The notes under the pieces: model-generated
Database searches by the model: none
What the model was told of the DNA's origin: nothing
Seen by the model: only the letters and a program-made list of their open reading frames with translations
Part shown: in pieces, positions 1 through 64,000 of the stretch
Position numbering within the stretch: the stretch's first letter is position 1
Layout of the letters: each line of letters opens with the position of its first letter
Assembly (NCBI GenBank): GCA_964248405.1
Contig: CAXTYH010000005.1
Location: 41,631 to 105,630 of the forward strand
Direction of reading: 5' to 3'
Origin: an uncultured Bryobacteraceae bacterium
Lineage (GTDB): Bacteria; Acidobacteriota; Terriglobia; Bryobacterales; Bryobacteraceae
DNA length: 64,000 nucleotides
Program-made: the position numbers and the translations under genes

Positions 1-240
1 GAAGCACGCATGATCGGCAAGGTGCTTCCCGCGGTGACGCTCGAAGAGCGCGGCATTGCTCTGACCACCAACTTTCTCCGAGTTCGGCTGACGAGCGTTC
101 CGCTTCCGAATCAGTTGGTAAGAGTTTCTATTCAGGGAGTAGATGAGCTTGGTTTATGGGGAAAGTTATGGTCCGATGAAGCCTTTTCCGCTAAGGCTGG
201 ACAAACTTGCGAGTCAGGTGAATCTTGTGCGGTCGGATAA
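1..240 (+). CDS. 3' end of a gene cut by the window edge; product not assignable (weak, unverified resemblance to the C-terminal tail of MiaB/MtaB-type methylthiotransferases)
   Basis: Frame 1 is open from base 1 to TAA 238-240. ORF-track entry 10..240 is the Met-initiated part. No diagnostic motif. Confidence 0.3.
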   Translation, partial: EARMIGKVLPAVTLEERGIALTTNFLRVRLTSVPLPNQLVRVSIQGVDELGLWGKLWSDEAFSAKAGQTCESGESCAVG

Positions 241-434
241 GGGAAGTGAGCTATCGAAGTCCATTCACGGAGAATGCGGATTTACTTCCTGCCGGTAAGT
301 GTAAGAGCCCACAATCGATCTTCTACACTCCAGATGCATCTCGCCTTCTTCTCTCCGTCCCCGGGCTTCTAAAGTGCTGGTAGAGGCAGGATATACTTTT
401 GGATATACTTGATGGCAGAAGGAGTGATCGCAAA

Positions 435-689
435 ATGATCGGGTCAGGGGCAAGTGCCGTTGCCAAGTGGGGCAACTCCACGGGAGTTCGTATTCCGAAA
501 CAAGTATTGAAAGAAGCTCAAATCGAAGAAGGAGATGAGGTTCTGGTGGAAGCGGAGGCTCCTGGCGTCATTCGGATGCGCCTGGCGCATAGCCCTGCCA
601 CATTGGAAGACCTGGTCTCACGTATCACGCCGGCCAATCGGCATGGTGAGTTGTCGTGGAGCCCTCCGCGGGGTAAGGAAGTCTGGTGA
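435..689 (+). CDS. mazE: MazE/PemI-type antitoxin (AbrB/SpoVT-like fold)
   Basis: AVAKWGNSTGVRIPKQVLKEAQIEEGDEV is the classic MazE/AbrB N-terminal motif. ATG 435 inside ORF 399..689 is preferred. Stop TGA 687-689 overlaps the GTG of the downstream toxin (GTGA). Confidence 0.85.
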   Translation: MIGSGASAVAKWGNSTGVRIPKQVLKEAQIEEGDEVLVEAEAPGVIRMRLAHSPATLEDLVSRITPANRHGELSWSPPRGKEVW

Positions 690-1027
690 GTCGAGGCTGG
701 ATACCCCAGCAGGGAGAGGTAATCTGGCTTGAATGCGACCCGCAAGCAGGGCACGAACAGGCAGGTCACCGGCCCGCTCTCGTTTTATCGAAGCAAGTGT
801 TCAATAAAAGCGGACTTGCCATTGTGTGTCCGGTAACAAGTCAAGTGAAAGGGCACCCTTTTGAGGTTCCTTTGCAGAGGGCAAGCACGCTTTCCGGCGT
901 TGTTCTATCAGACCACGTTAAGTCGCTGGATTGGAGAGCTCGAAAGGCTAAGCTTGCAGAGGCTGCCGATCCCGAGGTTGCGGACCAGGTGTTGCAGTAT
1001 TTAAAGCTTATCTTCGCAATCAAGTGA
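686..1027 (+). CDS. mazF: MazF/PemK-family endoribonuclease toxin
   Basis: 113 aa. GEVIWLECDPQAGHEQAGHRPALVLS and IVCPVTSQVKGHPFEV match the PemK/MazF core blocks. Translationally coupled to mazE. Confidence 0.9.
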   Translation: MSRGWIPQQGEVIWLECDPQAGHEQAGHRPALVLSKQVFNKSGLAIVCPVTSQVKGHPFEVPLQRASTLSGVVLSDHVKSLDWRARKAKLAEAADPEVADQVLQYLKLIFAIK

Positions 1028-1032
1028 TCTAA

Positions 1033-3375
1033 TTGCCCCAAAAGTCAAAATTGCTCAAGCCGAAGTCCGGCGCCCGCGAGCACCTGAACGACCGAACGCT
1101 GCTGGAGCACATTCGCGCGTTGCCGCATGCCAGGGCCACCTATAAGCAGCTGGTCAAAGAGCTGGGGTTAACCGGCGAGAGTCGCGACACTTTGGAAAAA
1201 GTTCTCGATGGCCTGGCCGACAAGGGACTGCTGGTGGAACTGCGGTCCGGGCACTTCATTGCGACCGGCGCCGGCACGGAGTATCTGGCCGGACGGCTGT
1301 CGATTCATCGTGACGGATTCGGCTTTCTGCTTCCCGACCTGGCGCCGGGCGAGCCTTCCACCGGTGACATCTTTCTGCCGCCGAACGAGGCCGGCAAGGG
1401 CATGCACGGGGATCGCGCACTGGTGCAGGTGACCCGGCGCAGCGCCGAGGGTAGGAGCGAAGGCGTTATCATCCGCATCCTGCGACGCGCGCACGCGACC
1501 GTAGTCGGCGAGTTCCGCATTCGGAAACGCGGCAACTTCGTGGTTCCCTCCGACGAGCGGGTGCAGGGGTGGATTGCCATTCCTGAAAGCTGTGAGATCC
1601 CGGCGGCGAACAGCCGGGGCGACCGGGTCGGGGTGGAACGACGCGAGGTGAAGTCGGCCGAAGATCTCGACGGAATGATCGTCAACTGCGAACTGCTCGA
1701 GTTTCCGGAAGACGGCGAGGGGGCAGTGGGGCGCGTGATCGAAGTGCTCGGCCGACCGGATGACTTTGGGGTTGACGTTGAGATCATCATTCGCAAGCAC
1801 CACCTGCCGCATCACTTTCCGGAGCCGGTGATCGAGCAGGCGAGAAGCATCTCTGGAGAGATACCGGCCGAAGAGTACGCCCGGCGGCGCGACTTCCGGT
1901 CTTACGACATTGTCACCATCGATGGCGAGACGGCGCGTGACTTCGACGATGCGGTCTGGGTGGAGCGGCTCGACAATGGGCACTTTGCCCTACAGGTTCA
2001 CATTGCCGATGTGAGCCACTACGTTCGGCCCGGTTCGCCCATCGATACCGAAGGGGTGCTGCGAGGCACGAGCGTTTACTTCCCGGATCGGGCGGTGCCG
2101 ATGCTGCCGGTCGAGCTGTCGACCGATATCTGTTCGCTGCGCCCGGGGGAAGACCGACTGGTCCTGTCGGCGCTCCTTGAGCTGGACGGGCAGGGCGAAG
2201 TGGTGGGGCAGGAGTTCACGCGGGGGGTGATCCGCAGCATGGAGCGCATGACGTACAGCAACGTGCATCGGGTGCTGGAAGGAGATGCGGCGCTGCGCGA
2301 GCGCTACAGCCGGCTGCTCGGACGCTTTGAACTCATGCGCGAGCTGGCGTTGATCCTGAACCGCAAGCGCACCAAACGCGGCTCCATCGATTTCGACATG
2401 CCGGAGAGCAACATTGTGCTGGATCTCTCGGGCCAGATGACCGGTGTGACGCGCGGGGACCGCAACATGGCGCACCGGATTATTGAAGAGTTCATGCTCG
2501 CGGCAAACGAGGCGGTGGCGAGTCACATTGAGACGGCGGGGGTGCCTTCTCTGTACCGCATCCATGAGAAGCCGGAGGGCAAGCGCGTGCTGGACTTCGA
2601 GCAGATTGCCGCTCACTTCGGCTACTCACTGGGTGTCGGCTCCATTCCGGCCAAGAAGTTTCCGGTCACCCACAAGCACCGGGACGGACGCAAGTCGCGG
2701 CGCGACATTATGCTGCCCCAGGACAACTTCGATCTGTCGTCGCGCAACTACCAGCGGCTGATTGGAAAGATCGCCGGTAAACCGGAGGAGCGCATCCTGA
2801 GCTATCTGATGCTGCGGTCGCTCAAGCAAGCGCGGTACAGCAACAAGAACGAGGGACACTTTGCGCTTGCCGCTCCATCGTATACCCACTTCACGTCGCC
2901 AATCAGGCGCTACCCGGACCTGGTGGTGCACCGCGTGCTATCGCAGATGATCGACGGGGGCCGCCCGCCCCTGGACGAGGGGCAATTGCATGAGCTGGGC
3001 AGTGACACCAGTTTCACCGAACGCCGGGCTGCCGAAGCCGAGCGCGAGCTGGTGGAGTGGAAGAAGGTCAAGTTTATGCAGGATCGGGTGGGCGATGAGT
3101 TCGAGGCGCTTATCATCAGCACCGCGAAGTTCGGCTTCTTTGTGGAACTCAGCGATCTGTTCGTGGAGGGTCTGGTGCCGCTGGAAACGTTGGGAGATGA
3201 CCGCTACACGTACCACGAGAATGGGCGGCAGATCATTGGCGAACGAAGCCGCCGGGTCTTTGCGATTGGGGATGCGGTCCGCGTGAGGCTGGACCGGGCC
3301 GATACGGTAGAACGCAAACTGCAATTTGCGTTGGCCGGGGAGGGAGTTCGCCGCAAGCGGAAGCGCAAAGAGTAA
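1033..3375 (+). CDS. rnr: ribonuclease R (3'-5' exoribonuclease, RNB + S1 domains)
   Basis: 780 aa. RNB signatures IDGETARDFDDAVWVE, GTSVYFPDRAVPMLP and HFALAAPSYTHFTSPIRRYPDLVVHR. C-terminal S1 domain (GDEFEALIISTAKFGFFVEL) and a basic tail. TTG start lies 5 nt after the mazF stop. Confidence 0.95.
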   Translation: MPQKSKLLKPKSGAREHLNDRTLLEHIRALPHARATYKQLVKELGLTGESRDTLEKVLDGLADKGLLVELRSGHFIATGAGTEYLAGRLSIHRDGFGFLLPDLAPGEPSTGDIFLPPNEAGKGMHGDRALVQVTRRSAEGRSEGVIIRILRRAHATVVGEFRIRKRGNFVVPSDERVQGWIAIPESCEIPAANSRGDRVGVERREVKSAEDLDGMIVNCELLEFPEDGEGAVGRVIEVLGRPDDFGVDVEIIIRKHHLPHHFPEPVIEQARSISGEIPAEEYARRRDFRSYDIVTIDGETARDFDDAVWVERLDNGHFALQVHIADVSHYVRPGSPIDTEGVLRGTSVYFPDRAVPMLPVELSTDICSLRPGEDRLVLSALLELDGQGEVVGQEFTRGVIRSMERMTYSNVHRVLEGDAALRERYSRLLGRFELMRELALILNRKRTKRGSIDFDMPESNIVLDLSGQMTGVTRGDRNMAHRIIEEFMLAANEAVASHIETAGVPSLYRIHEKPEGKRVLDFEQIAAHFGYSLGVGSIPAKKFPVTHKHRDGRKSRRDIMLPQDNFDLSSRNYQRLIGKIAGKPEERILSYLMLRSLKQARYSNKNEGHFALAAPSYTHFTSPIRRYPDLVVHRVLSQMIDGGRPPLDEGQLHELGSDTSFTERRAAEAERELVEWKKVKFMQDRVGDEFEALIISTAKFGFFVELSDLFVEGLVPLETLGDDRYTYHENGRQIIGERSRRVFAIGDAVRVRLDRADTVERKLQFALAGEGVRRKRKRKE

Positions 3376-3453
3376 GGGGCGGCGCGGAACCCGGCACGGA
3401 GGGCGTGATCGAGTCGGCATTGAAAACAACGCGGGCGACCGATGCCACCGGGC

Positions 3454-4266
3454 TCAGTCAAGCACGCGAACAAACTCGGCTACCACCTGGTACTTGTCTT
3501 CTTCTTCGTCCAGATCCCACGAAGGGTAGGCCGGGTTCAGGCTTTCCAGGCGAATGCGAGTTTGGGCAAAGCCGTCTTCGGCCATCCGTTTTTCGCTCTT
3601 GTAGCGCTTCACTGTGTACTGGTTGTCGTCGGCCAGGGCGGAATTGCGAACCAGAACAAGGCGGTTGTTGCGCGAGCCGACAACATTCCGACGAAAGACG
3701 CACAGGCTCCCGTCCGGGATGCGTGGCTCCATGGAATGGCCGCGGATCTCAGCCACAAACATGTCGTCATCCAGGGCCAGATCGGGCGGCGTCTCAAGCC
3801 ACTCCTCCGCGCTGACCTCTTCCGGATTGGTCAAGAACGGGCCGGCAGCCACCGCCAGGGAGTAGCGGGGCAGGTGCGTCCGGAACTGCAGGACGTTCGC
3901 GGGCACGTGCTCCCGGTAGAGTTCGCTCAGCTTCTTGTCGAAATCGCGGACGGCCACGGCCTCGCGATCGGTGACGCGCAGTGAATTGGAAGCATCCGAT
4001 TCGAGCCGTTCGAGCACAGCCGCTGCCCCCTCCTCCTGCCCTAGGGAGTGCAGATCGTCTTCCAGTTCGGCCAGAACCTCTACGTCTTCTGCGCCGGCCA
4101 GGCGGGCCCAATCGCGCCGGAGCCGGACATAGAGCGCATCGCTCACCGGATCGCGCAGGAGGACGCCGATGGTCTCCAGGCCGCGTCCGGGCAGTTCGGA
4201 CAGCAGCAGCGAGTACTGTCCCTGCTTCGGGAGGTAGTCGCGCATGCTGATGACGCGGGCTGACAT
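3454..4266 (-). CDS. S24-family (LexA/UmuD-like) self-cleaving peptidase with an unrecognised N-terminal domain
   Basis: 270 aa. The C-terminal half has the Ser-Lys dyad context (IRGHSMEPRIPDGSLCVF ... YTVKRY), preceded by a LexA-like cleavage-site string LAVAAGPF. The N-terminal ~135 aa shows no helix-turn-helix that I can recognise. Confidence 0.8.
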   Translation of the reverse strand: MSARVISMRDYLPKQGQYSLLLSELPGRGLETIGVLLRDPVSDALYVRLRRDWARLAGAEDVEVLAELEDDLHSLGQEEGAAAVLERLESDASNSLRVTDREAVAVRDFDKKLSELYREHVPANVLQFRTHLPRYSLAVAAGPFLTNPEEVSAEEWLETPPDLALDDDMFVAEIRGHSMEPRIPDGSLCVFRRNVVGSRNNRLVLVRNSALADDNQYTVKRYKSEKRMAEDGFAQTRIRLESLNPAYPSWDLDEEEDKYQVVAEFVRVLD

Positions 4267-4474
4267 GGCAGCTTTCAGCTTATCTCCCCGTGGCTGCTTT
4301 GGCTATTCGGGGCTCCCATGGGAGTACTAGGCGCTTGTTTCGTCTGGGGAAAGGGTAATGTGTTTGCGTCGAAATTGCCTGGCCAATCGAGCTCCCAATG
4401 GAACCCCCCCAAGGAATTGTCTGAGAGGTTCGTCCTCCCGGGCTAACTCTCAGGATGTGTCACTCTTTCCATGA

Positions 4475-4777
4475 TTGGCCAGGCAGATGATTGGCCAGAC
4501 GACCGCTATCTTGTTTGTGCTTCTGCTGCTGGTAGGGGCGTTGTGGGTTCTTCGCCGCAAGGGTCTGGCTACGGTGAACTTTGCCCTTGGCAAGAGACTG
4601 GGCCGGGAGCGACTCATGCAAGTGATTGAACGTGTTCCTCTCACAACGCATCACTCGCTGCACCTGGTTCGTATCCAGGACAGAGTGATACTCATTGGAG
4701 TCTCGCCGTCCAGCTGCCGGGAGATCGATTCTTTCCCGGCCTCGTATGCGGGTTGGGACGCGGGGGAAGAGCAGTGA
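4475..4777 (+). CDS. fliO: FliO-like flagellar/T3SS export-gate assembly protein
   Basis: 100 aa. Single N-terminal TM helix (TAILFVLLLLVGALWVL) followed by RRKG and the block SLHLVRIQDRVILIGVS typical of FliO. Its 3' end overlaps the fliP start. Confidence 0.5.
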   Translation: MARQMIGQTTAILFVLLLLVGALWVLRRKGLATVNFALGKRLGRERLMQVIERVPLTTHHSLHLVRIQDRVILIGVSPSSCREIDSFPASYAGWDAGEEQ

Positions 4778-5535
4778 ATTTTCTCCGGCTCGTAGCGCTC
4801 GCGGCAGGAACGGTGGCCTTAGCGGCGGCCGCTCCCGCCACTTCGGCTTCCTCCTCCACCCTCTCGTCGCTGGGGGTGACAGCGGCCGGCGGCGCACACG
4901 GGGTTACGCTCAGCGCGCCGATGCAGATTGCACTCGGGCTGACGCTGCTGACCATGCTGCCGGCCGCGTTCATGTGCGTGACGCCATTTCTGCGCATCAC
5001 CGTCGTGCTGCACTTCCTGCGGCAGGCACTGGGGACGCAGTCTGCGCCGTCCAACCAGGTCTTGCTGGGGCTGGCGCTGTTCCTGTCCCTCCTGGTGGTG
5101 CAGCCCATGTTTTCGGAAGTATACTCAACCGCGTGGCAGCCGCTGGAAGACGGCAAGATTACCACCGAGCAGGCGATGGACAATGCGTCGGCGCCGCTCC
5201 GTAAGTTTCTGCTCCGCTTCGCCAGGGAGCGGGACATACACCTGTTTGTGGAGATCTCCAAGCAGCCGCTGCCGCATAACGCCGGCGAGCTGAACTTGCG
5301 CGTGCTGATTCCCGCCTACATCCTTTCGGAGTTGAAGGCGGGCTTTCAGATCGGCGCAGTGCTGTTCCTGCCGTTTCTGGTGATTGATATTGTGGTGGCC
5401 TCCATCACGCTTTCCATCGGCATGATGCAGCTGCCCCCGGCCATGGTGTCGGCCCCGTTCAAGATCCTGCTGTTCGTGCTGGTAGACGGGTGGAACCTGG
5501 TCGTCGGTTCACTGATGAAAAGCTTCTTTCAATAA
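4753..5535 (+). CDS. fliP: flagellar type III export-gate protein FliP (SctR family)
   Basis: FliP blocks TPFLRITVVLHFLRQALGTQSAPSNQVLLGLALFLS, IPAYILSELKAGFQIG and MMQLPPAMVSAPFKILLFVLVDGW. The track start is TTG 4753. In-frame GTG 4774, overlapping the fliO stop (GTGA), is an equally good start. Confidence 0.9.
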   Translation: MGRGGRAVNFLRLVALAAGTVALAAAAPATSASSSTLSSLGVTAAGGAHGVTLSAPMQIALGLTLLTMLPAAFMCVTPFLRITVVLHFLRQALGTQSAPSNQVLLGLALFLSLLVVQPMFSEVYSTAWQPLEDGKITTEQAMDNASAPLRKFLLRFARERDIHLFVEISKQPLPHNAGELNLRVLIPAYILSELKAGFQIGAVLFLPFLVIDIVVASITLSIGMMQLPPAMVSAPFKILLFVLVDGWNLVVGSLMKSFFQ

Positions 5536-5682
5536 ACGCCGCCGGGCTACCCAACAGCTTCGACCGAGTTTTAGTACTTTTACCAGTCACGCTGGACCAT
5601 TTGCCGCAACCTGCGCCATCAACAGTCATCACACTGCTGAGCACATTCCGCGCTCCATCACAGTAAAAAAAGGATTTCCGCG

Positions 5683-6561
5683 TTGGCACAACTAAAGAGA
5701 GTCGGCTTTGTTGGATTGGGAGCAATGGCCAAGCTGATGGCGAAGTGTTTGACTGACGCAGGCTTCGCTGTCGTGGCGTTCGATCCAGCGCAGCACGGGC
5801 CGGAACTTGACGGCATCAAGCTGTTTCCCGACGCCGCAGCGCTAGCCCGGGAGGTGGACGCCGTCATCGTTTCGGTGCCGGCCGATAGCGCCCTCGAGCA
5901 ATCGACGGAGGGACCGAAGGGCGTTCTGGAGGGTGCGCGTGAGGGCCTTCTGCTTCTGAACACAAGCACGGTTTCAGTGGAGGCGTCCCAGAAGCTTGCG
6001 GGAGCGGCCAGGAAGCGAGGAGTGCGCTTCGTTGAAGTCCCGGTTTCGGGAAGCACGCCGCAAGCGAAGGAAGGCAAGCTGGTGGTACTGGCGGGCGGGG
6101 AGGCGGCTGACATTGCTTACGCTGCGCCGCTGTTGGACGCCATCGGCCAAAAGACAATTCACGTCGGTCCGGTCGGCCAAGCCCTGGTGCTGAAATACAT
6201 TGTGAACGGCATCATGGCGCTCAGCGTCGCGGGCCTCGCCGAGGGCATCGCTTACGGAGTGTCAGCTGGTCTGGACCGTGACTTTCTCTTTGACACGCTC
6301 AAAGGTCTGACGTTGATCTCCGAACACGACCGTCCGAAATTAGACACGGCGAAGGCAAAGTCTTATTCCTCTCAGTTTCCGACCAGACTTTTGGTGAAGG
6401 ATTTGGGCCTTCTCCTCACGCACTCCAGCCAACAAGGCGTGCCGATGGCCAGCATGGCGGCAGCTTCGCAGCTGTACGCGCTGGCAGCAGGGAGGCACGC
6501 CGACGACGACTATTCCTCCGCTATCGCGACGATGGAGAAATTCGGCAGTCAGAAGCCGTAA
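5683..6561 (+). CDS. NAD(P)-dependent oxidoreductase, 3-hydroxyisobutyrate/6-phosphogluconate dehydrogenase-like
   Basis: 292 aa. N-terminal Rossmann motif GFVGLGAMAKLMAKCL and the family layout. TTG start. Confidence 0.85.
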   Translation: MAQLKRVGFVGLGAMAKLMAKCLTDAGFAVVAFDPAQHGPELDGIKLFPDAAALAREVDAVIVSVPADSALEQSTEGPKGVLEGAREGLLLLNTSTVSVEASQKLAGAARKRGVRFVEVPVSGSTPQAKEGKLVVLAGGEAADIAYAAPLLDAIGQKTIHVGPVGQALVLKYIVNGIMALSVAGLAEGIAYGVSAGLDRDFLFDTLKGLTLISEHDRPKLDTAKAKSYSSQFPTRLLVKDLGLLLTHSSQQGVPMASMAAASQLYALAAGRHADDDYSSAIATMEKFGSQKP

Positions 6562-6579
6562 GGCTCCCGTAAGTACGCG

Positions 6580-7308
6580 CTAACTGGTGTGGGCGTTTTC
6601 CGGGGCCGAGGACAGGCCGGTGGGTACTGCCTTTAATCGGAAGATGCACCAGCCGGTGATAGCAATTTCAAAGCCGATAAACACAATGGAGATCGCTTCG
6701 GCAATCCAAGCCGGTTGGATGAGCGGCGCCAGCACGGTAAAGAAGCAGTAAAGGGCCTCGGCAGCAAAGGAAAGCTCATAGAAGTACATCCACACAACCG
6801 TATTGTTGGGGCGCTCCAGCGGCTGGGCGCGGAGCACACGGTGAATGGTGATGAGGAAGGCAAGGGAGGCGGTGGAAGCGCCCGCCCACAGCACCAGGGC
6901 CATGGTGATGACCATGGGTGAGGCTGGGGCGTTGGCGGCGTCGCTGCTGTCGACCATGGCGCCCATGACAAGACCGAAGATCACGGCAAAAAAAACGCCC
7001 GAGATCAGGCGGCCAGCGGCGAAGCGTCGAAGCTTTCCAATGTGGAGGTCGATCTCTTCGAAAACGTCCCAGGCGACCAGGGGAAAGACGATGGCGTAGA
7101 TGAAGCGGGAGTAGAGAAAGACACGGCTCTCGGCTGGGGAATCTCCGTGCAGCAGCAGGCTGGCAACGTCAAAGAGCAGGGACAGGACGCAGGCCAGAGT
7201 GATGAAAAGATAAACACGATTGAGCCGCAGCAGCAGCACGCGCAGCAGCAACAGAGCGTCGACGGCGGTTCCCGCAATTTCCATCCAGTGAGTAGCTTGA
7301 GTCAACAT
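6580..7308 (-). CDS. polytopic membrane protein, unknown function
   Basis: 242 aa with about seven hydrophobic segments. No recognised family. Confidence 0.6.
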   Translation of the reverse strand: MLTQATHWMEIAGTAVDALLLLRVLLLRLNRVYLFITLACVLSLLFDVASLLLHGDSPAESRVFLYSRFIYAIVFPLVAWDVFEEIDLHIGKLRRFAAGRLISGVFFAVIFGLVMGAMVDSSDAANAPASPMVITMALVLWAGASTASLAFLITIHRVLRAQPLERPNNTVVWMYFYELSFAAEALYCFFTVLAPLIQPAWIAEAISIVFIGFEIAITGWCIFRLKAVPTGLSSAPENAHTS

Positions 7309-7369
7309 CCAACTACCCTTATTTGAACCTATTCGGGAAAAGGGTGACCACCGCCGACAATTTCTGTGG

Positions 7370-8020
7370 TTAGACGATGGGTACCAGCGCCGGAATAGTC
7401 AGCAGATCGATCGGCTTGCCCGCTTCGGCTTCTTCGGCGTTCAAGGCAAAAGTCGTGGCATCGATGATGGTACGGGCGAGCGGATAGTACGGTGCGGCAG
7501 CGGGAATGGTTTGCGCGATGGCGGCCGCGATCTGCAGCTCAGCCAGGACGTCAGAGACGCTGATGTTGGCGCGAGCGGCGCGCTGTCGAATGTGCAGCGC
7601 GTTTGTGCGAACCGCTGCGGTTTGGCCGGGTGGAACATGAAGCTCGGATTGCAGAGCGGTCTCCAGCAGCACTATGGCCGCTGTCAGGTTGCTCAGGCTG
7701 GGCGCAAGGCCTCCCTCGTTCTGAGTTTCGCGATAGAACGTATAGGCGGTGAGTGCGTCGTTGTAGGCCTTGACGGAGTCGTTGAAGGCTGGCCGGTAGC
7801 GAGGGTAGCCTTGCGGGATGGAGGCGCGTAGCGACGTGAGAACCCCGTGAGCAAGCGTCAGAGAGTCGTAGGTCGCACCGTCGAAAACATTGATCTGGTT
7901 GGGATGAACCGGTTGATTGTGGCAGCCGGTCGTGCAGAGGATTCCTGCGATCAGGGTGAGGGTACCCGCCACTGATCCGATGCGTTGTGAAATGGTCATA
8001 CTGCGCACCACCCTAGGCAC
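7370..8020 (-). CDS. putative lipoprotein, unknown function
   Basis: 216 aa. Lipobox-like LIAGILCTTGC near the N-terminus. Ala/Leu-rich helical remainder. Confidence 0.55.
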   Translation of the reverse strand: MPRVVRSMTISQRIGSVAGTLTLIAGILCTTGCHNQPVHPNQINVFDGATYDSLTLAHGVLTSLRASIPQGYPRYRPAFNDSVKAYNDALTAYTFYRETQNEGGLAPSLSNLTAAIVLLETALQSELHVPPGQTAAVRTNALHIRQRAARANISVSDVLAELQIAAAIAQTIPAAAPYYPLARTIIDATTFALNAEEAEAGKPIDLLTIPALVPIV

Positions 8021-8225
8021 CCGGGGGGTTTGCCAGTACGGGCAAGTACGTGTAAGTGGTTGAAGAGCGAAACACTTGGGGGATCAACGGGGCTCGTGAC
8101 TGCCCCCTAGTTTGCCCGGTACGGGTAGGGGAGCGCTCGTAGTCGCAACAGTGGAGGAGGAACTATTCGGCTGTCGCCGCCATCTAATCATCGGGTAGCA
8201 GGGGAGAACAGACGGAGGGTTGAAA

Positions 8226-8876
8226 ATGCTGAGAAGGTTTGGGGTTGCGGCTGGGTGCGTTGTAGCGGGGTTGTTGCTGGGAGTTCCGAGTCCGGCGGCC
8301 GCGCAGGGTATGGGCTATGGAGGGGGGTGGGCGGCGCCCGCGTATCCGTACGCCGGCGGCAACGCTTGCGCTGGACCATACAGTGATCCCTATGCCTGCG
8401 GGTCTCCGAATGCTTATGGCTATGATCCGTATGCGTACGGGTATGGTTACGACCCTTATGCCTACGGAGCTGGGTACGGCGGATATGGCGGTTACCCCTA
8501 CGTTTCGTTCTACGCCGGGTTTGGCTTTCCCTTCTTCGGGGGCTATGGATATGGCGGCTATGGCTACGGAGGCGGCTACGGATACCGCAGTGGGTACGGC
8601 GGATATGGCGGTTACCGGGGCGGCGGCTACGGGAATGGGTATCGTGGCGGCTACGGTTACAGCAATGGGTACCGGGGCGGTTACGGTTACAGCAATGGGT
8701 ATCGGGGCAGCTCCAACGGATATCGCTCAGGCTCATTTGCCATTCGGGGCAGCTATGGAGGAGGACGTGGCTTTTCCGGCGCAGCTCACTTTTCCGGCGG
8801 CTCACGCGGCTTTAGCGGTGGGGGCGGATTTCACAGTAGCGGTGGTTCTCGCGGTGGCGGCGGCGGCCGACGCTAG
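8226..8876 (+). CDS. secreted Gly/Tyr/Arg-rich low-complexity protein
   Basis: Signal peptide (MLRRFGVAAGCVVAGLLLGVPSPAAAQG), then about 185 aa that are almost only G, Y, R, S, N, P, A and F (GYGYDPYAYG, GGYGYSNGYR repeats, GGSRGFSGGGGF tail). GGAGGG lies 8 nt upstream of ATG 8226. The track start TTG 8220 is also possible. Confidence 0.7.
   Translation: MLRRFGVAAGCVVAGLLLGVPSPAAAQGMGYGGGWAAPAYPYAGGNACAGPYSDPYACGSPNAYGYDPYAYGYGYDPYAYGAGYGGYGGYPYVSFYAGFGFPFFGGYGYGGYGYGGGYGYRSGYGGYGGYRGGGYGNGYRGGYGYSNGYRGGYGYSNGYRGSSNGYRSGSFAIRGSYGGGRGFSGAAHFSGGSRGFSGGGGFHSSGGSRGGGGGRR
8622..8705 (+). repeat. in-frame coding tandem repeat (24 nt partial unit + 2 x 30 nt) encoding GGYG(YS)NGYR
   Basis: ggcggctacggttacagcaatgggtaccgg (8646-8675) is followed by ggcggttacggttacagcaatgggtatcgg (8676-8705). 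It is preceded by a shorter related unit at 8622-8645. Confidence 0.85.
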
Positions 8877-8906
8877 GATAAGCTATCATCCCTTGCCGGC
8901 ACGAAG

Positions 8907-9422
8907 CTACTTGATGGCGAGCGGTTGTTGCAAGAGTGTTCGTGCCGAGTCAGGCAGCTTATCCGCATGTGCCAAAAGCAAGCTAACCTGCCACAACTCG
9001 GTCTGGCTCATGGCGCCGGTATAGGCGGGCATTCCGGTCAGTCTGATTCCGTTGGCGACCTTCCAGTAGGTTTCGCCGGCGGGGTCATCCGTTACCCCGA
9101 CGCCTTTGAACAGTTGAGGGGGACGCGGGAACATGCCTTTCGCCGTGGGCTCGGCTGCTTGTCCAGGAAGGCCGTGACAGATGGCGCAGTTTGCCCGGTA
9201 AAGATGGACGCCGGCCAGATAATTTTCATCACTTGGCTCGATCGGCACTGACTTGGGGGCTTCCTTTTCGATTCGGGCGTGCAGCGCGATGTGCGCCAGT
9301 TGCTTTTCGAACGGCATGGGCGATGCTGCGGTCGCCACCGGCGCGTAGCCAAAGCGGAAGTACAGCAGCCCAAACAGGGGCAGAAGACAGAGTCCAATCA
9401 CCACTCCCAGCAGAAAGCGCAT
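8907..9422 (-). CDS. membrane-anchored mono-haem c-type cytochrome
   Basis: 171 aa. N-terminal hydrophobic anchor and a single CAICHG haem-binding motif. Confidence 0.8.
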   Translation of the reverse strand: MRFLLGVVIGLCLLPLFGLLYFRFGYAPVATAASPMPFEKQLAHIALHARIEKEAPKSVPIEPSDENYLAGVHLYRANCAICHGLPGQAAEPTAKGMFPRPPQLFKGVGVTDDPAGETYWKVANGIRLTGMPAYTGAMSQTELWQVSLLLAHADKLPDSARTLLQQPLAIK

Positions 9423-9505
9423 TGCTTCTCAGTGTATGGGAGACCAGGTAGCCCGCTGCCCCGGTGCTGGCTCAGAAAGGCGTCCTTGGCCTGTAATGAT
9501 GAGCA

Positions 9506-9751
9506 ATGGAGCCGCTATCCCAAGTTGTCGGCTACCCGGCCGTTCAGGTCGTGCTTGGCTCGATACCGCTGATGCTGGCCATTGCCGGCGCTTCTCGGCA
9601 GAATGGACGCTACCTGATTGCCATCGAGAATCGGATAGATGGTCTTGACAAGCGGATAGACAAGGTGGACGAGCGCCTAAGCCGCATCGAAACGAAGCTG
9701 GATAATTCTCTGAGGCCATTCATGATCTTGACAAAAGGCTCACCCTCGTAG
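9506..9751 (+). CDS. small hypothetical protein (one hydrophobic segment + short coiled-coil-like stretch)
   Basis: 81-aa ORF in an otherwise empty intergenic gap. No homology recognised. Weak support only. Confidence 0.3.
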   Translation: MEPLSQVVGYPAVQVVLGSIPLMLAIAGASRQNGRYLIAIENRIDGLDKRIDKVDERLSRIETKLDNSLRPFMILTKGSPS

Positions 9752-9897
9752 AGGTTACTCAAAACTTATCCGAAAAGCGATCAGGCCGTTGAGCACGATT
9801 CCTGGCGCAGAAGCGGGCCACCCTTGTGATTAAATGAGTTGATCGGCTCTCCGGTCGCTGCGGTTCCCTGCAGCATCACCCACCTAGGAGCACATGG

Positions 9898-11033
9898 TTG
9901 GAAACAGCAGTTCTGGCCCTGGAAGACGGCACCGTTTTCGAGGGAACGAGCTTTGGTGCGCGCACGCAACGGGTCGGCGAGGTTGTTTTTAACACAGCCA
10001 TCACCGGCTACCAGGAGATCTTCACCGATCCTTCGTATCTTGGGCAGATTGTCGTTCTGACGAATCCGCAGATCGGCAACTACGGATCGAACGGGTTGGA
10101 TTCGGAGTCGGCTTCTCCCTACATCGAAGGGTTGGTAGTGCGCGAAATCTCGCCCGTGGCGAGTAACTGGCGATCGGATGACAAGGCGGAGGACTTTCTC
10201 GGCAAGCATGGGATCCCGGTAGTCGCCGATATAGACACCCGCAGGCTGGTGCGTTTGTTGCGCAATAAAGGCGCACTGCGGGGCGTGATCGCGACTGGCT
10301 CCCAGAACATAGAGGAACTGGTGAAGGTGGCACGGCAGGCGCCTTCCATGGCCGGGCAGAATCTGGTGGATCGGGTATCGACGCCGCAACAATACGATTG
10401 GAATTCGGGTGTGGACCCGGTGTCGGTTTCCGACCGGTTCGTGAGTGTTGCCGGCGATCCGCCCGGGCAGCACGTGGTGGCATACGACTACGGGATCAAG
10501 CGCAACATTCTACGGCATCTGGTGGAGATTGGCTCACGGGTAACGGTTGTGCCGGCCGCCACCAGCAGTGAGGATGTGCTGGCGCTAAAGCCGGACGGTG
10601 TGTTTCTCTCCAATGGCCCAGGCGATCCGGAGCCGCTTCGGCGTCAGGCAGGGGAAGTAAAAAAGCTGATCGGCAAAGTGCCGGTGTTCGGCATCTGCCT
10701 GGGACATCAGATCCTCGGTCTGGCGCTTGGCGGAAAGACTTACAAGCTGAAGTTCGGACACCACGGCGCGAACCATCCGGTTCTTAACAAAAAGACGCAG
10801 CGGGTGGAGATCACCAGTCAGAACCACGGGTTTTGTGTTGACCCGGATTCACTGCGCGATGCCGACATCGAGATCACACACCTGAACCTGAATGACGGAA
10901 CGGTGGAAGGGCTGCGGCACCGAAGCGAGCCGGTGTTTTGCGTGCAGTATCATCCGGAGGCAGCGCCTGGCCCGCACGATTCGCACTACCTCTTTGGGGA
11001 GTTTGCGGCGTTGATGAAGGGTGGCAAGCGTTA

Positions 11034-11034
<1 letters not shown>
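9898..11034 (+). CDS. carA: carbamoyl-phosphate synthase small (glutaminase) subunit
   Basis: 378 aa. CPSase small-chain N-domain plus class-I amidotransferase block [12 protein letters not shown] start with AGGAG 7 nt upstream. TAA 11032-11034 overlaps the carB ATG by 1 nt. Confidence 0.95.
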
Positions 11035-14264
<3,230 letters not shown>

Positions 14265-14291
14265 TTTGCGGGCTGAGCGGTTGCTACCGTC

Positions 14292-15521
14292 GTGCGCCTC
14301 TTTTCATTTTCTCCCGCCGTCGAGAGTTGCCCCCATGCGCTTGCCTCCGAGAGGCTTACCATTGAGCTTCAGACAGTCATGCAGGAAAGAACTCTTTCAA
14401 TCGGTTCTGCCTTAAGCCTTCCCAAGAGGAAGCCTGTTCCAGTCCGCCTGGTGGCGGTTCTGCTGGTGAGCGGGCTGCCCTGTTTCAGCGCTTATCGGTT
14501 GCTGTATGGCTCCCCCGATGGCTCAAGTGTCCAAGCTATTTCCCGTTCCGGGGACTCGGGCCAGTCTGCGCCGGGAAGCGGCACAAGTCACCAACTGCCA
14601 GGCAGCATTTCAGGCACCGTTCAAGATACCCGAGGGTCCGCAATCGCAGGCGCGCAAGTAGCGCTGGTGGGGCATGACCGCGCTGTGATAAGCGAGGTAA
14701 CGGCAGACGATAAGGGTGCTTTTACGTGCGCCGGCCTGGCGCCTGGGTCTTACGGGATGAGTATCTATGCGGCTGGTTTCGAACCGTTCGCTGCGGAGGC
14801 CGTGGTAGTTGGGGCGGGTGAAAGACGCGAACTGCCTGCGGTCGCTCTTCGTGTTGCCCCTAAAAATACCACCGTTGATGTGACCGCGACCTTGAGCGAA
14901 GTCGCGCAGGAGCAGGTGAAGCAAGAGGAGAAGCAGCGCATCGTAGGGCTGCTGCCGAATTACTTTACAAGCTATATCTGGAATGCAGCCCCGATTAGGC
15001 CAAAGCAGAAGTTTGACATGGCGGTACGGACAGTGGTAGATCCGGTCGCTTTTCTGGTGGTGGGTGGCATCGCCGGCGTGGAACAGAGTCACAAGACGTT
15101 TCCCGGGTACGGCCAGGGCGCCGCCGGCTATGCGAAACGGTTCGGAGCGGCCTATGCTGATACTGTGTCGGCGAGAATGTTGGGCAGTGCAGTGTTTCCG
15201 ACGCTCCTGCACCAGGACCCGCGATATTATTACCGAGGCTCGGGAACAGTGCGCACGCGGCTGCTGTACGCTTTGGTATCGACAGTTATTTGCAGAGGGG
15301 ATAACGGGCGATTAGAACCGAACTACTCCCACGTATTTGGCAGTTTCACGGCGGCGGGGATCTCGAACCTCTATCGGTCTCCCAGCGACCGGCAAGCCGG
15401 TCTCACTTTTCGGAATGGGTTGATCATTACGGGGAGTGGAGCGGTGGTCAATCTGCTGCGCGAATTTGTTTCACGGCAGTGGACGCCGAATGTTCCGGGA
15501 TTTGCAAACGGGAAACCCTGA
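14292..15521 (+). CDS. CarboxypepD_reg-like domain protein with N-terminal membrane anchor
   Basis: GSISGTVQDTRGSAIAGAQVALV...GSYGMSIYAAGFEP is the carboxypeptidase-regulatory-like beta-sandwich. The C-terminal ~200 aa is unassigned. Alternative start ATG 14379. Confidence 0.7.
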   Translation: MRLFSFSPAVESCPHALASERLTIELQTVMQERTLSIGSALSLPKRKPVPVRLVAVLLVSGLPCFSAYRLLYGSPDGSSVQAISRSGDSGQSAPGSGTSHQLPGSISGTVQDTRGSAIAGAQVALVGHDRAVISEVTADDKGAFTCAGLAPGSYGMSIYAAGFEPFAAEAVVVGAGERRELPAVALRVAPKNTTVDVTATLSEVAQEQVKQEEKQRIVGLLPNYFTSYIWNAAPIRPKQKFDMAVRTVVDPVAFLVVGGIAGVEQSHKTFPGYGQGAAGYAKRFGAAYADTVSARMLGSAVFPTLLHQDPRYYYRGSGTVRTRLLYALVSTVICRGDNGRLEPNYSHVFGSFTAAGISNLYRSPSDRQAGLTFRNGLIITGSGAVVNLLREFVSRQWTPNVPGFANGKP

Positions 15522-15586
15522 TCCGGGTGGCTGTACTAATCCTCAACAATTTCATTTTATTGCGCTGCTAAGGCCTGAGTCCCCGC

Positions 15587-16376
15587 ATGTACGCTAGCTA
15601 CCGACGGCTCACCGTCTTGCTCCGGCGTGAAGGTGGGAAGGTAAATGCCAAACGCGTGTACCGGTTATACGAGGAAGAGAACCTCAAGGTGCGCAGTGTG
15701 GAGCGCAAGAAAATTGCGCGTCGGCAGGGCGTGCCGAGCCAAGCTGTTAAGCCGGATGATTGCTGGTCGGCGAATTTGGTCAGCGACAAGCTGGTGGATG
15801 GGCGGCCGATTGGTGTGCTCACGCTCGTCGATCAGTTCACTCGAGAATGCATCTGCCTGGAAGTGGATCGCACCATGAATGGCCCCAAAGTCGTAGCCGC
15901 ACTCACCCGGGCGATCGCCGAGCGCGGCGCTCGGCCGCGCAGTCTGACTCTGGAACGGAAGCGAGTAATGCCGGACATGCGATGGAACTTTGGCCATTGA
16001 ATCCGGCGTGCAACTATGCTTCATCCGGCCCGGGTCCTCCCGCCGAGAACGGGTTTATGGAAAGCTTCAATGGCCGACTCGGCGACGAGTGTCTCAACGT
16101 GGAGTGGCTTGTTTCTTTGGCCGACGCACGCCAAAAAGCTGGCGCTCTGACGCCAGCACTACAACCAAGCACGCCCGCACCGTGCGCTCGACGATCGGAC
16201 GCCAGCAGCCCTTCGCGGATCTTTCTCGCGGTAACCGGGCAGCGCGCTCCTGCTTGCCGGAAAGGATCGACAATCAGGGCAAACCGCTTCTACGCCTCGC
16301 GCAGAGCTCAGACCCTCTCGTGAGTCTTTGGAGTGACTTTCAGGCCCGCCGGATCGGTGACCGCTCGAGACTCTAA
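15587..16376 (+). mobile_element. decayed IS3-family transposase (OrfB/DDE integrase) relic
   Basis: Three overlapping frame pieces (15587..16000, 15760..16323, 15990..16376) together spell an IS3-type integrase core (LTLVDQFTRECICLEV; IRPG..ENGFMESFNGRLGDECLNVEWLVSLADARQK). At least two frameshifts. No OrfA and no terminal inverted repeats recognised. Confidence 0.75.
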
Positions 16377-16536
16377 CATCGATCGGTACGAATTTTGGTA
16401 GCAGGTCAATCATGTTACTTTCACCGATACTTCTGTGCGAAGTTTGGGGGCAGGTCGATAGGTGTAGCGCGTTCTAATCAGCCGGTAAGCAAAATGCAAG
16501 CGTCGCCTCCCCGATGCTATCCTCCGGACTAAGGCT

Positions 16537-17385
16537 GTGCGGATGAATCGGCGGACTGCTCTTTCCTTGACGATCGCCGCTGTTTCGTGCCTCTGCAGCG
16601 CGTATGCGCTTGACCGCACGCTTCCCAAACCCTTCCGCGAAGTCCCGGGCATCGAGTACCGTGTCGGGTCCATTCGCTTGCCGCCCGATTACGATCAACG
16701 GACCGAGTGGGCCTTCGCTCGCTTAGCTTTTCCGCCCGGTTGGAATAACGGTTACGAAGGCCGCGACAATCCCGAATGGCAAGCCGGCACCTCACTTTGG
16801 ACGCAGGATTTCCCGCGTGCCGATCGTCACTTCTCCCAAGCTGTGCGCCGCTTGACCCGGGTGAATGTACGCCCGGTCGAGCAGGTTGTCAACCTGGATG
16901 ATGGCCCCGACGTTTACAACTGGCCCTGGCTCTATGCCGTTCAGGTTGGCGAATGGGGCATCACCGATCAACAGGCCCAGCGCTTACGCGATTACCTGCT
17001 GCGAGGCGGCTTCTTTATGGCCGACGATGTGCATGGCACCGTCGAGTGGCAGGTCTTTGCTGAGTCCATGAAGCGGGTTTTTCCGGACCGCGCCATTGTG
17101 GAGATTCCGAGCAGCGACCCACTCTTTCACACCGTGTACGATCTGCAGGACAGGTATCAGATCGTCGGCGCCGATCACTTGGGAGAAGGGCATAAAAGCG
17201 ATGGTTTTGTCGCTCACTGGCGCGGCATCTATGACGATCGAGGCCGCGTGATGGTGGCCATCTCTGACAATTCAGATATCGGCGATGCCTGGGAGTGGGC
17301 CGACGAGCCTGCTTATCCGGAGAAGTTCTCCGCGCTGGCAGTGCGTCTCGGGGTGAATTACATCGTCTACGCGATGACGCACTAG
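16537..17385 (+). CDS. DUF4159 domain-containing secreted protein
   Basis: 282 aa. Signal peptide, then WPWLYAVQVGEWGITDQQAQRLRDYLLRGGFFMADD and the C-terminal LGVNYIVYAMTH, which I recall as DUF4159 hallmarks. Confidence 0.75.
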   Translation: MRMNRRTALSLTIAAVSCLCSAYALDRTLPKPFREVPGIEYRVGSIRLPPDYDQRTEWAFARLAFPPGWNNGYEGRDNPEWQAGTSLWTQDFPRADRHFSQAVRRLTRVNVRPVEQVVNLDDGPDVYNWPWLYAVQVGEWGITDQQAQRLRDYLLRGGFFMADDVHGTVEWQVFAESMKRVFPDRAIVEIPSSDPLFHTVYDLQDRYQIVGADHLGEGHKSDGFVAHWRGIYDDRGRVMVAISDNSDIGDAWEWADEPAYPEKFSALAVRLGVNYIVYAMTH

Positions 17386-17481
17386 CTTGCCCTCGGCTCA
17401 CGTGCTGCTGTGTTGCCCAATAGCGCTGTTGCTTTGTAAAACTCATGCTGAACAAATACTTCCGATTGGCCGCCATGCGCT

Positions 17482-19695
17482 TCAGCGGAAGTTCTCGACC
17501 ACCATCAAATTTGTGTCGGACATCGTTGGCTGCGGATACAGAGCCCAGCGTTCGTCAGAAGAAACATCAGCCTGCGGAATGCCCGGTAGGGTTGCAATGG
17601 CGCGAATGGAACCGGTTGCAAAATCCAGATAGTCAAGCTTCGCTTGTGGGGAGCCGGTTGCAAAGTAAATGCCCTTTGAGAATACGGTAAATAGCCGTCC
17701 TTCTACAGAACTCAACACCTTTGTTGCGTTACCTCCGTCGGTCGACATTCGGAAAAGATCTCCGGAATGGTCGTCCTGCCGAACAAAATACAGAGACCTA
17801 CCATCGGCCGATTCAGTTGCCAAGGCGCCTCCATCGGTGGTCACCTGCTTTTCGGCGCGACCGGTTGCGCGCACTTTGCGAACTTCGGCTTTTCCCGTCC
17901 GCCAGGAAGTGAAGTAGATCCATGCGCCGTCCCGCGACCAGCCCGGAATGGCGTCGGTCGATGGATCATTAGTCATCTGCACCGGCCACCCCCCATCAGA
18001 CCGAATCATATAAATGTCGAAGCTCCCCCCGACATTGCTGTCGAATGCAATGGTACGGCCGTCAGGCGACCATTGCGGACTGCCGGATATACCTCGCCCA
18101 AAATTGGTCAATTGAACTGCGTTCGTGCCGTCTGCGTCGCATACCCAGATTTCATCGACACCGGACCGCCCCGACTGGAATACGATGCGTTTGCCGTCAG
18201 GAGAAAATTGCGAAAACTTGTCTCGTGCCGTGGTAGCCGTCACCCGTACGGGCTCGCCCCCTTTACCCCTCGAAAGCGGAATTTTCCAGAGGCTTCCAGA
18301 GTAGTGTCCGCGATTGTAAATGAGAGTCCGGCCGTTTTGGGCAACAGCAACATCCAGAGCATCCTCACCGGCTCCAACCAGGCGAACGGGTTTTCCGCCT
18401 GTGGCCGGGATCCGCCATAGCTCCCGTCTGCCGGTGCGATCCGAAGAGAAGATAAGCTCGCGACTGCCTGCTGCCCATGCCGGAGTGTGTATGTCCGCGG
18501 CATCCACTGTGATCCGTTTGGGATCTCGGCCGGCACGGGAGTTTTCGTGCGAAAGCGGGAGGACGTAAAGATCGCCTGTCCGAATACTTGTGAAGCGAGC
18601 AAACGCCAACTGCTGTCCATCGGGCGAAACAGCGGGACCGAAATCGCCACCAGACCCTTTTGGCGGCGATGTCATCGGTTGCAGTTCGCCAGTTTCGGCC
18701 GATATACGGACGATCGCAGGTGGCGCGTTCGGAACGGCTTGCGCCGAAGCAAACAAGTATTTCCCATCGCGTGACCAGGCCAGCATAGACCCAAATGATG
18801 CAATGCCACAGATGAAAGGAAACGTGCTGGCAACGCATCCAGCCGAGGTCGGATCCGCTTTTATCACGCGAGCAAGCTGCTTGAGCTGGCCGCCCGAAGC
18901 AGGAAGGAGAACGATTACCCCTGTTTGCCCCAAATCCTGTAATGCGGCGATCCAACGTCCGTCCGGCGACCACGCAGGACTGAAGACTCGCGCAAGATCT
19001 TTGCTGATCTTCACCGCATCGCCCGGACCGTTCAGCTTCACGTAGATTGCCGGCTGCTGGGGCGGCATGCTCCACGCATAGGCAACCCGTGTGCCGTCGG
19101 GCGAGAAGGAGGGCTGCAGTTCCAACCCGGTGTTGGAGGTTAATGGCGCAACGTGGAGGTTGGCCGGCAAGCTCGTATCGGTCCTGCTCAGAAGGAATGC
19201 TGTAGCGAAAATACCCAATGCCGCGACGGCAATCGCTACCATGGCAATGCGTCCCCGCCTGCCCTGCATCAGTGCAAGGGTTTTCCGCTGCGATGGCAGT
19301 TCCGGCGCAAGCGTCGTAGCGGGAGCAGCTAAAGGCTGAGCTTTCGGCTCAGGTGCTGTCTTCGGCTCGCACAAAACAGGTGCAATGAATCGATACCCTC
19401 GCCGGGCCTGTGTCTCGATGAAACGTGGGTTGTCGGCCGCGTCGCCCAAGGCTTGGCGCAGCTTTGCCATCGCCGCATTGAGTCCGCGGTCGAAATCTAC
19501 GAAAGTATCCGCGGTCCAGAGTGCTTGCCGAAGCTGTTCCCGAGTGACCGTCTCCCCGGCGTGCTCTAGCAAAATGGAGAGTAGCCGAAACGGCTGCTCC
19601 TGGAGCTTGATTTTGCGCCCCTCTTTGATCAACAAGCCTTGTCTCTGGTCCAACTCGTACTGTCCGAACCGCACGACTCCTGAACCGGTAGGCAT
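17482..19695 (-). CDS. CadC/OmpR-type winged-helix regulator fused to a transmembrane segment and a TolB-like (PD40) beta-propeller
   Basis: 737 aa. N-terminal trans_reg_C domain (FGQYELDQRQGLLIKEGRKIKLQEQPFRLLSILLEH...RRGYRF), one TM (IAMVAIAVAALGIFATAFLL), then repeated SPDG/WSPDGR propeller blades. Confidence 0.85.
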   Translation of the reverse strand: MPTGSGVVRFGQYELDQRQGLLIKEGRKIKLQEQPFRLLSILLEHAGETVTREQLRQALWTADTFVDFDRGLNAAMAKLRQALGDAADNPRFIETQARRGYRFIAPVLCEPKTAPEPKAQPLAAPATTLAPELPSQRKTLALMQGRRGRIAMVAIAVAALGIFATAFLLSRTDTSLPANLHVAPLTSNTGLELQPSFSPDGTRVAYAWSMPPQQPAIYVKLNGPGDAVKISKDLARVFSPAWSPDGRWIAALQDLGQTGVIVLLPASGGQLKQLARVIKADPTSAGCVASTFPFICGIASFGSMLAWSRDGKYLFASAQAVPNAPPAIVRISAETGELQPMTSPPKGSGGDFGPAVSPDGQQLAFARFTSIRTGDLYVLPLSHENSRAGRDPKRITVDAADIHTPAWAAGSRELIFSSDRTGRRELWRIPATGGKPVRLVGAGEDALDVAVAQNGRTLIYNRGHYSGSLWKIPLSRGKGGEPVRVTATTARDKFSQFSPDGKRIVFQSGRSGVDEIWVCDADGTNAVQLTNFGRGISGSPQWSPDGRTIAFDSNVGGSFDIYMIRSDGGWPVQMTNDPSTDAIPGWSRDGAWIYFTSWRTGKAEVRKVRATGRAEKQVTTDGGALATESADGRSLYFVRQDDHSGDLFRMSTDGGNATKVLSSVEGRLFTVFSKGIYFATGSPQAKLDYLDFATGSIRAIATLPGIPQADVSSDERWALYPQPTMSDTNLMVVENFR

Positions 19696-19863
19696 GGCTG
19701 ATGAGCAAGTCTAGCAAAAATTGCCCCCTTCGGAATCTTCCGACCAAATTACATGCGCTACTATCCCCTGCTGAATAAAGCACATGCGGAGTAACCAACT
19801 GATTGCAGCCGAATAACATCCCAGGCATGGTGGCAGCCGTTTGCTGCTGGCAAATTCGCAAGC

Positions 19864-20613
19864 ATGAAGTATGCGAAGGTCGCGCGCAGTGGCTCCTGGA
19901 AACTTGTCTTCTCCCTCTCTCTGCTTTTGTCGGCAGCACTGGGCCAGGCTCCACCGCACCCCCAGCTTACGGTTGCCGTCTATGATGTCGCAGGCATTGG
20001 CCCAAAAACTCTGGAGCGCAGCGAGCGAATCGTCGAAGCGATCCTGTTAGCTTCGGGTTTGCAACCGAAATGGATCGCCGGCCCGCCTGCCGAACTCGAC
20101 AGCATAGGCACCGATTTCACGGCCCGAACTCCGCGCGAATGCCTGGCTGCGCCGATCCCATCCATTCTGCGGGTACAAATTCTGCGCCACGCGCCGCCTG
20201 GTATGAGCCCCCAGGCACTCGGATTCTCATTACCTTGTGCAAGAGCAGGTGTTCAGGTGACGATATACGCCGATCGGGCGGCCCTTGCCTGCAAAACCGG
20301 AGGGCCGACATTCGGTCGCGTGCTGGCATATTCGATCGCACACGAGTTGGGGCACGTGTTGCTGCACTCCTATCATCATGAGACGAATGGACTAATGAAA
20401 GCTGTCTGGTCTAAAAGCGATTGGCAGCGCGCGGCGGTCACCGATATTCCATTTAGTCCGGTTGACGTGCAGCGGATCGCCGCATTTTACGCGGGAACGG
20501 CCAATTGTAGTGACTTTGAAGAGCCCGCGGCCCGAACAAAAAACCCTGGGAAAGCCGCTAAGCCGTCCCGGGCACTTGCTTCCTTGGCGACTACTTGGGC
20601 TGAACAACCGTAA
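19864..20613 (+). CDS. secreted hypothetical protein with an HExxH zinc-protease-like motif
   Basis: 249 aa. Signal peptide (LVFSLSLLLSAALGQA). AHELGHVLLH is the only recognisable motif. Confidence 0.55.
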   Translation: MKYAKVARSGSWKLVFSLSLLLSAALGQAPPHPQLTVAVYDVAGIGPKTLERSERIVEAILLASGLQPKWIAGPPAELDSIGTDFTARTPRECLAAPIPSILRVQILRHAPPGMSPQALGFSLPCARAGVQVTIYADRAALACKTGGPTFGRVLAYSIAHELGHVLLHSYHHETNGLMKAVWSKSDWQRAAVTDIPFSPVDVQRIAAFYAGTANCSDFEEPAARTKNPGKAAKPSRALASLATTWAEQP

Positions 20614-20701
20614 AGTTAGTCCTACCTCCCGCGAGAAGGCTCAATAAAACCGGCTTACCCTCTTTTTGCACCACAACGGTGCTGGCCCACTCCCGAACCT
20701 T

Positions 20702-22204
20702 CTACTCGGAAGCGACCTCTCCTTTCGGCTTGCCATCCTTCCTGACTGGACCCCAGAAGACGCTGCAATCGCGGATGTCCTGGTGATTGGGAAACAACTC
20801 GGCCAGCTTCATATCCTCAATCCGTTCGTCCTTACAGCTCTCCACGGTAGCGAAGCGGCCTTGCTTCACCTGCTCATTGAGCTCCGATTCTGAAATGACA
20901 TGGTAGAGAGCTTCCTGCTTGGGCGGCAGGTCGAGCTTGTGCGAGTAAGAGAACTCCATAGCAGGCGGCGGCTTGCGATGCAGAAGGAAGTAGACCTGTT
21001 CGTCGGCATAGATCAACCCACCGGGCCGAGTGACTTCCTTTACCTTGGCTGCGATCTCCTCGTAGTGGCTCCAGCGGGTAGACTCGCGATCATCGAATAT
21101 GCTCTTGGCGATCGACAGGAGCATCAGCGCGCAAACAACTCCGGCAGGCCAGGCGGGCCGCAGCGGACTGACCAGTCGGGATCCTACTTCGTACAGGCCG
21201 ACGGCGGCCAGTCCTCCACAGAAAGGAAGCGCCACGATAAAGTAGCGCTGGAAGGTGGGATGGGCGGTAGCAATGTAGAGGATCAGTGCAGCTGCGATTG
21301 CACCACTCAAATAGAACTCGCCCCGGCTTTGCCGATCCCACGGTTGGTTCCTGCGAAGGAAGATCAATCCCGCAATGGCCAGACCGCCGAGGATCAGGGC
21401 TGGGGCCGAATCGAGCCACGCGAGAAGTGCGTCAACATCGTGGCTGGTGGCGCCTGCCCATTTCACCCGCCGGAAAATAGCCTGATACTGCATAACATTA
21501 AACAGGGTCTGAGCCGGGCCTTTGGCGAACAGAATTAACACGGGGATAAAGGGGAAAACGCAGCCGGCCAGGAAGGCAGCGCTCTTGGTTCCGCGCTTTC
21601 CCATCACGTTATAAAGAAGCAGCCAGCCTAAAAGAATCGGGACAACCGGCGCGGTCAGTAAGGTGGAGGCCGCAGCCGCGCTCCCTAACAGTCCAGCGAA
21701 AAACGCCCACGCTGCTGAAGGTCTTCGCACCGCCACCAGCATCACTCGAAATGCGGCTACGGTGAGGAATAACGCTATCGCATAAGACTGTCCTATCGGT
21801 CCGAACGTCACCAGAATATCGTTGAATCCGATAAGGCTCAAGGTGGCCAGCGCACAGGGGAGCTGCCAGGCAGGAACGGGGAATCTGGTCAGGATAAAGT
21901 CTGCCATCAGCCAGACAGCACCTGCTATCTCAAGCGCCGCCGCCACATGCGTGGGCCGCCATCCCTGGCCGAAGACGTGCATCCAAAGCGCGTTCCAGTA
22001 AGCGTTCAGCGGTGTCTGCGGAAAGCAGAAATCGATGTAAGGTGTTCTGCCGTCGTCGATCAACTGAGCTGCCAGCAAGTGAAAGCCTTCATCCCACACA
22101 AACGCCATCGTCTGCGAATACAGCAGCAGGGCAGCGGTAAACGCGGCTGTCACCAGAGCAAGGATGAGCCGGGGCGAACGGCGGGGTAAAGCAGAAAGGT
22201 TCAC
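20702..22204 (-). CDS. GT-C fold glycosyltransferase (ArnT/PMT, GT39/83-like)
   Basis: 500 aa with 10 or more TM helices. The first loop carries the acidic DE motif (FVWDEGFHL). Soluble C-terminal ~110 aa. Confidence 0.8.
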   Translation of the reverse strand: MNLSALPRRSPRLILALVTAAFTAALLLYSQTMAFVWDEGFHLLAAQLIDDGRTPYIDFCFPQTPLNAYWNALWMHVFGQGWRPTHVAAALEIAGAVWLMADFILTRFPVPAWQLPCALATLSLIGFNDILVTFGPIGQSYAIALFLTVAAFRVMLVAVRRPSAAWAFFAGLLGSAAAASTLLTAPVVPILLGWLLLYNVMGKRGTKSAAFLAGCVFPFIPVLILFAKGPAQTLFNVMQYQAIFRRVKWAGATSHDVDALLAWLDSAPALILGGLAIAGLIFLRRNQPWDRQSRGEFYLSGAIAAALILYIATAHPTFQRYFIVALPFCGGLAAVGLYEVGSRLVSPLRPAWPAGVVCALMLLSIAKSIFDDRESTRWSHYEEIAAKVKEVTRPGGLIYADEQVYFLLHRKPPPAMEFSYSHKLDLPPKQEALYHVISESELNEQVKQGRFATVESCKDERIEDMKLAELFPNHQDIRDCSVFWGPVRKDGKPKGEVASE

Positions 22205-22230
22205 TGAACTACCAAGCTCGAAGGGAGAAG

Positions 22231-22982
22231 CTAAGGGTTCGCGTACCAGTCGCGCACGCGAACATCAATCCCGGTGCCGCTCAGAAGCTGGGCAAACTTT
22301 GCTGGATCCTGCCCACGGTAGTGATACGGATAGACAACCTTAGGATGAAAAGCTTTGACGGCGTCGGCCGCTTCTTCCACCGTCATTGTATAAGGCAGGT
22401 TCATGCAGACGAAAGCGACATCGATGTTCTTCAATTTCCGCATCTCAGGGATGCCTTCGGTGTCTCCGGAAATGTAGAAGCGCTTTCCGCCGTAAGTGAG
22501 GACGTATCCGTTTCCTCGACCTTTGGTATGGAACAGCTGTCCGGGAGTGGGGCCTCGCTTCTCGTTATACATCGGCACCGCTTCTATCGTCCAGTCGTTC
22601 CAGAGCGTGGTTTGGCCATTGTCTAAGGTCTGCGCGCTCGTGATCGTTTCGGCAACGGCGGCCGGCGCAATCACCTTTGTGTTTGGGCCGGAGAGTTCAT
22701 TTATTGCACCGGCATCCATGTGGTCAGCGTGAATGTCTGTGATTAGGATGCAATCGGCTTTCGGCTTGCCTGCGAACAGGGCAGCCGGCGAAGGATCTAC
22801 ATAGATGATTTGCCCCCGGCGGTTAGGGTGAAACTTGCGTGCTGGAAAGGGGTGATGGTCACCGGTCCGGCAGCGGTGGGGATCTGGTCAGCTGCGTAGC
22901 TGATGCGGCAGGTTTGCGTACCCGCCAGTAAACAAAGGAGCAAAGCCTTTTGCATGTACCAGAAAGTGTAGCGTAGGGTCAC
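22231..22982 (-). pseudogene. MBL-fold metallo-hydrolase interrupted by a single frameshift at a C5/G5 run
   Basis: ORF 22797..22982 encodes a signal peptide plus PVTITPFQHASFTLTAGGK. Shifting one frame at ccccc (22813-22817) gives IIYVDPSPAALFAGKPKADCILITDIHADHMDAGAINEL, which runs into ORF 22231..22719. HADH is the MBL HxHxDH-type motif region. Confidence 0.75.
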
Positions 22983-23080
22983 AGGCCTTTGATGAATGGT
23001 GAAAGATCTTAGTGGAATGCGCTAAGATTGCTGTAGCTTAATGCGCTAACCCCGCATCAGAATGCTAGAGAGTTTTAACT

Positions 23081-25723
23081 ATGGATTTCAATCGACTTAC
23101 CGAGAAGTCGCAGGACGCTATCCGCCAGGCTCAATCCCTAGCCTCGGCCAACGGCAACCAGCAGGTCGATGTCGAGCATTTGTTGCTGGCGATGTTAGAG
23201 CAGGAGGGCGGCTTGGCCCCTTCCATATTGTTGCGGGCAAACGTGCCGCTGGAGACGCTGCACAAACGGTTAGAGCAGGAAATTGAGAAGCTTCCGAAGG
23301 TGAGCGGCGTGAGTGCCCGGCCCGATCAGCTCTACGTTACTGCCCGGCTGAATAAGTTGTTTGCAACGGCTGAAGAGCAGGCCAAGCGCCTGAAGGATGA
23401 TTATGTTTCAGTAGAGCACCTGCTGCTGGGGGCTGCGGAGGACACCGGCTTCTCAGGTAAGCTGCTGAAAGAGTTCGGCTTATCACGCGACCAGCTCATG
23501 AAAGCACTGGTGGAGGTACGCGGCAATCAGCGTGTGACGTCGCAAAACCCAGAGACTACTTACGAGGCATTGGAAAAGTATGGCCGCGACCTGACCGAAG
23601 CAGCCGCACAAGGCAAAGTGGACCCGGTAATTGGCCGTGACGAAGAGATTCGGCGCGTGATTCAGGTGCTGAGTCGACGCACCAAGAACAATCCGGTACT
23701 GATCGGCGAGCCCGGCGTGGGCAAAACCGCGATTGCGGAGGGTCTGGCTCAGCGCATTGTCCGGGGTGACGTACCGGAAGGCCTAAAGGAGAAGAAAGTC
23801 GTCTCGCTCGACATGGGCGCACTGATTGCCGGCGCCAAGTTCCGGGGCGAGTTCGAAGAGCGCCTGAAGGCGGTTCTGAAAGAGGTACAGTCCTCGGAGG
23901 GCCGCATCATCCTCTTTATTGACGAGCTACATACGGTCGTCGGGGCAGGCAAAGCGGAAGGCGCTATGGATGCCGGTAACCTTCTGAAACCGATGCTGGC
24001 GCGGGGCGAGCTGCACTGCATTGGCGCGACTACGCTGGACGAATATCGCAAGTACATCGAAAAAGACGCGGCGCTGGAGCGGCGTTTTCAAACCGTGTTG
24101 GTGGACCAGCCCAGTGTCGAGGACACCATCTCGATTCTGCGTGGTCTCCGTGAGCGTTACGAACTGCATCACGGCGTGCGCATTAAAGACACGGCTCTGG
24201 TGGCGGCCGCCGTGCTGTCGAGCCGCTATATAACCGACCGCTTTCTGCCGGACAAAGCCATCGATCTGGTGGATGAGTCTGCCGCCAAGTTGCGCACCGA
24301 AATTGACTCGATGCCGACCGAGCTGGATGAACTCCTGCGCCGTTCCATGCAGCTGGAGATCGAGCGCGAAGCTCTGAAGAAAGAGACCGACAGTCTGTCT
24401 AAGGATCGGCTGACGCGTCTGGAAAAAGAGCTGGCAGAGCTGAAGACGCAGTCAGCTGCGTTGCAAGCGCAGTGGCAGGCCGAGAAAGATGCCGTACAAG
24501 CGGTTCGAACACTGCGCGAACAGATCGACAACACCAAGATTGAGATCGCCCAAGCCGAGCGCGCCTACGACCTGAATAAAGCGGCCGAGCTGAAGTATGG
24601 CCGGTTGAGCGAACTCGAACGGCGATTTATGTCCGAACAGGAGCGAGTGTCCGGCAAGGCAGGCACCACTCGACTGCTCAAGGAAGAGGTAGACGAAGAG
24701 GATATCGCGGAGGTTGTCAGCCGTTGGACCGGCGTACCGGTTTCGAAACTTCTGGAAGGCGAGATGAAGAAACTGCTTGCGCTGGAGGACGAGCTGCACA
24801 AGCGTGTCATTGGGCAGGACGAGGCTGTGATGGCAGTAGCCGAAGCGGTGCTGCGAGCGCGGTCAGGATTGAAGGATCCGAACCGACCTATTGGAAGCTT
24901 CTTGTTCCTGGGACCAACCGGCGTGGGCAAGACCGAGCTGGCGCGGGCGCTGGCCGAGTTTCTGTTCGACGACGAGAGGGCCATGATCCGCATCGACATG
25001 TCCGAGTATCAGGAGAAGCACTCGGTTTCACGGCTGATCGGTGCGCCTCCTGGCTATGTTGGCTACGATGAAGGCGGGCAACTAACTGAGGCGGTTCGGC
25101 GTCGTCCGTACTCGGTGGTGCTCTTTGACGAGATCGAAAAGGCGCATCAGGATGTCTTTAATACGCTCTTGCAGCTGCTGGACGACGGCCGATTGACGGA
25201 TGGGCAGGGGCGGACGGTAGATTTCAAAAACGTTATTGTCATTTTGACGTCCAATATTGGGAGTCACCGGATTCTGGAGTACCGGGGCACGTTTGCGGGC
25301 GAACAGTATCGCGAGATGAAGGACGCGGTGCTGGAAGAGTTGAAAACCGGGTTCCGGCCTGAGTTTCTGAACCGGCTGGATGACATCATTGTTTTCCATG
25401 CCCTAGGTGAGGAACATCTGGCCAAGATTGTGGAAATCCAGTTAATCGGGTTGCGGGGGCGGCTGGCAGAACGGCATATTGAGCTAGAGCTGTCGGACTC
25501 CGCTCTGCGGCGGCTGGTTCGAAACAGTTATGACCCGCACTACGGGGCGCGTCCGCTGAAGCGGGCCATCCAGCGCGAGATTGAGACGCCACTGGCCAAG
25601 CGGCTGATCGGCGGCGAGATTCGAGACGGGCAGCTTGTCCGTGTCGATGCAGAGGGGCAAGAAGGCGGGCTCACTTTTCAGGTGTCGGCCCGGCAACCTG
25701 AGGCAACAGCAACTTCGGCGTAA
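23081..25723 (+). CDS. clpB: ATP-dependent disaggregase ClpB
   Basis: 880 aa. Clp_N repeats and two AAA+ modules ([15 protein letters not shown]; [15 protein letters not shown]), separated by the long coiled-coil M-domain characteristic of ClpB. Confidence 0.97.
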
Positions 25724-25816
25724 GCGGAATTGCTGTAAATCGAAAGTCAGTAGTAAACGTCAAATAAGAGTGAGAAGGGTGGCCAGACAAGCGCTGGCCG
25801 CTGGAGGAAAGGAAAT

Positions 25817-27379
25817 TTGAAGGACATGGCAAACGTGGTCCAATTTCGCCGTTCAACAGCAGTTTTGACGCTGGTGGCGGCTTCTATCGGCGGTGGATTA
25901 ATAGCAGCTTTGACTGTTGCCACCCACAACAATGCGCCTGTGGCGGTGACGGCCCGGGCCGACAGCAGCGCCAGCACGCAGCGGTTAAGCAGCTTGTCGA
26001 ACTCGTTCGCCGACATGATCGAGAAAGCCTCGCCGGCGGTGGTGAAAATCAGCTCCACGCGCGTCATCAAGGCCTCTGAGCAGCAAGGGGGCGGAAACAA
26101 CCCCATGATGCAGGATCCGTTTTTCCAGCGCTTCTTCGGTGGCCAGGGCGGAGCGCAGCCGCGTGACCAGCGTGAGCGTGGCCTCGGTTCCGGCGTCATC
26201 ATCTCCAACGACGGCTACATTCTGACCAACAATCACGTGATCGATAAAGCGACCCTACTAAAGGTTGAATTGTCAGATGGTCGGGTTTTTACGGCTAAGC
26301 TTATTGGTGCTGATCCGCAAACCGACGTAGCAGTAGTGAAGATTCCGGCGTCGGGTCTGCCAACTCTCAGCTACGCCAACTCTGATGCGGCACGGGTGGG
26401 TGATCTCTGCTTTGCAATCGGCAACCCCTTCGGTCAGGACCATACGGTCACGATGGGTATTGTGAGCGCCAAGGGCAGAACGCTGGAGCGTGGAACCTAC
26501 TTGCAGAACTTCATCCAGACGGATGCGGCGATCAACCCCGGCAACTCTGGCGGTGCCTTAATTAACGCCAGTGGTGAGCTGATTGGCATGAATACGGCGA
26601 TCATTGCTGGTGGCGGCAGTTCGGCTTTCGGCGGCGAAGCGGGCAATGTCGGAATCGGATTTGCTGTGCCTTCGAACATGGCCAAGCAGGTTTCCGATCA
26701 ACTGCTGCACGGCGGAAAGATTTCACGCGGCTACATGGGCGTGACGCTCGGCAACGTAACGGAAGACAAGGCGCCTTTCTTCGGGTTGAAAGACACGAAG
26801 GGTACCATTGTCGGCGACATCACTCCGAATGGCCCAGGCGCCAAGGCGGGGCTGCAGTCGGGTGACGTGATCACTGCGATTGATGGCAAAAAGGTTGACG
26901 GACCAGACGATTTGACGATGGACGTTATTTCAAAGGCGCCGGGTACGACGGTCACGCTTGATGTGATGCGTAACAGCCAGCCAACGAAAGTGAAGGTAAC
27001 GCTCGGTCAGCGACCAGGGGCGGTTGACTTCGATAAGCCCAAGAATGGCGACAATGACGGAACCAAAGACGGCGACGACAATGGTCCGACGGCGGGTGCC
27101 TCGGCACGCGGCATCACCGTCGAGCCTCTAACGCCTGAGATTGCTCAACAGGTGAAAGCATCAGCTAATACGCATGGTGTTGTTGTCACCGATGTTGATC
27201 AGAGTGGTCCTGCTGCTGACGCGGCGGCGAAGGGTATGGTGATCACAGCCGTAGATCGCAAGCCGGTCAATACGCCTGCTGACTTTAAGCGCCTGATGGC
27301 ACAAGCGGAAGGTAAGCCGGTACTGCTGACGGTTCTCGCGGGAGGTATGACCAACTTCACAGTTGTTCAGCCCAAGTAG
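25817..27379 (+). CDS. htrA: periplasmic serine endoprotease DegP/HtrA (Do family), two PDZ domains
   Basis: 520 aa. Trypsin-like triad context (TNNHV ... GNSGGALIN) and two PDZ regions. TTG 25817 or ATG 25826 as start. Confidence 0.93.
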   Translation: MKDMANVVQFRRSTAVLTLVAASIGGGLIAALTVATHNNAPVAVTARADSSASTQRLSSLSNSFADMIEKASPAVVKISSTRVIKASEQQGGGNNPMMQDPFFQRFFGGQGGAQPRDQRERGLGSGVIISNDGYILTNNHVIDKATLLKVELSDGRVFTAKLIGADPQTDVAVVKIPASGLPTLSYANSDAARVGDLCFAIGNPFGQDHTVTMGIVSAKGRTLERGTYLQNFIQTDAAINPGNSGGALINASGELIGMNTAIIAGGGSSAFGGEAGNVGIGFAVPSNMAKQVSDQLLHGGKISRGYMGVTLGNVTEDKAPFFGLKDTKGTIVGDITPNGPGAKAGLQSGDVITAIDGKKVDGPDDLTMDVISKAPGTTVTLDVMRNSQPTKVKVTLGQRPGAVDFDKPKNGDNDGTKDGDDNGPTAGASARGITVEPLTPEIAQQVKASANTHGVVVTDVDQSGPAADAAAKGMVITAVDRKPVNTPADFKRLMAQAEGKPVLLTVLAGGMTNFTVVQPK

Positions 27380-27432
27380 TTCAGTAAGCTAGCAAGTCGC
27401 CCGGGATTGGCTGATCGGCCTTCCCGGGCTTT
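27345..27432 (+). repeat. direct repeat copy 1 (last 35 nt of htrA + terminator stem)
   Basis: gtatgaccaacttcacagttgttcagcccaagtagttcagtaagctagcaagtcgcccgggattggctgatcggccttcccgggcttt recurs at 27662-27748 with 2 substitutions and 1 single-nt indel. Confidence 0.95.
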
Positions 27433-27435
27433 TTC
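27399..27435 (+). terminator. Rho-independent terminator of htrA
   Basis: gcccggga (27399-27406) pairs with tcccgggc (27422-27429) and is followed by ttttt (27430-27434). Confidence 0.7.
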
Positions 27436-27472
27436 GTTTGGGGCCGAGCGCTATCCGAAAGGCTTTCGCATA

Positions 27473-27515
27473 GGGCGGTTTAGGCGGTTTAGGGCAGTTT
27501 ATAGGGGTTTAGGGG
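27473..27515 (+). repeat. degenerate short tandem repeat (C/G)GGTTTAGG(G), 4 copies, with a fifth at 27573-27580
   Basis: gggcggtttaggcggtttagggcagtttataggggtttagggg, read directly. Confidence 0.85.
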
Positions 27516-27654
27516 CAGACGGAGTGAATATCTGAGGAGTATAGCCTTGAGTCTAGACCTCAGATATTCGAGGGGTTTAGGGACAGACGGAGTGAATATC
27601 TGAGGAGTATAGCCTTGAGTCTAGACCTCAGATATTCACTCCGTCTGTCCCTAA
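27506..27654 (+). repeat. two tandem 67-bp units; the second is extended to complete a long palindrome
   Basis: ggtttaggg(g/a)cagacggagtgaatatctgaggagtatagccttgagtctagacctcagatattc occurs at 27506-27572 and 27573-27637, with one mismatch. Confidence 0.95.
27577..27654. repeat. perfect inverted repeat: 29-nt arms, 20-nt loop (78-nt hairpin)
   Basis: ttagggacagacggagtgaatatctgagg (27577-27605) is the exact reverse complement of cctcagatattcactccgtctgtccctaa (27626-27654). Confidence 0.95.
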
Positions 27655-27661
27655 CGTTCCT

Positions 27662-27748
27662 GTATGACCAACTTCACAGTTGTTCAACCCAAGTAGTTCA
27701 GTAAGGTAGCAGTCGCCCGGGATTGGCTGATCGGCCTTCCCGGGCTTT
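27662..27748 (+). repeat. direct repeat copy 2 (orphan copy of the htrA 3' end + terminator stem, T-tract lost)
   Basis: See copy 1. It retains a 10-codon remnant MTNFTVVQPK-stop and the gcccggga/tcccgggc stem, but is followed by ctttagg rather than a T-run. Confidence 0.95.
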
Positions 27749-27853
27749 AGGAACGCCGAATTCAACGTGCTCCAAGGCGGTAGGATCCTATATGATCCCT
27801 GCCCCCTGTGCGCCCGTACGGAGCTGTTCTGCCCAGTTAAGCTGATGGCTCAT

Positions 27854-29083
27854 CTAGCCAAAGTTCTGGGTCAGCAGCGCCGCTCCGGCAACACCTTTTA
27901 CGCCTTTGCCGGCAAGGATCGACAGCATTTCGTCAGGGAAAGAGGCGCAGTGTTCGAGCGCCCGTGAACAGGTTTGGATCGCCTTAACCAAATGGCCTTC
28001 ACCGAACAGCATTTGATCCTTGCCTGCCAAGCCGATAGCAAGCGCTCTGGTCAGCCCGAAGCAGGAACTGAGTAGAAGATACTCGTCCGCAATAGAGTGC
28101 CGGAAAGGGAACAAGGTGCGGTAGGCGTAGGCCACCAAGTAATGCTCGAAGATGTATTCGTGTTCTTCGACAAACGGAGCGAAGTAGCGGTCATGCGCCT
28201 CGCCGTAACGGATGGCCAGCTCGGGGATGGTTGAGTCACCTTGCATTCCAAGACCGACGGTGAAATCGCCGTAAACATCTCGAAAGCGCGGCGCAGTGTA
28301 GTCCGCTTTCATCCGTGCGACAACCAGTTCCAGCACAACCGCGAGTTGAGAGGCAGCATTAGCCTTCAGCTGGTTCAAATGCTGGTCAAACAATTGGGCA
28401 TCCATCGCCAACCGAAAAAGTTCCAGAGCTTCCGGAATCTGTTGTTGCTGTCCGCTCTCGGTTAAGGCGTGCAGCTTTTCACATAGGAACCCGACCAGCA
28501 GCAAGCGCTTTTCGACTTTGAAGCGCCGATTCTGAAAGACTTGCAAAACACATTCACGCACTGGCCTTGCATATTGGGTCAGATTCAGTTGCCCTTGAGC
28601 TCCCCTCCGATCCCGTGCAATTTGGAGTAGCCGCTCCTCCATAAGGCCATTACCGCTGACTGATTGCAGATCGTCAGGCTCCGGATTCAGTAGCGCGACC
28701 CTCGCTGCTTCTGGGCAGGAGAGATCCAGCGACCGTTCCCAAATACCATCAGCTGCGTTGACAATCCGTGGGTATGTGGCGCAAGTGCGGCTCAGATACT
28801 CTTCGCCCAAATCAGCTTGCACACTGCACAACCCATCGCGGATCAACGAGCAACCGTCTCCCTGCATGGCAAGCCTCGCATAGTCGTTAATCTGGCCGGG
28901 AGACTGAATAGTAACCAACTGCGTGAGCTTCGGTCCTAGTGCTGGATGAGTGAATTGCTGGTATCGCTCGAATGTTTCGCGGTCGACACTGATGCCCCAA
29001 CCGCTGCAGCAGGTATCCTCGCAGGCTGCCCCGATGCAATGGAAATCAGAGTAGTAAGTGGGCTGAAGCCACAGGGTTTCCAA
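27854..29083 (-). CDS. FliB-like Cys-rich lysine-N-methylase family protein
   Basis: 409 aa. The N-terminus FHCIGAACEDTCCSGWGISVDRETFERY and GDGCSLIRDGLCSVQADLGEEYLSRTCATYPR closely parallel, from memory, Salmonella FliB (FSCSGSACRDHCCKGWKITLDK...; GNCPYLDEDRLCRVQKTLGAKALSHTCSSFPR). Confidence 0.7.
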   Translation of the reverse strand: METLWLQPTYYSDFHCIGAACEDTCCSGWGISVDRETFERYQQFTHPALGPKLTQLVTIQSPGQINDYARLAMQGDGCSLIRDGLCSVQADLGEEYLSRTCATYPRIVNAADGIWERSLDLSCPEAARVALLNPEPDDLQSVSGNGLMEERLLQIARDRRGAQGQLNLTQYARPVRECVLQVFQNRRFKVEKRLLLVGFLCEKLHALTESGQQQQIPEALELFRLAMDAQLFDQHLNQLKANAASQLAVVLELVVARMKADYTAPRFRDVYGDFTVGLGMQGDSTIPELAIRYGEAHDRYFAPFVEEHEYIFEHYLVAYAYRTLFPFRHSIADEYLLLSSCFGLTRALAIGLAGKDQMLFGEGHLVKAIQTCSRALEHCASFPDEMLSILAGKGVKGVAGAALLTQNFG

Positions 29084-29126
29084 GGAGTACCGCTTACTCC
29101 TTGGTTCTTGGCCATTTCAATAAATC

Positions 29127-29546
29127 TCAGGTCCGCTCGATAACCACTTCTTCGCTCAGCAAGGAAACCGACTCTTCAAAGGGCGTGGTTACCTGGCTCT
29201 TGCTGATTCGGAGTTCTTCTACCAGGCGTAATTGCTTGGTGACCACTAGAACTTCTTTCACTATCGACACTACAACTTCATCGCCTTCGTTGCGGATCGG
29301 CGGCGCCGCTTGCACCACTTCGTCCTTGGGTACCCGCGTTACCTGCGCCTTCTCCGACAGCAGGTTCGCACGAACAATCTCTTCGGCTTCATGGACGGTC
29401 TTGGTTACACGCAGGGTTCCGGTCTGGCGAACTTCTTTACCGATCGTAACCTCTTCTTTCAGAACCGGTATTACCGTGTTGATCGCAGCTTCGGTGTCCC
29501 TCCGGACGTCTTGTGTCAAGATTTCGGAGTCGTCTCGTTGGTTCAA
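29127..29546 (-). CDS. YsnF/AvaK (DUF2382) domain protein, general-stress-type
   Basis: VIPVLKEEVTIGKEVRQTGTLRVTKTV ... VVVSIVKEVLVVTKQLRLVEELRISK are the duplicated DUF2382 motifs. TTG 29546 (GAGGAA 8 nt upstream) is preferred over the track start 29696, which would overlap the ClC gene. Confidence 0.7.
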   Translation of the reverse strand: MNQRDDSEILTQDVRRDTEAAINTVIPVLKEEVTIGKEVRQTGTLRVTKTVHEAEEIVRANLLSEKAQVTRVPKDEVVQAAPPIRNEGDEVVVSIVKEVLVVTKQLRLVEELRISKSQVTTPFEESVSLLSEEVVIERT

Positions 29547-29634
29547 GTTTAATTTCCTCACAAGGTAGAGCACAACTGGGTACTTGCGGTTTCGCCCGGT
29601 ACAAGGCGTCGCGTACCAGCCGAGCAGCGCCCCG

Positions 29635-31284
29635 CTATGCGCTGCCGTATTGGTGCGGGGCGGTTTCGGTCTCAATGCCGTAAGCCCGGTGAACATCGTC
29701 CAGCGTCAACACACCCAGCACCTGTTCCGGTCGCAGGCGGCTGACCACGCCAAGACACTTCTCTACCGCCAGCAGTCGGAAAGCTGCATCCAGCGGTTCA
29801 TCGGGAAAGAGCATCACCACCGGCGCAAGGGTAGGATGTGATCTCGCCGTCAGTAGCGCGTCCTCTACGCGCAGCGGTTGGAACGTTCGTTTCTCTTCGG
29901 CTGTAGGGAGGTTCACGCCTTCTAACTGCGCCAGCATCTTGAAAAAGGGCACCGGGTGGAGCCGGCGGGAAATCAGGTAGGAAGTGATGTTGGCGATCAT
30001 GACCGGCAGAATGATGACATAACTCGCCGAAGCCTCAAACACCATGAAGATGGACGTAATAGGAGCGCGAAATACGCCGGCGAAGAATGTACCCATGCCG
30101 ACGAGGATGTAAGCCTCTTCCGAAGCCGCTCCGTAGGGAGAGTAGTGATGAGCGAGCCCTCCCAAAGCGCCGCCCATCATCCCTCCAATGAACAACGCAG
30201 GGGCGAACATTCCGCCCGGCGTCTCGGCGCTGAAGCAAATAAGGGTTGCCAGAAGCTTGGCCAGGCCCAGGTAAAGAAGAACATCCCAGGTGAACTGCCC
30301 GTGTAGGGCACTGTTGATCGCCTCGTACCCTGCGCCCATGACCTCCGGGAACCACAGGCCGATCACACCGGTTAAAAAGCCGGCGGCTGCCGGAAGCGTA
30401 TACACTTTCCAGTCCGGCACATGCTCCAGCCGTTTCTTCATCTCTTCTATGGTCCGAATGAAGAGCGCCGATAAAGCGCCGCTGACAATCCCGATGCCGG
30501 CGTAAACCAGCAACTCCGAGGCGCTGGCAATCTGAAAGGTAGGAATGCGGAACAGCGGCTCGTCGCCCAAAAAGGCACGCATGGTGACGACGGCCGAGAC
30601 CGCAGCCAGAACAATTGACCCTACAGCGTTGGCGCTCCAATCGGCCAGCACCTCTTCCATCACGAAGAGAACGCCGCTGATGGGGGTATTGAAGGCGGCA
30701 GCAATGCCGGCAGCTGCGCCCACCGGCGCAATCAACCGCATATTGTTCCGCGGCAGATGAAACAATCGCCCCAGCCACGAGGCTACTCCTGCTCCCATCT
30801 GCAACGAAGGATCTTCGGGTCCCAGCGAGTTGCCGCTTCCGATAGAGATAGCGCAGGCCAAAAACTTTCCAATGATGGTGCTGGAAGAAACGTAACCTTC
30901 TGAACTGTAGATGGCGATCTTGGTTTGGTTGACACCGCTGCCGCGAGCCAGCGGAAACACGACACGAACCACCAGCACGGCAAGCACGGCGCCGAGGGCA
31001 GGACTGAGCAGCCGGCCAAGCCGATACCGCCCGGAGAGTGCGCCCAGAGACCACCAGCTGATGAAGTCAATGGACATGTGAAAGAGCACCACCAGCAGAC
31101 CGGCGAAGACTCCAATCAGCAGGGCCAGCAGCATGAACCGCTGCGTGTCGGATATGCCCAAGTGCCCGAGCCGATTTTGGATGACTCTGCGGGAACGGGA
31201 GAATGTTACATCCCACACCGGGCGTGGCGCGGTGGAGCTACTCATTGGGAATCCGTTCCAGCACCCTCGCGACACTTTCGTCAA
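29635..31284 (-). CDS. ClC-family voltage-gated chloride channel/H+-Cl- antiporter with C-terminal CBS region
   Basis: 549 aa. Selectivity-filter blocks GSGNSLGPEDP and GGMFAPALFIGG. Alternative start ATG 31245. Confidence 0.9.
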   Translation of the reverse strand: MTKVSRGCWNGFPMSSSTAPRPVWDVTFSRSRRVIQNRLGHLGISDTQRFMLLALLIGVFAGLLVVLFHMSIDFISWWSLGALSGRYRLGRLLSPALGAVLAVLVVRVVFPLARGSGVNQTKIAIYSSEGYVSSSTIIGKFLACAISIGSGNSLGPEDPSLQMGAGVASWLGRLFHLPRNNMRLIAPVGAAAGIAAAFNTPISGVLFVMEEVLADWSANAVGSIVLAAVSAVVTMRAFLGDEPLFRIPTFQIASASELLVYAGIGIVSGALSALFIRTIEEMKKRLEHVPDWKVYTLPAAAGFLTGVIGLWFPEVMGAGYEAINSALHGQFTWDVLLYLGLAKLLATLICFSAETPGGMFAPALFIGGMMGGALGGLAHHYSPYGAASEEAYILVGMGTFFAGVFRAPITSIFMVFEASASYVIILPVMIANITSYLISRRLHPVPFFKMLAQLEGVNLPTAEEKRTFQPLRVEDALLTARSHPTLAPVVMLFPDEPLDAAFRLLAVEKCLGVVSRLRPEQVLGVLTLDDVHRAYGIETETAPHQYGSA

Positions 31285-32323
31285 CCATTGGTTTTCCGTT
31301 TCCGCAAAGCGCGCCGCCCGCCGTCCATAGTTGTTGTGCTGTTCTTTCTATTTGCAAAGCAATGTCAGGGTCCCGACCGGATTTGGCATCCAGCAGTGCT
31401 TTGGCATCTGCAACTCGTGAGTCGTTAGCAGCCGCACCGCACGCCGCAACATCATTTAGGACGCGCCGCAGTAGATTTAAGCTTCGTCTGTACCGGTCAG
31501 CCGATGTCAGTCCCGGCAGTTCAGGATCTAAGTCGATAATCGAATTATCCAGAGTTAATGATTCTGCGCTGGCCCGGTCTTTGGCATTCAGCCGGAGCGC
31601 CCGCTCAAACTCATGCCTGGCAGGAACGAAGTCGCCCCCGGTCATCAGCGCTTCGCCCAACCCGCGATGGGCTTCTGCATTCCGTGGCGATAAGCGCGTG
31701 ATGTCCCGGAAGACCTGCGCACCTTCTGCCGTAGCAGAATGCTTCAGTAACTCAAAGCCAATACGCATCCGCAAATTCGCATCGTTGGGTGCGTTGGCAT
31801 ACATTGTCATCAGTTCCGCTATCAGTTCTTCGCGACGCCCGGTCTGACTGAGAAGTTGGATAAGCTCCCATCGGGCCTCCCTACGCTCATAGGCCTGGGC
31901 CGGCGGCCAATACTCGTACACCGCCCGTTCGTAGAACTCGATGGCCTGTGTCGTCTGTCCGCGCTTGACCGCAATACGGCCTCGCATTAGGTTCAGGACG
32001 CCGTTGGTCGGGTCCTCCTGAAGTAGTTGATCGATATGCGACTCTGCCTCGTCCAACCGGCCTTCGTTGATCAGCGCCTGAGCGAACGAGAGACGATACT
32101 CGGTCTTGTCTGGCGAGTAGATCAGTGCCTTTCGAAACTCTTCCACTGCTCCGCCGGCATCGGACGCCCTCTCCATTCGCAGCCCTTTCGAGTAGTGCGA
32201 TTCGCCCAACGAGGTCTTCTCTCTCCGATAGGCTGCGTTGATAAACCCAGTCACCAAGAATGCCAGAACCAACAGCACCGATACGGAGGTGGTTACCCGA
32301 AATGTGTTTTTGTTGAGGAACAA
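31238..32323 (-). CDS. membrane-anchored tetratricopeptide-repeat protein
   Basis: 361 aa. N-terminal TM, then repeated TPR-like A..Y/F..A helical pairs. Confidence 0.8.
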   Translation of the reverse strand: MFLNKNTFRVTTSVSVLLVLAFLVTGFINAAYRREKTSLGESHYSKGLRMERASDAGGAVEEFRKALIYSPDKTEYRLSFAQALINEGRLDEAESHIDQLLQEDPTNGVLNLMRGRIAVKRGQTTQAIEFYERAVYEYWPPAQAYERREARWELIQLLSQTGRREELIAELMTMYANAPNDANLRMRIGFELLKHSATAEGAQVFRDITRLSPRNAEAHRGLGEALMTGGDFVPARHEFERALRLNAKDRASAESLTLDNSIIDLDPELPGLTSADRYRRSLNLLRRVLNDVAACGAAANDSRVADAKALLDAKSGRDPDIALQIERTAQQLWTAGGALCGNGKPMVDESVARVLERIPNE

Positions 32324-32544
32324 GAGCTTGCTTCCAGGATAGGAGACGCAGATGGGGGCTGCCCGTTCCGTGGGGGGCGAGGAATTAAAATGAGCTTAAC
32401 CAACTGAGAGACACGAGTGCCGGCCGTTTGCCAACGGAACTGCCCCTTCACTTCTCTGGCGAAAGACTTAACTGCGGCTATGTCGCTGATGCACGCCACG
32501 GAAAGGGCTCAACCTCAGCCCTAATCCCGTGCTTGTCTGGCGTT

Positions 32545-33816
32545 CTAGCTCTTACCCAGGTGCAAGAGGGGCTTGAAGTTGATCTGCAGTCCGGTATTGA
32601 ACGCCGTTTGATTCCAAATGAATCCGTCCCGAGCGTAGTTGTAATCAAGCAGGTGGGAATAGTAGCCGAACAGGCTTACAGAAGAATTTAGCTTCACGGT
32701 TGCTCGGACGAACGGCCGCTTACCCATCCCATATTGATCGCCGTTCAAAGCGAATGCCCAGATGGAATTGTTCCCATTGTGGGCGTAGACGTCGTAATTC
32801 GTGTCTACTGACGCATAACCTGCCTGCAAAACTACTTTCTTTTTGATCGTTTTGTCGGCGGTGATAGCGAAACCGTTTCCCGAAGCGTAATTGTCAGTAT
32901 CCACATTGTTGGCGTCGAAAGGTCGCTGGTAGGCTTCGAAGCGAATTGAATCTGCCGCTTTGGCCCAATTGGTTTTAACGTTCACGGCCTCGCGGACCGT
33001 ATGTGTGACCAGGTAGGTGTAATCAGTCGAGACCTCAAGCCAACGAGCCAGCTTTTTCCGCAGCAGGAACTGGTGGTAGTTTGCCTGACCGAGCCGGTTG
33101 TAGCGGCTGAAGAAATTGGGCGTCATGATGTCGCCAACATAGCCGTAAGTAACCGAGACTTCGTCGAAATATAAATGAGCCGGCTTGTGAACCAGAAGTC
33201 GTTCGCCGGCCAGATAACCGTCCTCATCGAAGCTTGTGATTTCAGTGTTGACACCGCGATTGAAGCCGAGCGAGCCGTATTGAAGTTCAAGGCCATTGAT
33301 CGGCTTAGCATCAAAATAGAGTTGACGAGGCAGAATTGCCCAACCGCCGGAAGGATAGATTGGAGCCTGTGGCCCTGAATTAACGGCATCAAGCCGGTCA
33401 TCAGCGGAGGCCAGCCTTGGAATCGCTTTCAGATTACCTTCCGTAGTCCCTCCGCCTATGAAGTCTGCGTATGCCCAATCAAAGTAGTGGCCCGAAGAGA
33501 ACCGAAACCTAACAGAATATTTGCCATCTCGGTCCAGTTTGGCCTTGCCTTCGATCAAGCTACGTTGCTGTGCCTGGTCGTATGTGTGCACACCATCCGA
33601 ATCAAAGATGCTTCGATAGCGAAGGCTGAGGCTCAGAGTGTCAACATCCAACCAGCGTGAGAGGGGGCCTTCGCTGGAGTTCAGGGTAGATGATGAACTG
33701 CTTGCTGGGGCCGGAGTGTCGCCAGAAGCTGCGGCATGGACGGAAGAACTGAAAACCAAGCTGATCAGGAGTGGGAGAGCTATCCCACTGAGGCTTTTAC
33801 TGTGAGGTGATTCCAT
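32545..33816 (-). CDS. secreted protein, putative outer-membrane beta-barrel (paralog 1 of 35670..36965)
   Basis: 423 aa. Signal peptide, Ser-rich linker, then SEGPLSRWLDVDTLSLSLRYRS and aromatic/Gly-rich alternating segments. About one third identical by eye to the 431-aa protein at 35670. Confidence 0.55.
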   Translation of the reverse strand: MESPHSKSLSGIALPLLISLVFSSSVHAAASGDTPAPASSSSSTLNSSEGPLSRWLDVDTLSLSLRYRSIFDSDGVHTYDQAQQRSLIEGKAKLDRDGKYSVRFRFSSGHYFDWAYADFIGGGTTEGNLKAIPRLASADDRLDAVNSGPQAPIYPSGGWAILPRQLYFDAKPINGLELQYGSLGFNRGVNTEITSFDEDGYLAGERLLVHKPAHLYFDEVSVTYGYVGDIMTPNFFSRYNRLGQANYHQFLLRKKLARWLEVSTDYTYLVTHTVREAVNVKTNWAKAADSIRFEAYQRPFDANNVDTDNYASGNGFAITADKTIKKKVVLQAGYASVDTNYDVYAHNGNNSIWAFALNGDQYGMGKRPFVRATVKLNSSVSLFGYYSHLLDYNYARDGFIWNQTAFNTGLQINFKPLLHLGKS

Positions 33817-34028
33817 AAGGATAAATGACTTGAAGTATCTCTGCAGCGGTAGTTCTGAAACAGTGCTTACACTCTCAGGCCGAAATGAAAAGGGCGCCGA
33901 GATGGGCTAAGAATTACCCGGGCGAGCGCCTTTTGCTCGCCCCTCAACTACGACTCGCAACGGGTGTTCTTTAGTGAAAGTTGGTTGGGCTTTCCTGATT
34001 AGTGTGGTCGAAAACCCGAGGCGATCAC

Positions 34029-35462
34029 TTAGCCTTGCCCAACGATCAGGGTTTCCAGATGTAGAACCACTTCGCGCATAGACTTTGACTGGCTTTCTAA
34101 CTGCATGCTCGCCGCGGCGCTCTCCTGGGAAGTAGCTGCCGTTCGTTGCGTCACCTGCTCCATTTTGACCAGCGCGTTAGCGATCTGCGCCATACCCCGT
34201 GACTGCTCGGCGGCGCCAACGTTCACTTCATCAACCAGTCGACTTACTTCCGCCGCGTTGCTTGTGATTGCCTGGGTGACAGTGGCTACTTCATTGAGCC
34301 GTGTTCCTCCGGTTCGGGCAGAGACCACCGAGCGCTCGATCAACGTTGCCGTGTCCTGAGCTGCTGCAGAACAACGCCCCGCCAGATTTCGGACCTCATC
34401 GGCTACCACGGCGAAGCCCATCCCGGCCTCACCGGCACGCGCGGCTTCTACCGCTGCATTGAGCGCAAGAATGTTGGTCTGGAAGGCAATATCCTCGATG
34501 ATCTTGATGATCTTCGCAATCTCATTACTGGAGCTGGTTATGTCGGACATGCTTGTAATCATCAGGTCAAGCTTCTGATTGGCTTCCTTGACGCACCCGT
34601 CAACGGTCCGCATCAGCGTGAGCGCGACCCGAGAGTGCTCGGAATTGCGCGCCGTCATAGCGCTGATCTGGTGGCCGGAAGCGGAGGTCTCTTGCAGCGA
34701 GGCCGCTTGCTCGCTGGAGTTTTGCGCCAGCTGACGGCTGCTGGAAGACACCTGAGAAGAGGCGTCCGCTACTTGAACGGCAATGCTGCGAATCTCCTTT
34801 GCAGCACGACCAAGGGTTTGGTTTAGATTCCGCACCAGGAGCCAGCTTAGGAGGCTGCCCAACAGCACAGAGAGTACGGCTAGAGCGCAACACCAGATCT
34901 TGCTGACCGCAGCTGCGGAAAGGCCGATGTCGATGATTTTGTTGGCCGAATGGTTATTGAAGTCCACTTCATCCTGAATGGCTTTTCGAAAGGCCTTGGA
35001 CTGTTCGCCGCCGTGTGCGGACCAGAAGGCCCCGGCTTGCTCACCCTGTCCGCTCAGGGCCAGACTCCTAAACTGATCGCACGTGTCCAGGAAACGCTGA
35101 GTTTGCGTTCTGGTTGTCTCGAACAGGGAGCGCTCTTCCTGAGTAATGGAATCGTTGCTCTGCGCTACGGTCTTGAGTACCTCCTTCCTTAGGTCGTCAA
35201 GGTGCGCAACCTGCTTTCGTTTGTATTGATCGGCTAGACCAGGCGTTCCCATTAGCAAGCTGGTGCCCCGGTACTCCAATCCGAGCGCTTGAAGTGCTGC
35301 TAACCGTTGCAGCGCCGGAATAGTCAAGGAAGTTCCCTGGATACTCGCAAGCATCTTGCTTCCATTTTGTAAGGCGACTGCCGTAGTAATCACAGAAAGA
35401 GCTACAAGGCTTATACAGGTGAGAGCCACCTTCTTTCCAACCGTCACTTGATTCGTCCTCAT
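34029..35462 (-). CDS. methyl-accepting chemotaxis protein
   Basis: 477 aa. Two TM segments flanking a ~170-aa sensor domain, and the highly conserved signalling hairpin [37 protein letters not shown]. Confidence 0.93.
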
Positions 35463-35669
35463 TGTCCTGGTCTTATGTGTTGTCGGACGAAGGCACTGAC
35501 TCTCTCACTTTTTAGAGATTGGCGGGCCGAAACAACTACAACCGACACTGCCATCCCGAGCGAACTTCTCAGAAATACGTAACAGCGATTGAGAGTTATC
35601 GGCGACACGCGCACTTACCCTGTGTCTCGAATTCTAAGTTGCTTTTCTTAGCATGCCTGAAAGGATTTT

Positions 35670-36965
35670 TTGATGAAGAAGTCAGCATTTTGCAAGTTTG
35701 CCGGGGTAATCGCAATGAGTGCCCACCTCTTGCTTGGAGCAGGAGGACCAAACGACGGACTCGCTGCTGAAGGGTCACAAGCCGCTACCGAGTCAGCGAG
35801 TGACAATGTAGTTCCAACGGCTCCGAGCGAAGGTCCGCTCTCACGTTGGCTCACGCTCGATGATCTGAGTTTCGGCATGCGATACCGCAACTCAGCGTCC
35901 ACGCTAGGGATGCGGGATTTCGACAGCGTACAAGAGAAAAGCCTGGCTTCCGGCAAGTTTAAGTTCGACAAAGAGGGCAAGTATGGGGTGCATTTTCGGG
36001 CCTCATCAGGACGCTACTTCAATTGGTCCTATGCGACCATCGGTGGCGTCAATTTCACGCAAGAGGTAGTTCAGTATCATACGCTTCCCCCTGCCGTGGT
36101 CTCTCAGTTCTTCCGTATCGTATCGCTGGGGGACACCGGCAAGGTGCCGCAAGCTCGTGGATGGGAATTCTACGTGCGAGAGCTCTACCTCACCGCTACG
36201 CCCATCAAAGCCCTGACATTTGAATTCGGAGGCCTGGGACTGGAGCGCGGTGTTGGATCAGAGCTAACGAACTTCGATGACGACGGGTACATGGTCGGCG
36301 AGCGTATCCGAGTCAGGGACAAAGAGCATTTGTACTTCGATGAGGTTACCGGCACTTTCGGGTATTTTGGTGACAAGTCTATAGCGAACTTCTTCGCTCG
36401 CGGGGATCGGCTTGCTGAGAACAACTATCGTCAAATATCGGTACAGAAGAACTTCGGTAAGCGCGTGAAGGGCTCGTTCGGTTACGACTGGATATTCGGA
36501 ATTAATACGTTGCGCGAAGCAGCTCGCGTGAACGTGGCAGAAACTCGCGTCCTAGATAATGCGCGGGTGGAGTTTTATCAGCGGACGAACTCGGCCGCAC
36601 TACTCGGCGGAACGTTCGGTCCCGGCAGCGGCTGGGGTCTCGTTGGGAACAAGAGCCTGCTGCGGAAACGCTTTCAGTTAGAGGGCGGTTACGACGATAT
36701 TGATCGCTACAATGGGGTTTACGCCAATTCTGCTAAGAGTGTTCTTGCAGGCTTCAGCTTGAATGGCGACTCGTACCAGATTGGAAAGAGAATTTTCGCT
36801 CGGGCCAGCTACACTCCTATCCCCGTTCTGACCTTTTTCGGGTTCTATACCCATCAAGTCGCCATGCCAACAGATCCCTCTTACTTCGCCCTCAACCATC
36901 AGACCTGGCAAGGCGGAGCGACCATCAACTTCAAGACTCTGTTGGATAAATCCGGACTATTCTAG
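35670..36965 (+). CDS. secreted protein, putative outer-membrane beta-barrel (paralog 2 of 32545..33816)
   Basis: 431 aa. Signal peptide, SEGPLSRWLTLDDLSFGMRYRN, shared blocks (NFDDDGYMVGERIRV; HLYFDEVTGTFGY; SLNGDSYQIGKR), C-terminal Phe. Confidence 0.55.
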   Translation: MMKKSAFCKFAGVIAMSAHLLLGAGGPNDGLAAEGSQAATESASDNVVPTAPSEGPLSRWLTLDDLSFGMRYRNSASTLGMRDFDSVQEKSLASGKFKFDKEGKYGVHFRASSGRYFNWSYATIGGVNFTQEVVQYHTLPPAVVSQFFRIVSLGDTGKVPQARGWEFYVRELYLTATPIKALTFEFGGLGLERGVGSELTNFDDDGYMVGERIRVRDKEHLYFDEVTGTFGYFGDKSIANFFARGDRLAENNYRQISVQKNFGKRVKGSFGYDWIFGINTLREAARVNVAETRVLDNARVEFYQRTNSAALLGGTFGPGSGWGLVGNKSLLRKRFQLEGGYDDIDRYNGVYANSAKSVLAGFSLNGDSYQIGKRIFARASYTPIPVLTFFGFYTHQVAMPTDPSYFALNHQTWQGGATINFKTLLDKSGLF

Positions 36966-37022
36966 CCTTCTTATTGCCGGTCTCCCAAAGAAAAGCAGGG
37001 GCCGGTAGGTTCTGCCCCGAGG

Positions 37023-37063
37023 CGTGCGCCAGTGAAATCCGCTGGCGCACGTCGTTGTGTTTG
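37023..37063 (+). terminator. candidate Rho-independent terminator after the 35670 gene
   Basis: gtgcgccag (37023-37031) pairs with ctggcgcac (37042-37050) and is followed by the T-rich gtcgttgtgtttg. Confidence 0.45.
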
Positions 37064-37271
37064 CCCCTCGGGCAAGAGGGCTCCCCTCCCCTCCCTTGTG
37101 GATCCTTTGAACCAACTACACTCCGCACCTCTATCCAAGGTCAAATTTCGATAAGGCCGAGCTGTTTTTACTCTCTCCTACACCTAACGTTCTAAGCACC
37201 CCGAATTACGTAGATCGCTCCATCTTCACTAAACTTTCAGGCATGGCGGCACGAAGAGAGTAGTAGGTCGC

Positions 37272-38639
37272 ATGCCAACCCTCACAGATCTTTCCACCAT
37301 TGATCAGCCGCTCTCCTACTTTGCTCGCCCAGTCCCGGACTGGTTCGACGAACGGGGATACTCTGAGGCCGACGTTTTAGAGGACATGTCAAAGTTAGAA
37401 ACCTCACGTCGCCAACTAGACAGCTGCGCTCGGGAACTGAGCCGTCTTGCCGAAAGCTCAGGGCAGGGAATGCTGGAGGCGCAGCGAGCCTGTCAGACGA
37501 ATGGTGATCTGCTGGCAACTCTGAGCCACGAACTCCGGACGCCTTTGAACGGCATCTTGGGAATGGCTGGTCTGCTGCTCTCCCGCAATCTCGGCACCAC
37601 GGAGCGAGACTACGTCGAAGTCATTAAACAGTCAGGTGAAACACTGATGGCCTTGACCGACGCCGTCCTCGACTTCTCGAAAATTGAAGCTAACCGGCTG
37701 GAACTTGAGACGGCCGAGCTGAACCCGCGCAAAGCTGTAGAAGAAGCACTCCGGATCATCCAAGTCTCGGCCGACCGGAAAGAACTAAGTCTCATGACGG
37801 AGATCGACGAGGACGTTCCATCTGTTATCAAAGGCGACGCATTGCGGCTCCGTCAGGTATTGCTCAACTTACTTAGCAATGCCGTTAAGTTTACCGCTGC
37901 AGGGACAATCACGGTTCGGCTAGATCTTTCAAAGAATGCGGCCGGCCACGCTGCCCTGCGATTTACAGTGACTGACGGCGGCATTGGCATCAGTCCGGAA
38001 GGGCAGGCACGTCTCTTCCAGCCTTTCTCTCAGGCCGACCCGTCCATTTCCCGCCGATTTGGCGGCACGGGGTTAGGTCTGGCTATCTGTAAACGGCTGG
38101 TTGAATTGATGGGTGGCTCCCTTGGTGTACGGAGTGAGTTGGACGCCGGTTCAGCGTTCTGGTTCACGGTGCCCGCAAAAGCCGCCAGTGCTCCGGTATC
38201 GATATTGCCGTACTCTCGTCTGCAAACGGAAAACAGGCAATCGTGCACGGAAGCTCATATTCTGCTGGTGGAAGACAATCCCGTCAATCAGAGAGTTGGG
38301 GCCATGACGCTAGGGGAACTTGGCTATTCTGTGACCGTTGTCGATGACGGAAGTAAAGCTGTGCGGGCTGTTGCTGAAGGATCTTACGACCTGGTACTCA
38401 TGGATTGCCAGATGCCCGGGATGGATGGATACGCTGCCACCCGAGCCATTCGCCGGAGTGGAACTCAGGTTCCGATTGTCGCTATGACTGCCAACGCGTC
38501 CGCGCAAGATCGGGAAGCCTGCCTGGTTTCCGGAATGAATGACTACCTGTCGAAACCTATGCGCGAAGGCGCCCTTCAGGCTGCTATCCAGAAGTGGGTC
38601 GCCGTCGATCAATCGCATGCCGAAGCTGCTATTGCCTGA
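37272..38639 (+). CDS. hybrid sensor histidine kinase / response regulator (cytoplasmic, no TM seen)
   Basis: 455 aa. H-box [15 protein letters not shown], HATPase blocks ([12 protein letters not shown]; [19 protein letters not shown]), then a REC domain ([11 protein letters not shown] ... [15 protein letters not shown] ... SKP). Confidence 0.9.
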
Positions 38640-38656
38640 CTGCTACAATCATCCGC

Positions 38657-39172
38657 GTGCCCGAGCTGAAACAGTTGATTCGCGAGGTTCCGGACTTTCC
38701 GAAGCCAGGAATCAATTTTTATGACATTACGACGCTGTTGAGAGATAAAACGGGATTTGCGACCACGGTCGACGCACTCTCAGCCCACTACCAAGGGCAG
38801 GAGATTGACCTGGTGGTAGGCATTGAGGCGCGCGGCTACTTTTTTGCTCCTGCCTTGGCTCTCGCCCTCGGTGCCGGTTTTGTTCCGGTTCGCAAGCCGA
38901 AGAAGCTGCCGTCCCAAGTTCGCCGGATCGAGTATGCCCTGGAGTACGGGACCGATCAGCTCGAAATACATGCCGACGCGGTGGAAGCGGGCCAGCGCGT
39001 CCTGATCATCGATGATGTTCTGGCGACAGGCGGCACAGCTGCTGCCGTTACCCAGTTGGTGGAGCAATGTGGTGGCCAGGTTCTGGGGCTTGGATTTGTA
39101 ATCGAGCTTACGTTTCTCGATGGCCGACATAAGTTGGCCGGTTACGACATCTTCTCGCTCCTGCAGTACTAG
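38657..39172 (+). CDS. apt: adenine phosphoribosyltransferase
   Basis: [25 protein letters not shown] and the PRPP loop [17 protein letters not shown] 38657 is preferred to the track start 38594, which overlaps the kinase gene. Confidence 0.92.
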
Positions 39173-39173
39173 A

Positions 39174-40091
39174 GTGCAGGTCACCGTTCCTTCCCTAGCC
39201 AAACTGAACCTCGACCTGCGGATCTTGGGCAAGCGGTCCGATGGATATCACGAGCTCCGGACGATCCTTCAGACCATCAGCCTGGGTGATCGCCTGACCA
39301 TTGGGTTCGAATCGTCAAAGGGCTCATCGCTCTATCTGGATAGCTCCATCGAAATCCCGGATAACCTTGTTCTTCGAGCGGCCAAGCTGGTGATGGAGAA
39401 GCTGAAGATACGGGCTCGGATTCATATCTCTTTGAAAAAGAAGATCCCAATGGGTGCCGGCCTGGGTGGTGGCTCGAGCAACGCAGCGTCCATCTTGCTG
39501 GCTATTCCCGCCTTGGCGGGCAAACCCTTGGCAATCGCCGAAGCGGTTGCGATGGCGAAATCGCTGGGGAGCGATGTGCCCTTTTTTCTTATAGGCGGAA
39601 CCGCGCTCGGCATTGGCCGGGGCACGGAGCTCTACCCGCTGGGCGATCTGCCTCGCCACTCCGCCGTTGTCGTTCACTCCGGCATACACGTCTCGACAGC
39701 TGAAGCTTACCGGGCATTGGGCTACGAGAGTGTTACGAATCCGTTGACTTCGCCCCCTGAGTTCCCTATGCTGGGAGAGTTTCAAACGGTCGCTTGGAGC
39801 CTCCATCGGTTTTCCTTGGACCAGCTTTCCCTGAAGAACGATTTTGAGGAACCTGTCTTTGCTTCTCACCCGCAACTCGCCTCCACCGCGCGAAAGCTTC
39901 GCCGATTGGGAGCAAAGCCCTCGCTCATGACGGGAAGTGGTTCAGCCGTGTTTGGAGTTTTCTCCAGTGCACAAGGTGCGTCCGCAGCAGCCGCCCAGTT
40001 TCCGCCGGGTACAGCTCATGCCGTGCACTTTGTCTCTCGGGAGCAGTACGCAAAACGGTGGTCTCGCGCCGTGGGCCGGCCAAGTCTTTGA
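39174..40091 (+). CDS. ispE: 4-(cytidine 5'-diphospho)-2-C-methyl-D-erythritol kinase
   Basis: PSLAKLNLDLRILGKRSDGYHELRTILQTISLGD and the GHMP motif KKIPMGAGLGGGSSNAA. GTG 39174 lies directly after the apt stop. Confidence 0.9.
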   Translation: MQVTVPSLAKLNLDLRILGKRSDGYHELRTILQTISLGDRLTIGFESSKGSSLYLDSSIEIPDNLVLRAAKLVMEKLKIRARIHISLKKKIPMGAGLGGGSSNAASILLAIPALAGKPLAIAEAVAMAKSLGSDVPFFLIGGTALGIGRGTELYPLGDLPRHSAVVVHSGIHVSTAEAYRALGYESVTNPLTSPPEFPMLGEFQTVAWSLHRFSLDQLSLKNDFEEPVFASHPQLASTARKLRRLGAKPSLMTGSGSAVFGVFSSAQGASAAAAQFPPGTAHAVHFVSREQYAKRWSRAVGRPSL

Positions 40092-40093
40092 CG

Positions 40094-41065
40094 ATGTCTG
40101 CTCCTCAGGCAGTCCGGTCCCTGTTTACCGATTACAAGATCTTCAGCGGCTCCGCCAACCCAGCTCTTACCCAGGAGATCTGTGACGTTTTGGGCTCGCC
40201 CCTCGGCACAATGATGATCAGGCACTTTGCCGACGGCGAGACCAATCTCCAAATCCAGGAGAACGTCCGGGGAGCGGATGTGTTTCTTGTCCAGCCCACC
40301 TGCACTCCTGTGGATCACCATCTTATGGAGCTGCTGCTGATGATCGACGCGTTCAAACGCGCCAGCGCCGAACGCATCACGGCAGTGTTACCCTATTATG
40401 GTTACGCGCGGCAGGACCGTAAGGACAAGCCGCGCATGCCGATCTCGGCAAAATTGGTGGCAAGCCTGCTGGAACGGGCCGGTGCGAATCGAGTGTTGGC
40501 GCTGGATTTGCACGCCGCTCAAATTCAGGGATTTTTTGATATCCCGGTAGATCACCTGTTCTCGGCCCCGGTTATGGTTGAGTACTTTGAGGGCAGGTTC
40601 AACCGGAAAGAACTGACAGTGGTTTCGCCGGATGCGGGTGGTGTGGAACGCGCCCGATCATTTGCGAAACGGCTGCGGTGTCCGCTGGCAATTATCGATA
40701 AGCGCCGGACAGACGCAAATGTTGCTGAGGTGATGAACATCATCGGTAATGTTCGCGATATGCATTGTTTGATTGTGGACGATTTGGTGGATACGGCGGG
40801 CACTCTGGTAAAAGGTGTGGAAGCGCTGATGGACCAGGGAGCGCAATCGGTAAGCGCTTGCGCCACACATGCTGTCCTATCCGGGCAGGCAGTGGAGCGG
40901 ATCAAGGGCTCGGCGCTGGAAGAACTTGTAGTGAGCAACTCGATTCCTCATGGGAGTCAGGCTGAAAGGTGTTCGAAGATCCGGACGCTATCGGTGGCGC
41001 CGCTACTGGCGAGCGCCATACAGTCAATCCATGAGGGCGGGTCGATTAGCACGCTGTTCATTTAG
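40094..41065 (+). CDS. prs: ribose-phosphate pyrophosphokinase
   Basis: KIFSGSANPALTQEICDVLG, VLPYYGYARQDRK and the PRPP-binding CLIVDDLVDTAGT. ATG 40094 is preferred to the track start 40058. Confidence 0.95.
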   Translation: MSAPQAVRSLFTDYKIFSGSANPALTQEICDVLGSPLGTMMIRHFADGETNLQIQENVRGADVFLVQPTCTPVDHHLMELLLMIDAFKRASAERITAVLPYYGYARQDRKDKPRMPISAKLVASLLERAGANRVLALDLHAAQIQGFFDIPVDHLFSAPVMVEYFEGRFNRKELTVVSPDAGGVERARSFAKRLRCPLAIIDKRRTDANVAEVMNIIGNVRDMHCLIVDDLVDTAGTLVKGVEALMDQGAQSVSACATHAVLSGQAVERIKGSALEELVVSNSIPHGSQAERCSKIRTLSVAPLLASAIQSIHEGGSISTLFI

Positions 41066-41139
41066 GTTTTGCAAATACAAGCTGGGGTCCGGTTGCTCGG
41101 TAAGTGGGAGCAGGCAGCCGTCCTGGCAAGAGGTGAAAG

Positions 41140-41811
41140 ATGGTAACTGGATTAACGATCGCCGCCGAGACTCGAGAGTCGCGCGGTAAGAATGAAGCGC
41201 GGCGTTTACGCGTAAAAGGCTTTATGCCCGCTGTGATGTATGGTGGCGGGACAACTCCGGCGGCTTTGGCGGTCAACCCCAAAGAAGTCACTAAGATTCT
41301 CAACAGCCGCACCGGCCATAACACAATTTTTAATATCAGCATTGCCGGCGGTGAGTCGATTCCGGTAATGGTGGTCGATTGGCAGAACGATCCGGTCAAG
41401 GACAACCTGTTGCATGTTGACTTAAAACGGATCGACTTGAGCCAGCGCATCACCGTGAAGGTTCCTGTGATTACGCAGGGCGAACCGAAGGGTGTCAAGC
41501 TGCAAGGCGGCCTGCACGAAATCATCACTCGCGAGATTGAGGTCGAGTGCCTGCCCAATGATATTCCTGAGCAGTTTGTTGTCAACGTAAGCGAACTGGG
41601 GTTGGGCGAGAGCATCCGTGCGGCGGATATTCCCCTGGTGGGCTCGATGACGCTGGTCAGCCCGGCTGATTCGGTCATCTCCCATGTGATCTCGCTCCGG
41701 GCTGATGAAGCAGCGCCGGCAGCCGATGCCGTAGCCGAACCGGAAGTGGTGAAGAAGGGCAAGAAGGAAGAAGGGGCCACCGGCGACGCTGCTGCCCCGA
41801 AGAAGAAATAG
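41140..41811 (+). CDS. rplY: 50S ribosomal protein L25 / general stress protein Ctc (long form)
   Basis: 223 aa. RESRGKNEARRLRVKGFMPAVMYGG and the Ctc-type C-terminal extension. Confidence 0.92.
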   Translation: MVTGLTIAAETRESRGKNEARRLRVKGFMPAVMYGGGTTPAALAVNPKEVTKILNSRTGHNTIFNISIAGGESIPVMVVDWQNDPVKDNLLHVDLKRIDLSQRITVKVPVITQGEPKGVKLQGGLHEIITREIEVECLPNDIPEQFVVNVSELGLGESIRAADIPLVGSMTLVSPADSVISHVISLRADEAAPAADAVAEPEVVKKGKKEEGATGDAAAPKKK

Positions 41812-41814
41812 GCT

Positions 41815-42435
41815 GTGGACGCTTCCCAGGCGTCCGGGTCCGAAGCGATCTGTATTGCCGGCTTGGGCAATCCTGGTTCCCGCTATGACCGGAGTCCGCA
41901 CAACGCCGGCTTCTGGATTTTGGACGAACTGGCCCGGCGCCTCGGCACTTCGCTAGGGAAGGAAGACAGCGGCTGCCTTTGGGGGAGTGGACGGATAGCC
42001 GACAAAGCTGTCATTCTGGTAAAGCCACAGACTTTTATGAACCGGTCAGGTGACGGCCTTAGTGCTGTCATGCGATTTCGCAAGCTGACCGGGCAAAATC
42101 TGGTTGTGGTCCATGATGAACTGGATCTGCCTTGGACAGCCCTGCGGATCAAAGTTGGCGGTTCAGCGGCTGGACACAACGGTGTCAAGTCGATCATTGC
42201 CGCAATGAAGACGGAAGTCTTTGTGCGGGTACGGGTGGGTATACGCCCGAATCATCCCATCAGGGATGTGTCCGATTATGTTCTCGCTCCCTTGGAGCGG
42301 GAATTAGCAGTGGACGTAGAGGAGATTGTGTCCTATACCGCGGATGCAGTGGAATCGATCGTTGCCGAAGGCGCCGTTAAGGCCATGACGAAATATAATC
42401 GTCGCGCCCGAGGCTTACAAAAAGAGGAAGAATGA
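41815..42435 (+). CDS. pth: peptidyl-tRNA hydrolase
   Basis: [26 protein letters not shown] and HDELDLP...[12 protein letters not shown]. Confidence 0.93.
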
Positions 42436-42917
42436 GAATCTACGAGGAGCTCTTCATCGTTCGGGCGGATGCCACCGACGAAGAGGTAGACCCGGTCATT
42501 GATCTGGTCAAAAGCGTTGTCACCCAAGCGGGCGGCACCATCGATAAAACCGAGAAGTGGGGCGTGCGCAAGCTCGCCTACCGCGTCAATAAGCAGAGTG
42601 AAGGTCAGTATGTGCTGGTTCAATTCACGGCCGGCCCCGACACGGTCCGTGAACTCGAACGCAGACTGCGCGTCAGCGACCTGGTGATCAAGTTCCTGAC
42701 CGTCCGTATCGACGAGAAGATGAAGCTGATTGAGAAGCGGCGGAAGAAGCGCGAGAAGCGTGCTTTGCGAAAACCTCCCGCTCCCCCCGCGATGCCGGCC
42801 ATGGGTGGTGGAGTTCCGGCTTTCCCACAGGAGGCGGGTGGTCCTGTTCCCGGTGCACCAGCGCCAGGAGCACCGGCGCCAAGTCCCGCGCCCGCAGCAA
42901 CAGAAGGGGAAGAATAA
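42432..42917 (+). CDS. rpsF: 30S ribosomal protein S6 with a long basic/Pro-Ala-rich C-terminal extension
   Basis: [19 protein letters not shown]...[28 protein letters not shown] overlap with pth. Confidence 0.95.
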
Positions 42918-42929
42918 AGGAGAATTCAC

Positions 42930-43235
42930 ATGGCAGAACCACGAAGCGGTGGCCGCCCGATTGCGGCATCTCAGCGTCCTACTGGCGGCGACAAAGCCTT
43001 TGCAACCGGCAAGAAACAGTACTTCCGGCGCAAGAAGGTGTGTCGGTTTTGTGTCGACAAGGTCGACGATATCAACTATAAAGATTCGAAGATGCTGTCG
43101 AGCTTCATCTCCGAGCGTGGCAAAATCACGCCGCGCCGGATCTCGGGCGTCTGTACTCCTCATCAGAAGCGTCTGAGCGAGGCCATCAAGCAGGCCCGCA
43201 ATATCGCCCTGATTCCCTTTGCATCGCGTGTCTGA
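42930..43235 (+). CDS. rpsR: 30S ribosomal protein S18
   Basis: [50 protein letters not shown]. Confidence 0.95.
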
Positions 43236-43243
43236 GGCCTACT

Positions 43244-43687
43244 ATGGAAATCATTCTTAGAGAAGATGTTGAAAAGGTGGGGGCACGCGGCGCGGTGGTG
43301 AAAGTAGCGGACGGTTATGCCCGCAACTACTTGCTGCCACGCAAGCTGGCGGTGGCTGCCACTGAGTCCAATCGCAAGATTGTGGAGCAGGAGCGCGAGG
43401 CTTATCTACGCCGCGAAGCAAAGGTCATCAGCGAAGCGCAGGATCTAGGTAAGATGATGTCGAATCTGACTGTCACCTTCAAGCGTCGCGTTGGTGAAAA
43501 CGAGCAGCTCTTTGGATCGGTTACAGCGAAGGATATTGCTGAGGCGCTGGAAGCCCAGAAGTATCATGTTGAGCGGCAGCGCGTTCAATTGGAAGAGCCA
43601 ATCCGAACTCTAGGCGAGCATAAGGTGACAATTCGCCTTCATCGCGACGTCACGGCCGAAATCACTGCCGTTGTAGAGCCGGAGTAA
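43244..43687 (+). CDS. rplI: 50S ribosomal protein L9
   Basis: MEIILREDVEKVGARGAVVKVADGYARNYLLPRKLA. Confidence 0.95.
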   Translation: MEIILREDVEKVGARGAVVKVADGYARNYLLPRKLAVAATESNRKIVEQEREAYLRREAKVISEAQDLGKMMSNLTVTFKRRVGENEQLFGSVTAKDIAEALEAQKYHVERQRVQLEEPIRTLGEHKVTIRLHRDVTAEITAVVEPE

Positions 43688-43697
43688 GAGTTCCGAT

Positions 43698-45101
43698 TTG
43701 CTCGATCCGTCCAAACTAAACGAAGCCAAACCGGAAGATGTGCTCGCGGCAGCTGCGCGCGGGCACCTGGGGGTTGACCACCGGTTTCTGCATGCCATCC
43801 TGGATCGCCGTGAGCAGGCCTCACCGGCAGTCCAGGCCTTTGCCAACGGCGACCGCTCCAACGAGGTTGTCGATTTAACGCCTGAGTTGATCTCTATTTA
43901 CCGGCATTGGAAAGATCCAAAAGCCCTCCCGTTTCTACTCGGGGTGATCAAAGAATACCCGACGGAGATTCCTGATGGAGCGATCGAAGCCATTGTCGAG
44001 ATTGGCAAACCTGCACTTGAGCCGTTACTCGAATTGTACGGCCAGTTGGAAGAAGGCCAAAGCAGCGAGATCGCTTTCATTCTGGCAAACCTTGGCGTGC
44101 ACGACCCGCGTATTCTGCAGTTGTTGCTAGACCGGTTGGAGTACGATCTGGCCGATACAGCGCTGCTCTTAAGTGTGTACGGCGACCGCAAAGCGCAACC
44201 TGCTCTTGAGGAAGCGGCCGGCAATCTGGGGGCTGGTGACGTTCAGTTGAAGCGTGAGTTGACCGAAGCCATCGAGGCTCTCGACAGCGCGGATAAAGCC
44301 GGCACGAAATCGGAAGAGCAGGAACGGTTCGACATCTGGTCGCTTTACCCTGACGAAGATGATCTACCGATCGATCTTCTGGAGGAAGAGGAGCGGCTGG
44401 AGATGCTTGCGTCAGGAACGAACGATGATACCCGGGCTGCGGCTGCGGGATCGTTCTTCAATCATGAGCTGACGGCCGAAGCGAGAGCTGCGCTGTTGGC
44501 CGCAGCGACAAGCGACAAGTCGTCGGTTGTTCGCGGCCAGGCTTGGGAAGCGCTGATGAACTCGACCGAAGAGCCGGAAATTGTCCGCGCTATGTTAGCG
44601 GCGCTTCGAAATCCGGACGTACCAGCTGATGAGCGAGGCGGCCTGCTGGTCGGGTTAGCTCCTGAGGCAGACCGGAATGAAGTTCGTGAGGCGATCGGGA
44701 AGCATTACGAAACGGAGCAGGGCCGGGCCAAGGCGCTGGAAGCGATGTGGCGGTCAATGCATCCCAGTTTCCGCGACAATTTTGCCAAGCATCTGGACGA
44801 TGCCGATCTTGAAGTACGGCGCGGCGCTATTTGGGGCGTGGGTTATTACGGGCTGAAGTCGGAACTGGATAGGATCCGGAAGCTCTTCGACCACGAGGAA
44901 CTACGTTCGGACGCGCTGTTTGCCTATGCGCTTGCGATCCCTACCGAAGTGTCTAAAGGGCGCATGAAAGGTTTGTTGGCCAAGATTGAGAAAGACGCCC
45001 GCGGGTTTTCGGACCTGGAAGAAGATCTGGTGAAAGCGGCGCTGGATGAGCGATTGATGCTGGCTGGTAAAGAGCCGATGTTTGCCGGGCAGCAGGACTA
45101 G
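43698..45101 (+). CDS. HEAT/ARM-like repeat protein, unknown function
   Basis: 467 aa, acidic and all-helical in appearance, with repeated HEAT-like units (e.g. DADLEVRRGAIWGVGYYG; SVVRGQAWEALMN). TTG start. Confidence 0.65.
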   Translation: MLDPSKLNEAKPEDVLAAAARGHLGVDHRFLHAILDRREQASPAVQAFANGDRSNEVVDLTPELISIYRHWKDPKALPFLLGVIKEYPTEIPDGAIEAIVEIGKPALEPLLELYGQLEEGQSSEIAFILANLGVHDPRILQLLLDRLEYDLADTALLLSVYGDRKAQPALEEAAGNLGAGDVQLKRELTEAIEALDSADKAGTKSEEQERFDIWSLYPDEDDLPIDLLEEEERLEMLASGTNDDTRAAAAGSFFNHELTAEARAALLAAATSDKSSVVRGQAWEALMNSTEEPEIVRAMLAALRNPDVPADERGGLLVGLAPEADRNEVREAIGKHYETEQGRAKALEAMWRSMHPSFRDNFAKHLDDADLEVRRGAIWGVGYYGLKSELDRIRKLFDHEELRSDALFAYALAIPTEVSKGRMKGLLAKIEKDARGFSDLEEDLVKAALDERLMLAGKEPMFAGQQD

Positions 45102-45173
45102 CTTAGAGCGGAAAATCTGCTCCATGCGATTGCGGGCTGCGCAGAGCCAAGCCGACGCAATGGCGATGGCAGA

Positions 45174-45801
45174 CTAGAGCGTTTCCCCCCGCGTCCAGAT
45201 CAACATGGCATCGAAGTCAAATGCGGAAACCAGGATCACGTCAGTAGTTTCGGCAATCTGCTCGAGCGCACTCTGATCGAGTGTTTCACTTTCGGGCGGA
45301 GCAAAGCATCCTACTACGCCCATCAGGCCGGACGCGGGAAGTACGTTCTGAAACGCATCACGCCACGTCTCTTCGGAAAGATTCGGGCCCTGCAATGATT
45401 CGTACCACTCAATGTTCTCAATGCCCTTCGAACGGTGATACGTGAGTGGACGCTGATAGATGCGCCACCGCGCCGCTGACATGGAAGTTTGAGTCGGGCT
45501 GGACTGTATCTCGATATAGTAACGCCGCTCTTCCTTCCTTGTTTACAATTCCTCTTAGTACCTCGCATTCCCGTGCGCGATACTCAGCGTCAACCCGATC
45601 TTCGGCATGACGCTGCAATGTATTCAGCCCAAGTTTGAAGTGCATCAAATCCCACGAGCTCGCATAAGGGGGCACGAATGCAATTACCCGCCCCGCTTCC
45701 AGCGGCAACTGGCAAGGAGCGTTTCCCAACGTTGTGCCACGGGAGATTTGCAGCCGCACATAGGCTTTTGCGGCGCAACCAAGTTCTCCTTTTTGATACA
45801 T
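45174..45801 (-). pseudogene. paralog A of an unknown ~210-aa protein family, split by a +1 frameshift
   Basis: ORF 45418..45801 (N-half) and ORF 45174..45482 (C-half) together align along the whole intact 218-aa protein at 46134..46790. Relative to the copy at 46941, catgtcagcggcgcggtggcgcatc carries one extra nucleotide versus catgtcagcagcgctgggcgcata. Confidence 0.6.
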
Positions 45802-46133
45802 TCGGTTCGATTGCGATTATGAGCCTCGTCCTGTATACCAGGAAGGCTTACAGCGCCCTCGACTGCTCCCCTTGCGGCCAACTGCTCTGCCAGTAGTAGT
45901 ATCAAAAGCCTGACTCCTTGTAACAAGATGCAGGAGCGCGAAACGGCCCACTGTCGAACGCCGTGATGGCCATGTATCTGTTGATGATGAGGAGGTCGAC
46001 CGCAATGTCAAGCAGGTCGCTCCCTTCGATCGCAGACGTGGTCAACCACCACCACTTCCCGCGCAATTCCATCTCGAACGATTCAGCCATCTTCGTCCAC
46101 ACTGCCCACCTTTGAACTGCCTACTTACGGAAA

Positions 46134-46790
46134 TCAGCTTGCCCGATCTTCAGAACGTTCCCAGATTAATGTGACATCCCCGCCGTATGCACTAACCCAG
46201 ATTGCTTCAGCCTCTTGTGCGAAGTACCTCAGATCATCCTCATCAAAGCTGCGGGTTGTAAGTCGCTTCGCGCTCTCCTGTGGAAGGCTCGTCAGGACAC
46301 CAATGAAGGGCATATGCTCGACAGATCTAAGAGCAAATTCCAACTCCGAGGCGGTCAGCGGATCCCTTATAACGTAGTACACTTCGGTTCTAGTGGGGAT
46401 CACCGAACTGTATTGGTTAGGGTACTCAAGCACCCTGGTGTAAGTGGTTACTTGTCCCTCGCGCATCACCACCGTCCCATTTGGAGGAACTGTGGTGCCG
46501 TGAAAGATAGCGATATTACCTTCCTTTTTGGCCAAGAAACCAGCAAGGTACTCCGCTTCTTTTGTTCGATACTCAGAGTCTACCGTCTCACTTTCCAATT
46601 CGCCGCGATGATTAATATGCCAGGCGAAATGAAGCAATTCCCAGTTGGAAGGCACTTTCGGCAAGAATGCGAATACCGCCCCGTCTTCGATAGGCAATCG
46701 GCAGAGGAACTGCCAGAGAGAGCCTTTGGTGGATAACTCCAGCCTGATAAAGGCGTTTGCAGAAGATGCAAATACATGACGAAAGTACAT
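46134..46790 (-). CDS. paralog B, the intact member of the same unknown family (218 aa)
   Basis: Shares with paralog A the blocks A.A(Y/F)(V/I)RL..S, C.LP(L/I)E.G.V.AF.P, S.W(D/E)L(M/L)HF, VD(A/S)EYR and a C-terminal (I/V)(L/W)VSA(F/Y)..D..LIW.R.E. No known domain recognised. Confidence 0.65.
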   Translation of the reverse strand: MYFRHVFASSANAFIRLELSTKGSLWQFLCRLPIEDGAVFAFLPKVPSNWELLHFAWHINHRGELESETVDSEYRTKEAEYLAGFLAKKEGNIAIFHGTTVPPNGTVVMREGQVTTYTRVLEYPNQYSSVIPTRTEVYYVIRDPLTASELEFALRSVEHMPFIGVLTSLPQESAKRLTTRSFDEDDLRYFAQEAEAIWVSAYGGDVTLIWERSEDRAS

Positions 46791-46940
46791 ACTCTTCTAT
46801 TTGCTGGGGAGCGCTAAGATTTCAGACTCGTCAAAATTAAGTTCCTGGGGGGATGCGTCATGTGTTGCAAGTGTTCGATGTCTTCAATCGCAACCAGAGT
46901 TTGCCTGGTCTGATGGGCAGAGTAAATCAGGCTGAGACGA

Positions 46941-47294
46941 TCACAGCGTTTCCCCCCGCGTCCAAATCAATGTGGCATCGCGGTCGAATGCGGAGACGAG
47001 GATCACGTCAGTGGTTTCAGCGATCTGTTCGAGCGCACTCTGATCGAGTGTTTCACTTTCGGGCGGAGCAAAGCATCCTACTACGCCCATGAGTCCAGAA
47101 GCCGGGAGTACATTCTGGAGCGCATCACGCCACGTCTCTTCAGAAAGATTGGGCCCATGTAATAGTTGGTACCACTCAATTCTTACAACGCCCTTCGAAC
47201 GGTGGTACGTGATTGGATTCTGATATATGCGCCCAGCGCTGCTGACATGAAAGTCTCCGCTGCTCAATCTCTTCCACCATCTGAAGCGCCTCAT
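46941..47294 (-). CDS. 5'-truncated copy of paralog A (C-terminal domain only) fused to unrelated upstream sequence
   Basis: 117-aa ORF. From DFHVSSAGRIYQNPITYHRSKG onward it matches the C-half of paralog A (about 85% nt identity by eye). Nothing upstream resembles the family N-half. Whether it is expressed is unknown. Confidence 0.45.
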   Translation of the reverse strand: MRRFRWWKRLSSGDFHVSSAGRIYQNPITYHRSKGVVRIEWYQLLHGPNLSEETWRDALQNVLPASGLMGVVGCFAPPESETLDQSALEQIAETTDVILVSAFDRDATLIWTRGETL

Positions 47295-47795
47295 CGGCTC
47301 GACCGCTATTGTTAGCTCGGATTATGTCTAAGAAGCGCTTTTCAAAAAGAGTCATCAACTGGTCTGAAGGCATAGCGTGCTGCAGGTGTACTCAACTCCG
47401 AACTGCTCCATATGGTCGTGAAACTATGCCAGTGTAGAGGCCATCATGCTTAAATCTTTCTTCAGCCAGTAGATTGATTTAACCTCGCGCGTTGGCAACG
47501 CTGCTGATCAACTGTAGGGGGGGGAATCGGCGATGGCATGAAAAAACAGCCTACAGGCGAACCATATCGTCCTCCAATGATGCGGTAGAGATAACTTAAT
47601 TCATGATGGTTCTAAACGCAATAGCTAAAAACAAAACTTTCCGTAAGCATGCAGTTTGTCCGCTATCGTACACACATGAGCTGTTCGTTTAAGTGTCCGC
47701 CTTCCCCAAGCGAAACCAAAGAAGCGGGCAAATCAGTTACTAATTAAGCGACATCTTGATTTGTCAACGACACACTTACAATCCTCAACACGGTA

Positions 47796-48854
47796 ATGCC
47801 GATTCGCACCATCCTCGTCCGCGCTACTAACTGGATTGGCGATGCCGTCATGTGCCTTCCTGCTTTGCAACAGCTGCGAATCGCTTACCCCGACGCACAT
47901 ATTGCGATTCTGGCCCGACCCTGGGTGGCAGGCCTCTACGGCCGAGAGCCTTTCTGCAATGAACTCATACCTTACGAAGCGCCGAAAGGCTGGTCGGGAC
48001 TCGGGGGCAAGTGGCGTTTGGCAACGCAGCTGAGAAAGCGCCGGTTTGACTGCGCGGTGTTGCTGCAGAATGCTTTCGAAGCGGCGGCGCTCACCTGGGT
48101 GGCGAACATCCCAATCCGCATTGGCTACGATCGCGACGCACGTGGCTGGTTGCTTTCCCATCCTGTCGCTGTGCCGAAGTCGGGTGAGATACCGCGCCAC
48201 CAGCGCTTCTACTATCTGGAATTACTTAAGCGTTCGGGGCTGATTCGGAGCTACCCACAAGAGTCGATTATTAGGCTCAGTGGAGCAGGGGAGGCAGCGC
48301 TAGCCGGGCGCTTGCAACTCTCTTCAGCAGGCCTCGAAGGCGCGGTGATTGGCGTGAGCCCGGGAGCAGCCTATGGTGGCGCAAAAAGGTGGCTTCCGGA
48401 ACGATTTGCCGAGGCGGCCACCACCATCGCTCGTGAGCACAATGCAGCCGTCGCTATCTTTGGCTCCGAAGCGGAGCGCGCTATCTGCGAGATAGTTTGT
48501 GGATTGGTGGTTGCTGGAGGCTGCGCGGCCAGGAACTTTGCCGGTACTATCGCGCTTGACCGCTTTATCGAAGTAGCAGGGGCGTGCAGACTCTTCATCA
48601 CCAACGACTCCGGGCCAATGCACATCGCCTCTGCCCTAGGAGTTCCCACCGTGGCCGTGTTTGGCGCGACCGATGATGTTGCAACTGGTCCAACGGGCAA
48701 TTGGAGCCGGGTGGTACGGCATCCTGTCGAGTGCAGTCCTTGCTTGCTGCGGGAGTGTCCCATCGACCATCGTTGTATGACGCGAGTCAAAGCATCGGAC
48801 GTGGCCCAGCAAGCGTTAAACCTTTTGAGTGCAGCCGAATCGGCAAAGCGGTAA
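47796..48854 (+). CDS. waaF: ADP-heptose:LPS heptosyltransferase II (GT9)
   Basis: 352 aa. ILVRATNWIGDAVMCLPALQQLR (the NWxGD motif typical of WaaF) and C-terminal FITNDSGPMHIASALGVPTVAVFG. Confidence 0.88.
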   Translation: MPIRTILVRATNWIGDAVMCLPALQQLRIAYPDAHIAILARPWVAGLYGREPFCNELIPYEAPKGWSGLGGKWRLATQLRKRRFDCAVLLQNAFEAAALTWVANIPIRIGYDRDARGWLLSHPVAVPKSGEIPRHQRFYYLELLKRSGLIRSYPQESIIRLSGAGEAALAGRLQLSSAGLEGAVIGVSPGAAYGGAKRWLPERFAEAATTIAREHNAAVAIFGSEAERAICEIVCGLVVAGGCAARNFAGTIALDRFIEVAGACRLFITNDSGPMHIASALGVPTVAVFGATDDVATGPTGNWSRVVRHPVECSPCLLRECPIDHRCMTRVKASDVAQQALNLLSAAESAKR

Positions 48855-48855
48855 A

Positions 48856-49266
48856 TTGACTGATAAGGCAAGCTTGGACACTCGAGAGAAGATCGTACCG
48901 CTGGAGAACGCTGTCGAAAGGACCGCTACAGGAAAGTGGATTGCCGTTCTGGCATGTCTGGACCCACTCACGGCAGCGGCGGCGGCGTACTTGACCGGGA
49001 TCGCCGAGGACAATCCCGGCTGTTTGTTGTGTGTGATTGTTTTGGAAAGTGAGACTGCGCTGCTGCCGGCAGCTGCCCGCATGGCCCTTGCTGCTGCGCT
49101 TCGCTCTGTCAACCTGGTGACTTCCGCGACCGGCGAGATAGCGTACGCGGCGTTCAGCACGGGGAGCCCCGGACTGACTTTCATTGACTTGACCGAACCA
49201 GGCATTCGCTCAACGCAGGACTTTGTTGATCTGGTCATTGCTAAGCAGCGAATCGTGACGGCATGA
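48856..49266 (+). CDS. hypothetical protein resembling a degenerate cytidylyl/adenylyltransferase (RfaE domain II-like) fold
   Basis: KIVPLENAVERTATGKWIAVLACLDPLTAAAAAYL ... ARMALAAALRSVNLV follows the layout of RfaE-II (gkkiVftNGcFDilHaGHv.yL ... R..vLaaL..VD.Vv), but the HxGH nucleotide-binding motif reads LTAA. TTG 48856 is preferred to track 48829. Confidence 0.4.
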   Translation: MTDKASLDTREKIVPLENAVERTATGKWIAVLACLDPLTAAAAAYLTGIAEDNPGCLLCVIVLESETALLPAAARMALAAALRSVNLVTSATGEIAYAAFSTGSPGLTFIDLTEPGIRSTQDFVDLVIAKQRIVTA

Positions 49267-50228
49267 GCAGCACTCTGATTGTGCGATTGGGCGCAATGGG
49301 CGATATCATTCATGCGCTGCCGGCTGTGGCGAGTCTGCGGCTCAGCTTTCCGCAGCAAAAAATTGCGTGGCTGGTTGCGCCGCGCTGGATGCCGCTGCTG
49401 AAGGGCAACCCTGCCGTTGACCAGTTGCTTCCCTTTGAGCGCAAAACGCTTTCAGGCCTTCGTAGCACGGCGGCCCGCTTGCGCCAACTGCGTCCAGAGA
49501 TGGCCATCGACTTTCAAGGCCTGATACAGTCCGCTCTCGCTGGCCGTTTTGCACGGCCCCAACGCTTCTGGGGGTTCAGTCGGCAGATTGCGCGTGAGCC
49601 GGTAGCAGCATTCTTCTACAACCACCGGTTGACCCCGCCGGGGCCGCATCGGGTGCAGTCTAATTTGCAGCTGGCGGAGGCTGCCGGAGCCCATCAGTTA
49701 ACGTCACGAGCATGGCTTCCCCCCGGCGTACCTGATGGAGCTTTGCCCAATGGCCCATTTATTCTGGCGAGCCCGTTCGCTGGTTGGATGGGAAAGGAGT
49801 GGCCGCTCCCCTGCTACTCAGAATTGGCAAAACGGCTGCGCAGAGAAGGCTTGCGGTTGGTTCTGAACGTGTCCGTAGCCCGGGCCGCAGAGGTACGGGC
49901 GTTAGAGAATGTTGACGTGCACTCCTCTTCCTTGGAGGGCCTGATTCATGCCACGCGGGAAGCGATTGGCGTGGTGGGGCTCGATAGTGGCCCGTTGCAC
50001 CTGGCGGCGGCTTTAGATAAGCCCGGCGTAGCGATCTATGGCCCGACTGATCCGGCCTTGACGGGTCCATTCGGCGGCACCATCAGCGTGCTTCGAGCTC
50101 ACCAGGTCTCCTCTACCTACAAACGAAATTCCCAAATCCATGCGAGCATGCGGGCCATCACAGTCGATCAGGTCCACGCGGCGTTGATGTCCTCAGTAGA
50201 GCAGTGCAGAGCGGGTCGTGCCGTTTGA
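49263..50228 (+). CDS. GT9 glycosyltransferase, heptosyltransferase I-like
   Basis: 321 aa. LIVRLGAMGDIIHALPAVASLR and GLDSGPLHLAAALDKPGVAIYGPTDP. ATGA overlap with the preceding ORF. Confidence 0.85.
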   Translation: MSSTLIVRLGAMGDIIHALPAVASLRLSFPQQKIAWLVAPRWMPLLKGNPAVDQLLPFERKTLSGLRSTAARLRQLRPEMAIDFQGLIQSALAGRFARPQRFWGFSRQIAREPVAAFFYNHRLTPPGPHRVQSNLQLAEAAGAHQLTSRAWLPPGVPDGALPNGPFILASPFAGWMGKEWPLPCYSELAKRLRREGLRLVLNVSVARAAEVRALENVDVHSSSLEGLIHATREAIGVVGLDSGPLHLAAALDKPGVAIYGPTDPALTGPFGGTISVLRAHQVSSTYKRNSQIHASMRAITVDQVHAALMSSVEQCRAGRAV

Positions 50229-50803
50229 CAAGGCTTCTTCACCAAAGCCCGCCTCCGACTTTGTTCGCGAAACCGTATGCGGACCTAGCGCAGCGCCTGC
50301 GCGTGCCTTGCGGCTTCGTGTTGCTCATCACCTTCGGATTACTGTCTCGCCCGCGGCCCCTCTCATTGCTGCTCGGATTGCCCATCGCGGCAAGTGGGTT
50401 GCTGCTGCGCGGTTGGGCCAGCGGACATCTGGCCAAGAATCGTGAATTGGCAACCTCGGGCCCTTACGCGCACATTCGCAATCCTCTCTACTTGGGAACA
50501 TGCATCGCGGCAGGCGGAACGGCCGTTGCATCCCGCAGCGGTTCGCTCGCTGTTCTCTTCGCCGGAGCCTTCGTGTTCATCTACCTGCCTGCTGTGGAAC
50601 TCGAAGAGCAGCACTTGCGGGCAATTTTCGCCGACTACCCAGAGTACGCCGGCCGAGTGCGCCGCTTCCTTCCCACCCGGAGGTATGCCGGTGCAGATCG
50701 GGCATTTTCTCCGGCGCTCTACCGGCGCAATCAGGAGTACAAGGCGCTGGCGGGCTTCTCCCTTGCCGCCGCGTGGCTGGTCTGGCGAACCGTTCGCCTG
50801 TGA
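50204..50803 (+). CDS. membrane methyltransferase of the ICMT/PEMT (isoprenylcysteine carboxyl methyltransferase-like) family
   Basis: Four to five TM segments and LATSGPYAHIRNPLYLGT ... EEQHLRAIFADYPEYA. TTG 50225 overlapping the upstream stop is an alternative start. Confidence 0.72.
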   Translation: MQSGSCRLTRLLHQSPPPTLFAKPYADLAQRLRVPCGFVLLITFGLLSRPRPLSLLLGLPIAASGLLLRGWASGHLAKNRELATSGPYAHIRNPLYLGTCIAAGGTAVASRSGSLAVLFAGAFVFIYLPAVELEEQHLRAIFADYPEYAGRVRRFLPTRRYAGADRAFSPALYRRNQEYKALAGFSLAAAWLVWRTVRL

Positions 50804-50816
50804 TACTCTTTCGCTG

Positions 50817-51776
50817 ATGAGAGTCGGCTGCTTCACCCCATTACTGTCCCAATTTCCACTCGATAAGGTGATCGAGAAGCTGAAAAGCTTGAAGATCTCA
50901 ACGGTCGAGTTAGGCACTGGAAACTACCCTGGCGATCCGCATTGCAAGTTGTCGATGCTGCAAAACGAGAAGGAGCTGACCGAGTTCAAGAAGAAACTCG
51001 ACGATGCCGGATTCACCATCAGCGCGTTGAGTTGCCACGGAAATCCGCTGCATCCTGATGCCGCGGTCGCCAAAGCCTATGCCGACGTGAGCCGCCGAAC
51101 TGTGGAGCTTGCCGCAAAGTTACAGGTTCCAATTGTGATTGATTTCTCCGGGTGCCCCGGCGACAGCGACTCTGCCAAGTACCCGAACTGGGTGACGTGT
51201 CCGTGGCCGACCGAGTATCTGGATGTCCTCGACTGGCAGTGGGAGAAGAAGGTTACTCCCTACTGGACCGAGCATGGCAAGTTCGCCAAAGATCATGGCG
51301 TCAAAATTGCCATCGAAATGCATCCCGGCTTTGTGGTGTACAACCCCGAGACCATGCTCAAGCTGCGCTCCATAGCGGGTGACAGCGTGGGTTGTAACTA
51401 CGATCCGAGCCACATGTTCTGGCAGAGTATCGACCCGATCAAGGCGGTCCGTGTTTTGGGCGATGCGATCTTCCACGTGCATGCCAAGGACACTCAGATC
51501 TACGACTACAACTTGCCGAAAACCGGCGTACTCGATACCAAGAAGTACACCGATGAGCGCAACCGCGCATGGATTTTCCGGACTTGCGGCTATGGCCACG
51601 CGTACGGTTGGTGGAAAGAATTTATTTCAACACTGCGCATGTACGACTACGACTACGTGCTGTCCATTGAGCATGAAGACACCTTGATGTCACCCGACGA
51701 AGGGCTGACCAAAGCGGCAGAGTTTCTGAACCAGATCATCATCCGGGAACAGCCGGCAGCACCGTGGTGGGTGTAG
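50817..51776 (+). CDS. sugar phosphate isomerase/epimerase (xylose-isomerase-like TIM barrel)
   Basis: MRVGCFTPLL...VELGTGNYPG...KIAIEMHPGF...HVHAKD...SIEHED is the AP-endonuclease-2/TIM-barrel metal-ligand pattern. ATG 50817 is chosen. The track ORF start 50394 would overlap the preceding gene. Confidence 0.85.
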   Translation: MRVGCFTPLLSQFPLDKVIEKLKSLKISTVELGTGNYPGDPHCKLSMLQNEKELTEFKKKLDDAGFTISALSCHGNPLHPDAAVAKAYADVSRRTVELAAKLQVPIVIDFSGCPGDSDSAKYPNWVTCPWPTEYLDVLDWQWEKKVTPYWTEHGKFAKDHGVKIAIEMHPGFVVYNPETMLKLRSIAGDSVGCNYDPSHMFWQSIDPIKAVRVLGDAIFHVHAKDTQIYDYNLPKTGVLDTKKYTDERNRAWIFRTCGYGHAYGWWKEFISTLRMYDYDYVLSIEHEDTLMSPDEGLTKAAEFLNQIIIREQPAAPWWV

Positions 51777-51820
51777 GCAGATATAGCTCAATGCAATTAG
51801 GGTTTACCCTTTCAAGAAGG

Positions 51821-52064
51821 TCAGCGATAAGCGTCTTTTCGGTCAAGGACACGTTCAATTTTCAAATTATCGCCATGCTTACGGAAGAAGATGCGATAGT
51901 TTTGTGCTCGCAGGCGGATCAGAGGGGGCGTGACGTCTTTGAGTTTGCTTAGTAGCCACTGAAGACGTAGCGACGAAGCGTCTTGAGAATCTGGATGGAA
52001 CAGGCTGCTCGATTGCTTGGACATCGGCCTTGGCCAGGTCGGTCCAAATTATGCGCTTGGCCAT
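51821..52064 (-). pseudogene. decayed RelE/ParE-family toxin (needs two frameshifts)
   Basis: N-terminus MAKRIIWTDLAKADVQAIEQ in one frame, ILKTLRRYVFSGY in a second, and KLKDVTPPLIRLRAQNYRIFFRKHGDNLKIERVLDRKDAYR in the third. Together they read like a normal ParE/RelE toxin. Confidence 0.6.
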
Positions 52065-52068
52065 TGCA

Positions 52069-52329
52069 TTATGGCTTAAGGCTCATCTTCTTCCAGTCAG
52101 CCATGGTGAGCCCAAACTCAGCGAGGACTGCTTCATGCGGGATTGGATCGTGATGCTTGCTCCACTCGTCGGATTCGGCAATGGCCTTGGCCTCAGCGGG
52201 GCTACGAGCATCGCTATCTTCATCGAGAAACACCTCGAGCAAGTTACGAACGGCGCCGAGTTTGGCAGGTGGCAGGAGATCAATTAAGGCGTGAGCCTGT
52301 TGCCGCTCCTGTGCTAAATCAAGCGCCAT
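52069..52329 (-). CDS. putative type II antitoxin (family not recognised)
   Basis: 86-aa intact acidic ORF ending 4 nt before the toxin relic. Position and size fit an antitoxin. No motif recognised. Confidence 0.45.
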   Translation of the reverse strand: MALDLAQERQQAHALIDLLPPAKLGAVRNLLEVFLDEDSDARSPAEAKAIAESDEWSKHHDPIPHEAVLAEFGLTMADWKKMSLKP

Positions 52330-52420
52330 GATTGTTTCCTTTCCGTACTTTAGTAACTACCGTCCGTTACACTAAAGCTTCCAGCGACAACATTCATTTA
52401 GGAGACCTTTCGGACGACTT

Positions 52421-53605
52421 ATGCCTGGTAAGAAGATCGGCATTTTGACTGGGGGCGGGGATGTGCCCGGCCTCAATTCAGTAATCAAGAATGTGGTTTA
52501 TCGGAGCACCAGTGACGGCCATGAAGTAACCGGAATCCGCCTTGGCTGGAAAGGTCTAACCGATCTGAACTTTGACGACCCGGAAAGTGTGAAGCGGTTT
52601 GTGTTGCCTTTGAACCGAGCGAACACGCGCACTATCGATCGCACGGGTGGAACATTCCTGCATACCAGCCGCACCAGTCCCACCAAGATGAAGAAGGTGC
52701 CGAGTTTCCTGAATGCTGCTGATTTCCCTTCCGCGCAGACCACCAAGGAAGGAGTCACCAGCACTACTTACGATATGAGTAAGCGTGTGCTGGCTAATCT
52801 GGAAAAGCTCGAGATCGATCATCTGATTGCCATCGGCGGCGACGATACGCTCAGTTACGCCGCAGTTTTGAATTCTTTAGGATTTAAAATCATCGGGATT
52901 CCCAAGACCATGGATAACGATGTGCAGAGTACCGAATACTGCATTGGTTTTTCCACCGCGATCTCACGTGCCCAGGAAGCGATTCAGAGACAGCGCACCA
53001 CGGTCGGCTCGCATGAGAGGGTTGGAATCTTTCGTGTATTCGGCCGCGATGCCGGCTACACGGCGCTCTACACCGCGTATGTCACCTCCATCCGGTGCGG
53101 TATCCCGGAATATAAGTTTAATGTCGATCGCATGATCGAGTTATTGATGAACGACAAGCGAAACAACTCGAGCAATTACTGCCTGGTGATTTTCTCTGAG
53201 GGGGCACAGTGGGAAGGCTATCAGCTGAAAGAGTACGGTGAGCCGGATGCGTATGGCCATCGTAAGAAGTTCAGCATCGGGGAAGCGTTCGCCGAGGTCA
53301 TTACCGAGAAGACAGGTTCTGAGACGGTGGTGAGCGACCTGACGTACGACCTGAGAAGCGGCGCCCCTGATTTTCTCGACACTCTGGTGGCTACAAGCTT
53401 CGGCACCATGGCGTACTCGGCCATTGCAGAAGGTAAGAGCGGATTGATGGCGTCGATCACCGACGGCAAGTTTGCAATGGTGCCCATTCCCGATTCCAAG
53501 ATTGGACCCCGTCACGTTGATGTAGAGACCATGTATAACAAAGACCGCTATCGACCCAGCTACACCAGCAAGCAGGGTTTGCCCGTGTTCCTGACGCACG
53601 CTTAA
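52421..53605 (+). CDS. pfk: 6-phosphofructokinase, with the residue signature of PPi-dependent enzymes
   Basis: KIGILTGGGDVPGLNSVI, IAIGGDDTLSYA and GIPKTMDNDV. GGDD and PKT (instead of GGDG and PGT) are the textbook PPi-type residues. Confidence 0.88.
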   Translation: MPGKKIGILTGGGDVPGLNSVIKNVVYRSTSDGHEVTGIRLGWKGLTDLNFDDPESVKRFVLPLNRANTRTIDRTGGTFLHTSRTSPTKMKKVPSFLNAADFPSAQTTKEGVTSTTYDMSKRVLANLEKLEIDHLIAIGGDDTLSYAAVLNSLGFKIIGIPKTMDNDVQSTEYCIGFSTAISRAQEAIQRQRTTVGSHERVGIFRVFGRDAGYTALYTAYVTSIRCGIPEYKFNVDRMIELLMNDKRNNSSNYCLVIFSEGAQWEGYQLKEYGEPDAYGHRKKFSIGEAFAEVITEKTGSETVVSDLTYDLRSGAPDFLDTLVATSFGTMAYSAIAEGKSGLMASITDGKFAMVPIPDSKIGPRHVDVETMYNKDRYRPSYTSKQGLPVFLTHA

Positions 53606-54858
53606 TGGCCGGCGATTGTGAAGGTAGGGGGCCCGAGTCGCTCCCTTGCTGCGAAGTTGTTCAGGCGCAGGGTCACCTGATCGATTCCCACATCATGGAG
53701 CAAATCTTCGATTCGGTGGTCGAGTTTGGCGGCCGGTTCGAAGTCGAGCAGTTTTCCATTGGGCGCACCAACAGCGAGCCCTCTTCTCTGCGGCTGCGCG
53801 TAGAAGCGGGAACGCAGGACCAGATGGAACGCATGCTGACCCAGCTGCTGGGCCTGGGATGCGCTCCGGTGGACGCCGGCGAGGCGGAACTGAAGCTGGC
53901 CGAACGCGATGCGTGCGCGCCGGAAGATTTCTATTCCACTACCAACCAGCGCACGCTTGTTTACCATCAGGGACAATGGCTGGAGGCTTCTAATCAGCGC
54001 ATGGACGCCACCGTAGTGGTGCGCGATGGCCGGGCAGTTTGTCGCCGCCTGCGCGATATCAAAGCCGGGGATCCGGTGGTGACAGGCACGCGGGGGATCC
54101 GGGTGGTTCCCGAAGCAAAAGAGCGCGACCGAATGGCGTTCTCGTTCATGAGCAACGAGATTTCTTCGGAACGCCAGGTGGAGATGGCGGTGAACCAAAC
54201 CGCTGCGATCATGCGACAGGCACGTGAGGCGGCCCGCAAGATCGTCGCTGTGGCAGGTCCGGTTGTCGTACACACCGGAGGCGGAGAGCCGCTCTCCCGG
54301 TTGATTCGCCATGGTTGGATCGATGCTCTGCTGGCAGGGAATGCGTTGGCCGTGCACGACATTGAATCAGCGCTGCTGGGGACATCGTTGGGCGTGCGCA
54401 CACAGGATGGTCGGCTGGAAGAGCACGGTCATCGCAATCATATGCGGGCGATCAACGCGATCAATCATGCGGGCGGGATAGCGGAGGCGGTGGCCAGTGG
54501 CCGGTTGGCTAAGGGCGTCATGTATGAGTGCGTGAAGGCCGGTATTCCTTTCGTCCTGGCCGGCAGCCTGCGTGACGATGGTCCTTTGCCCGGCGTGATT
54601 ACCGATATGAACCTGGCGCAGGATGCGTATGCGGCGCAAGTGCGTGAGGCAGGGGTCGTTCTCTGTCTTAGCTCCATGCTGCACTCCATCGCCATTGGAA
54701 ACATGCTGCCGGCATGGGTGAAAATTGTATGCGTTGACATCAATCCGGCGGTACCCACAAAGGTCAGCGATCGCGGGACCGGGCATGCTGTCGGAGTGGT
54801 CACCGATGTTGGATTGTTTCTTGAACTGCTATCGCAGAAGATGATTCCGCGAGCTTAG
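53605..54858 (+). CDS. TIGR00300 / LOR-SDH family protein (possible ornithine cyclodeaminase-type enzyme)
   Basis: 417 aa. N-terminal GHLIDSHIMEQIFDSVVEFGGRFEVEQFSIGRT and a C-terminal Rossmann-like half (VAVAGPVVVHTGGG ... GIPFVLAGSLRDDGPLP) as I recall for this family. The ATG overlaps the pfk TAA (TAATG). Confidence 0.6.
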   Translation: MAGDCEGRGPESLPCCEVVQAQGHLIDSHIMEQIFDSVVEFGGRFEVEQFSIGRTNSEPSSLRLRVEAGTQDQMERMLTQLLGLGCAPVDAGEAELKLAERDACAPEDFYSTTNQRTLVYHQGQWLEASNQRMDATVVVRDGRAVCRRLRDIKAGDPVVTGTRGIRVVPEAKERDRMAFSFMSNEISSERQVEMAVNQTAAIMRQAREAARKIVAVAGPVVVHTGGGEPLSRLIRHGWIDALLAGNALAVHDIESALLGTSLGVRTQDGRLEEHGHRNHMRAINAINHAGGIAEAVASGRLAKGVMYECVKAGIPFVLAGSLRDDGPLPGVITDMNLAQDAYAAQVREAGVVLCLSSMLHSIAIGNMLPAWVKIVCVDINPAVPTKVSDRGTGHAVGVVTDVGLFLELLSQKMIPRA

Positions 54859-54866
54859 TCAGCCTT

Positions 54867-55262
54867 ATGAGTACCGATTCTCCCTACACCGATGAACATG
54901 CAGAAGCCGGCGTCAACGCCCAGCTTCCCGCCATTGAAGTCTGGCCCAACCAGTATCGCGGCTACCAGATTGAGATCGTGATGCCGGAATTCACATCCAT
55001 CTGTCCCAAGACAGGTCTTCCGGATCACGGCACCCTGCGTCTGGTCTATACGCCGGATGAAGTTTGTCTTGAGCTGAAGTCTTTAAAGATGTACACGCTG
55101 GCTTATCGCAATTTAGGCATCTTTCAGGAAAATAGCGTGAACAAGATGCTGGCCGATGTGGTGAAGGCTACGAACCCGATTGAGGCAACCGTGATCGGCG
55201 ACTGGGCAGCGCGCGGCGGCATCTCAACCCGGATCACCGCAACCTTCAAAAGACCGCAGTAG
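54867..55262 (+). CDS. queF: NADPH-dependent 7-cyano-7-deazaguanine reductase (type I QueF)
   Basis: 131 aa. EFTSICPKTGLPDHGTLRLVY is the QueF motif with the catalytic Cys. Confidence 0.92.
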   Translation: MSTDSPYTDEHAEAGVNAQLPAIEVWPNQYRGYQIEIVMPEFTSICPKTGLPDHGTLRLVYTPDEVCLELKSLKMYTLAYRNLGIFQENSVNKMLADVVKATNPIEATVIGDWAARGGISTRITATFKRPQ

Positions 55263-55278
55263 TACAGAGGAGGCTCAC

Positions 55279-56256
55279 GTGCATCAACTCCGGTGGCACG
55301 CTTTGTTGCAGCAATGGGTGGTGGTGACCACTGCCCGGCAGAATCGTCCGCAGATGCCTGCTAACTGGTGTCCGTTCGATCCCGGTTCAGGTAAAGTGCC
55401 GGATCATTATGACGTCTACCTGTATCCCAACGACTTTCCAGCCTTTTCGTCCGATGCTGATCCGTTCGATCCGGAGGCCCAGCCGGGGCTGTTCGGCGAA
55501 ACCGGTCCGAGGGGCGCCTGCGATGTTGTTCTGTACTCGCCGGAGCATACGCTTCCACCCTCCAAGCTGACGGTAGCGAACTGGCTGAAGATTGTGGATC
55601 TATGGACGGAGCGAACGCGCCACTACCAGGCTAACCCGGATATCGCGCTGATCGCGGTGTTCGAAAACTGTGGCGAGGCAGTCGGCGTTACCATGCCGCA
55701 TCCGCATGGACAGATCTATGCCATGCCGTTCGTCTCTCCAACGGTGGAGAAGGAACTCGCCTCCACCCAGCACTATGCTGAGGGCCACGGGGGTGCTTGT
55801 CTCTTCTGCGATCTGCTGGGAGGCGAACTCGCCGACAAGAGACGCATTGTGGTTGAGAATGCGGATTTCGTGGCGTTTGTTCCGTATGCAGCGCGCTTTC
55901 CGGCAGAGATCTCAATCTACTCGCGCCGCCACCTGCGGACTCTGCTTCAGCTGACCGAAGGGGAACGAAGCAGTCTGGCTGAAATCATCAGCATCATTCG
56001 CAAGAAGTATGACAACTTGTATGGCTTTCTAATGCCGCTGATGATGGCAGTAAAACAAGGGCCGCTGAAACAGCAAGACCCGCCTTACCATCTGCACATT
56101 CAGTTTCTGCCCTTGCAGCGAAGCGCCAACAAGCTGAAGTTTCTGGCCACCATCGAAACCGGTTATGGAACATTTCTGGCTGACACGGCGCCGGAGGAGA
56201 TGGCCGAAAATTTGCGGCGGTCAGAGCCGGTGACTCAGCCTTACTCCGGTTCATAG
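55279..56256 (+). CDS. galT: galactose-1-phosphate uridylyltransferase (HIT superfamily)
   Basis: 325 aa. CPFDPGSG (zinc site region), VFENCGEAVGVTMPHPHGQIYA (HxHxQ active site). GTG start. Confidence 0.88.
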   Translation: MHQLRWHALLQQWVVVTTARQNRPQMPANWCPFDPGSGKVPDHYDVYLYPNDFPAFSSDADPFDPEAQPGLFGETGPRGACDVVLYSPEHTLPPSKLTVANWLKIVDLWTERTRHYQANPDIALIAVFENCGEAVGVTMPHPHGQIYAMPFVSPTVEKELASTQHYAEGHGGACLFCDLLGGELADKRRIVVENADFVAFVPYAARFPAEISIYSRRHLRTLLQLTEGERSSLAEIISIIRKKYDNLYGFLMPLMMAVKQGPLKQQDPPYHLHIQFLPLQRSANKLKFLATIETGYGTFLADTAPEEMAENLRRSEPVTQPYSGS

Positions 56257-56501
56257 GGCTTCAGGCGGTGCTCCGCCAAAACCGCCCGCGCTGCCGCTAG
56301 ATCCTTGGGAGCGACGTAGAAAAACGCTCCCGTTAAATCACGTCGCATGATAAATCCGCCTGTGTAGGTACCGGTCTCAACGAGATAGTCCACTCCGGCC
56401 GCGGTTAGATAGTTTTCCATTGTAAGCGCGTCACTGAGGCGTCGCGCCATATAAACAAGGTCGAGTTCGGCCTCGCCGAAGTAGTCCGTTTCCTTTCGCA
56501 T
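56241..56501 (-). CDS. small hypothetical protein
   Basis: 86-aa ORF convergent with, and overlapping by 16 nt, the galT 3' end. No motif recognised. Confidence 0.35.
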   Translation of the reverse strand: MRKETDYFGEAELDLVYMARRLSDALTMENYLTAAGVDYLVETGTYTGGFIMRRDLTGAFFYVAPKDLAAARAVLAEHRLKPYEPE

Positions 56502-56853
56502 GCTCCTTCGTTTCGGCTCCGTGAACGGCAGCAGACTTCGCTACCGATGTGTCAGCTTTCAGTATCGGAGATTAGGTTTGGGAGTGGGTCCGTAGCAGGC
56601 GCATGCGAACGCGCAGAGCGACAAAGAGCCGTCAGAGCTTCTGGGCCTGTCCCCTGGCGTGAGACAAACGGTTAAGACACAGTTGACCGGCCGCGGCTTT
56701 GTCTCCCAACGCGGAGCTCATCAGGAAAGTCAGTGAAGGATGATAGATGACGGTTAACTGATTTCAACTGACCTCAAAGTTTAAGGTACCTTCTAAGTAG
56801 CTTTGATGTAGAGTGGATGCACCAATAATTGCGGGCAGAACAGAGGCGGCAAG

Positions 56854-57423
56854 ATGAGCATTCCTTTTTCGAGATCGATGCAACGACCGAGGCGCAATGG
56901 AATCCTATCTCCCAGGCATTGGACCGTCGCACTGATTGTTTTGTGCGGCTGTAACAGTCTGACTCTAGGACAAAATACGGTTGAAGACGACGTGTTGTAC
57001 AGGCATCTGTTTCGGCATGTGGCGCATTATGATGTGTTGGCAACCAAGACAGAACTCAGCGGCAAGCCTTCTGCGCTCCGGCACGCCTTCCGTCGAAAAC
57101 TATCTCTCAATCCAAGTGAGGAGCAGGATTTGAATGAACTCGCAGCCCAATGCATGGCTGAGATCCATTTGCTCGATTTACAAGCACAGGCTATTTTGAT
57201 TACGTTTCACAAGCAGTATCCGACAAACGTCCCTCTCCCTGCCGGAGTACGTGCACCTCCCTTACCGTCCGGCTTAGCTGATTTGTCAGCTCAGCGCCGG
57301 AGGGTAGCTCTGGCCTATCGAAATCGTCTGCATGTAGCGCTTGGCGATCAAAGATTTGCCGAGGTTCATGCTGTTTTGAAACGAACTGTTGCCCCAGAAA
57401 TTTCGGTGACAACGGCTCGTTGA
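56854..57423 (+). CDS. putative lipoprotein, unknown function
   Basis: 189 aa. Lipobox-like ALIVLCGCNS. Helical remainder. Confidence 0.5.
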   Translation: MSIPFSRSMQRPRRNGILSPRHWTVALIVLCGCNSLTLGQNTVEDDVLYRHLFRHVAHYDVLATKTELSGKPSALRHAFRRKLSLNPSEEQDLNELAAQCMAEIHLLDLQAQAILITFHKQYPTNVPLPAGVRAPPLPSGLADLSAQRRRVALAYRNRLHVALGDQRFAEVHAVLKRTVAPEISVTTAR

Positions 57424-57458
57424 AGTCAGACTCCCTTGCAGACAGGAGCTTACCTATT

Positions 57459-57947
57459 ATGACTATGCAAAAATTTCTCGCCTTTTCAGCGTTAGTGGTT
57501 CTCGTAGCACTGGGACTTGTCGCTCCTGCATCCGCTCAGGAAATATCAGGCTGGACATCAGTCGAATGGGACAGCAGCTCGCAGATCGTATCGGTCTATG
57601 CAGAAACTGATTTCGATTACGTTGCAGAAGGTTACTACATACCAAGGGTATCTACAACGGTCACAGATGATCAGGGCAATATCATTGCATCGCAGGTAGC
57701 CTCTGCACCACAAGATGGTGATGACACAGTGGCTGCAATTGATCTGTCGTTTCCTGGTACCCTAGGGCGGACCTACACAGCAAATTCCACACACTCAGCC
57801 AAATCGACTTCAGTAACATTTATCCCTGTCCGCTCCCTTGCCGACCCTATACACTGTACGAGGATTATTACAACTTCTGGTCATTTAGCGCCGACCCGGG
57901 AGATTACGGCTCCCAGGATGATTTCGTTGGTCCGGGACCTTTCCTAG
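57459..57947 (+). CDS. secreted hypothetical protein; possibly the N-terminal part of the downstream M15 peptidase gene
   Basis: Signal peptide MTMQKFLAFSALVVLVALGLVAPASAQE. The last ~45 codons look non-protein-like, while the frame of the next gene is already open from 57743. Confidence 0.5.
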   Translation: MTMQKFLAFSALVVLVALGLVAPASAQEISGWTSVEWDSSSQIVSVYAETDFDYVAEGYYIPRVSTTVTDDQGNIIASQVASAPQDGDDTVAAIDLSFPGTLGRTYTANSTHSAKSTSVTFIPVRSLADPIHCTRIITTSGHLAPTREITAPRMISLVRDLS

Positions 57948-58000
57948 AAGTTCGTCAACAAGTCCCTCATGTTCCTTCTACGCATAGCTTCGCAGCTGAG

Positions 58001-58612
58001 TTGCTGGCACTTCCTTGCGGAGACAGCCGAGATCAACTAAGAGCCGAATACCCGACTTTTCACGTGGCTCTGAGTCCGCTATGTTCAGACTTTGACAATA
58101 CCGTCTACACCCAGTACTTCAGCAATTTGGAACTATCTAAGAACGAAGATCCAGCATATGGCTGGACCCTTTTGACAGCAAGTATGCTCACTTACCTCGA
58201 TAACTGGCGAGTCAAATACGGCCAACCTATGACAATTAATAGCGCGTACCGGAACCCTTACCATAACTTCCACCTTTCCCAGGGAAGGCAGGGTGCTTAT
58301 AACAGTCGACACATGTTCGGGGATGCCGTTGATATCGCGAATCCAACGAGGGATTTGGGGGGCCGTGACGCGCTAATACGTGCTTTAGCTCCCAAAGGCG
58401 ATCCCACATTTAGGGACTACCTCGAGCCAATTTCTGGGCCTTGTGGAATGGGGTGCGTGCATGCCGACTGGAGAAATCATCTACAAACCTATGCTCACAC
58501 ACTGATCGCAGACATCAACTTTCAGCTTAACGCTGTCTTCGGCTTTTTAAATCGAATTGTCGAATCTCCTACGGCGAGTACCGGGGCCAAGTTCTGGGAG
58601 GTTCGAAAATGA
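58001..58612 (+). CDS. peptidase M15 (VanY/YcbK-like zinc D,D- or L,D-peptidase) domain protein
   Basis: INSAYRNPYHNF...NSRHMFGDAVDI (the SxHxxGxAxD zinc motif) and CVHADWR (the HxD motif). The TTG start is only the first start codon in a frame open since 57743. Confidence 0.75.
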   Translation: MLALPCGDSRDQLRAEYPTFHVALSPLCSDFDNTVYTQYFSNLELSKNEDPAYGWTLLTASMLTYLDNWRVKYGQPMTINSAYRNPYHNFHLSQGRQGAYNSRHMFGDAVDIANPTRDLGGRDALIRALAPKGDPTFRDYLEPISGPCGMGCVHADWRNHLQTYAHTLIADINFQLNAVFGFLNRIVESPTASTGAKFWEVRK

Positions 58613-59421
58613 ACGTAAGACAGCTAATTTCCTTCCTGCTCATCGTTGCTAGTTCCATCTTTGCGGCACCACCGGCCAGCCTTGCGGACGCTGTTCAAAA
58701 AGACCTCGAACAGTTCAAAGTCGAGGACTGGACACAACGATCTGCCGGCTTCTACGACGTGGTTCACCAAGGCGTGACGATAGAGGGCGGCCGTAGCCAA
58801 TTTCCCCCGGCGGACGGGATACTGGCGCTCCTTCGACATAACGTGGTACCAAGGCCGAAACTCTCCAAGGCGCTAATTGACCTGCTGGCCATTGAAACCG
58901 ACCTGATGTACTCAGGAAAAGGTCCTTCTTCCGAAGATTTTTCCGAATACTTCGCCGACCTGATTATGGCGGTGTCTATCCTGAAGGACAAAACCGCCAT
59001 GCCTACGTTATTTCGATGCATTAACACCGGCGGAATGGCTATGGAAGCCTTGGCAGGCTTTGGGGATGACACACTGACGACGGCGCTCAAGCTGCTTCCC
59101 TCCGACGATTGGGAGACACGACACAGTCTTTTCGACTTAATCGCTTATATGGCAGTGCCGAAGAACTTTCAAACTCTCTCTTCCGACTCTCAAAATAAGC
59201 TATTAGCCGCTCTAATCAAAGGAGCTAGCGACGCTGATTACTCCTTCCGGGTTATCGCAGCAAGTGGTCTCAGCAATTTCAGCTCACCAGAAGCAGTCCA
59301 GGTCGTGCGCAAGCTAGCCCAAGAAGACAAGTACTCGGTTACGGACGGAAAGATAACGCGTTACCCAGTACGAGAGGCTGCGGCGCAAGCGCTAGAGAAG
59401 CAGCAAACTTCTCCCTTCTAG
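58609..59421 (+). CDS. secreted HEAT/ARM-like repeat protein
   Basis: 270 aa. Signal peptide (LISFLLIVASSIFAAPPASLA), helical repeats ending RYPVREAAAQALEK (HEAT-like). ATGA overlap with the peptidase stop. Confidence 0.6.
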   Translation: MNVRQLISFLLIVASSIFAAPPASLADAVQKDLEQFKVEDWTQRSAGFYDVVHQGVTIEGGRSQFPPADGILALLRHNVVPRPKLSKALIDLLAIETDLMYSGKGPSSEDFSEYFADLIMAVSILKDKTAMPTLFRCINTGGMAMEALAGFGDDTLTTALKLLPSDDWETRHSLFDLIAYMAVPKNFQTLSSDSQNKLLAALIKGASDADYSFRVIAASGLSNFSSPEAVQVVRKLAQEDKYSVTDGKITRYPVREAAAQALEKQQTSPF

Positions 59422-59610
59422 AAGGTAGACTGCTCGGTGATTCTCGGACCTCCGTAACTGGGCCACTGCACTGCGATCCGTTGAATCGCGTCCCGCAATT
59501 GCATGTCGGCATCGCACCTCGGAGCAGCATTCTCGTCCAGGCGATAGTCTGAGTCATAGAGGGGCGTCAACATCCAGTGAAGCTCTCTGCAAGGGAAAAA
59601 CGCTGGCCGG

Positions 59611-60324
59611 TCAGACCCGGGGCGGAGTAGTAATCACGATAGCGCGCGCCGGCGCATCCGAGCGGCCGTGGTAGGAGTGTGCCTGAGACGAATCAAAGTA
59701 GACGCTATCGCCAGTCTCCAGCAGATGCTCTTCACCTTGGTACTGAATAGAGACGGCTCCCGTTAAGACGTGGATAAACTCAGAGCCGTCATGTGCATGC
59801 TCACGCGCCGAGTTGCTGTCCTGCGGAAAGTCTGCCAGATAGGCGGACATGTTCTTATCAATCGCGCCGTAGGCAAGAACTTCAAAGAAGTAGCCAGGGC
59901 AGGGCTCATCGGCGAACTCTGGGAATCGCAGGCGCTCCCCGGCTCGGGTAATCGCAAACACACGTTTGGGTCGCTTTTCACCGAAGAAGAACTCGAGCCC
60001 GACATCGAACACCATCGCGATCCGCGCCAGCGTTGGCAGAGTCGGGATCAGCTTTCCGTTCTCCAGTTGTGAGAGCATGGAAGCCGAGAGCCCAGTATGC
60101 CTGCCCAGGTCTACGAGCGCTATTTTTTTGCGCAGGCGAAGCTGTCGGAGCTTACTGCCGATATCGTAGCTGATCAGCACTCGGCGAATCATCTCCTCGC
60201 TGTGTTCAGCGGCCCGCAACTTCCTTTCATCAACGGTAACATCAGCTCCCAGAATTTCGCTCCTGCTGAGACCATCTTCAGGCGTAGTTACCAAATTGGT
60301 TTGATCCAGCATGAAGTCGTTCAT
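59611..60324 (-). CDS. XRE-family HTH + cupin domain transcriptional regulator (intact copy)
   Basis: 237 aa. IGSKLRQLRLRKKIALVDLGRHTGLSASMLSQLENGK (HTH_3), then a cupin (HAHDGSEFIHVLTGAVSIQYQGEEHLLETGDSVYFDSSQAHSY). Confidence 0.88.
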   Translation of the reverse strand: MNDFMLDQTNLVTTPEDGLSRSEILGADVTVDERKLRAAEHSEEMIRRVLISYDIGSKLRQLRLRKKIALVDLGRHTGLSASMLSQLENGKLIPTLPTLARIAMVFDVGLEFFFGEKRPKRVFAITRAGERLRFPEFADEPCPGYFFEVLAYGAIDKNMSAYLADFPQDSNSAREHAHDGSEFIHVLTGAVSIQYQGEEHLLETGDSVYFDSSQAHSYHGRSDAPARAIVITTPPRV

Positions 60325-60338
60325 AGAGGCTTAATTGG

Positions 60339-60640
60339 ATGGATTCCCAAGCCCGGCGACGGATGCAAAACCCGTACCGAAGTGAAGTGTCGGATGACTC
60401 TCTGGTAGAGCTTTGCAAGCTCGGGGATCAGACCGCATTTAGTGAATTGATGCGCCGGCATCACTCAGCAGCTCTGAAGGTTGCACTATTGATTGTTCGA
60501 GATAAGTCAGATGCTGAGGACGAGGTTCAAAATGCATTCTGGAAGCATTTGACCATATCGGTCAGTTCAGAAGTAGCGCAAGTGCTTGCCCAGGAGATTC
60601 GCAAGACGCCGCCGCGAAAAGCCGCTTTCGAGTTCCGCGA
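60339..60640 (+). pseudogene. decayed copy of the ECF sigma factor gene at 62489
   Basis: The first ~215 nt are near-identical to 62489 onward. Then come a 1-nt deletion (ggaaagc to ggaagc), a ~182-nt deletion between gttca repeats and a ~88-nt deletion between gccgccgc repeats. Regions 2.2 to 4 are lost. Confidence 0.8.
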
Positions 60641-60776
60641 AGATGTCTCCAATCAGCTTTTTTTTGAGAGTGACTCAACCCGCGCGGGCAGAGGAGCCAG
60701 ACGACCATCATCTTCGGCCTCCTGATCAAGCTCAACGACTAACACTAATCAGCGTTGCGTGGGATCACTCGCGGAT

Positions 60777-61373
60777 TCATGGCTTTGTTGCCTCACCATC
60801 TTTTACTCCGAAGTCAGGAACTCCGCCGCCTTGGCTTACTCGTACTGTCCCTATGCTGCGAGGCGTTCCAAGAATCACCGGGGATTCCCATATGACATCA
60901 ACTTCAAAATTTTCAACAAGCGCATCGCGACCCACAAATCTAGGCTCGCTTTCGAACTTCTGAATTTTTACTCTGTAATATCGGAAGTCCCTCCAAGACT
61001 GTTCGGTCCAATCGAAAAAATCCACTAAAGTCACCTTTAGGTCACCCAAAGTGAAGCGTCCGTCAAATGCCTCCCAACATTCTCCTGGTTGATTGTCAAA
61101 CCCGACATCAATACGCAGGGAAGAAAATCGTGCGTTGGAGCCGCGTCCAAGATTAGGTACAACGTGATACTCCTCTCCAAAAATATGGCCGGAATGCCCT
61201 ATTTCCGGTGCTAACCTGTCTAAAACTAACGCGTTAAAAAGCGGGAGCTTAAGCGTGTTGAACTGATCTGCCAACTCGGCATCTTTTTCCTCCCGCGAAC
61301 CCCAAAAATAAATGTTCCAAATGTCACGTAGTGCGAGGCGGTATTGCTGGACTATATCGGAAGCATAGGTCAT
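60777..61373 (-). CDS. orphan 198-aa protein, no recognisable domain (intact copy)
   Basis: Uninterrupted ORF with protein-like composition. Its duplicate at 61589..62184 differs by scattered substitutions plus one frameshift. Confidence 0.65.
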   Translation of the reverse strand: MTYASDIVQQYRLALRDIWNIYFWGSREEKDAELADQFNTLKLPLFNALVLDRLAPEIGHSGHIFGEEYHVVPNLGRGSNARFSSLRIDVGFDNQPGECWEAFDGRFTLGDLKVTLVDFFDWTEQSWRDFRYYRVKIQKFESEPRFVGRDALVENFEVDVIWESPVILGTPRSIGTVRVSQGGGVPDFGVKDGEATKP

Positions 61374-61588
61374 AAGTGTTTACCAAATAGCAGGGAGCAA
61401 CTCGTAGTCTGGGCCGGGTTCGCTAAGACCCTCCAAGCCGCCTTCGAGTTCCGCGAAGATCTCTCCAATCAGCTTTTTTGAGAGTGACTCAAACCGCCGG
61501 CAGAGGAGCCAGCAGACCATCATCTTCGGCCTCCTGATCAAGCTCAACGACTAACACTAATCAGCGTTGCGTGGGATCACTCGCGGAT

Positions 61589-62184
61589 TCATGGCTTTGT
61601 TGCCTCACCATCTTTTACTCCGAAGTCAGGAACTCCGCCGCCTTGGCTTACTCGTACTGTCCCTATGCTGCGAGGCGTTCCAAGAATCACCGGGGATTCC
61701 CATATGACATCAACTTCAAAATTTTCAACAAGCGCATCGCGACCCACAAATCTAGGCTCGCTTTCGAACTTCTGAATTCTCACCCGATAATAACGAAAGT
61801 CCCTCCAGGATTGTTCGGTCCAATCGAAAAAGTCCAGCAAAGTCACCTTTAGATCAGCCGGAGCAAAGCCTTCGTTAAATGGCTTCCAGCATTCTCCTGG
61901 TTTATTGTCGAGCCCGACATCAATAAGCACGGAAGAGAATCGTGCCCTGCAGCCGTGTGCAAGGTTAGGTACAACGTGATACTCCTCTCCAAAAATACGG
62001 CCGGAATGCCCTATTTCCGGTGCTAACCTGTCTAAAATAACGCGTTAAAAAGCGGGAGCTTAAGCGTGTTGAACTGATCTGCCAACTCGGCATCTTTTTC
62101 CTCCCGCGAACCCCAAAAATAAATGTTCCAAATGTCGCGTAGTGCGAGGCGGTATTGCTGGACTATATCGGAAGCATAGGTCAT
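61589..62184 (-). pseudogene. frameshifted duplicate of the 198-aa orphan gene
   Basis: Same ATG context (ggtcataagtgt). Loss of one nt in taaaactaac to taaaataa (about 62036) creates TAG after codon ~47. The downstream frame (track ORF 61589..61930) has its last ~70 codons identical to the intact copy. Confidence 0.75.
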
Positions 62185-62265
62185 AAGTGTTACCAAATCC
62201 CAAAGAGCAACTCGTAGTCTGGGCCGGGGTCGCTAAGACCCTCCATGCGATAGGATAGGAAACTG

Positions 62266-62474
62266 CGAGCGCTATGTTCTTGCGCAGGCGAAGCTGCCGG
62301 AGCTTACTGCCGATACGTAGCTGATCAGCACTCGGCGAATCATCTCCTCGCGTGTTCAGCGGCTCGCAACTTCCTTTCATCAACGGTAACATCGGCTTCT
62401 AGAATTTCGCTCCTGCTGAAACCATCTTAAGGCGTAGTTACCAAATTGGTTTGATCCAGCATAAAGTCGTTCAT
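62266..62474 (-). pseudogene. 5' remnant (about 70 codons) of a second copy of the XRE-cupin regulator
   Basis: Aligns to 60114-60324 with indels (gatatcgtagc vs gatacgtagc; ctcgctgtgttc vs ctcgcgtgttc). No HTH or cupin part remains. Confidence 0.75.
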
Positions 62475-62488
62475 AGAGGCTTAATTGG

Positions 62489-63127
62489 ATGGATTCCCAA
62501 GCCCGGCGACGGATGCAAAACCCGTACCGAAGTGAAGTGTCGGATGACTCTCTGGTAGAGCTTTGCAAGCTCGGGGATCAGACCGCATTTAGTGAATTGA
62601 TGCGCCGGCATCACTCAGCAGCTCTGAAGGTTGCGCTATCGATCGTTCGTGATAAGTCAGATGCTGAGGACGAGGTCCAAAATGCATTCTGGAAAGCATT
62701 TGAGCATATAGGTCAGTTCAATAAGGATGCAAAGTTCTCAACCTGGTTAACGCGTATTGTCGTGAATCAATGCTTAATGAAGCTGCGCCGCGCTCGCCGC
62801 GCTCGCTACACCTATATAGATGACATCTTAGTTGGCGAAGAGATTGTCAGCCTGGACTTGCGCGATGCGCGCCAGACTCCTGAACAGGAGTTGGGCCGTT
62901 CAGAAGTGGCGCAAGTGCTTGCTCAGGAGATTCGGAAGACGCCGCCGCTGCTCCGTAGCGTGTTTCTGCTTCGGGACGTGCAGCACCGGCCCATGCCGGA
63001 GGTAGCGCAGACACTGGGCATCTCAGTAGCCGCCGCGAAAAGCCGCCTTTTGAGAGCGCGCGCCGAACTACGCGACCGGATGCGTCGCCACTACGGCGAC
63101 ATCGGTCCGGCTACCTTGATGGCCTAG
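62489..63127 (+). CDS. ECF-type RNA polymerase sigma-70 family factor (intact copy)
   Basis: 212 aa. Region 2 (DAEDEVQNAFWKAFEHIGQF...FSTWLTRIVVNQCL) and region 4 (LRSVFLLRDVQHRPMPEVAQTLGISVAAAKSRLLRAR). Confidence 0.92.
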   Translation: MDSQARRRMQNPYRSEVSDDSLVELCKLGDQTAFSELMRRHHSAALKVALSIVRDKSDAEDEVQNAFWKAFEHIGQFNKDAKFSTWLTRIVVNQCLMKLRRARRARYTYIDDILVGEEIVSLDLRDARQTPEQELGRSEVAQVLAQEIRKTPPLLRSVFLLRDVQHRPMPEVAQTLGISVAAAKSRLLRARAELRDRMRRHYGDIGPATLMA

Positions 63128-63184
63128 GCCTTCACCCTTCGGGCGGGCACTGCTTCCCTCTGCAGTGACCCGCCTGGAAACCAA

Positions 63185-63685
63185 CTACTTCTTCGCAGGT
63201 ACAACGGCGTTCTTGATGCCTTTGCCCACGTTCACGGCAGCGTGCCCAGTGCTCACACCCATCTTTGCAACGCCCTTGCCAACGCCCTTGCCGAAGTCAA
63301 CCGTGCCCTCGCCGACCTTGCCCTTCTTCATCTCGCTACCGGCTTCCTTGGTTCCCTCCGCTATTTTGCTTCCGCCGTTGGAGTAGCCGTTTTTCAGGTT
63401 TTCGCCAGAGGCGGAAAAGTCAGTTTTGACAGAACCAGGCTTAACGCCCAAGGCAGCCAGTGTCTTCGGACCCATCCGCCCGTCCTCGGTCAAGTTCTGT
63501 TGACCTTGAAACTTCTTAAGAGCAGCTTTGGTTTGCTTTCCGTTGATTCCGTCAACCGGCCCTGGATCGAGTCCTTTGTCCTTCAATGCCTGTTGCGTAT
63601 CGCGAATAGTCGAGCGGCTCTGGGCCACCATCGGAACAGCTGAAAGTGAAAGAGCAAGAAGTGACACAACTACAGATTTCTTCAT
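63185..63685 (-). CDS. secreted peptidoglycan-binding (PG_binding_1) domain protein with Gly/Lys-rich tail
   Basis: 166 aa. Signal peptide, then QQALKDKGLDPGPVDGINGKQTKAALKKFQGQQNLTEDGRMGPKTLAALG. Confidence 0.8.
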   Translation of the reverse strand: MKKSVVVSLLALSLSAVPMVAQSRSTIRDTQQALKDKGLDPGPVDGINGKQTKAALKKFQGQQNLTEDGRMGPKTLAALGVKPGSVKTDFSASGENLKNGYSNGGSKIAEGTKEAGSEMKKGKVGEGTVDFGKGVGKGVAKMGVSTGHAAVNVGKGIKNAVVPAKK

Positions 63686-63867
63686 AAATTTGTCTCCCTA
63701 TAATTGACCAACGACCTCGGCATTCCGGTTTGTAGCTCGCTGCCGGTGGGTCATTGCCTGCAGATCGTCGTTCAACGGAGGCGCTGAATTCCGCCTCGTG
63801 TTTCTTCTATCATCCTATGGATTACCCTTAGTTGCCACTCATTTGCACTCCTAGTATCGGCTCTACG

Positions 63868-64000
63868 ATGAATCCCAATCTCTTTTCGGACCTCCCCAGC
63901 TCAGATCTACCCGTAAAGGAGCAGCTTGGACCAGGCGCAGCCGTCTTGCGACATTTTGCCTTATCGGACGAACTCTTGCTATCCACTGCGATACAGCACA
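63868..64000 (+). CDS. 5' end of a gene running off the window; N-terminus resembles AlkB (2OG/Fe(II) DNA-repair dioxygenase)
   Basis: MNPNLFSDLPSSDLPVKEQLGPGAAVLRHFALSDELLLSTAIQH parallels the E. coli AlkB start (LFAD...PLAAGAVILRRFA) from memory. Only 44 codons are visible. Confidence 0.4.
   Translation, partial: MNPNLFSDLPSSDLPVKEQLGPGAAVLRHFALSDELLLSTAIQH

Follow-up and report, generated by a model that had tools for sequence, protein, structure and literature searches.

The window (the whole stretch of DNA analysed, 64 kb long) carries on its forward strand the gene htrA (25835..27379), coding a serine protease of the Do/HtrA family with one Trypsin_2 and two PDZ_2 Pfam domains. The gene likely starts at the GTG at 25835, the longest ORF beginning at a TTG at 25817, and its product shares 91% identity with P0001, the start of which corresponds to codon 7 of this ORF. 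The last 35 nt of htrA, its TAG stop codon (27377-27379), a terminator stem-loop with an 8-bp G+C stem (27399-27406 / 27422-27429) and three T form the first copy of a direct repeat, DR1 (27345..27432, forward strand). DR1 is contiguous both with htrA and with its native downstream sequence (27433..27452, forward strand), which lies outside the duplication and consists of the T-run TTCGTTT followed by GGGGCCGAGCGCT. Homology of this native sequence extends to 27446 in the related L001/L014 locus and to 27452 in an older third copy of the region, found on the reverse strand at 20522..20662 (79% identity), which comprises the 3' end of htrA with its stop and terminator, followed by ~20 nt of the native downstream sequence. 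The third copy is positioned directly 3' of the stop of an unrelated 500-aa ORF. A small imperfect palindrome (GCGCTATCCGAAAGGCTTTCGCATAGGGC, 27448..27476), whose fold as DNA has a free energy of -6.6 kcal/mol (z = -2.35), occupies the space between the htrA terminator and the repeat array described below.

The second copy of the direct repeat, DR2 (27662..27748, forward strand), matches DR1 at 85 of 88 positions. The three differences (G/A, C/G and a 1-nt indel) are distributed over both copies, which implies that the duplication event is old. The T-run (TTTTTCGTTT) follows DR1 only; DR2 lacks both the T-run and the native downstream sequence 27433-27452 and is followed by AGGAACG (27749..27755, forward strand). 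Together with CGTTCCT (27655..27661, forward strand, read from the sequence), this heptamer forms a perfect 14-bp palindrome that DR2 interrupts exactly at its centre; the undivided 14-mer folds at -2.5 kcal/mol. Junction microhomology could not be demonstrated at the DR2 borders. DR1 is established as the native htrA 3' end: the gene is intact and retains both its stop and its terminator, T-run included, and DR2 is a dead relic.

No gene is contained in the 229 bp that separate the direct repeats. DR1 is separated from the element proper by 38 nt of native sequence followed by 41 nt of short degenerate repeats, termed stutter. Tandem Repeats Finder delimits the latter as a degenerate 10-nt array of 4.5 copies (27471..27514, forward strand), whose four to five units (TAGGGC, GGTTTAGGC, GGTTTAGGGCA, GTTTATAGG, GGTTTAGGG) merge into the first bases of the adjoining arm. 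Exact copies of the motif GGTTTAGG in the 64 kb are limited to four, at 27477, 27486, 27506 and 27574 (mean of 1.09 in shuffled sequences; four occurrences reached in 2 of 100). Two tandem units of 67 nt (27503-27569 and 27571-27637; one mismatch, period 68) come next. Unit 1 (27503..27570, forward strand) is a truncated re-copy of the element. It contains a single stutter unit, a variant left arm (27512-27537, GGGGCAGACGG) and the 20-nt loop; of the right arm it retains no more than the 12 innermost nt (27558-27569), so that its stem is reduced to 12 bp (27526-27537 with 27558-27569). The complete palindrome (27577..27654) has two 29-nt arms that are 100% complementary (left, 27577-27605; right, 27626-27654) and spaced by a 20-nt loop (27606-27625). 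Folded as DNA this hairpin reaches -33.5 kcal/mol (z = -10.6), and the arm sequence was found in none of 100 shuffles of the window. A sequence-only reading had described the duplication, the GGTTTAGG repeats, the tandem units, the perfect hairpin and the shortened stem of unit 1; all five parts were found again at the same coordinates.

The core 25 nt in each window arm (GGGACAGACGGAGTGAATATCTGAG) correspond to the terminal inverted repeat (TIR) of an element family, GGGACAGACGGAGTGAATRYCTGAG. The arm pattern gave 12 genome matches, from which L005 (Oscillospiraceae) and L013 (Crocinitomicaceae) were excluded as lone chance-level matches. Two related Acidobacteria MAGs account for the 10 loci with the conserved arm, 3 in one and 7 in the other, numbers that are lower bounds since MAGs are incomplete. 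At locus L004 two inverted arms bracket a 203-aa ORF with similarity to Pfam Y1_Tnp (1e-14), in whose sequence the motifs NHVH and YIELNP are readable. This ORF only just passes the NCBIfam REP_Tyr_transpos model (81 bits, cut-off 80), scores 23 bits against the IS200 model (cut-off 55) and has E. coli TnpA-REP (4ER8, E = 0.008) as its top PDB match. Locus L008 codes for a transposase 83% identical to it, L007 has a decayed copy between arms, and the closest relative of the transposase, P0121 (89% identical), is encoded on a 153-kb contig. The same 25-mer, varying at RY positions only, borders the transposase ORF at L004 and L008 as well as the decayed copy of L007. The window arms agree with those of L004 at 24 of 25 positions, the sole difference falling at a site that is variable in the consensus, and the window loop corresponds to the left-subterminal sequence of full elements (TATAGCC...TCTAGAC). 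Both the identity of the arms and their link to a Y1 transposase are thus established. The proposal that the insert is a MITE- or REP-like palindromic element is borne out, its arms being the TIRs of a Y1-transposase (RAYT/TIRYT) element that is found at unrelated loci in related genomes. The sequence-only reading had held that a palindrome unique to this site, with the same structure conserved in relatives, would argue against mobility; the distribution of the arms favours mobility. Copies at the ten loci also include dimers (L010, L011, L014), internally deleted elements (L006, L015), a triple (L012) and single arms, for example L009.

Within the window this is a single locus: an nhmmer profile of the arms detected no diverged arm copy elsewhere in the 64 kb, and tblastn found no transposase gene there. 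The window dimer would be mobilisable solely by a TIR-associated tyrosine transposase (TIRYT) acting in trans. The arm pattern had no matches in viral contigs and one weak match, probably unrelated, in JGI metagenome contigs (L016), while plasmid and phage collections searched by blastn contained no match to the element. No tRNA or tmRNA was detected by a scan of the window, no sigma-70 promoter by a scan of 27000-28200, and no match to Rfam in the window at gathering thresholds. A structured small RNA, the other role that had been suggested for the insert, is not supported: beside the lack of an Rfam match, the element lies 3' of the htrA terminator and family members are found in both orientations relative to htrA.

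Direct repeats of local DNA flank 5 of the 7 non-autonomous copies, a sample drawn from three genomes of which two are MAGs. Their lengths are 88 bp in the window, 23 bp in L014, 34 bp in L011, 213 bp in L015 and 135 bp in L010, with 90-98% identity between copies and E-values from 1e-6 to 1e-110. Among 425 random control positions 11 gave a repeat at E<1e-5; 8 of these fell on two other copies of the element family, and the remaining 3 on a repeat at 60-62 kb that is unrelated to it. Compared across the five family members, the flanking repeats show no sequence relationship, and their arrangement varies too. Both repeat copies directly adjoin the element, stutter included, in L011, L014 and L015, and the source of the L010 duplication is inside a 373-aa ORF, 507 bp from the element. 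The L015 duplication comprises the 5' end of a gene with its upstream DNA and that of L014 the sequence after a terminator. The extra copy in L014 is identical to the native copy in the sister strain L001, showing that the repeat was exact when made. No long flanking repeat was found at the two remaining non-autonomous copies, L006 and L012, nor within ~600 bp to 2.7 kb of the three full-length or decayed copies that carry a transposase gene; the L008 contig stops ~750 bp past its single arm. Partial duplications of the element ends are present in L006 (49 nt, 100% identical) and in L014.

Stutter is likewise a property of the family. Arrays are found outside nearly every arm, often include the first 3-11 nt of the arm, and their units start exactly at the arm boundary in every lineage. 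They are also present at TIRYT loci with different TIRs (L017, L018, L020), and the TIRYT lineages that display stutter share just 43-48% protein identity. The unit differs at every copy of the family, which indicates that its sequence carries no meaning.

In the closest relative, L001/L014 (HtrA 91% identical), a member of the family likewise follows the htrA terminator, at the same position. It differs from the window copy in its stutter units, its loop and the orientation of that loop, and the L001 contig ends inside the stutter repeats. Relatives with 83% and 80% identity have a single htrA 3' end and no element. These contrasts between relatives speak for mobility. The elements at htrA in the window and in L001/L014 may go back to a shared ancestral one or to independent insertions. 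Their loops have opposite orientations, but recombination between arms could flip a loop.

The most probable reading, to which a probability of about 0.6 is given, is that the window copy is a non-autonomous, REPIN-like TIR dimer derived from a TIRtron (a TIRYT gene between its TIRs) and that the duplication of the htrA 3' end is a templated patch. Of a full element the window copy would have retained both arms and, from the left-subterminal sequence, ~20 nt, a combination that accounts for its perfect hairpin fold. The patch was most likely made by copy-choice synthesis at the element end, during insertion or break repair. The process would start from a 3' end at the element boundary, provided either by the transposase during insertion or by breakage and repair of the hairpin, and extended by a template-switching DNA polymerase. 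This polymerase would copy the element first and nearby upstream DNA next, and then rejoin the downstream flank. The GGTTTAGG(G) repeats would represent junction stutter, in which a few flanking bases and the first bases of the arm are reiterated, unit 1 would be a partial re-copy of the left half of the element, and DR2 would be a patch copied from the DNA across the element and placed directly against its right end. The duplication, being old, need not have coincided with the insertion.

Long repeats of local DNA could also arise by classical target-site duplication, in which staggered cuts 88 bp apart are followed by gap filling that duplicates the intervening stretch, as in IS1634/IS1549. 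The abutment of both repeat copies to the element in L011, L014 and L015 agrees with this, and long insertion repeats of variable length have a bacterial precedent (PMC2266710). The enzyme of that precedent is, however, a DDE and not an HUH/Y1 transposase; Y1 enzymes act on single strands, and staggered double-strand cuts are not known for them. Compared with a plain target-site duplication, the templated patch is the better fit because the native copy in the window continues into 27433-27452 and beyond, sequence that is absent after DR2, and because the L010 source lies within a gene, 507 bp away. A target-site duplication is therefore judged quite improbable. A host replication error as the sole source of duplications and stutter is unlikely too. 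It would require that the hairpin stalls replication or is cut by a nuclease, with slippage or repair long after insertion and without participation of the transposase. The high stability of the hairpin, the element ends partly re-copied in tandem in the window, L006 and L014, the age of the event deduced from the DR1/DR2 differences and the older copy at 20522-20662, which implies that the htrA 3' stretch had been copied before, are all in line with such an error. Against it stands stutter at the ends of full-length elements (L004, L017, L018, L020), whose arms are ~700 bp apart and form no tight hairpin, and a process specific to the element ends is suggested by units that in every lineage start exactly at the edge of the arm.

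A repeat of 88 bp that rebuilds the 3' end of a gene has the usual look of site-specific integration, and the sequence-only reading had accordingly considered attL/attR sites, or the scar of an excised integrative element, targeting the 3' end of htrA with the cargo since lost. This is very unlikely. The 30 ORFs tested (~9-63 kb; 23 with a Pfam match), namely those of at least 220 aa from 8-43 kb, minus a few short or overlapping ones, together with 7 of the 19 ORFs of at least 180 aa from 43-64 kb, include no integrase, recombinase, transposase or reverse transcriptase family. The absence of an integrase there and of tRNA and Rfam matches in the window leaves the att reading unsupported; moreover, what lies between the two repeats is a complete representative of a repeat family linked to a transposase, and the repeats of other copies have no common core, differing in sequence and length with one coming from inside a gene. 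It is hardly credible, likewise, that DR2 was copied into DNA from the 3' end of an htrA transcript, by RNA-templated repair or reverse transcription, and inserted at a break beside the element: DR2 does end exactly at the terminator stem plus three T, where a trimmed transcript would end, and its insertion point is the centre of the 14-bp palindrome, but no reverse transcriptase is found among the window ORFs tested and the L015 and L014 duplications do not match transcript 3' ends. An assembly artefact, in which strain variants of one htrA 3' end were misjoined through the repeat, is equally remote. The slight differences between the copies and the break of a related contig (L001) in stutter repeats could be taken in its favour, but the same layout is found at five unrelated loci in three genomes, each copy has distinct flanks, and a false join via the hairpin would yield inverted rather than direct copies.

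Further candidates were tried and rejected. A diversity-generating retroelement does not agree with differences that are not confined to adenines (G/A, C/G, indel), with a repeat that spans a stop codon and a terminator, or with the absence of a reverse transcriptase among the ORFs tested. A hairpin telomere or telomere-like TTTAGGG repeats were discarded since the repeat unit differs at every family copy, and iterons of a Rep protein since copies presumably served by the same transposase have different units.

The insert is thus a selfish repeat rather than the remains of a prophage or genomic island, and neither an att site nor a small RNA should be annotated there; of the interpretations first offered for it, the mobile palindromic repeat is supported while the integration scar and the small RNA are not. 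The mechanism of REPIN mobilisation has been identified as a key gap (PMC3337134). The acidobacterial family offers two testable marks, a long local duplication at most non-autonomous copies and stutter arrays at nearly all ends; if both hold in complete genomes, a replicative, template-switching step would be favoured. It is possible, as a tentative extension, that insertion of hairpin dimers by TIRYT/RAYT-type Y1 transposases leaves as its signature long local duplications of variable length (23-213 bp) and stutter at both termini. These HUH enzymes would then insert by nick-primed, copy-choice synthesis and not by clean single-strand cut-and-paste, and the signature would be the first sequence footprint on the spread of REPIN-like elements, a step that has never been directly observed. 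The duplication pattern of the family, seen in seven copies from three genomes including two MAGs, is a lead and not a result, and may hint at the mode of movement.

REPINs and their RAYTs (Bertels and Rainey 2011, PMC3116915; PMC3337134) share with the window element the pair of inverted repeats with a short spacer, forming a non-autonomous hairpin tied to a single HUH/Y1 gene that is flanked by the same repeats. They differ in several respects. A classical REP unit is an imperfect palindrome of 20-40 nt with a GTAG (or CGTC) tag at one end, whereas a single window arm is not palindromic (-1.2 kcal/mol; 46 of 200 shuffles fold as well) and has no GTAG tag at either end. Family copy number is 3 and 7 loci per MAG against tens to hundreds for REPINs, for which flanking duplication is not reported. 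IS200/IS605 elements, mobilised by the Y1 enzyme TnpA, belong to the same superfamily (Pfam Y1_Tnp) and have ends recognised as single-strand structures; they are without terminal inverted repeats or larger target duplications (PMC2817692), and HUH/Y1 elements are generally reported without target duplications (including in PMC2817692). IS1634/IS1549 (IS1634 family) are flanked by long direct repeats of local DNA of 8-514 bp for which there is no mechanistic model (PMC2266710). Unlike the window copy they are large autonomous elements with a DDE transposase and true target duplications adjoining both ends, an abutment that holds in L011, L014 and L015 and fails in the window and in L010. Replitron-1, an HUH Rep transposon of Chlamydomonas, has short terminal direct repeats, "fuzzy" ends and target duplications of variable length, features noted as non-canonical among HUH elements (Craig 2022/2023). 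It is eukaryotic, codes for a Rep-class enzyme, lacks a hairpin dimer and makes short duplications. The AAV Rep protein acting at AAVS1 is an HUH nickase on a hairpin-ended genome, and AAV integration probably proceeds by nick-primed synthesis and template switching, leaving a partial duplication of the target locus. AAV being a eukaryotic virus and its Rep belonging to another enzyme class, with a helicase domain, the analogy is restricted to the proposed mechanism.

The closest correspondence is to TIRtrons and their TIRYT (Di Nocera, De Gregorio and Rocco 2013, BMC Genomics 14:522, PMC3733652). In that paper TIRtrons are described as a RAYT-like Y1/HUH gene between TIRs of ~25 nt that start with a G-run (GGGGWSAS-like), the TIRYT class is said to include a sharply defined Acidobacteria group, and TIRs without the gene are found singly, as dimers and in groups. 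The hairpin of the window is a dimer of this kind. Its outer motif (GGGACAGA / GGGGCAGA) is inexact with respect to GGGGWSAS, with aGGGACAG having three G and GGGGCAGA a C at the W position; L001/L014 has GGGGACAG, which fits, and L017 and L018 have GGGGACGG. The window differs further by having no transposase gene within its 64 kb. A search of the text of PMC3733652 found no mention of target duplications or direct repeats, whereas most dimers described here have long duplications and stutter. The window element is accordingly one further representative of a class known since 2013, and what may be new is only its duplication signature, based on seven copies.

The htrA gene, which lies downstream of clpB, codes a Do/HtrA protease with a Trypsin_2 and two PDZ domains and is followed by a compact set of repeats. 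The sequence-only reading had described a recurrence of the gene's 3' end and terminator stem, and a repeat finder together with a reading of positions 27100-28000 confirms the two copies, DR1 (27345-27432) and DR2 (27662-27748), which differ by two substitutions and one 1-nt indel. A T-run is present after DR1 only, not after DR2. The intervening features were also correctly described: two tandem 67-nt units (27503-27569 and 27571-27637) with one mismatch, a flawless palindrome with 29-nt arms (27577-27605 and 27626-27654) and a 20-nt loop, a stem of just 12 bp in the first unit, and four GGTTTAGG repeats, all at this locus (1.09 expected in the whole window), where TRF reports 4.5 degenerate copies of a 10-nt unit. 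Folded as DNA, the palindrome reaches -33.5 kcal/mol (z = -10.6). The window gave no tRNA in a tRNA scan and no match in an Rfam search. DR2 is flanked by CGTTCCT (27655-27661) and AGGAACG (27749-27755) and is thus exactly central in the 14-bp perfect palindrome CGTTCCTAGGAACG; no such split palindrome was seen at the other four duplication loci. An imperfect palindrome, GCGCTATCCGAAAGGCTTTCGCATAGGGC (27448-27476; -6.6 kcal/mol, z = -2.35), separates the htrA terminator from the short tandem units found just outside the arms (the stutter), and has no counterpart in L001, the contig of the closest htrA relative.

A scan with the arm query CAGACGGAGTGAATNNCTGAG, covering one genome per species, returned 12 loci, 10 of them in two Acidobacteria metagenome-assembled genomes (MAGs). 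At L004 a 203-aa ORF lies between two inverted arms 700 bp apart. Its product matches Y1_Tnp of Pfam (1e-14) and, by a narrow margin, the NCBIfam equivalog for REP-associated tyrosine transposase (81 bits, cut-off 80), with E. coli TnpA-REP (4ER8) as its only PDB match. A copy of the transposase (83% identical) is present in L008 and a decayed one lies between arms in L007. The proposal of a MITE/REP-like palindromic element is thus upheld, the arms being the terminal inverted repeats (TIRs) that flank the Y1 transposase ORF of L004. Aligned in register, all arms share a 25-nt TIR, GGGACAGACGGAGTGAATRYCTGAG, and show two kinds of inner sequence, one for each subterminal region (left and right) of the complete element. 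The loop in the window is of the left-end kind. A single arm folds at -1.2 kcal/mol, no better than shuffles, and makes no hairpin by itself, which identifies the arm as a terminal inverted repeat; its assignment as a classical REP was rejected. RAYT-like genes flanked by such repeats are known as "TIRtrons" and their enzymes as "TIRYT" (Di Nocera et al. 2013, PMC3733652; see also PMC6006769). TIRtrons, whose repeat ends carry a GGGGWSAS motif, include a sharply defined Acidobacteria group, and their repeats are also known without a gene as singles, dimers and groups (PMC3733652). The window element belongs to this class, described in 2013. Judged from its sequence, the hairpin is a TIR dimer, a non-autonomous, REPIN-like derivative. 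The 64-kb window holds no transposase gene and no further arms, diverged ones included. Three arms of alternating orientation (+, -, +) at L012 2500-2819 are akin to a small BIME-type cluster.

Almost every arm is bordered on its outside by stutter, namely two to five tandem units, each 8-14 nt long with GGG at its end, which vary in sequence between copies of the element and often incorporate the outermost 3-11 nt of the arm. In L006 the unit GGGACAG+GTCATA is found three times over. The GGTTTAGG(G) units of the window are such an array, one of which, GGTTTAGGGCAG, continues into the arm. In L012 the units to either side of the first dimer are reverse-complementary (AGGATA / TATCCT), which brings that palindrome to 31 nt. 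Four loci with distant TIRYT genes were inspected (L017, L018, L020 and L021). The stutter layout was read in the first three, at genes only 43-48% identical and with different arms: GGTGAGCGGGGGACGG twice on one side and CCCCAATTG three times on the other in L017, CCAAATG twice and CCATTTGGGGGCT twice in L018, GGCAATCGRGGTCAG three times and CGAAAGCCCC six times in L020. Parts of the element itself are also reiterated. The first 67-nt unit of the window is a truncated re-copy of the left half of the element, an exact 49-nt re-copy of the right end is present in L006, and L014 carries at 1155-1188, beyond its extra flanking repeat, a partial and internally deleted element copy in which CCTTAGGGACAGACG is joined to CAGTCTA from the loop. 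The L014 locus consequently resembles a tandem pair of element-plus-repeat units, one of them decayed. Stutter and partial re-copies, like the long flanking duplications described below, are traits of the element family.

The duplicated htrA end can be ordered in time. A third, older copy (20522-20662, minus strand, 79% identity over 145 bp) is located immediately behind an unrelated ORF of 500 aa (20702-22204), which matches nothing in Pfam. This copy includes the htrA stop codon, the terminator and about 20 nt downstream, reaching the equivalent of 27452, so that 27433-27452 belongs to the native sequence that runs on from DR1; the segment is absent from DR2, which is therefore the extra copy. 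In a three-way alignment the derived states are a G-to-A change in DR2 and, in DR1, a C and the additional A, which indicates that both drifted since an old event. Two copying events at the least have involved the htrA end. Among the proteins of the collection searched, the nearest relative of this HtrA (91% identity) is encoded on L001, which also has a hairpin directly after the htrA terminator; its arms have GGGACAGACGGAGTGAAT in common with the window and its loop and flanking short repeats differ. Homology of the window with L001 and L014, two strains about 96% identical, spans htrA and its terminator and ends at 27446. In L002 and L003 (HtrA 83% and 80% identical) the htrA 3' end is single, and the terminator is followed by other genes with no element.

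Comparing the two 600-bp flanks of every element reveals direct repeats of the local DNA around five of the seven non-autonomous copies: 88 bp in the window (85/88 identical), 23 bp in L014 (22/23), 34 bp in L011 (32/34), 213 bp in L015 (208/213) and 135 bp in L010 (about 90%). None brackets L006, L012 or the three transposase-carrying copies within that distance. Random positions treated in the same way gave matches at E<1e-5 in 11 of 425 cases, eight of which fell on an element copy (L010 or L015), the other three on an unrelated window repeat at 60-62 kb. The extra L014 copy matches the native L001 copy exactly, indicating that this repeat was perfect when made. In L015 (1284-1496 versus 1762-1974) four of the five differences lie within the first 45 nt, the element-touching end in the extra copy and the coding part of a gene in the native one. 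The repeat starts were compared (L011 7646, L010 2792, L015 1284, window 27662). In three of the five repeats a GGCC occurs early, its first base being at position 4, 4 or 8 (background about 6 per kb), and the extra copies open with GTAT (window), GTAG (L010) and (GA)GTAC (L015). This post-hoc observation might reflect a preferred start site.

A complex direct-repeat set at 60111-62948, unrelated to the htrA element and close to genes for a cupin/HTH protein and an ECF-type sigma factor, pairs 60619-61438 with 61435-62248 (820 bp, 93%) and 60111-60569 with 62263-62720 (460 bp, 95%), and also repeats a 51-bp piece; no long hairpin is found at its joins. A direct repeat of 311 bp (45178-45488 and 46945-47254, 86% identity) lies near a HEAT-repeat gene. 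Window positions 59435-59546 match L008 206-317, on a MAG contig that carries the transposase element, over 112 bp (85% identity) in otherwise unrelated contexts.

The position of the repeats relative to the element bears on how they arose. Both copies lie against the element in three cases, as a true staggered-cut target duplication would place them, yet they do not in the window and L010, and this failure in two of five cases makes such a duplication less likely than the template switching proposed below. The L010 source is inside a 373-aa ORF 507 bp from the element, and its copy abuts the element's right-hand stutter. Purely host-driven slippage at the long palindrome is a slightly better candidate, though still a doubtful one, since stutter also borders full-length elements whose arms are about 700 bp apart. 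The attL/attR integration footprint that had been proposed is not borne out: the ORFs examined from about 9 to 63 kb yielded no recombinase and the flanking repeats are different at every element copy, so that att sites are unlikely. It is equally unlikely that the second htrA end was copied from RNA or that it was created during assembly.

A rule that fits all five cases is that one element end is joined to a direct-orientation copy of DNA from the element's other side. In the explanation we favour, a 3' end would arise at the element boundary, either through the transposase during insertion or through hairpin breakage. A polymerase would extend it and, as we infer, switch templates. Such switching would leave reiterated junction pieces (the stutter) and partial element re-copies; a patch of nearby DNA would be laid down before the downstream flank is rejoined.

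Accounts of REPINs and TIRtrons (PMC3116915, PMC3337134, PMC3733652) say nothing of flanking duplications or stutter, and HUH/Y1 elements are described as generally making no target duplication (PMC2817692). For these reasons the combined signature, which rests on seven copies in three genomes, two of them MAGs, is a possible new lead on how such repeats move. Among HUH enzymes, unusual duplications are also known from Rep-mediated AAV integration, in which part of the target ends up duplicated. Insertion repeats that are long and variable in length are also made by IS1634 and IS1549, DDE elements that lack a mechanistic model (PMC2266710). The HUH element Replitron-1, whose ends are fuzzy and whose target duplications vary in length, provides a precedent for non-canonical HUH duplications.

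Follow-up and report, generated by a model that had tools for sequence, protein, structure and literature searches.

A low-GC islet of putative orphan immunity genes with relatives behind Ntox37-type toxin domains

Three related small genes, all on the minus strand, form a cluster of low GC content in the window, the whole 64-kb stretch of DNA that was analysed. One of them is intact (paralog B), one is frameshifted (paralog A) and one is truncated (A′). We assign a probability of roughly three in four to the reading of this cluster as an islet in which immunity genes from a polymorphic-toxin system persist as orphans. Since relatives of these genes sit directly behind Ntox37 domains, A, B and A′ are most likely leftover immunity genes kept without their toxin. 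The 64-kb window contains no Ntox37 sequence and there is no toxin or toxin remnant beside A, B or A′, and the cluster is therefore viewed as a low-GC orphan immunity islet. The immunity function itself is putative, judged from gene neighbourhoods. An immunity-gene or orphan-cassette array had been proposed speculatively in the first-pass annotation of this DNA, as no toxin gene could be seen, and the idea now gains support from the Ntox37 partner, from Imm50 arrays and from YD-repeat and tandem contexts at other loci.

Layout of the islet

The ORF listing reproduces the arrangement described in the first pass, namely the two halves of A, a 66-aa ORF, B, A′ and an overlapping short ORF (Table 1). 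The cluster had also been called AT-richer, and a GC check bears this out, the GC content being 0.512 in 45150-47795 versus 0.569 and 0.583 on its two sides and 0.567 over the window as a whole. Upstream of the islet lie the genes for S18 and L9 and a HEAT_2 gene, and downstream two Glyco_transf_9 heptosyltransferase genes. A promoter and terminator scan of the AT-richest spacer found nothing above chance. The 66-aa ORF has no Pfam, NCBIfam or PADLOC match and no tblastn match at any related locus, and is probably not a gene. The 65-aa ORF also lacks a Pfam, NCBIfam or PADLOC match; elsewhere it is matched only via out-of-frame homology of A and A′, and its first 40 or so codons are unrelated sequence upstream of the A′ truncation junction.

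Table 1. Positions of the islet features and of neighbouring elements in the window
Feature	Position	Strand	Remark
Adjoining HEAT gene	43698-45101		beside the islet
Paralog A, whole	45174-45801	-	split by 1 extra base near 45467
Paralog A, N-half ORF	45418-45801	-	127 aa; homologous part 45469-45801
Paralog A, C-half	45174-45464	-	stop codon included; listed ORF 45174-45482, 102 aa
Frameshift site in A	45465-45468	-	1 extra base, GGTGG
62-nt identical block, copy in A	45262-45323	.	= 47029-47090
66-aa ORF	45902-46102	-	inside the 332-nt spacer between B and A
Paralog B	46134-46790	-	intact ORF, 218 aa
A′, 5′-truncated	46941-47260	-	C-terminal half, copied from an A-type allele
Listed ORF of A′	46941-47294	-	117 aa; starts in unrelated sequence
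62-nt identical block, copy in A′	47029-47090	.	= 45262-45323
65-aa ORF	47176-47373	-	other frame, overlaps the A′ start
AT-richest spacer	47374-47795	.	GC 0.45-0.49; from islet to divergently oriented heptosyltransferase gene
Polymorphic-toxin-like operon, low GC	56854-59421	+	context, outside the islet

Paralog A, its second copy and their alleles

When read through the frameshift, A is 31% identical to B (E 2e-28), and by sequence the two are paralogs. The alignment of A with A′ reveals one extra base in A (GGTGG versus G-GG, at about 45465-45468), and the claim that A is split by a +1 insertion is thus right. Past the frameshift the ORF of A continues in the wrong frame as far as 45418. 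A family HMM detects both halves, the N-half with E 3.5e-22 over profile positions 4-114 and the C-half with E 3.7e-11 over positions 113-200. The base is extra relative to A′ and to other population alleles as well. It is present at 45467 in contigs of runs X1, X2, X3, X8 and X9, and runs X6 and X10 have contigs without one base at this position. Window-type sequence including the extra base was recovered in contigs of at least six independent public runs from four studies, so that the frameshift is real in public reads. The same truncated ORF of 127 aa also appears in an independent Logan contig (L012).

A and A′ share a direct repeat of 289 nt (45178-45466 = 46945-47233) with 39 mismatches, that is, about 86.5-87% identity; the 85% estimated earlier for the two copies compares well with the 86.5% measured over 289 nt. 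The mismatches fall on the third codon position in 26 of 39 cases, and 11 of 96 residues differ. At the sequence level this divergence shows purifying selection, from which it follows that A and A′ were functional genes until recently. The homology extends for about 22 nt beyond the indel and places the end of A′ at about 47255-47260, and contig ends and joints occur at 47260/47261-47262 in X2, X3 and X6. The family HMM matches A′ with E 1.5e-11.

The longest identical run between A and A′ is 62 nt. The first-pass annotation had noted a perfect block of this length and suggested gene conversion. The length holds, while its coordinates, 45261-45322 = 47049-47110, were off by 1 and 20 nt (Table 1). 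With the 39 mismatches placed uniformly, a run of at least 62 nt has a probability of 0.0016. Within the block, a third allele found in these samples has 6 differing positions, and the identity is therefore not due to a general constraint at the nucleotide level. Both observations support, from sequence comparison, the suggestion that the tract arose when A and A′ recombined or underwent gene conversion. A mosaic contig in X6 is of A-type up to 45323 and of A′-type beyond. It was not taken as proof that a crossover occurred within the block, since de Bruijn assembly can also jump from one haplotype to another at a shared 62-mer.

Further alleles circulate in public samples. Record 17 of X3 has the A′ part joined to an A-N-like stretch, and from this joint it follows that a full-length A′-type allele exists elsewhere. 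Frameshift-free alleles and the full-length A′-type allele occur in the same lichen-associated samples. Across independent samples, B varies by a few single-base differences only. The RNA runs screened were poly-A metatranscriptomes and contained none of the sequence. In three Bryobacterales MAGs the homologues each have a different, unrelated neighbourhood. The low GC content, the non-syntenic homologues and the co-existence of alleles in the community together point to acquisition by horizontal transfer and to continuing exchange of alleles.

The protein family and its Ntox37-type partner

A word-indexed homologue search yielded only two outside relatives for B, and none for A or for the toxin partner at locus L007; an exhaustive profile search was needed to reveal the family. 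This search returned 520 cluster representatives at E ≤ 1e-3, corresponding to at least 520 clusters at 50% identity, and a metagenome scan added one locus (L011). The members are proteins of roughly 190-220 aa without an evident signal peptide, and in B neither a signal peptide nor a membrane segment is evident in the sequence. The family is absent from Pfam, NCBIfam and PADLOC. Neither A nor B matches Pfam or NCBIfam, or a PADLOC model (PADLOC-DB, E ≤ 1), and none of 79 sampled members matches any Pfam model (hmmscan, E ≤ 0.01). A profile search with the 218-aa protein, as advised in the first pass, thus gave no Pfam match, and none to Imm32 in particular.

B scores 201.8 bits against the family HMM. 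Its AlphaFold2 model reached a pLDDT of 93.1 with a 79-sequence alignment; with a 6-sequence alignment the pLDDT was 47.6 and the model unusable. In a Foldseek search against PDB, nothing was found at E ≤ 0.001 or TM ≥ 0.5 (best E 0.11, TM ≤ 0.23). The best match in BFVD had E 0.046 and was not credible, and the family profile searched against PDB sequences gave a best E of 0.31. From its sequence, B is likely a functional orphan immunity gene.

At 10 of the 15 other loci the family gene lies directly behind an Ntox37-type C-terminal domain or its remnant, on the same strand. The domain is full at L006, L007, L009/L010, L011, L015 and L017, and is a fragment or vestige at L016, L014, L008 and L001/L002. 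The toxin-less loci are L003, L004, L005, L013 and L018/19, two of which are single genes among housekeeping genes. The Pfam Ntox37 model scores 29.4 bits at L017 (E 1.2e-6; gathering score 27.8), 27.7 bits at L015 and, weakly, 15.1 bits at L011 (E 0.035), and the C-terminal domains of L006, L007 and L009 have no Pfam match. HMMs built separately from the two sequence groups cross-detect each other (L011, 8.9e-5; L016, 1.5e-3), and the partner domains share the motif LHPDL...GPH[WYF]DY. On the basis of weak scores, custom HMMs and this shared motif, the acidobacterial C-terminal domains are considered to be probably Ntox37-type. Like Pfam Ntox37 (PF15535), the partner domains are of about 70-85 aa, Gly/Pro-rich and likely all-beta, carry Hx[DH]-type motifs (HPD and H[WYF]D) and can form the C-terminal end of an RHS protein; unlike it, those of L006, L007, L009 and L011 are divergent and mostly below threshold. 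Zhang et al. (2012, PMC3482391) define Ntox37 as a polymorphic-toxin domain of all-beta type that accompanies RHS repeats.

The neighbourhood survey for toxins that had been proposed found the Ntox37-type domain upstream of homologues on RHS, T6SS-type and signal-peptide carriers. For instance, the toxin domain of L017 stands at the end of the RHS core, at the C-terminus of the RHS protein, and that of L009 is on a signal-peptide protein. At L015 the effector bearing the toxin domain is clustered with DUF4123 and Peptidase_M91 genes, DUF4123 being a known T6SS adaptor domain. In sequence, the toxin domain behaves as a swappable C-terminal cassette carried by diverse delivery N-termini. Other loci resemble arrays. 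Imm50 genes flank the family member at L003 (E 1.4e-6 and 2.8e-14), and at L007 the array includes another toxin-like piece together with an Imm50-like ORF, which is probably Imm50. Imm50 (PF15594) is unrelated to the family in sequence and serves as a marker of immunity arrays only. L014 has tandem members with a toxin-tail vestige between them, and L013 has a broken member between duplicated YD-repeat segments.

A polymorphic-toxin-like operon lies in the window outside the islet. Its segment 56854-57947, comprising the first gene and the N-domain of the second gene, is homologous to the L009 operon. The C-terminal domain of the second gene is Peptidase_M15_3 in the window versus Ntox37-like in L009. 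In the window operon the M15 gene is followed by a gene for a signal-peptide HEAT protein, and in L009 the toxin is followed by the family member.

Orphan immunity and alternative readings

In this reading the usual place of a family gene is immediately after an Ntox37-type toxin C-terminal domain, the toxin domains being delivered by RHS proteins, T6SS-associated effectors or Sec-exported proteins. By analogy with other toxin/immunity pairs, the family protein would bind a toxin domain that enters the cell and so keep it from acting. With B intact, the host would be shielded from the Ntox37-type toxins of its neighbours. A is inactivated by the one-base insertion, and A′ would be the 3′ part that recombination left of another A-type allele.

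Alternatively, the family could be an accessory factor of Ntox37 toxins, such as a chaperone or adaptor for folding, loading or secretion, with the window copies as remnants of a lost locus. The functional evidence is purely positional, adaptor genes also adjoin effectors, as DUF4123 does in L015, and a protein of about 200 aa is large against a toxin domain of about 80 aa. Nevertheless, the toxin C-terminal domain always precedes the family gene, while known adaptors like DUF4123 are upstream of the toxin. The same toxin domain is accompanied by the family across RHS, T6SS-type and Sec-type carriers, which means that the family is tied to the toxin domain and not to the route of secretion. 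Persistence of orphans with toxin fragments (L011, L016, L014), together with the Imm50 arrays, is a pattern of immunity genes and not of chaperones. An accessory role is accordingly held to be unlikely.

The whole cluster, B included, could also be non-functional debris, that of a selfish or hitchhiking gene whose three copies are in decay and have no role at present. Two of the three copies are broken, no toxin is in the window, and the 66-aa and 65-aa ORFs have no relatives. This is difficult to reconcile with B, which is full-length, has a confident model and a high score against the family HMM, and is kept across independent samples nearly unchanged, and also with the strong purifying selection in the A/A′ divergence. 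We give such a reading little credence.

There is likewise only a small chance that the family works inside the cell in a system of its own, as part of a toxin-antitoxin pair or of a phage-defence module, instead of in interbacterial competition. A VapBC-like pair is beside the family gene in L004, the L009/L010 contigs are plasmid-like, and P0026, a distant two-domain member on a plasmid-like contig, lies amid the phage-defence-type genes TIR_2, AbiEii and STAND NTPase, with a resolvase nearby. Defence islands and toxin/immunity islets often share mobile regions, and co-location with defence genes is therefore weak evidence. Moreover, no PADLOC model is matched, and the partner domain is C-terminal on RHS and signal-peptide proteins, as in exported toxins.

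Finally, an assembly artefact, in which the frameshift is a sequencing error and A′ a mis-assembled duplicate, was suggested by the apparently metagenome-derived source and by other assemblies whose contigs break at the 62-nt block, and is rejected with near certainty because both copies are real in public reads: the extra base recurs in the independent runs, A′ differs from A at 39 positions and has flanks of its own, and the block forms a contig by itself with a depth about double that of its surroundings (60 versus 30 in X1; 35.6 versus 16 in X3), as expected of a true two-copy repeat.

The preferred reading of an orphan immunity islet has precedents. Orphan immunity arrays arising from effector displacement are documented for Vibrio cholerae immunity gene arrays (PMC5361080) and for Rhs orphan immunity in Serratia (PMC10539506), and an immunity islet of Salmonella Typhi is also comparable (PMC7400221). 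Toxin-less, decaying immunity copies in a low-GC islet are an ordinary arrangement for polymorphic-toxin systems. As in orphan or polyimmunity islets, tandem small genes without an adjacent toxin, some truncated or frameshifted, are found here with atypical base composition and several population alleles, and relatives elsewhere are immediately behind toxin C-terminal domains. Unlike the known islets, this one involves a family not among the catalogued Imm families, and its host is apparently a lichen-associated acidobacterium, with relatives in Bryobacterales MAGs. It is also unattached to T6SS, Rhs or CDI, lying between ribosomal-protein/HEAT genes and LPS heptosyltransferase genes.

The immunity family given for Ntox37 is Imm32, an alpha+beta protein (Zhang et al. 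2012, PMC3482391). Imm32 (PF15566) and the window family have the same inferred partner, Ntox37, and both are alpha+beta, by description in the former and by the predicted model in the latter. The Imm32 profile gave no hmmscan match for A or B (E ≤ 1) or for the 79 members (E ≤ 0.01). By this profile scan the family is apparently unrelated to Imm32 and would represent a second immunity solution for Ntox37-type toxins. It is thus likely a new immunity family for Ntox37 distinct from Imm32, and the novelty is modest. The confident predicted model, which has no neighbour in PDB, further raises the prospect of a structurally new immunity fold, and this would be a second, unrelated solution to Ntox37 besides Imm32. 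The window operon and L009 may together represent an undescribed Sec-dependent polymorphic-toxin module in Acidobacteria, in which a lipoprotein-like first gene would be followed by one whose N-domain stays constant while its C-terminal toxin can be swapped. The joint reading of a new fold, a Sec-dependent module and an islet serving as acquired defence is tentative, and we regard it as rather doubtful in its entirety.

Our analysis assigns a likely role to an unannotated family of at least 520 clusters at 50% identity. As a second Ntox37 immunity family, with a pair of about 80 and 200 aa and a confident immunity model, it may offer a tractable entry to Ntox37 activity. It also documents genes of putative interbacterial conflict and allelic turnover in lichen-associated Acidobacteria, on which there is little experimental work. 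If the joint reading is true, the islet at 45-47 kb would be an acquired defence against an Ntox37 variant circulating in the same lichen community.

Islet anatomy and decay

The three paralogs A, B and A' form, with a probability of about 0.75, an islet of orphan immunity genes, and the decisive evidence for this is the neighbourhoods of their relatives. The ORFs, all on the minus strand as listed in the first-pass annotation, are flanked by a HEAT-repeat gene and by heptosyltransferase genes; with pth, rpsR and rplI farther upstream of the HEAT-repeat gene, the flanks are housekeeping genes. The cluster is indeed AT-richer, with a GC of 0.512 against 0.57–0.58 in the flanks. When the frameshift is read through, A aligns with B over the full length at 31% identity (E = 2e-28), and A' retains the C-terminal half only, which bears out the description of paralogs in various states of decay.

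Alignment with A' places the +1 insertion proposed to split A, a single surplus base, at about 45465–45468. The A/A' repeat covers 289 nt at 86.5% identity, close to the 85% first estimated, and third codon positions account for 26 of the 39 differences; purifying selection acted while A and A' diverged. That the cluster, with its frameshifted and truncated copies, is pure debris is improbable. The 62-nt block common to A and A' stands in length and identity, whereas its coordinates had been slightly off and are 45262–45323 and 47029–47090. If the 39 mismatches are placed uniformly, a run of this length has P = 0.0016; the block is probably a conversion tract. A small hairpin (GCACTCTGATCGAGTGT, with a 6-bp stem around GATC) lies within the block in both copies (45268–45284 and 47035–47051); the region has no more of these sites than expected by chance.

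Features of the window and settings of family members at other loci
Feature or locus	Position	Strand	Description
HEAT-repeat gene	43698–45101	+	467 aa; HEAT_2, E 1.1e-14; abuts islet
A, two pieces	45418–45801; 45174–45482	−	ORFs
B	46134–46790	−	intact, 218 aa
A'	46941–~47260	−	copy of C-terminal half
Heptosyltransferase genes	47796–48854; 49263–50228		Glyco_transf_9
Operon first gene	56854–57423	+	lipoprotein-like; homologous to first gene of L009 operon, E 5e-13
Operon second gene	57420–57947	+	signal-peptide N-domain; matches L009 toxin N-domain, E 5e-6
Peptidase_M15_3 stretch	57743–58609	+	frame 2; overlaps second gene; no start codon until TTG 58001
HEAT_2 protein	58609–59421	+	signal peptide; follows Peptidase_M15_3 part
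198-aa gene	60777–61373	−	homologous to first ORF of L003 Imm50 array, E 9e-11
113-aa truncated copy	61589–61930	−	same homology, E 9e-11
L007			full toxin domain; 132-aa ORF
L006			full toxin domain at start of contig
L011			full toxin domain; 80-aa ORF, 17 nt ahead of member
L009/L010			full toxin domain; C-terminus of 379-aa signal-peptide protein
L015			full toxin domain; C-terminus of 320-aa protein, clustered with Peptidase_M91 and DUF4123 genes
L017			full toxin domain behind RHS core end, RARWYAPGVGRFTRRDP...DPSGH
L016			toxin fragment behind transposase-like ORF
L014			toxin tail vestige between two tandem members
L008			toxin N-terminal half fused to member
L001/L002			toxin tail (20–30 residues) grafted onto unrelated truncated ORF
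L003			member between Imm50 genes
L013	1–2136		member split into ORFs 356–823 and 971–1180, between two copies of one YD/RHS-repeat segment (...LNQTVTQGTAPSLTLAYDNATNRITTAGYGYDANGNMTASPAFGATYTYDASNR...)
L018/L019	8001–8965		member P0029 at edge of housekeeping region (metH, amidohydrolase, CSD)
L004, L005			single genes at unrelated sites in Bryobacterales MAGs: beside VapBC-like pair; after rpoBC

The protein family and its neighbourhoods

A, B and the two short ORFs match nothing in Pfam, NCBIfam or PADLOC. A word-indexed search suggested a tiny family; exhaustive profile search recovered 520 representatives at E ≤ 1e-3 (81 of them at E ≤ 1e-10), mostly of 190–220 aa, and none of 79 sampled members matches a Pfam model. 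AlphaFold2, given the 79-member alignment, predicts a confident alpha/beta structure for B (pLDDT 93.1, pTM 0.89). Neither the PDB (best E 0.11, TM ≤ 0.23) nor BFVD offers a credible structural neighbour of this model, and the family profile found nothing among PDB sequences; as modelled, the fold is unlike any among solved structures.

Members are preceded immediately upstream, on their own strand, by a short domain rich in Gly and Pro that bears the motif ...LHPDL...GPH[WYF]DY.... The domain, or a fragment or vestige recovered by HMM search of six-frame translations, was found at 10 of 15 loci. DUF4123, encoded near one full copy, is a T6SS adaptor domain. Scored against Pfam Ntox37, whose cut-off is 27.8 bits, the domain reaches 29.4 bits in L017 and 27.7 in L015, with a weak match in L011, and separate HMMs of its two sequence groups detect each other. 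Ntox37 is a polymorphic-toxin domain of all-beta type, featuring E, [KR] and Hx[DH] residues, that occurs with RHS repeats, and its listed immunity protein is Imm32 (Zhang et al. 2012, PMC3482391), a family to which the islet proteins, when compared, do not belong. The family holds a conserved position behind Ntox37-type toxin cassettes, which are mounted on several delivery scaffolds; members also occur in Imm50 immunity-gene arrays and tandem arrays, and the relatives share no synteny. The earlier suggestion of an immunity or orphan-cassette array is thus supported. Alternatively, a protein encoded behind a toxin could be an accessory or chaperone, which we consider unlikely beside its occurrence in immunity arrays. 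An intracellular TA or defence role, for which a setting beside a VapBC-like pair might be cited, is marginally less likely still; the family matches none of the PADLOC defence models.

In L001 (3–518) and L002 (1–486), the ORF ahead of a 66%-identical B homologue ends in the toxin-tail vestige (GQIFDDPESRSGIYVPSK); this 5'-incomplete ORF has no Pfam match, and the graft looks like a recombination scar. The arrangement in L013 suggests insertion or recombination inside an Rhs-type gene. P0029 is convergent with a 67-aa fragment matching the dCMP_cyt_deam_1 and MafB19-deam (deaminase toxin) models. L009 (1–13944), like L010, is a plasmid-like contig with RepA_C and resolvase, where TIR_2, AbiEii and STAND-NTPase genes surround the toxin operon. 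This operon includes a two-domain 454-aa member, P0026, whose C-terminal half matches the family profile a second time, though weakly (E 0.017).

Lesions and alleles in the public runs

Among 13 public runs listed for the region, some from lichen metagenomes and others carrying the label of one coded organism, 11 contain it. The contigs of run X1 equal the window without differences and are broken at the 62-nt block; this assembles as a contig of its own, with double the surrounding depth, as a true repeat present in two copies would. The surplus base of A is seen in X1, X2, X3, X6, X8 and X9, and L012, a Logan contig of independent origin, codes for the same truncated 127-aa ORF. Divergent A-type alleles without the extra base (about 87–90% identical) occur in the same samples (X6, X10), and one X3 contig (record 17) joins the exact C-terminal part of A' to an A-N-like stretch. 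A third A-type allele in X3, X6, X8 and X10, compared over 45180–45370, has six differences within the block (45279, 45283–45285, 45289, 45308), a different downstream flank and a loose end before 45182. Since it is distinct from A and A', these lichen-associated samples together harbour three or more A-type alleles. From the run contigs, the block depth, L012 and the other alleles, the frameshift of A and the truncation of A' are therefore real, strain-specific lesions. The community holds intact versions of both A-type alleles, and the block identity is not a universal nucleotide constraint. The first-pass annotation had allowed that the frameshift might vanish on resequencing and the copies be assembly duplicates; such an artefact is extremely unlikely, as the extra base recurs in six runs and the block has double depth.

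Toxin-like operon, second cluster and interpretation

HMM search of six-frame translations found no Ntox37 sequence in the 64-kb window, in accord with the remark that no toxin gene is visible here. About 10 kb from the islet lies a low-GC operon (56854–59421, plus strand; GC 0.49–0.53). Its second gene and the Peptidase_M15_3 stretch look like one toxin gene of ~395 aa broken by a frameshift, and the HEAT_2 protein may be a periplasmic immunity protein. The first gene and N-domain are like those of the L009 operon, whereas the C-terminal part is Peptidase_M15_3 instead of Ntox37-like. The hallmark of polymorphic toxins is an N-terminus that stays constant while the C-terminal toxin and the downstream genes vary. 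Because this pattern holds between the window and L009, the organism appears to have the same kind of delivery module as carries the Ntox37-like domain there.

One HEAT gene abuts the islet and a second follows the M15 toxin domain; 'Imm-HEAT' is an immunity class listed for Ntox34 (Zhang et al. 2012, PMC3482391). A second paralog cluster with variously decayed copies occupies 60100–63130. It contains tandem segmental duplications (60683–60982 = 61495–61794, 97%; 60202–60501 = 62352–62651, 96%; 61223–61380 = 62034–62191, 99%) and partial ECF sigma factor and HTH-cupin regulator copies.

The islet is arranged like the orphan immunity arrays and islets of T6SS, Rhs and CDI systems (PMC5361080, PMC10539506, PMC7400221; Zhang et al. 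2012, PMC3482391). The family protein would neutralise its toxin by binding, and B may now shield the cell from the toxins of neighbours. A' may have arrived, or stayed behind, via recombination with another allele. This is probably a new immunity family in an ordinary orphan-islet configuration. Although the biology is expected, useful and testable points lie in the assignment of the family, in its link to Ntox37 and in the turnover of alleles at the population level.
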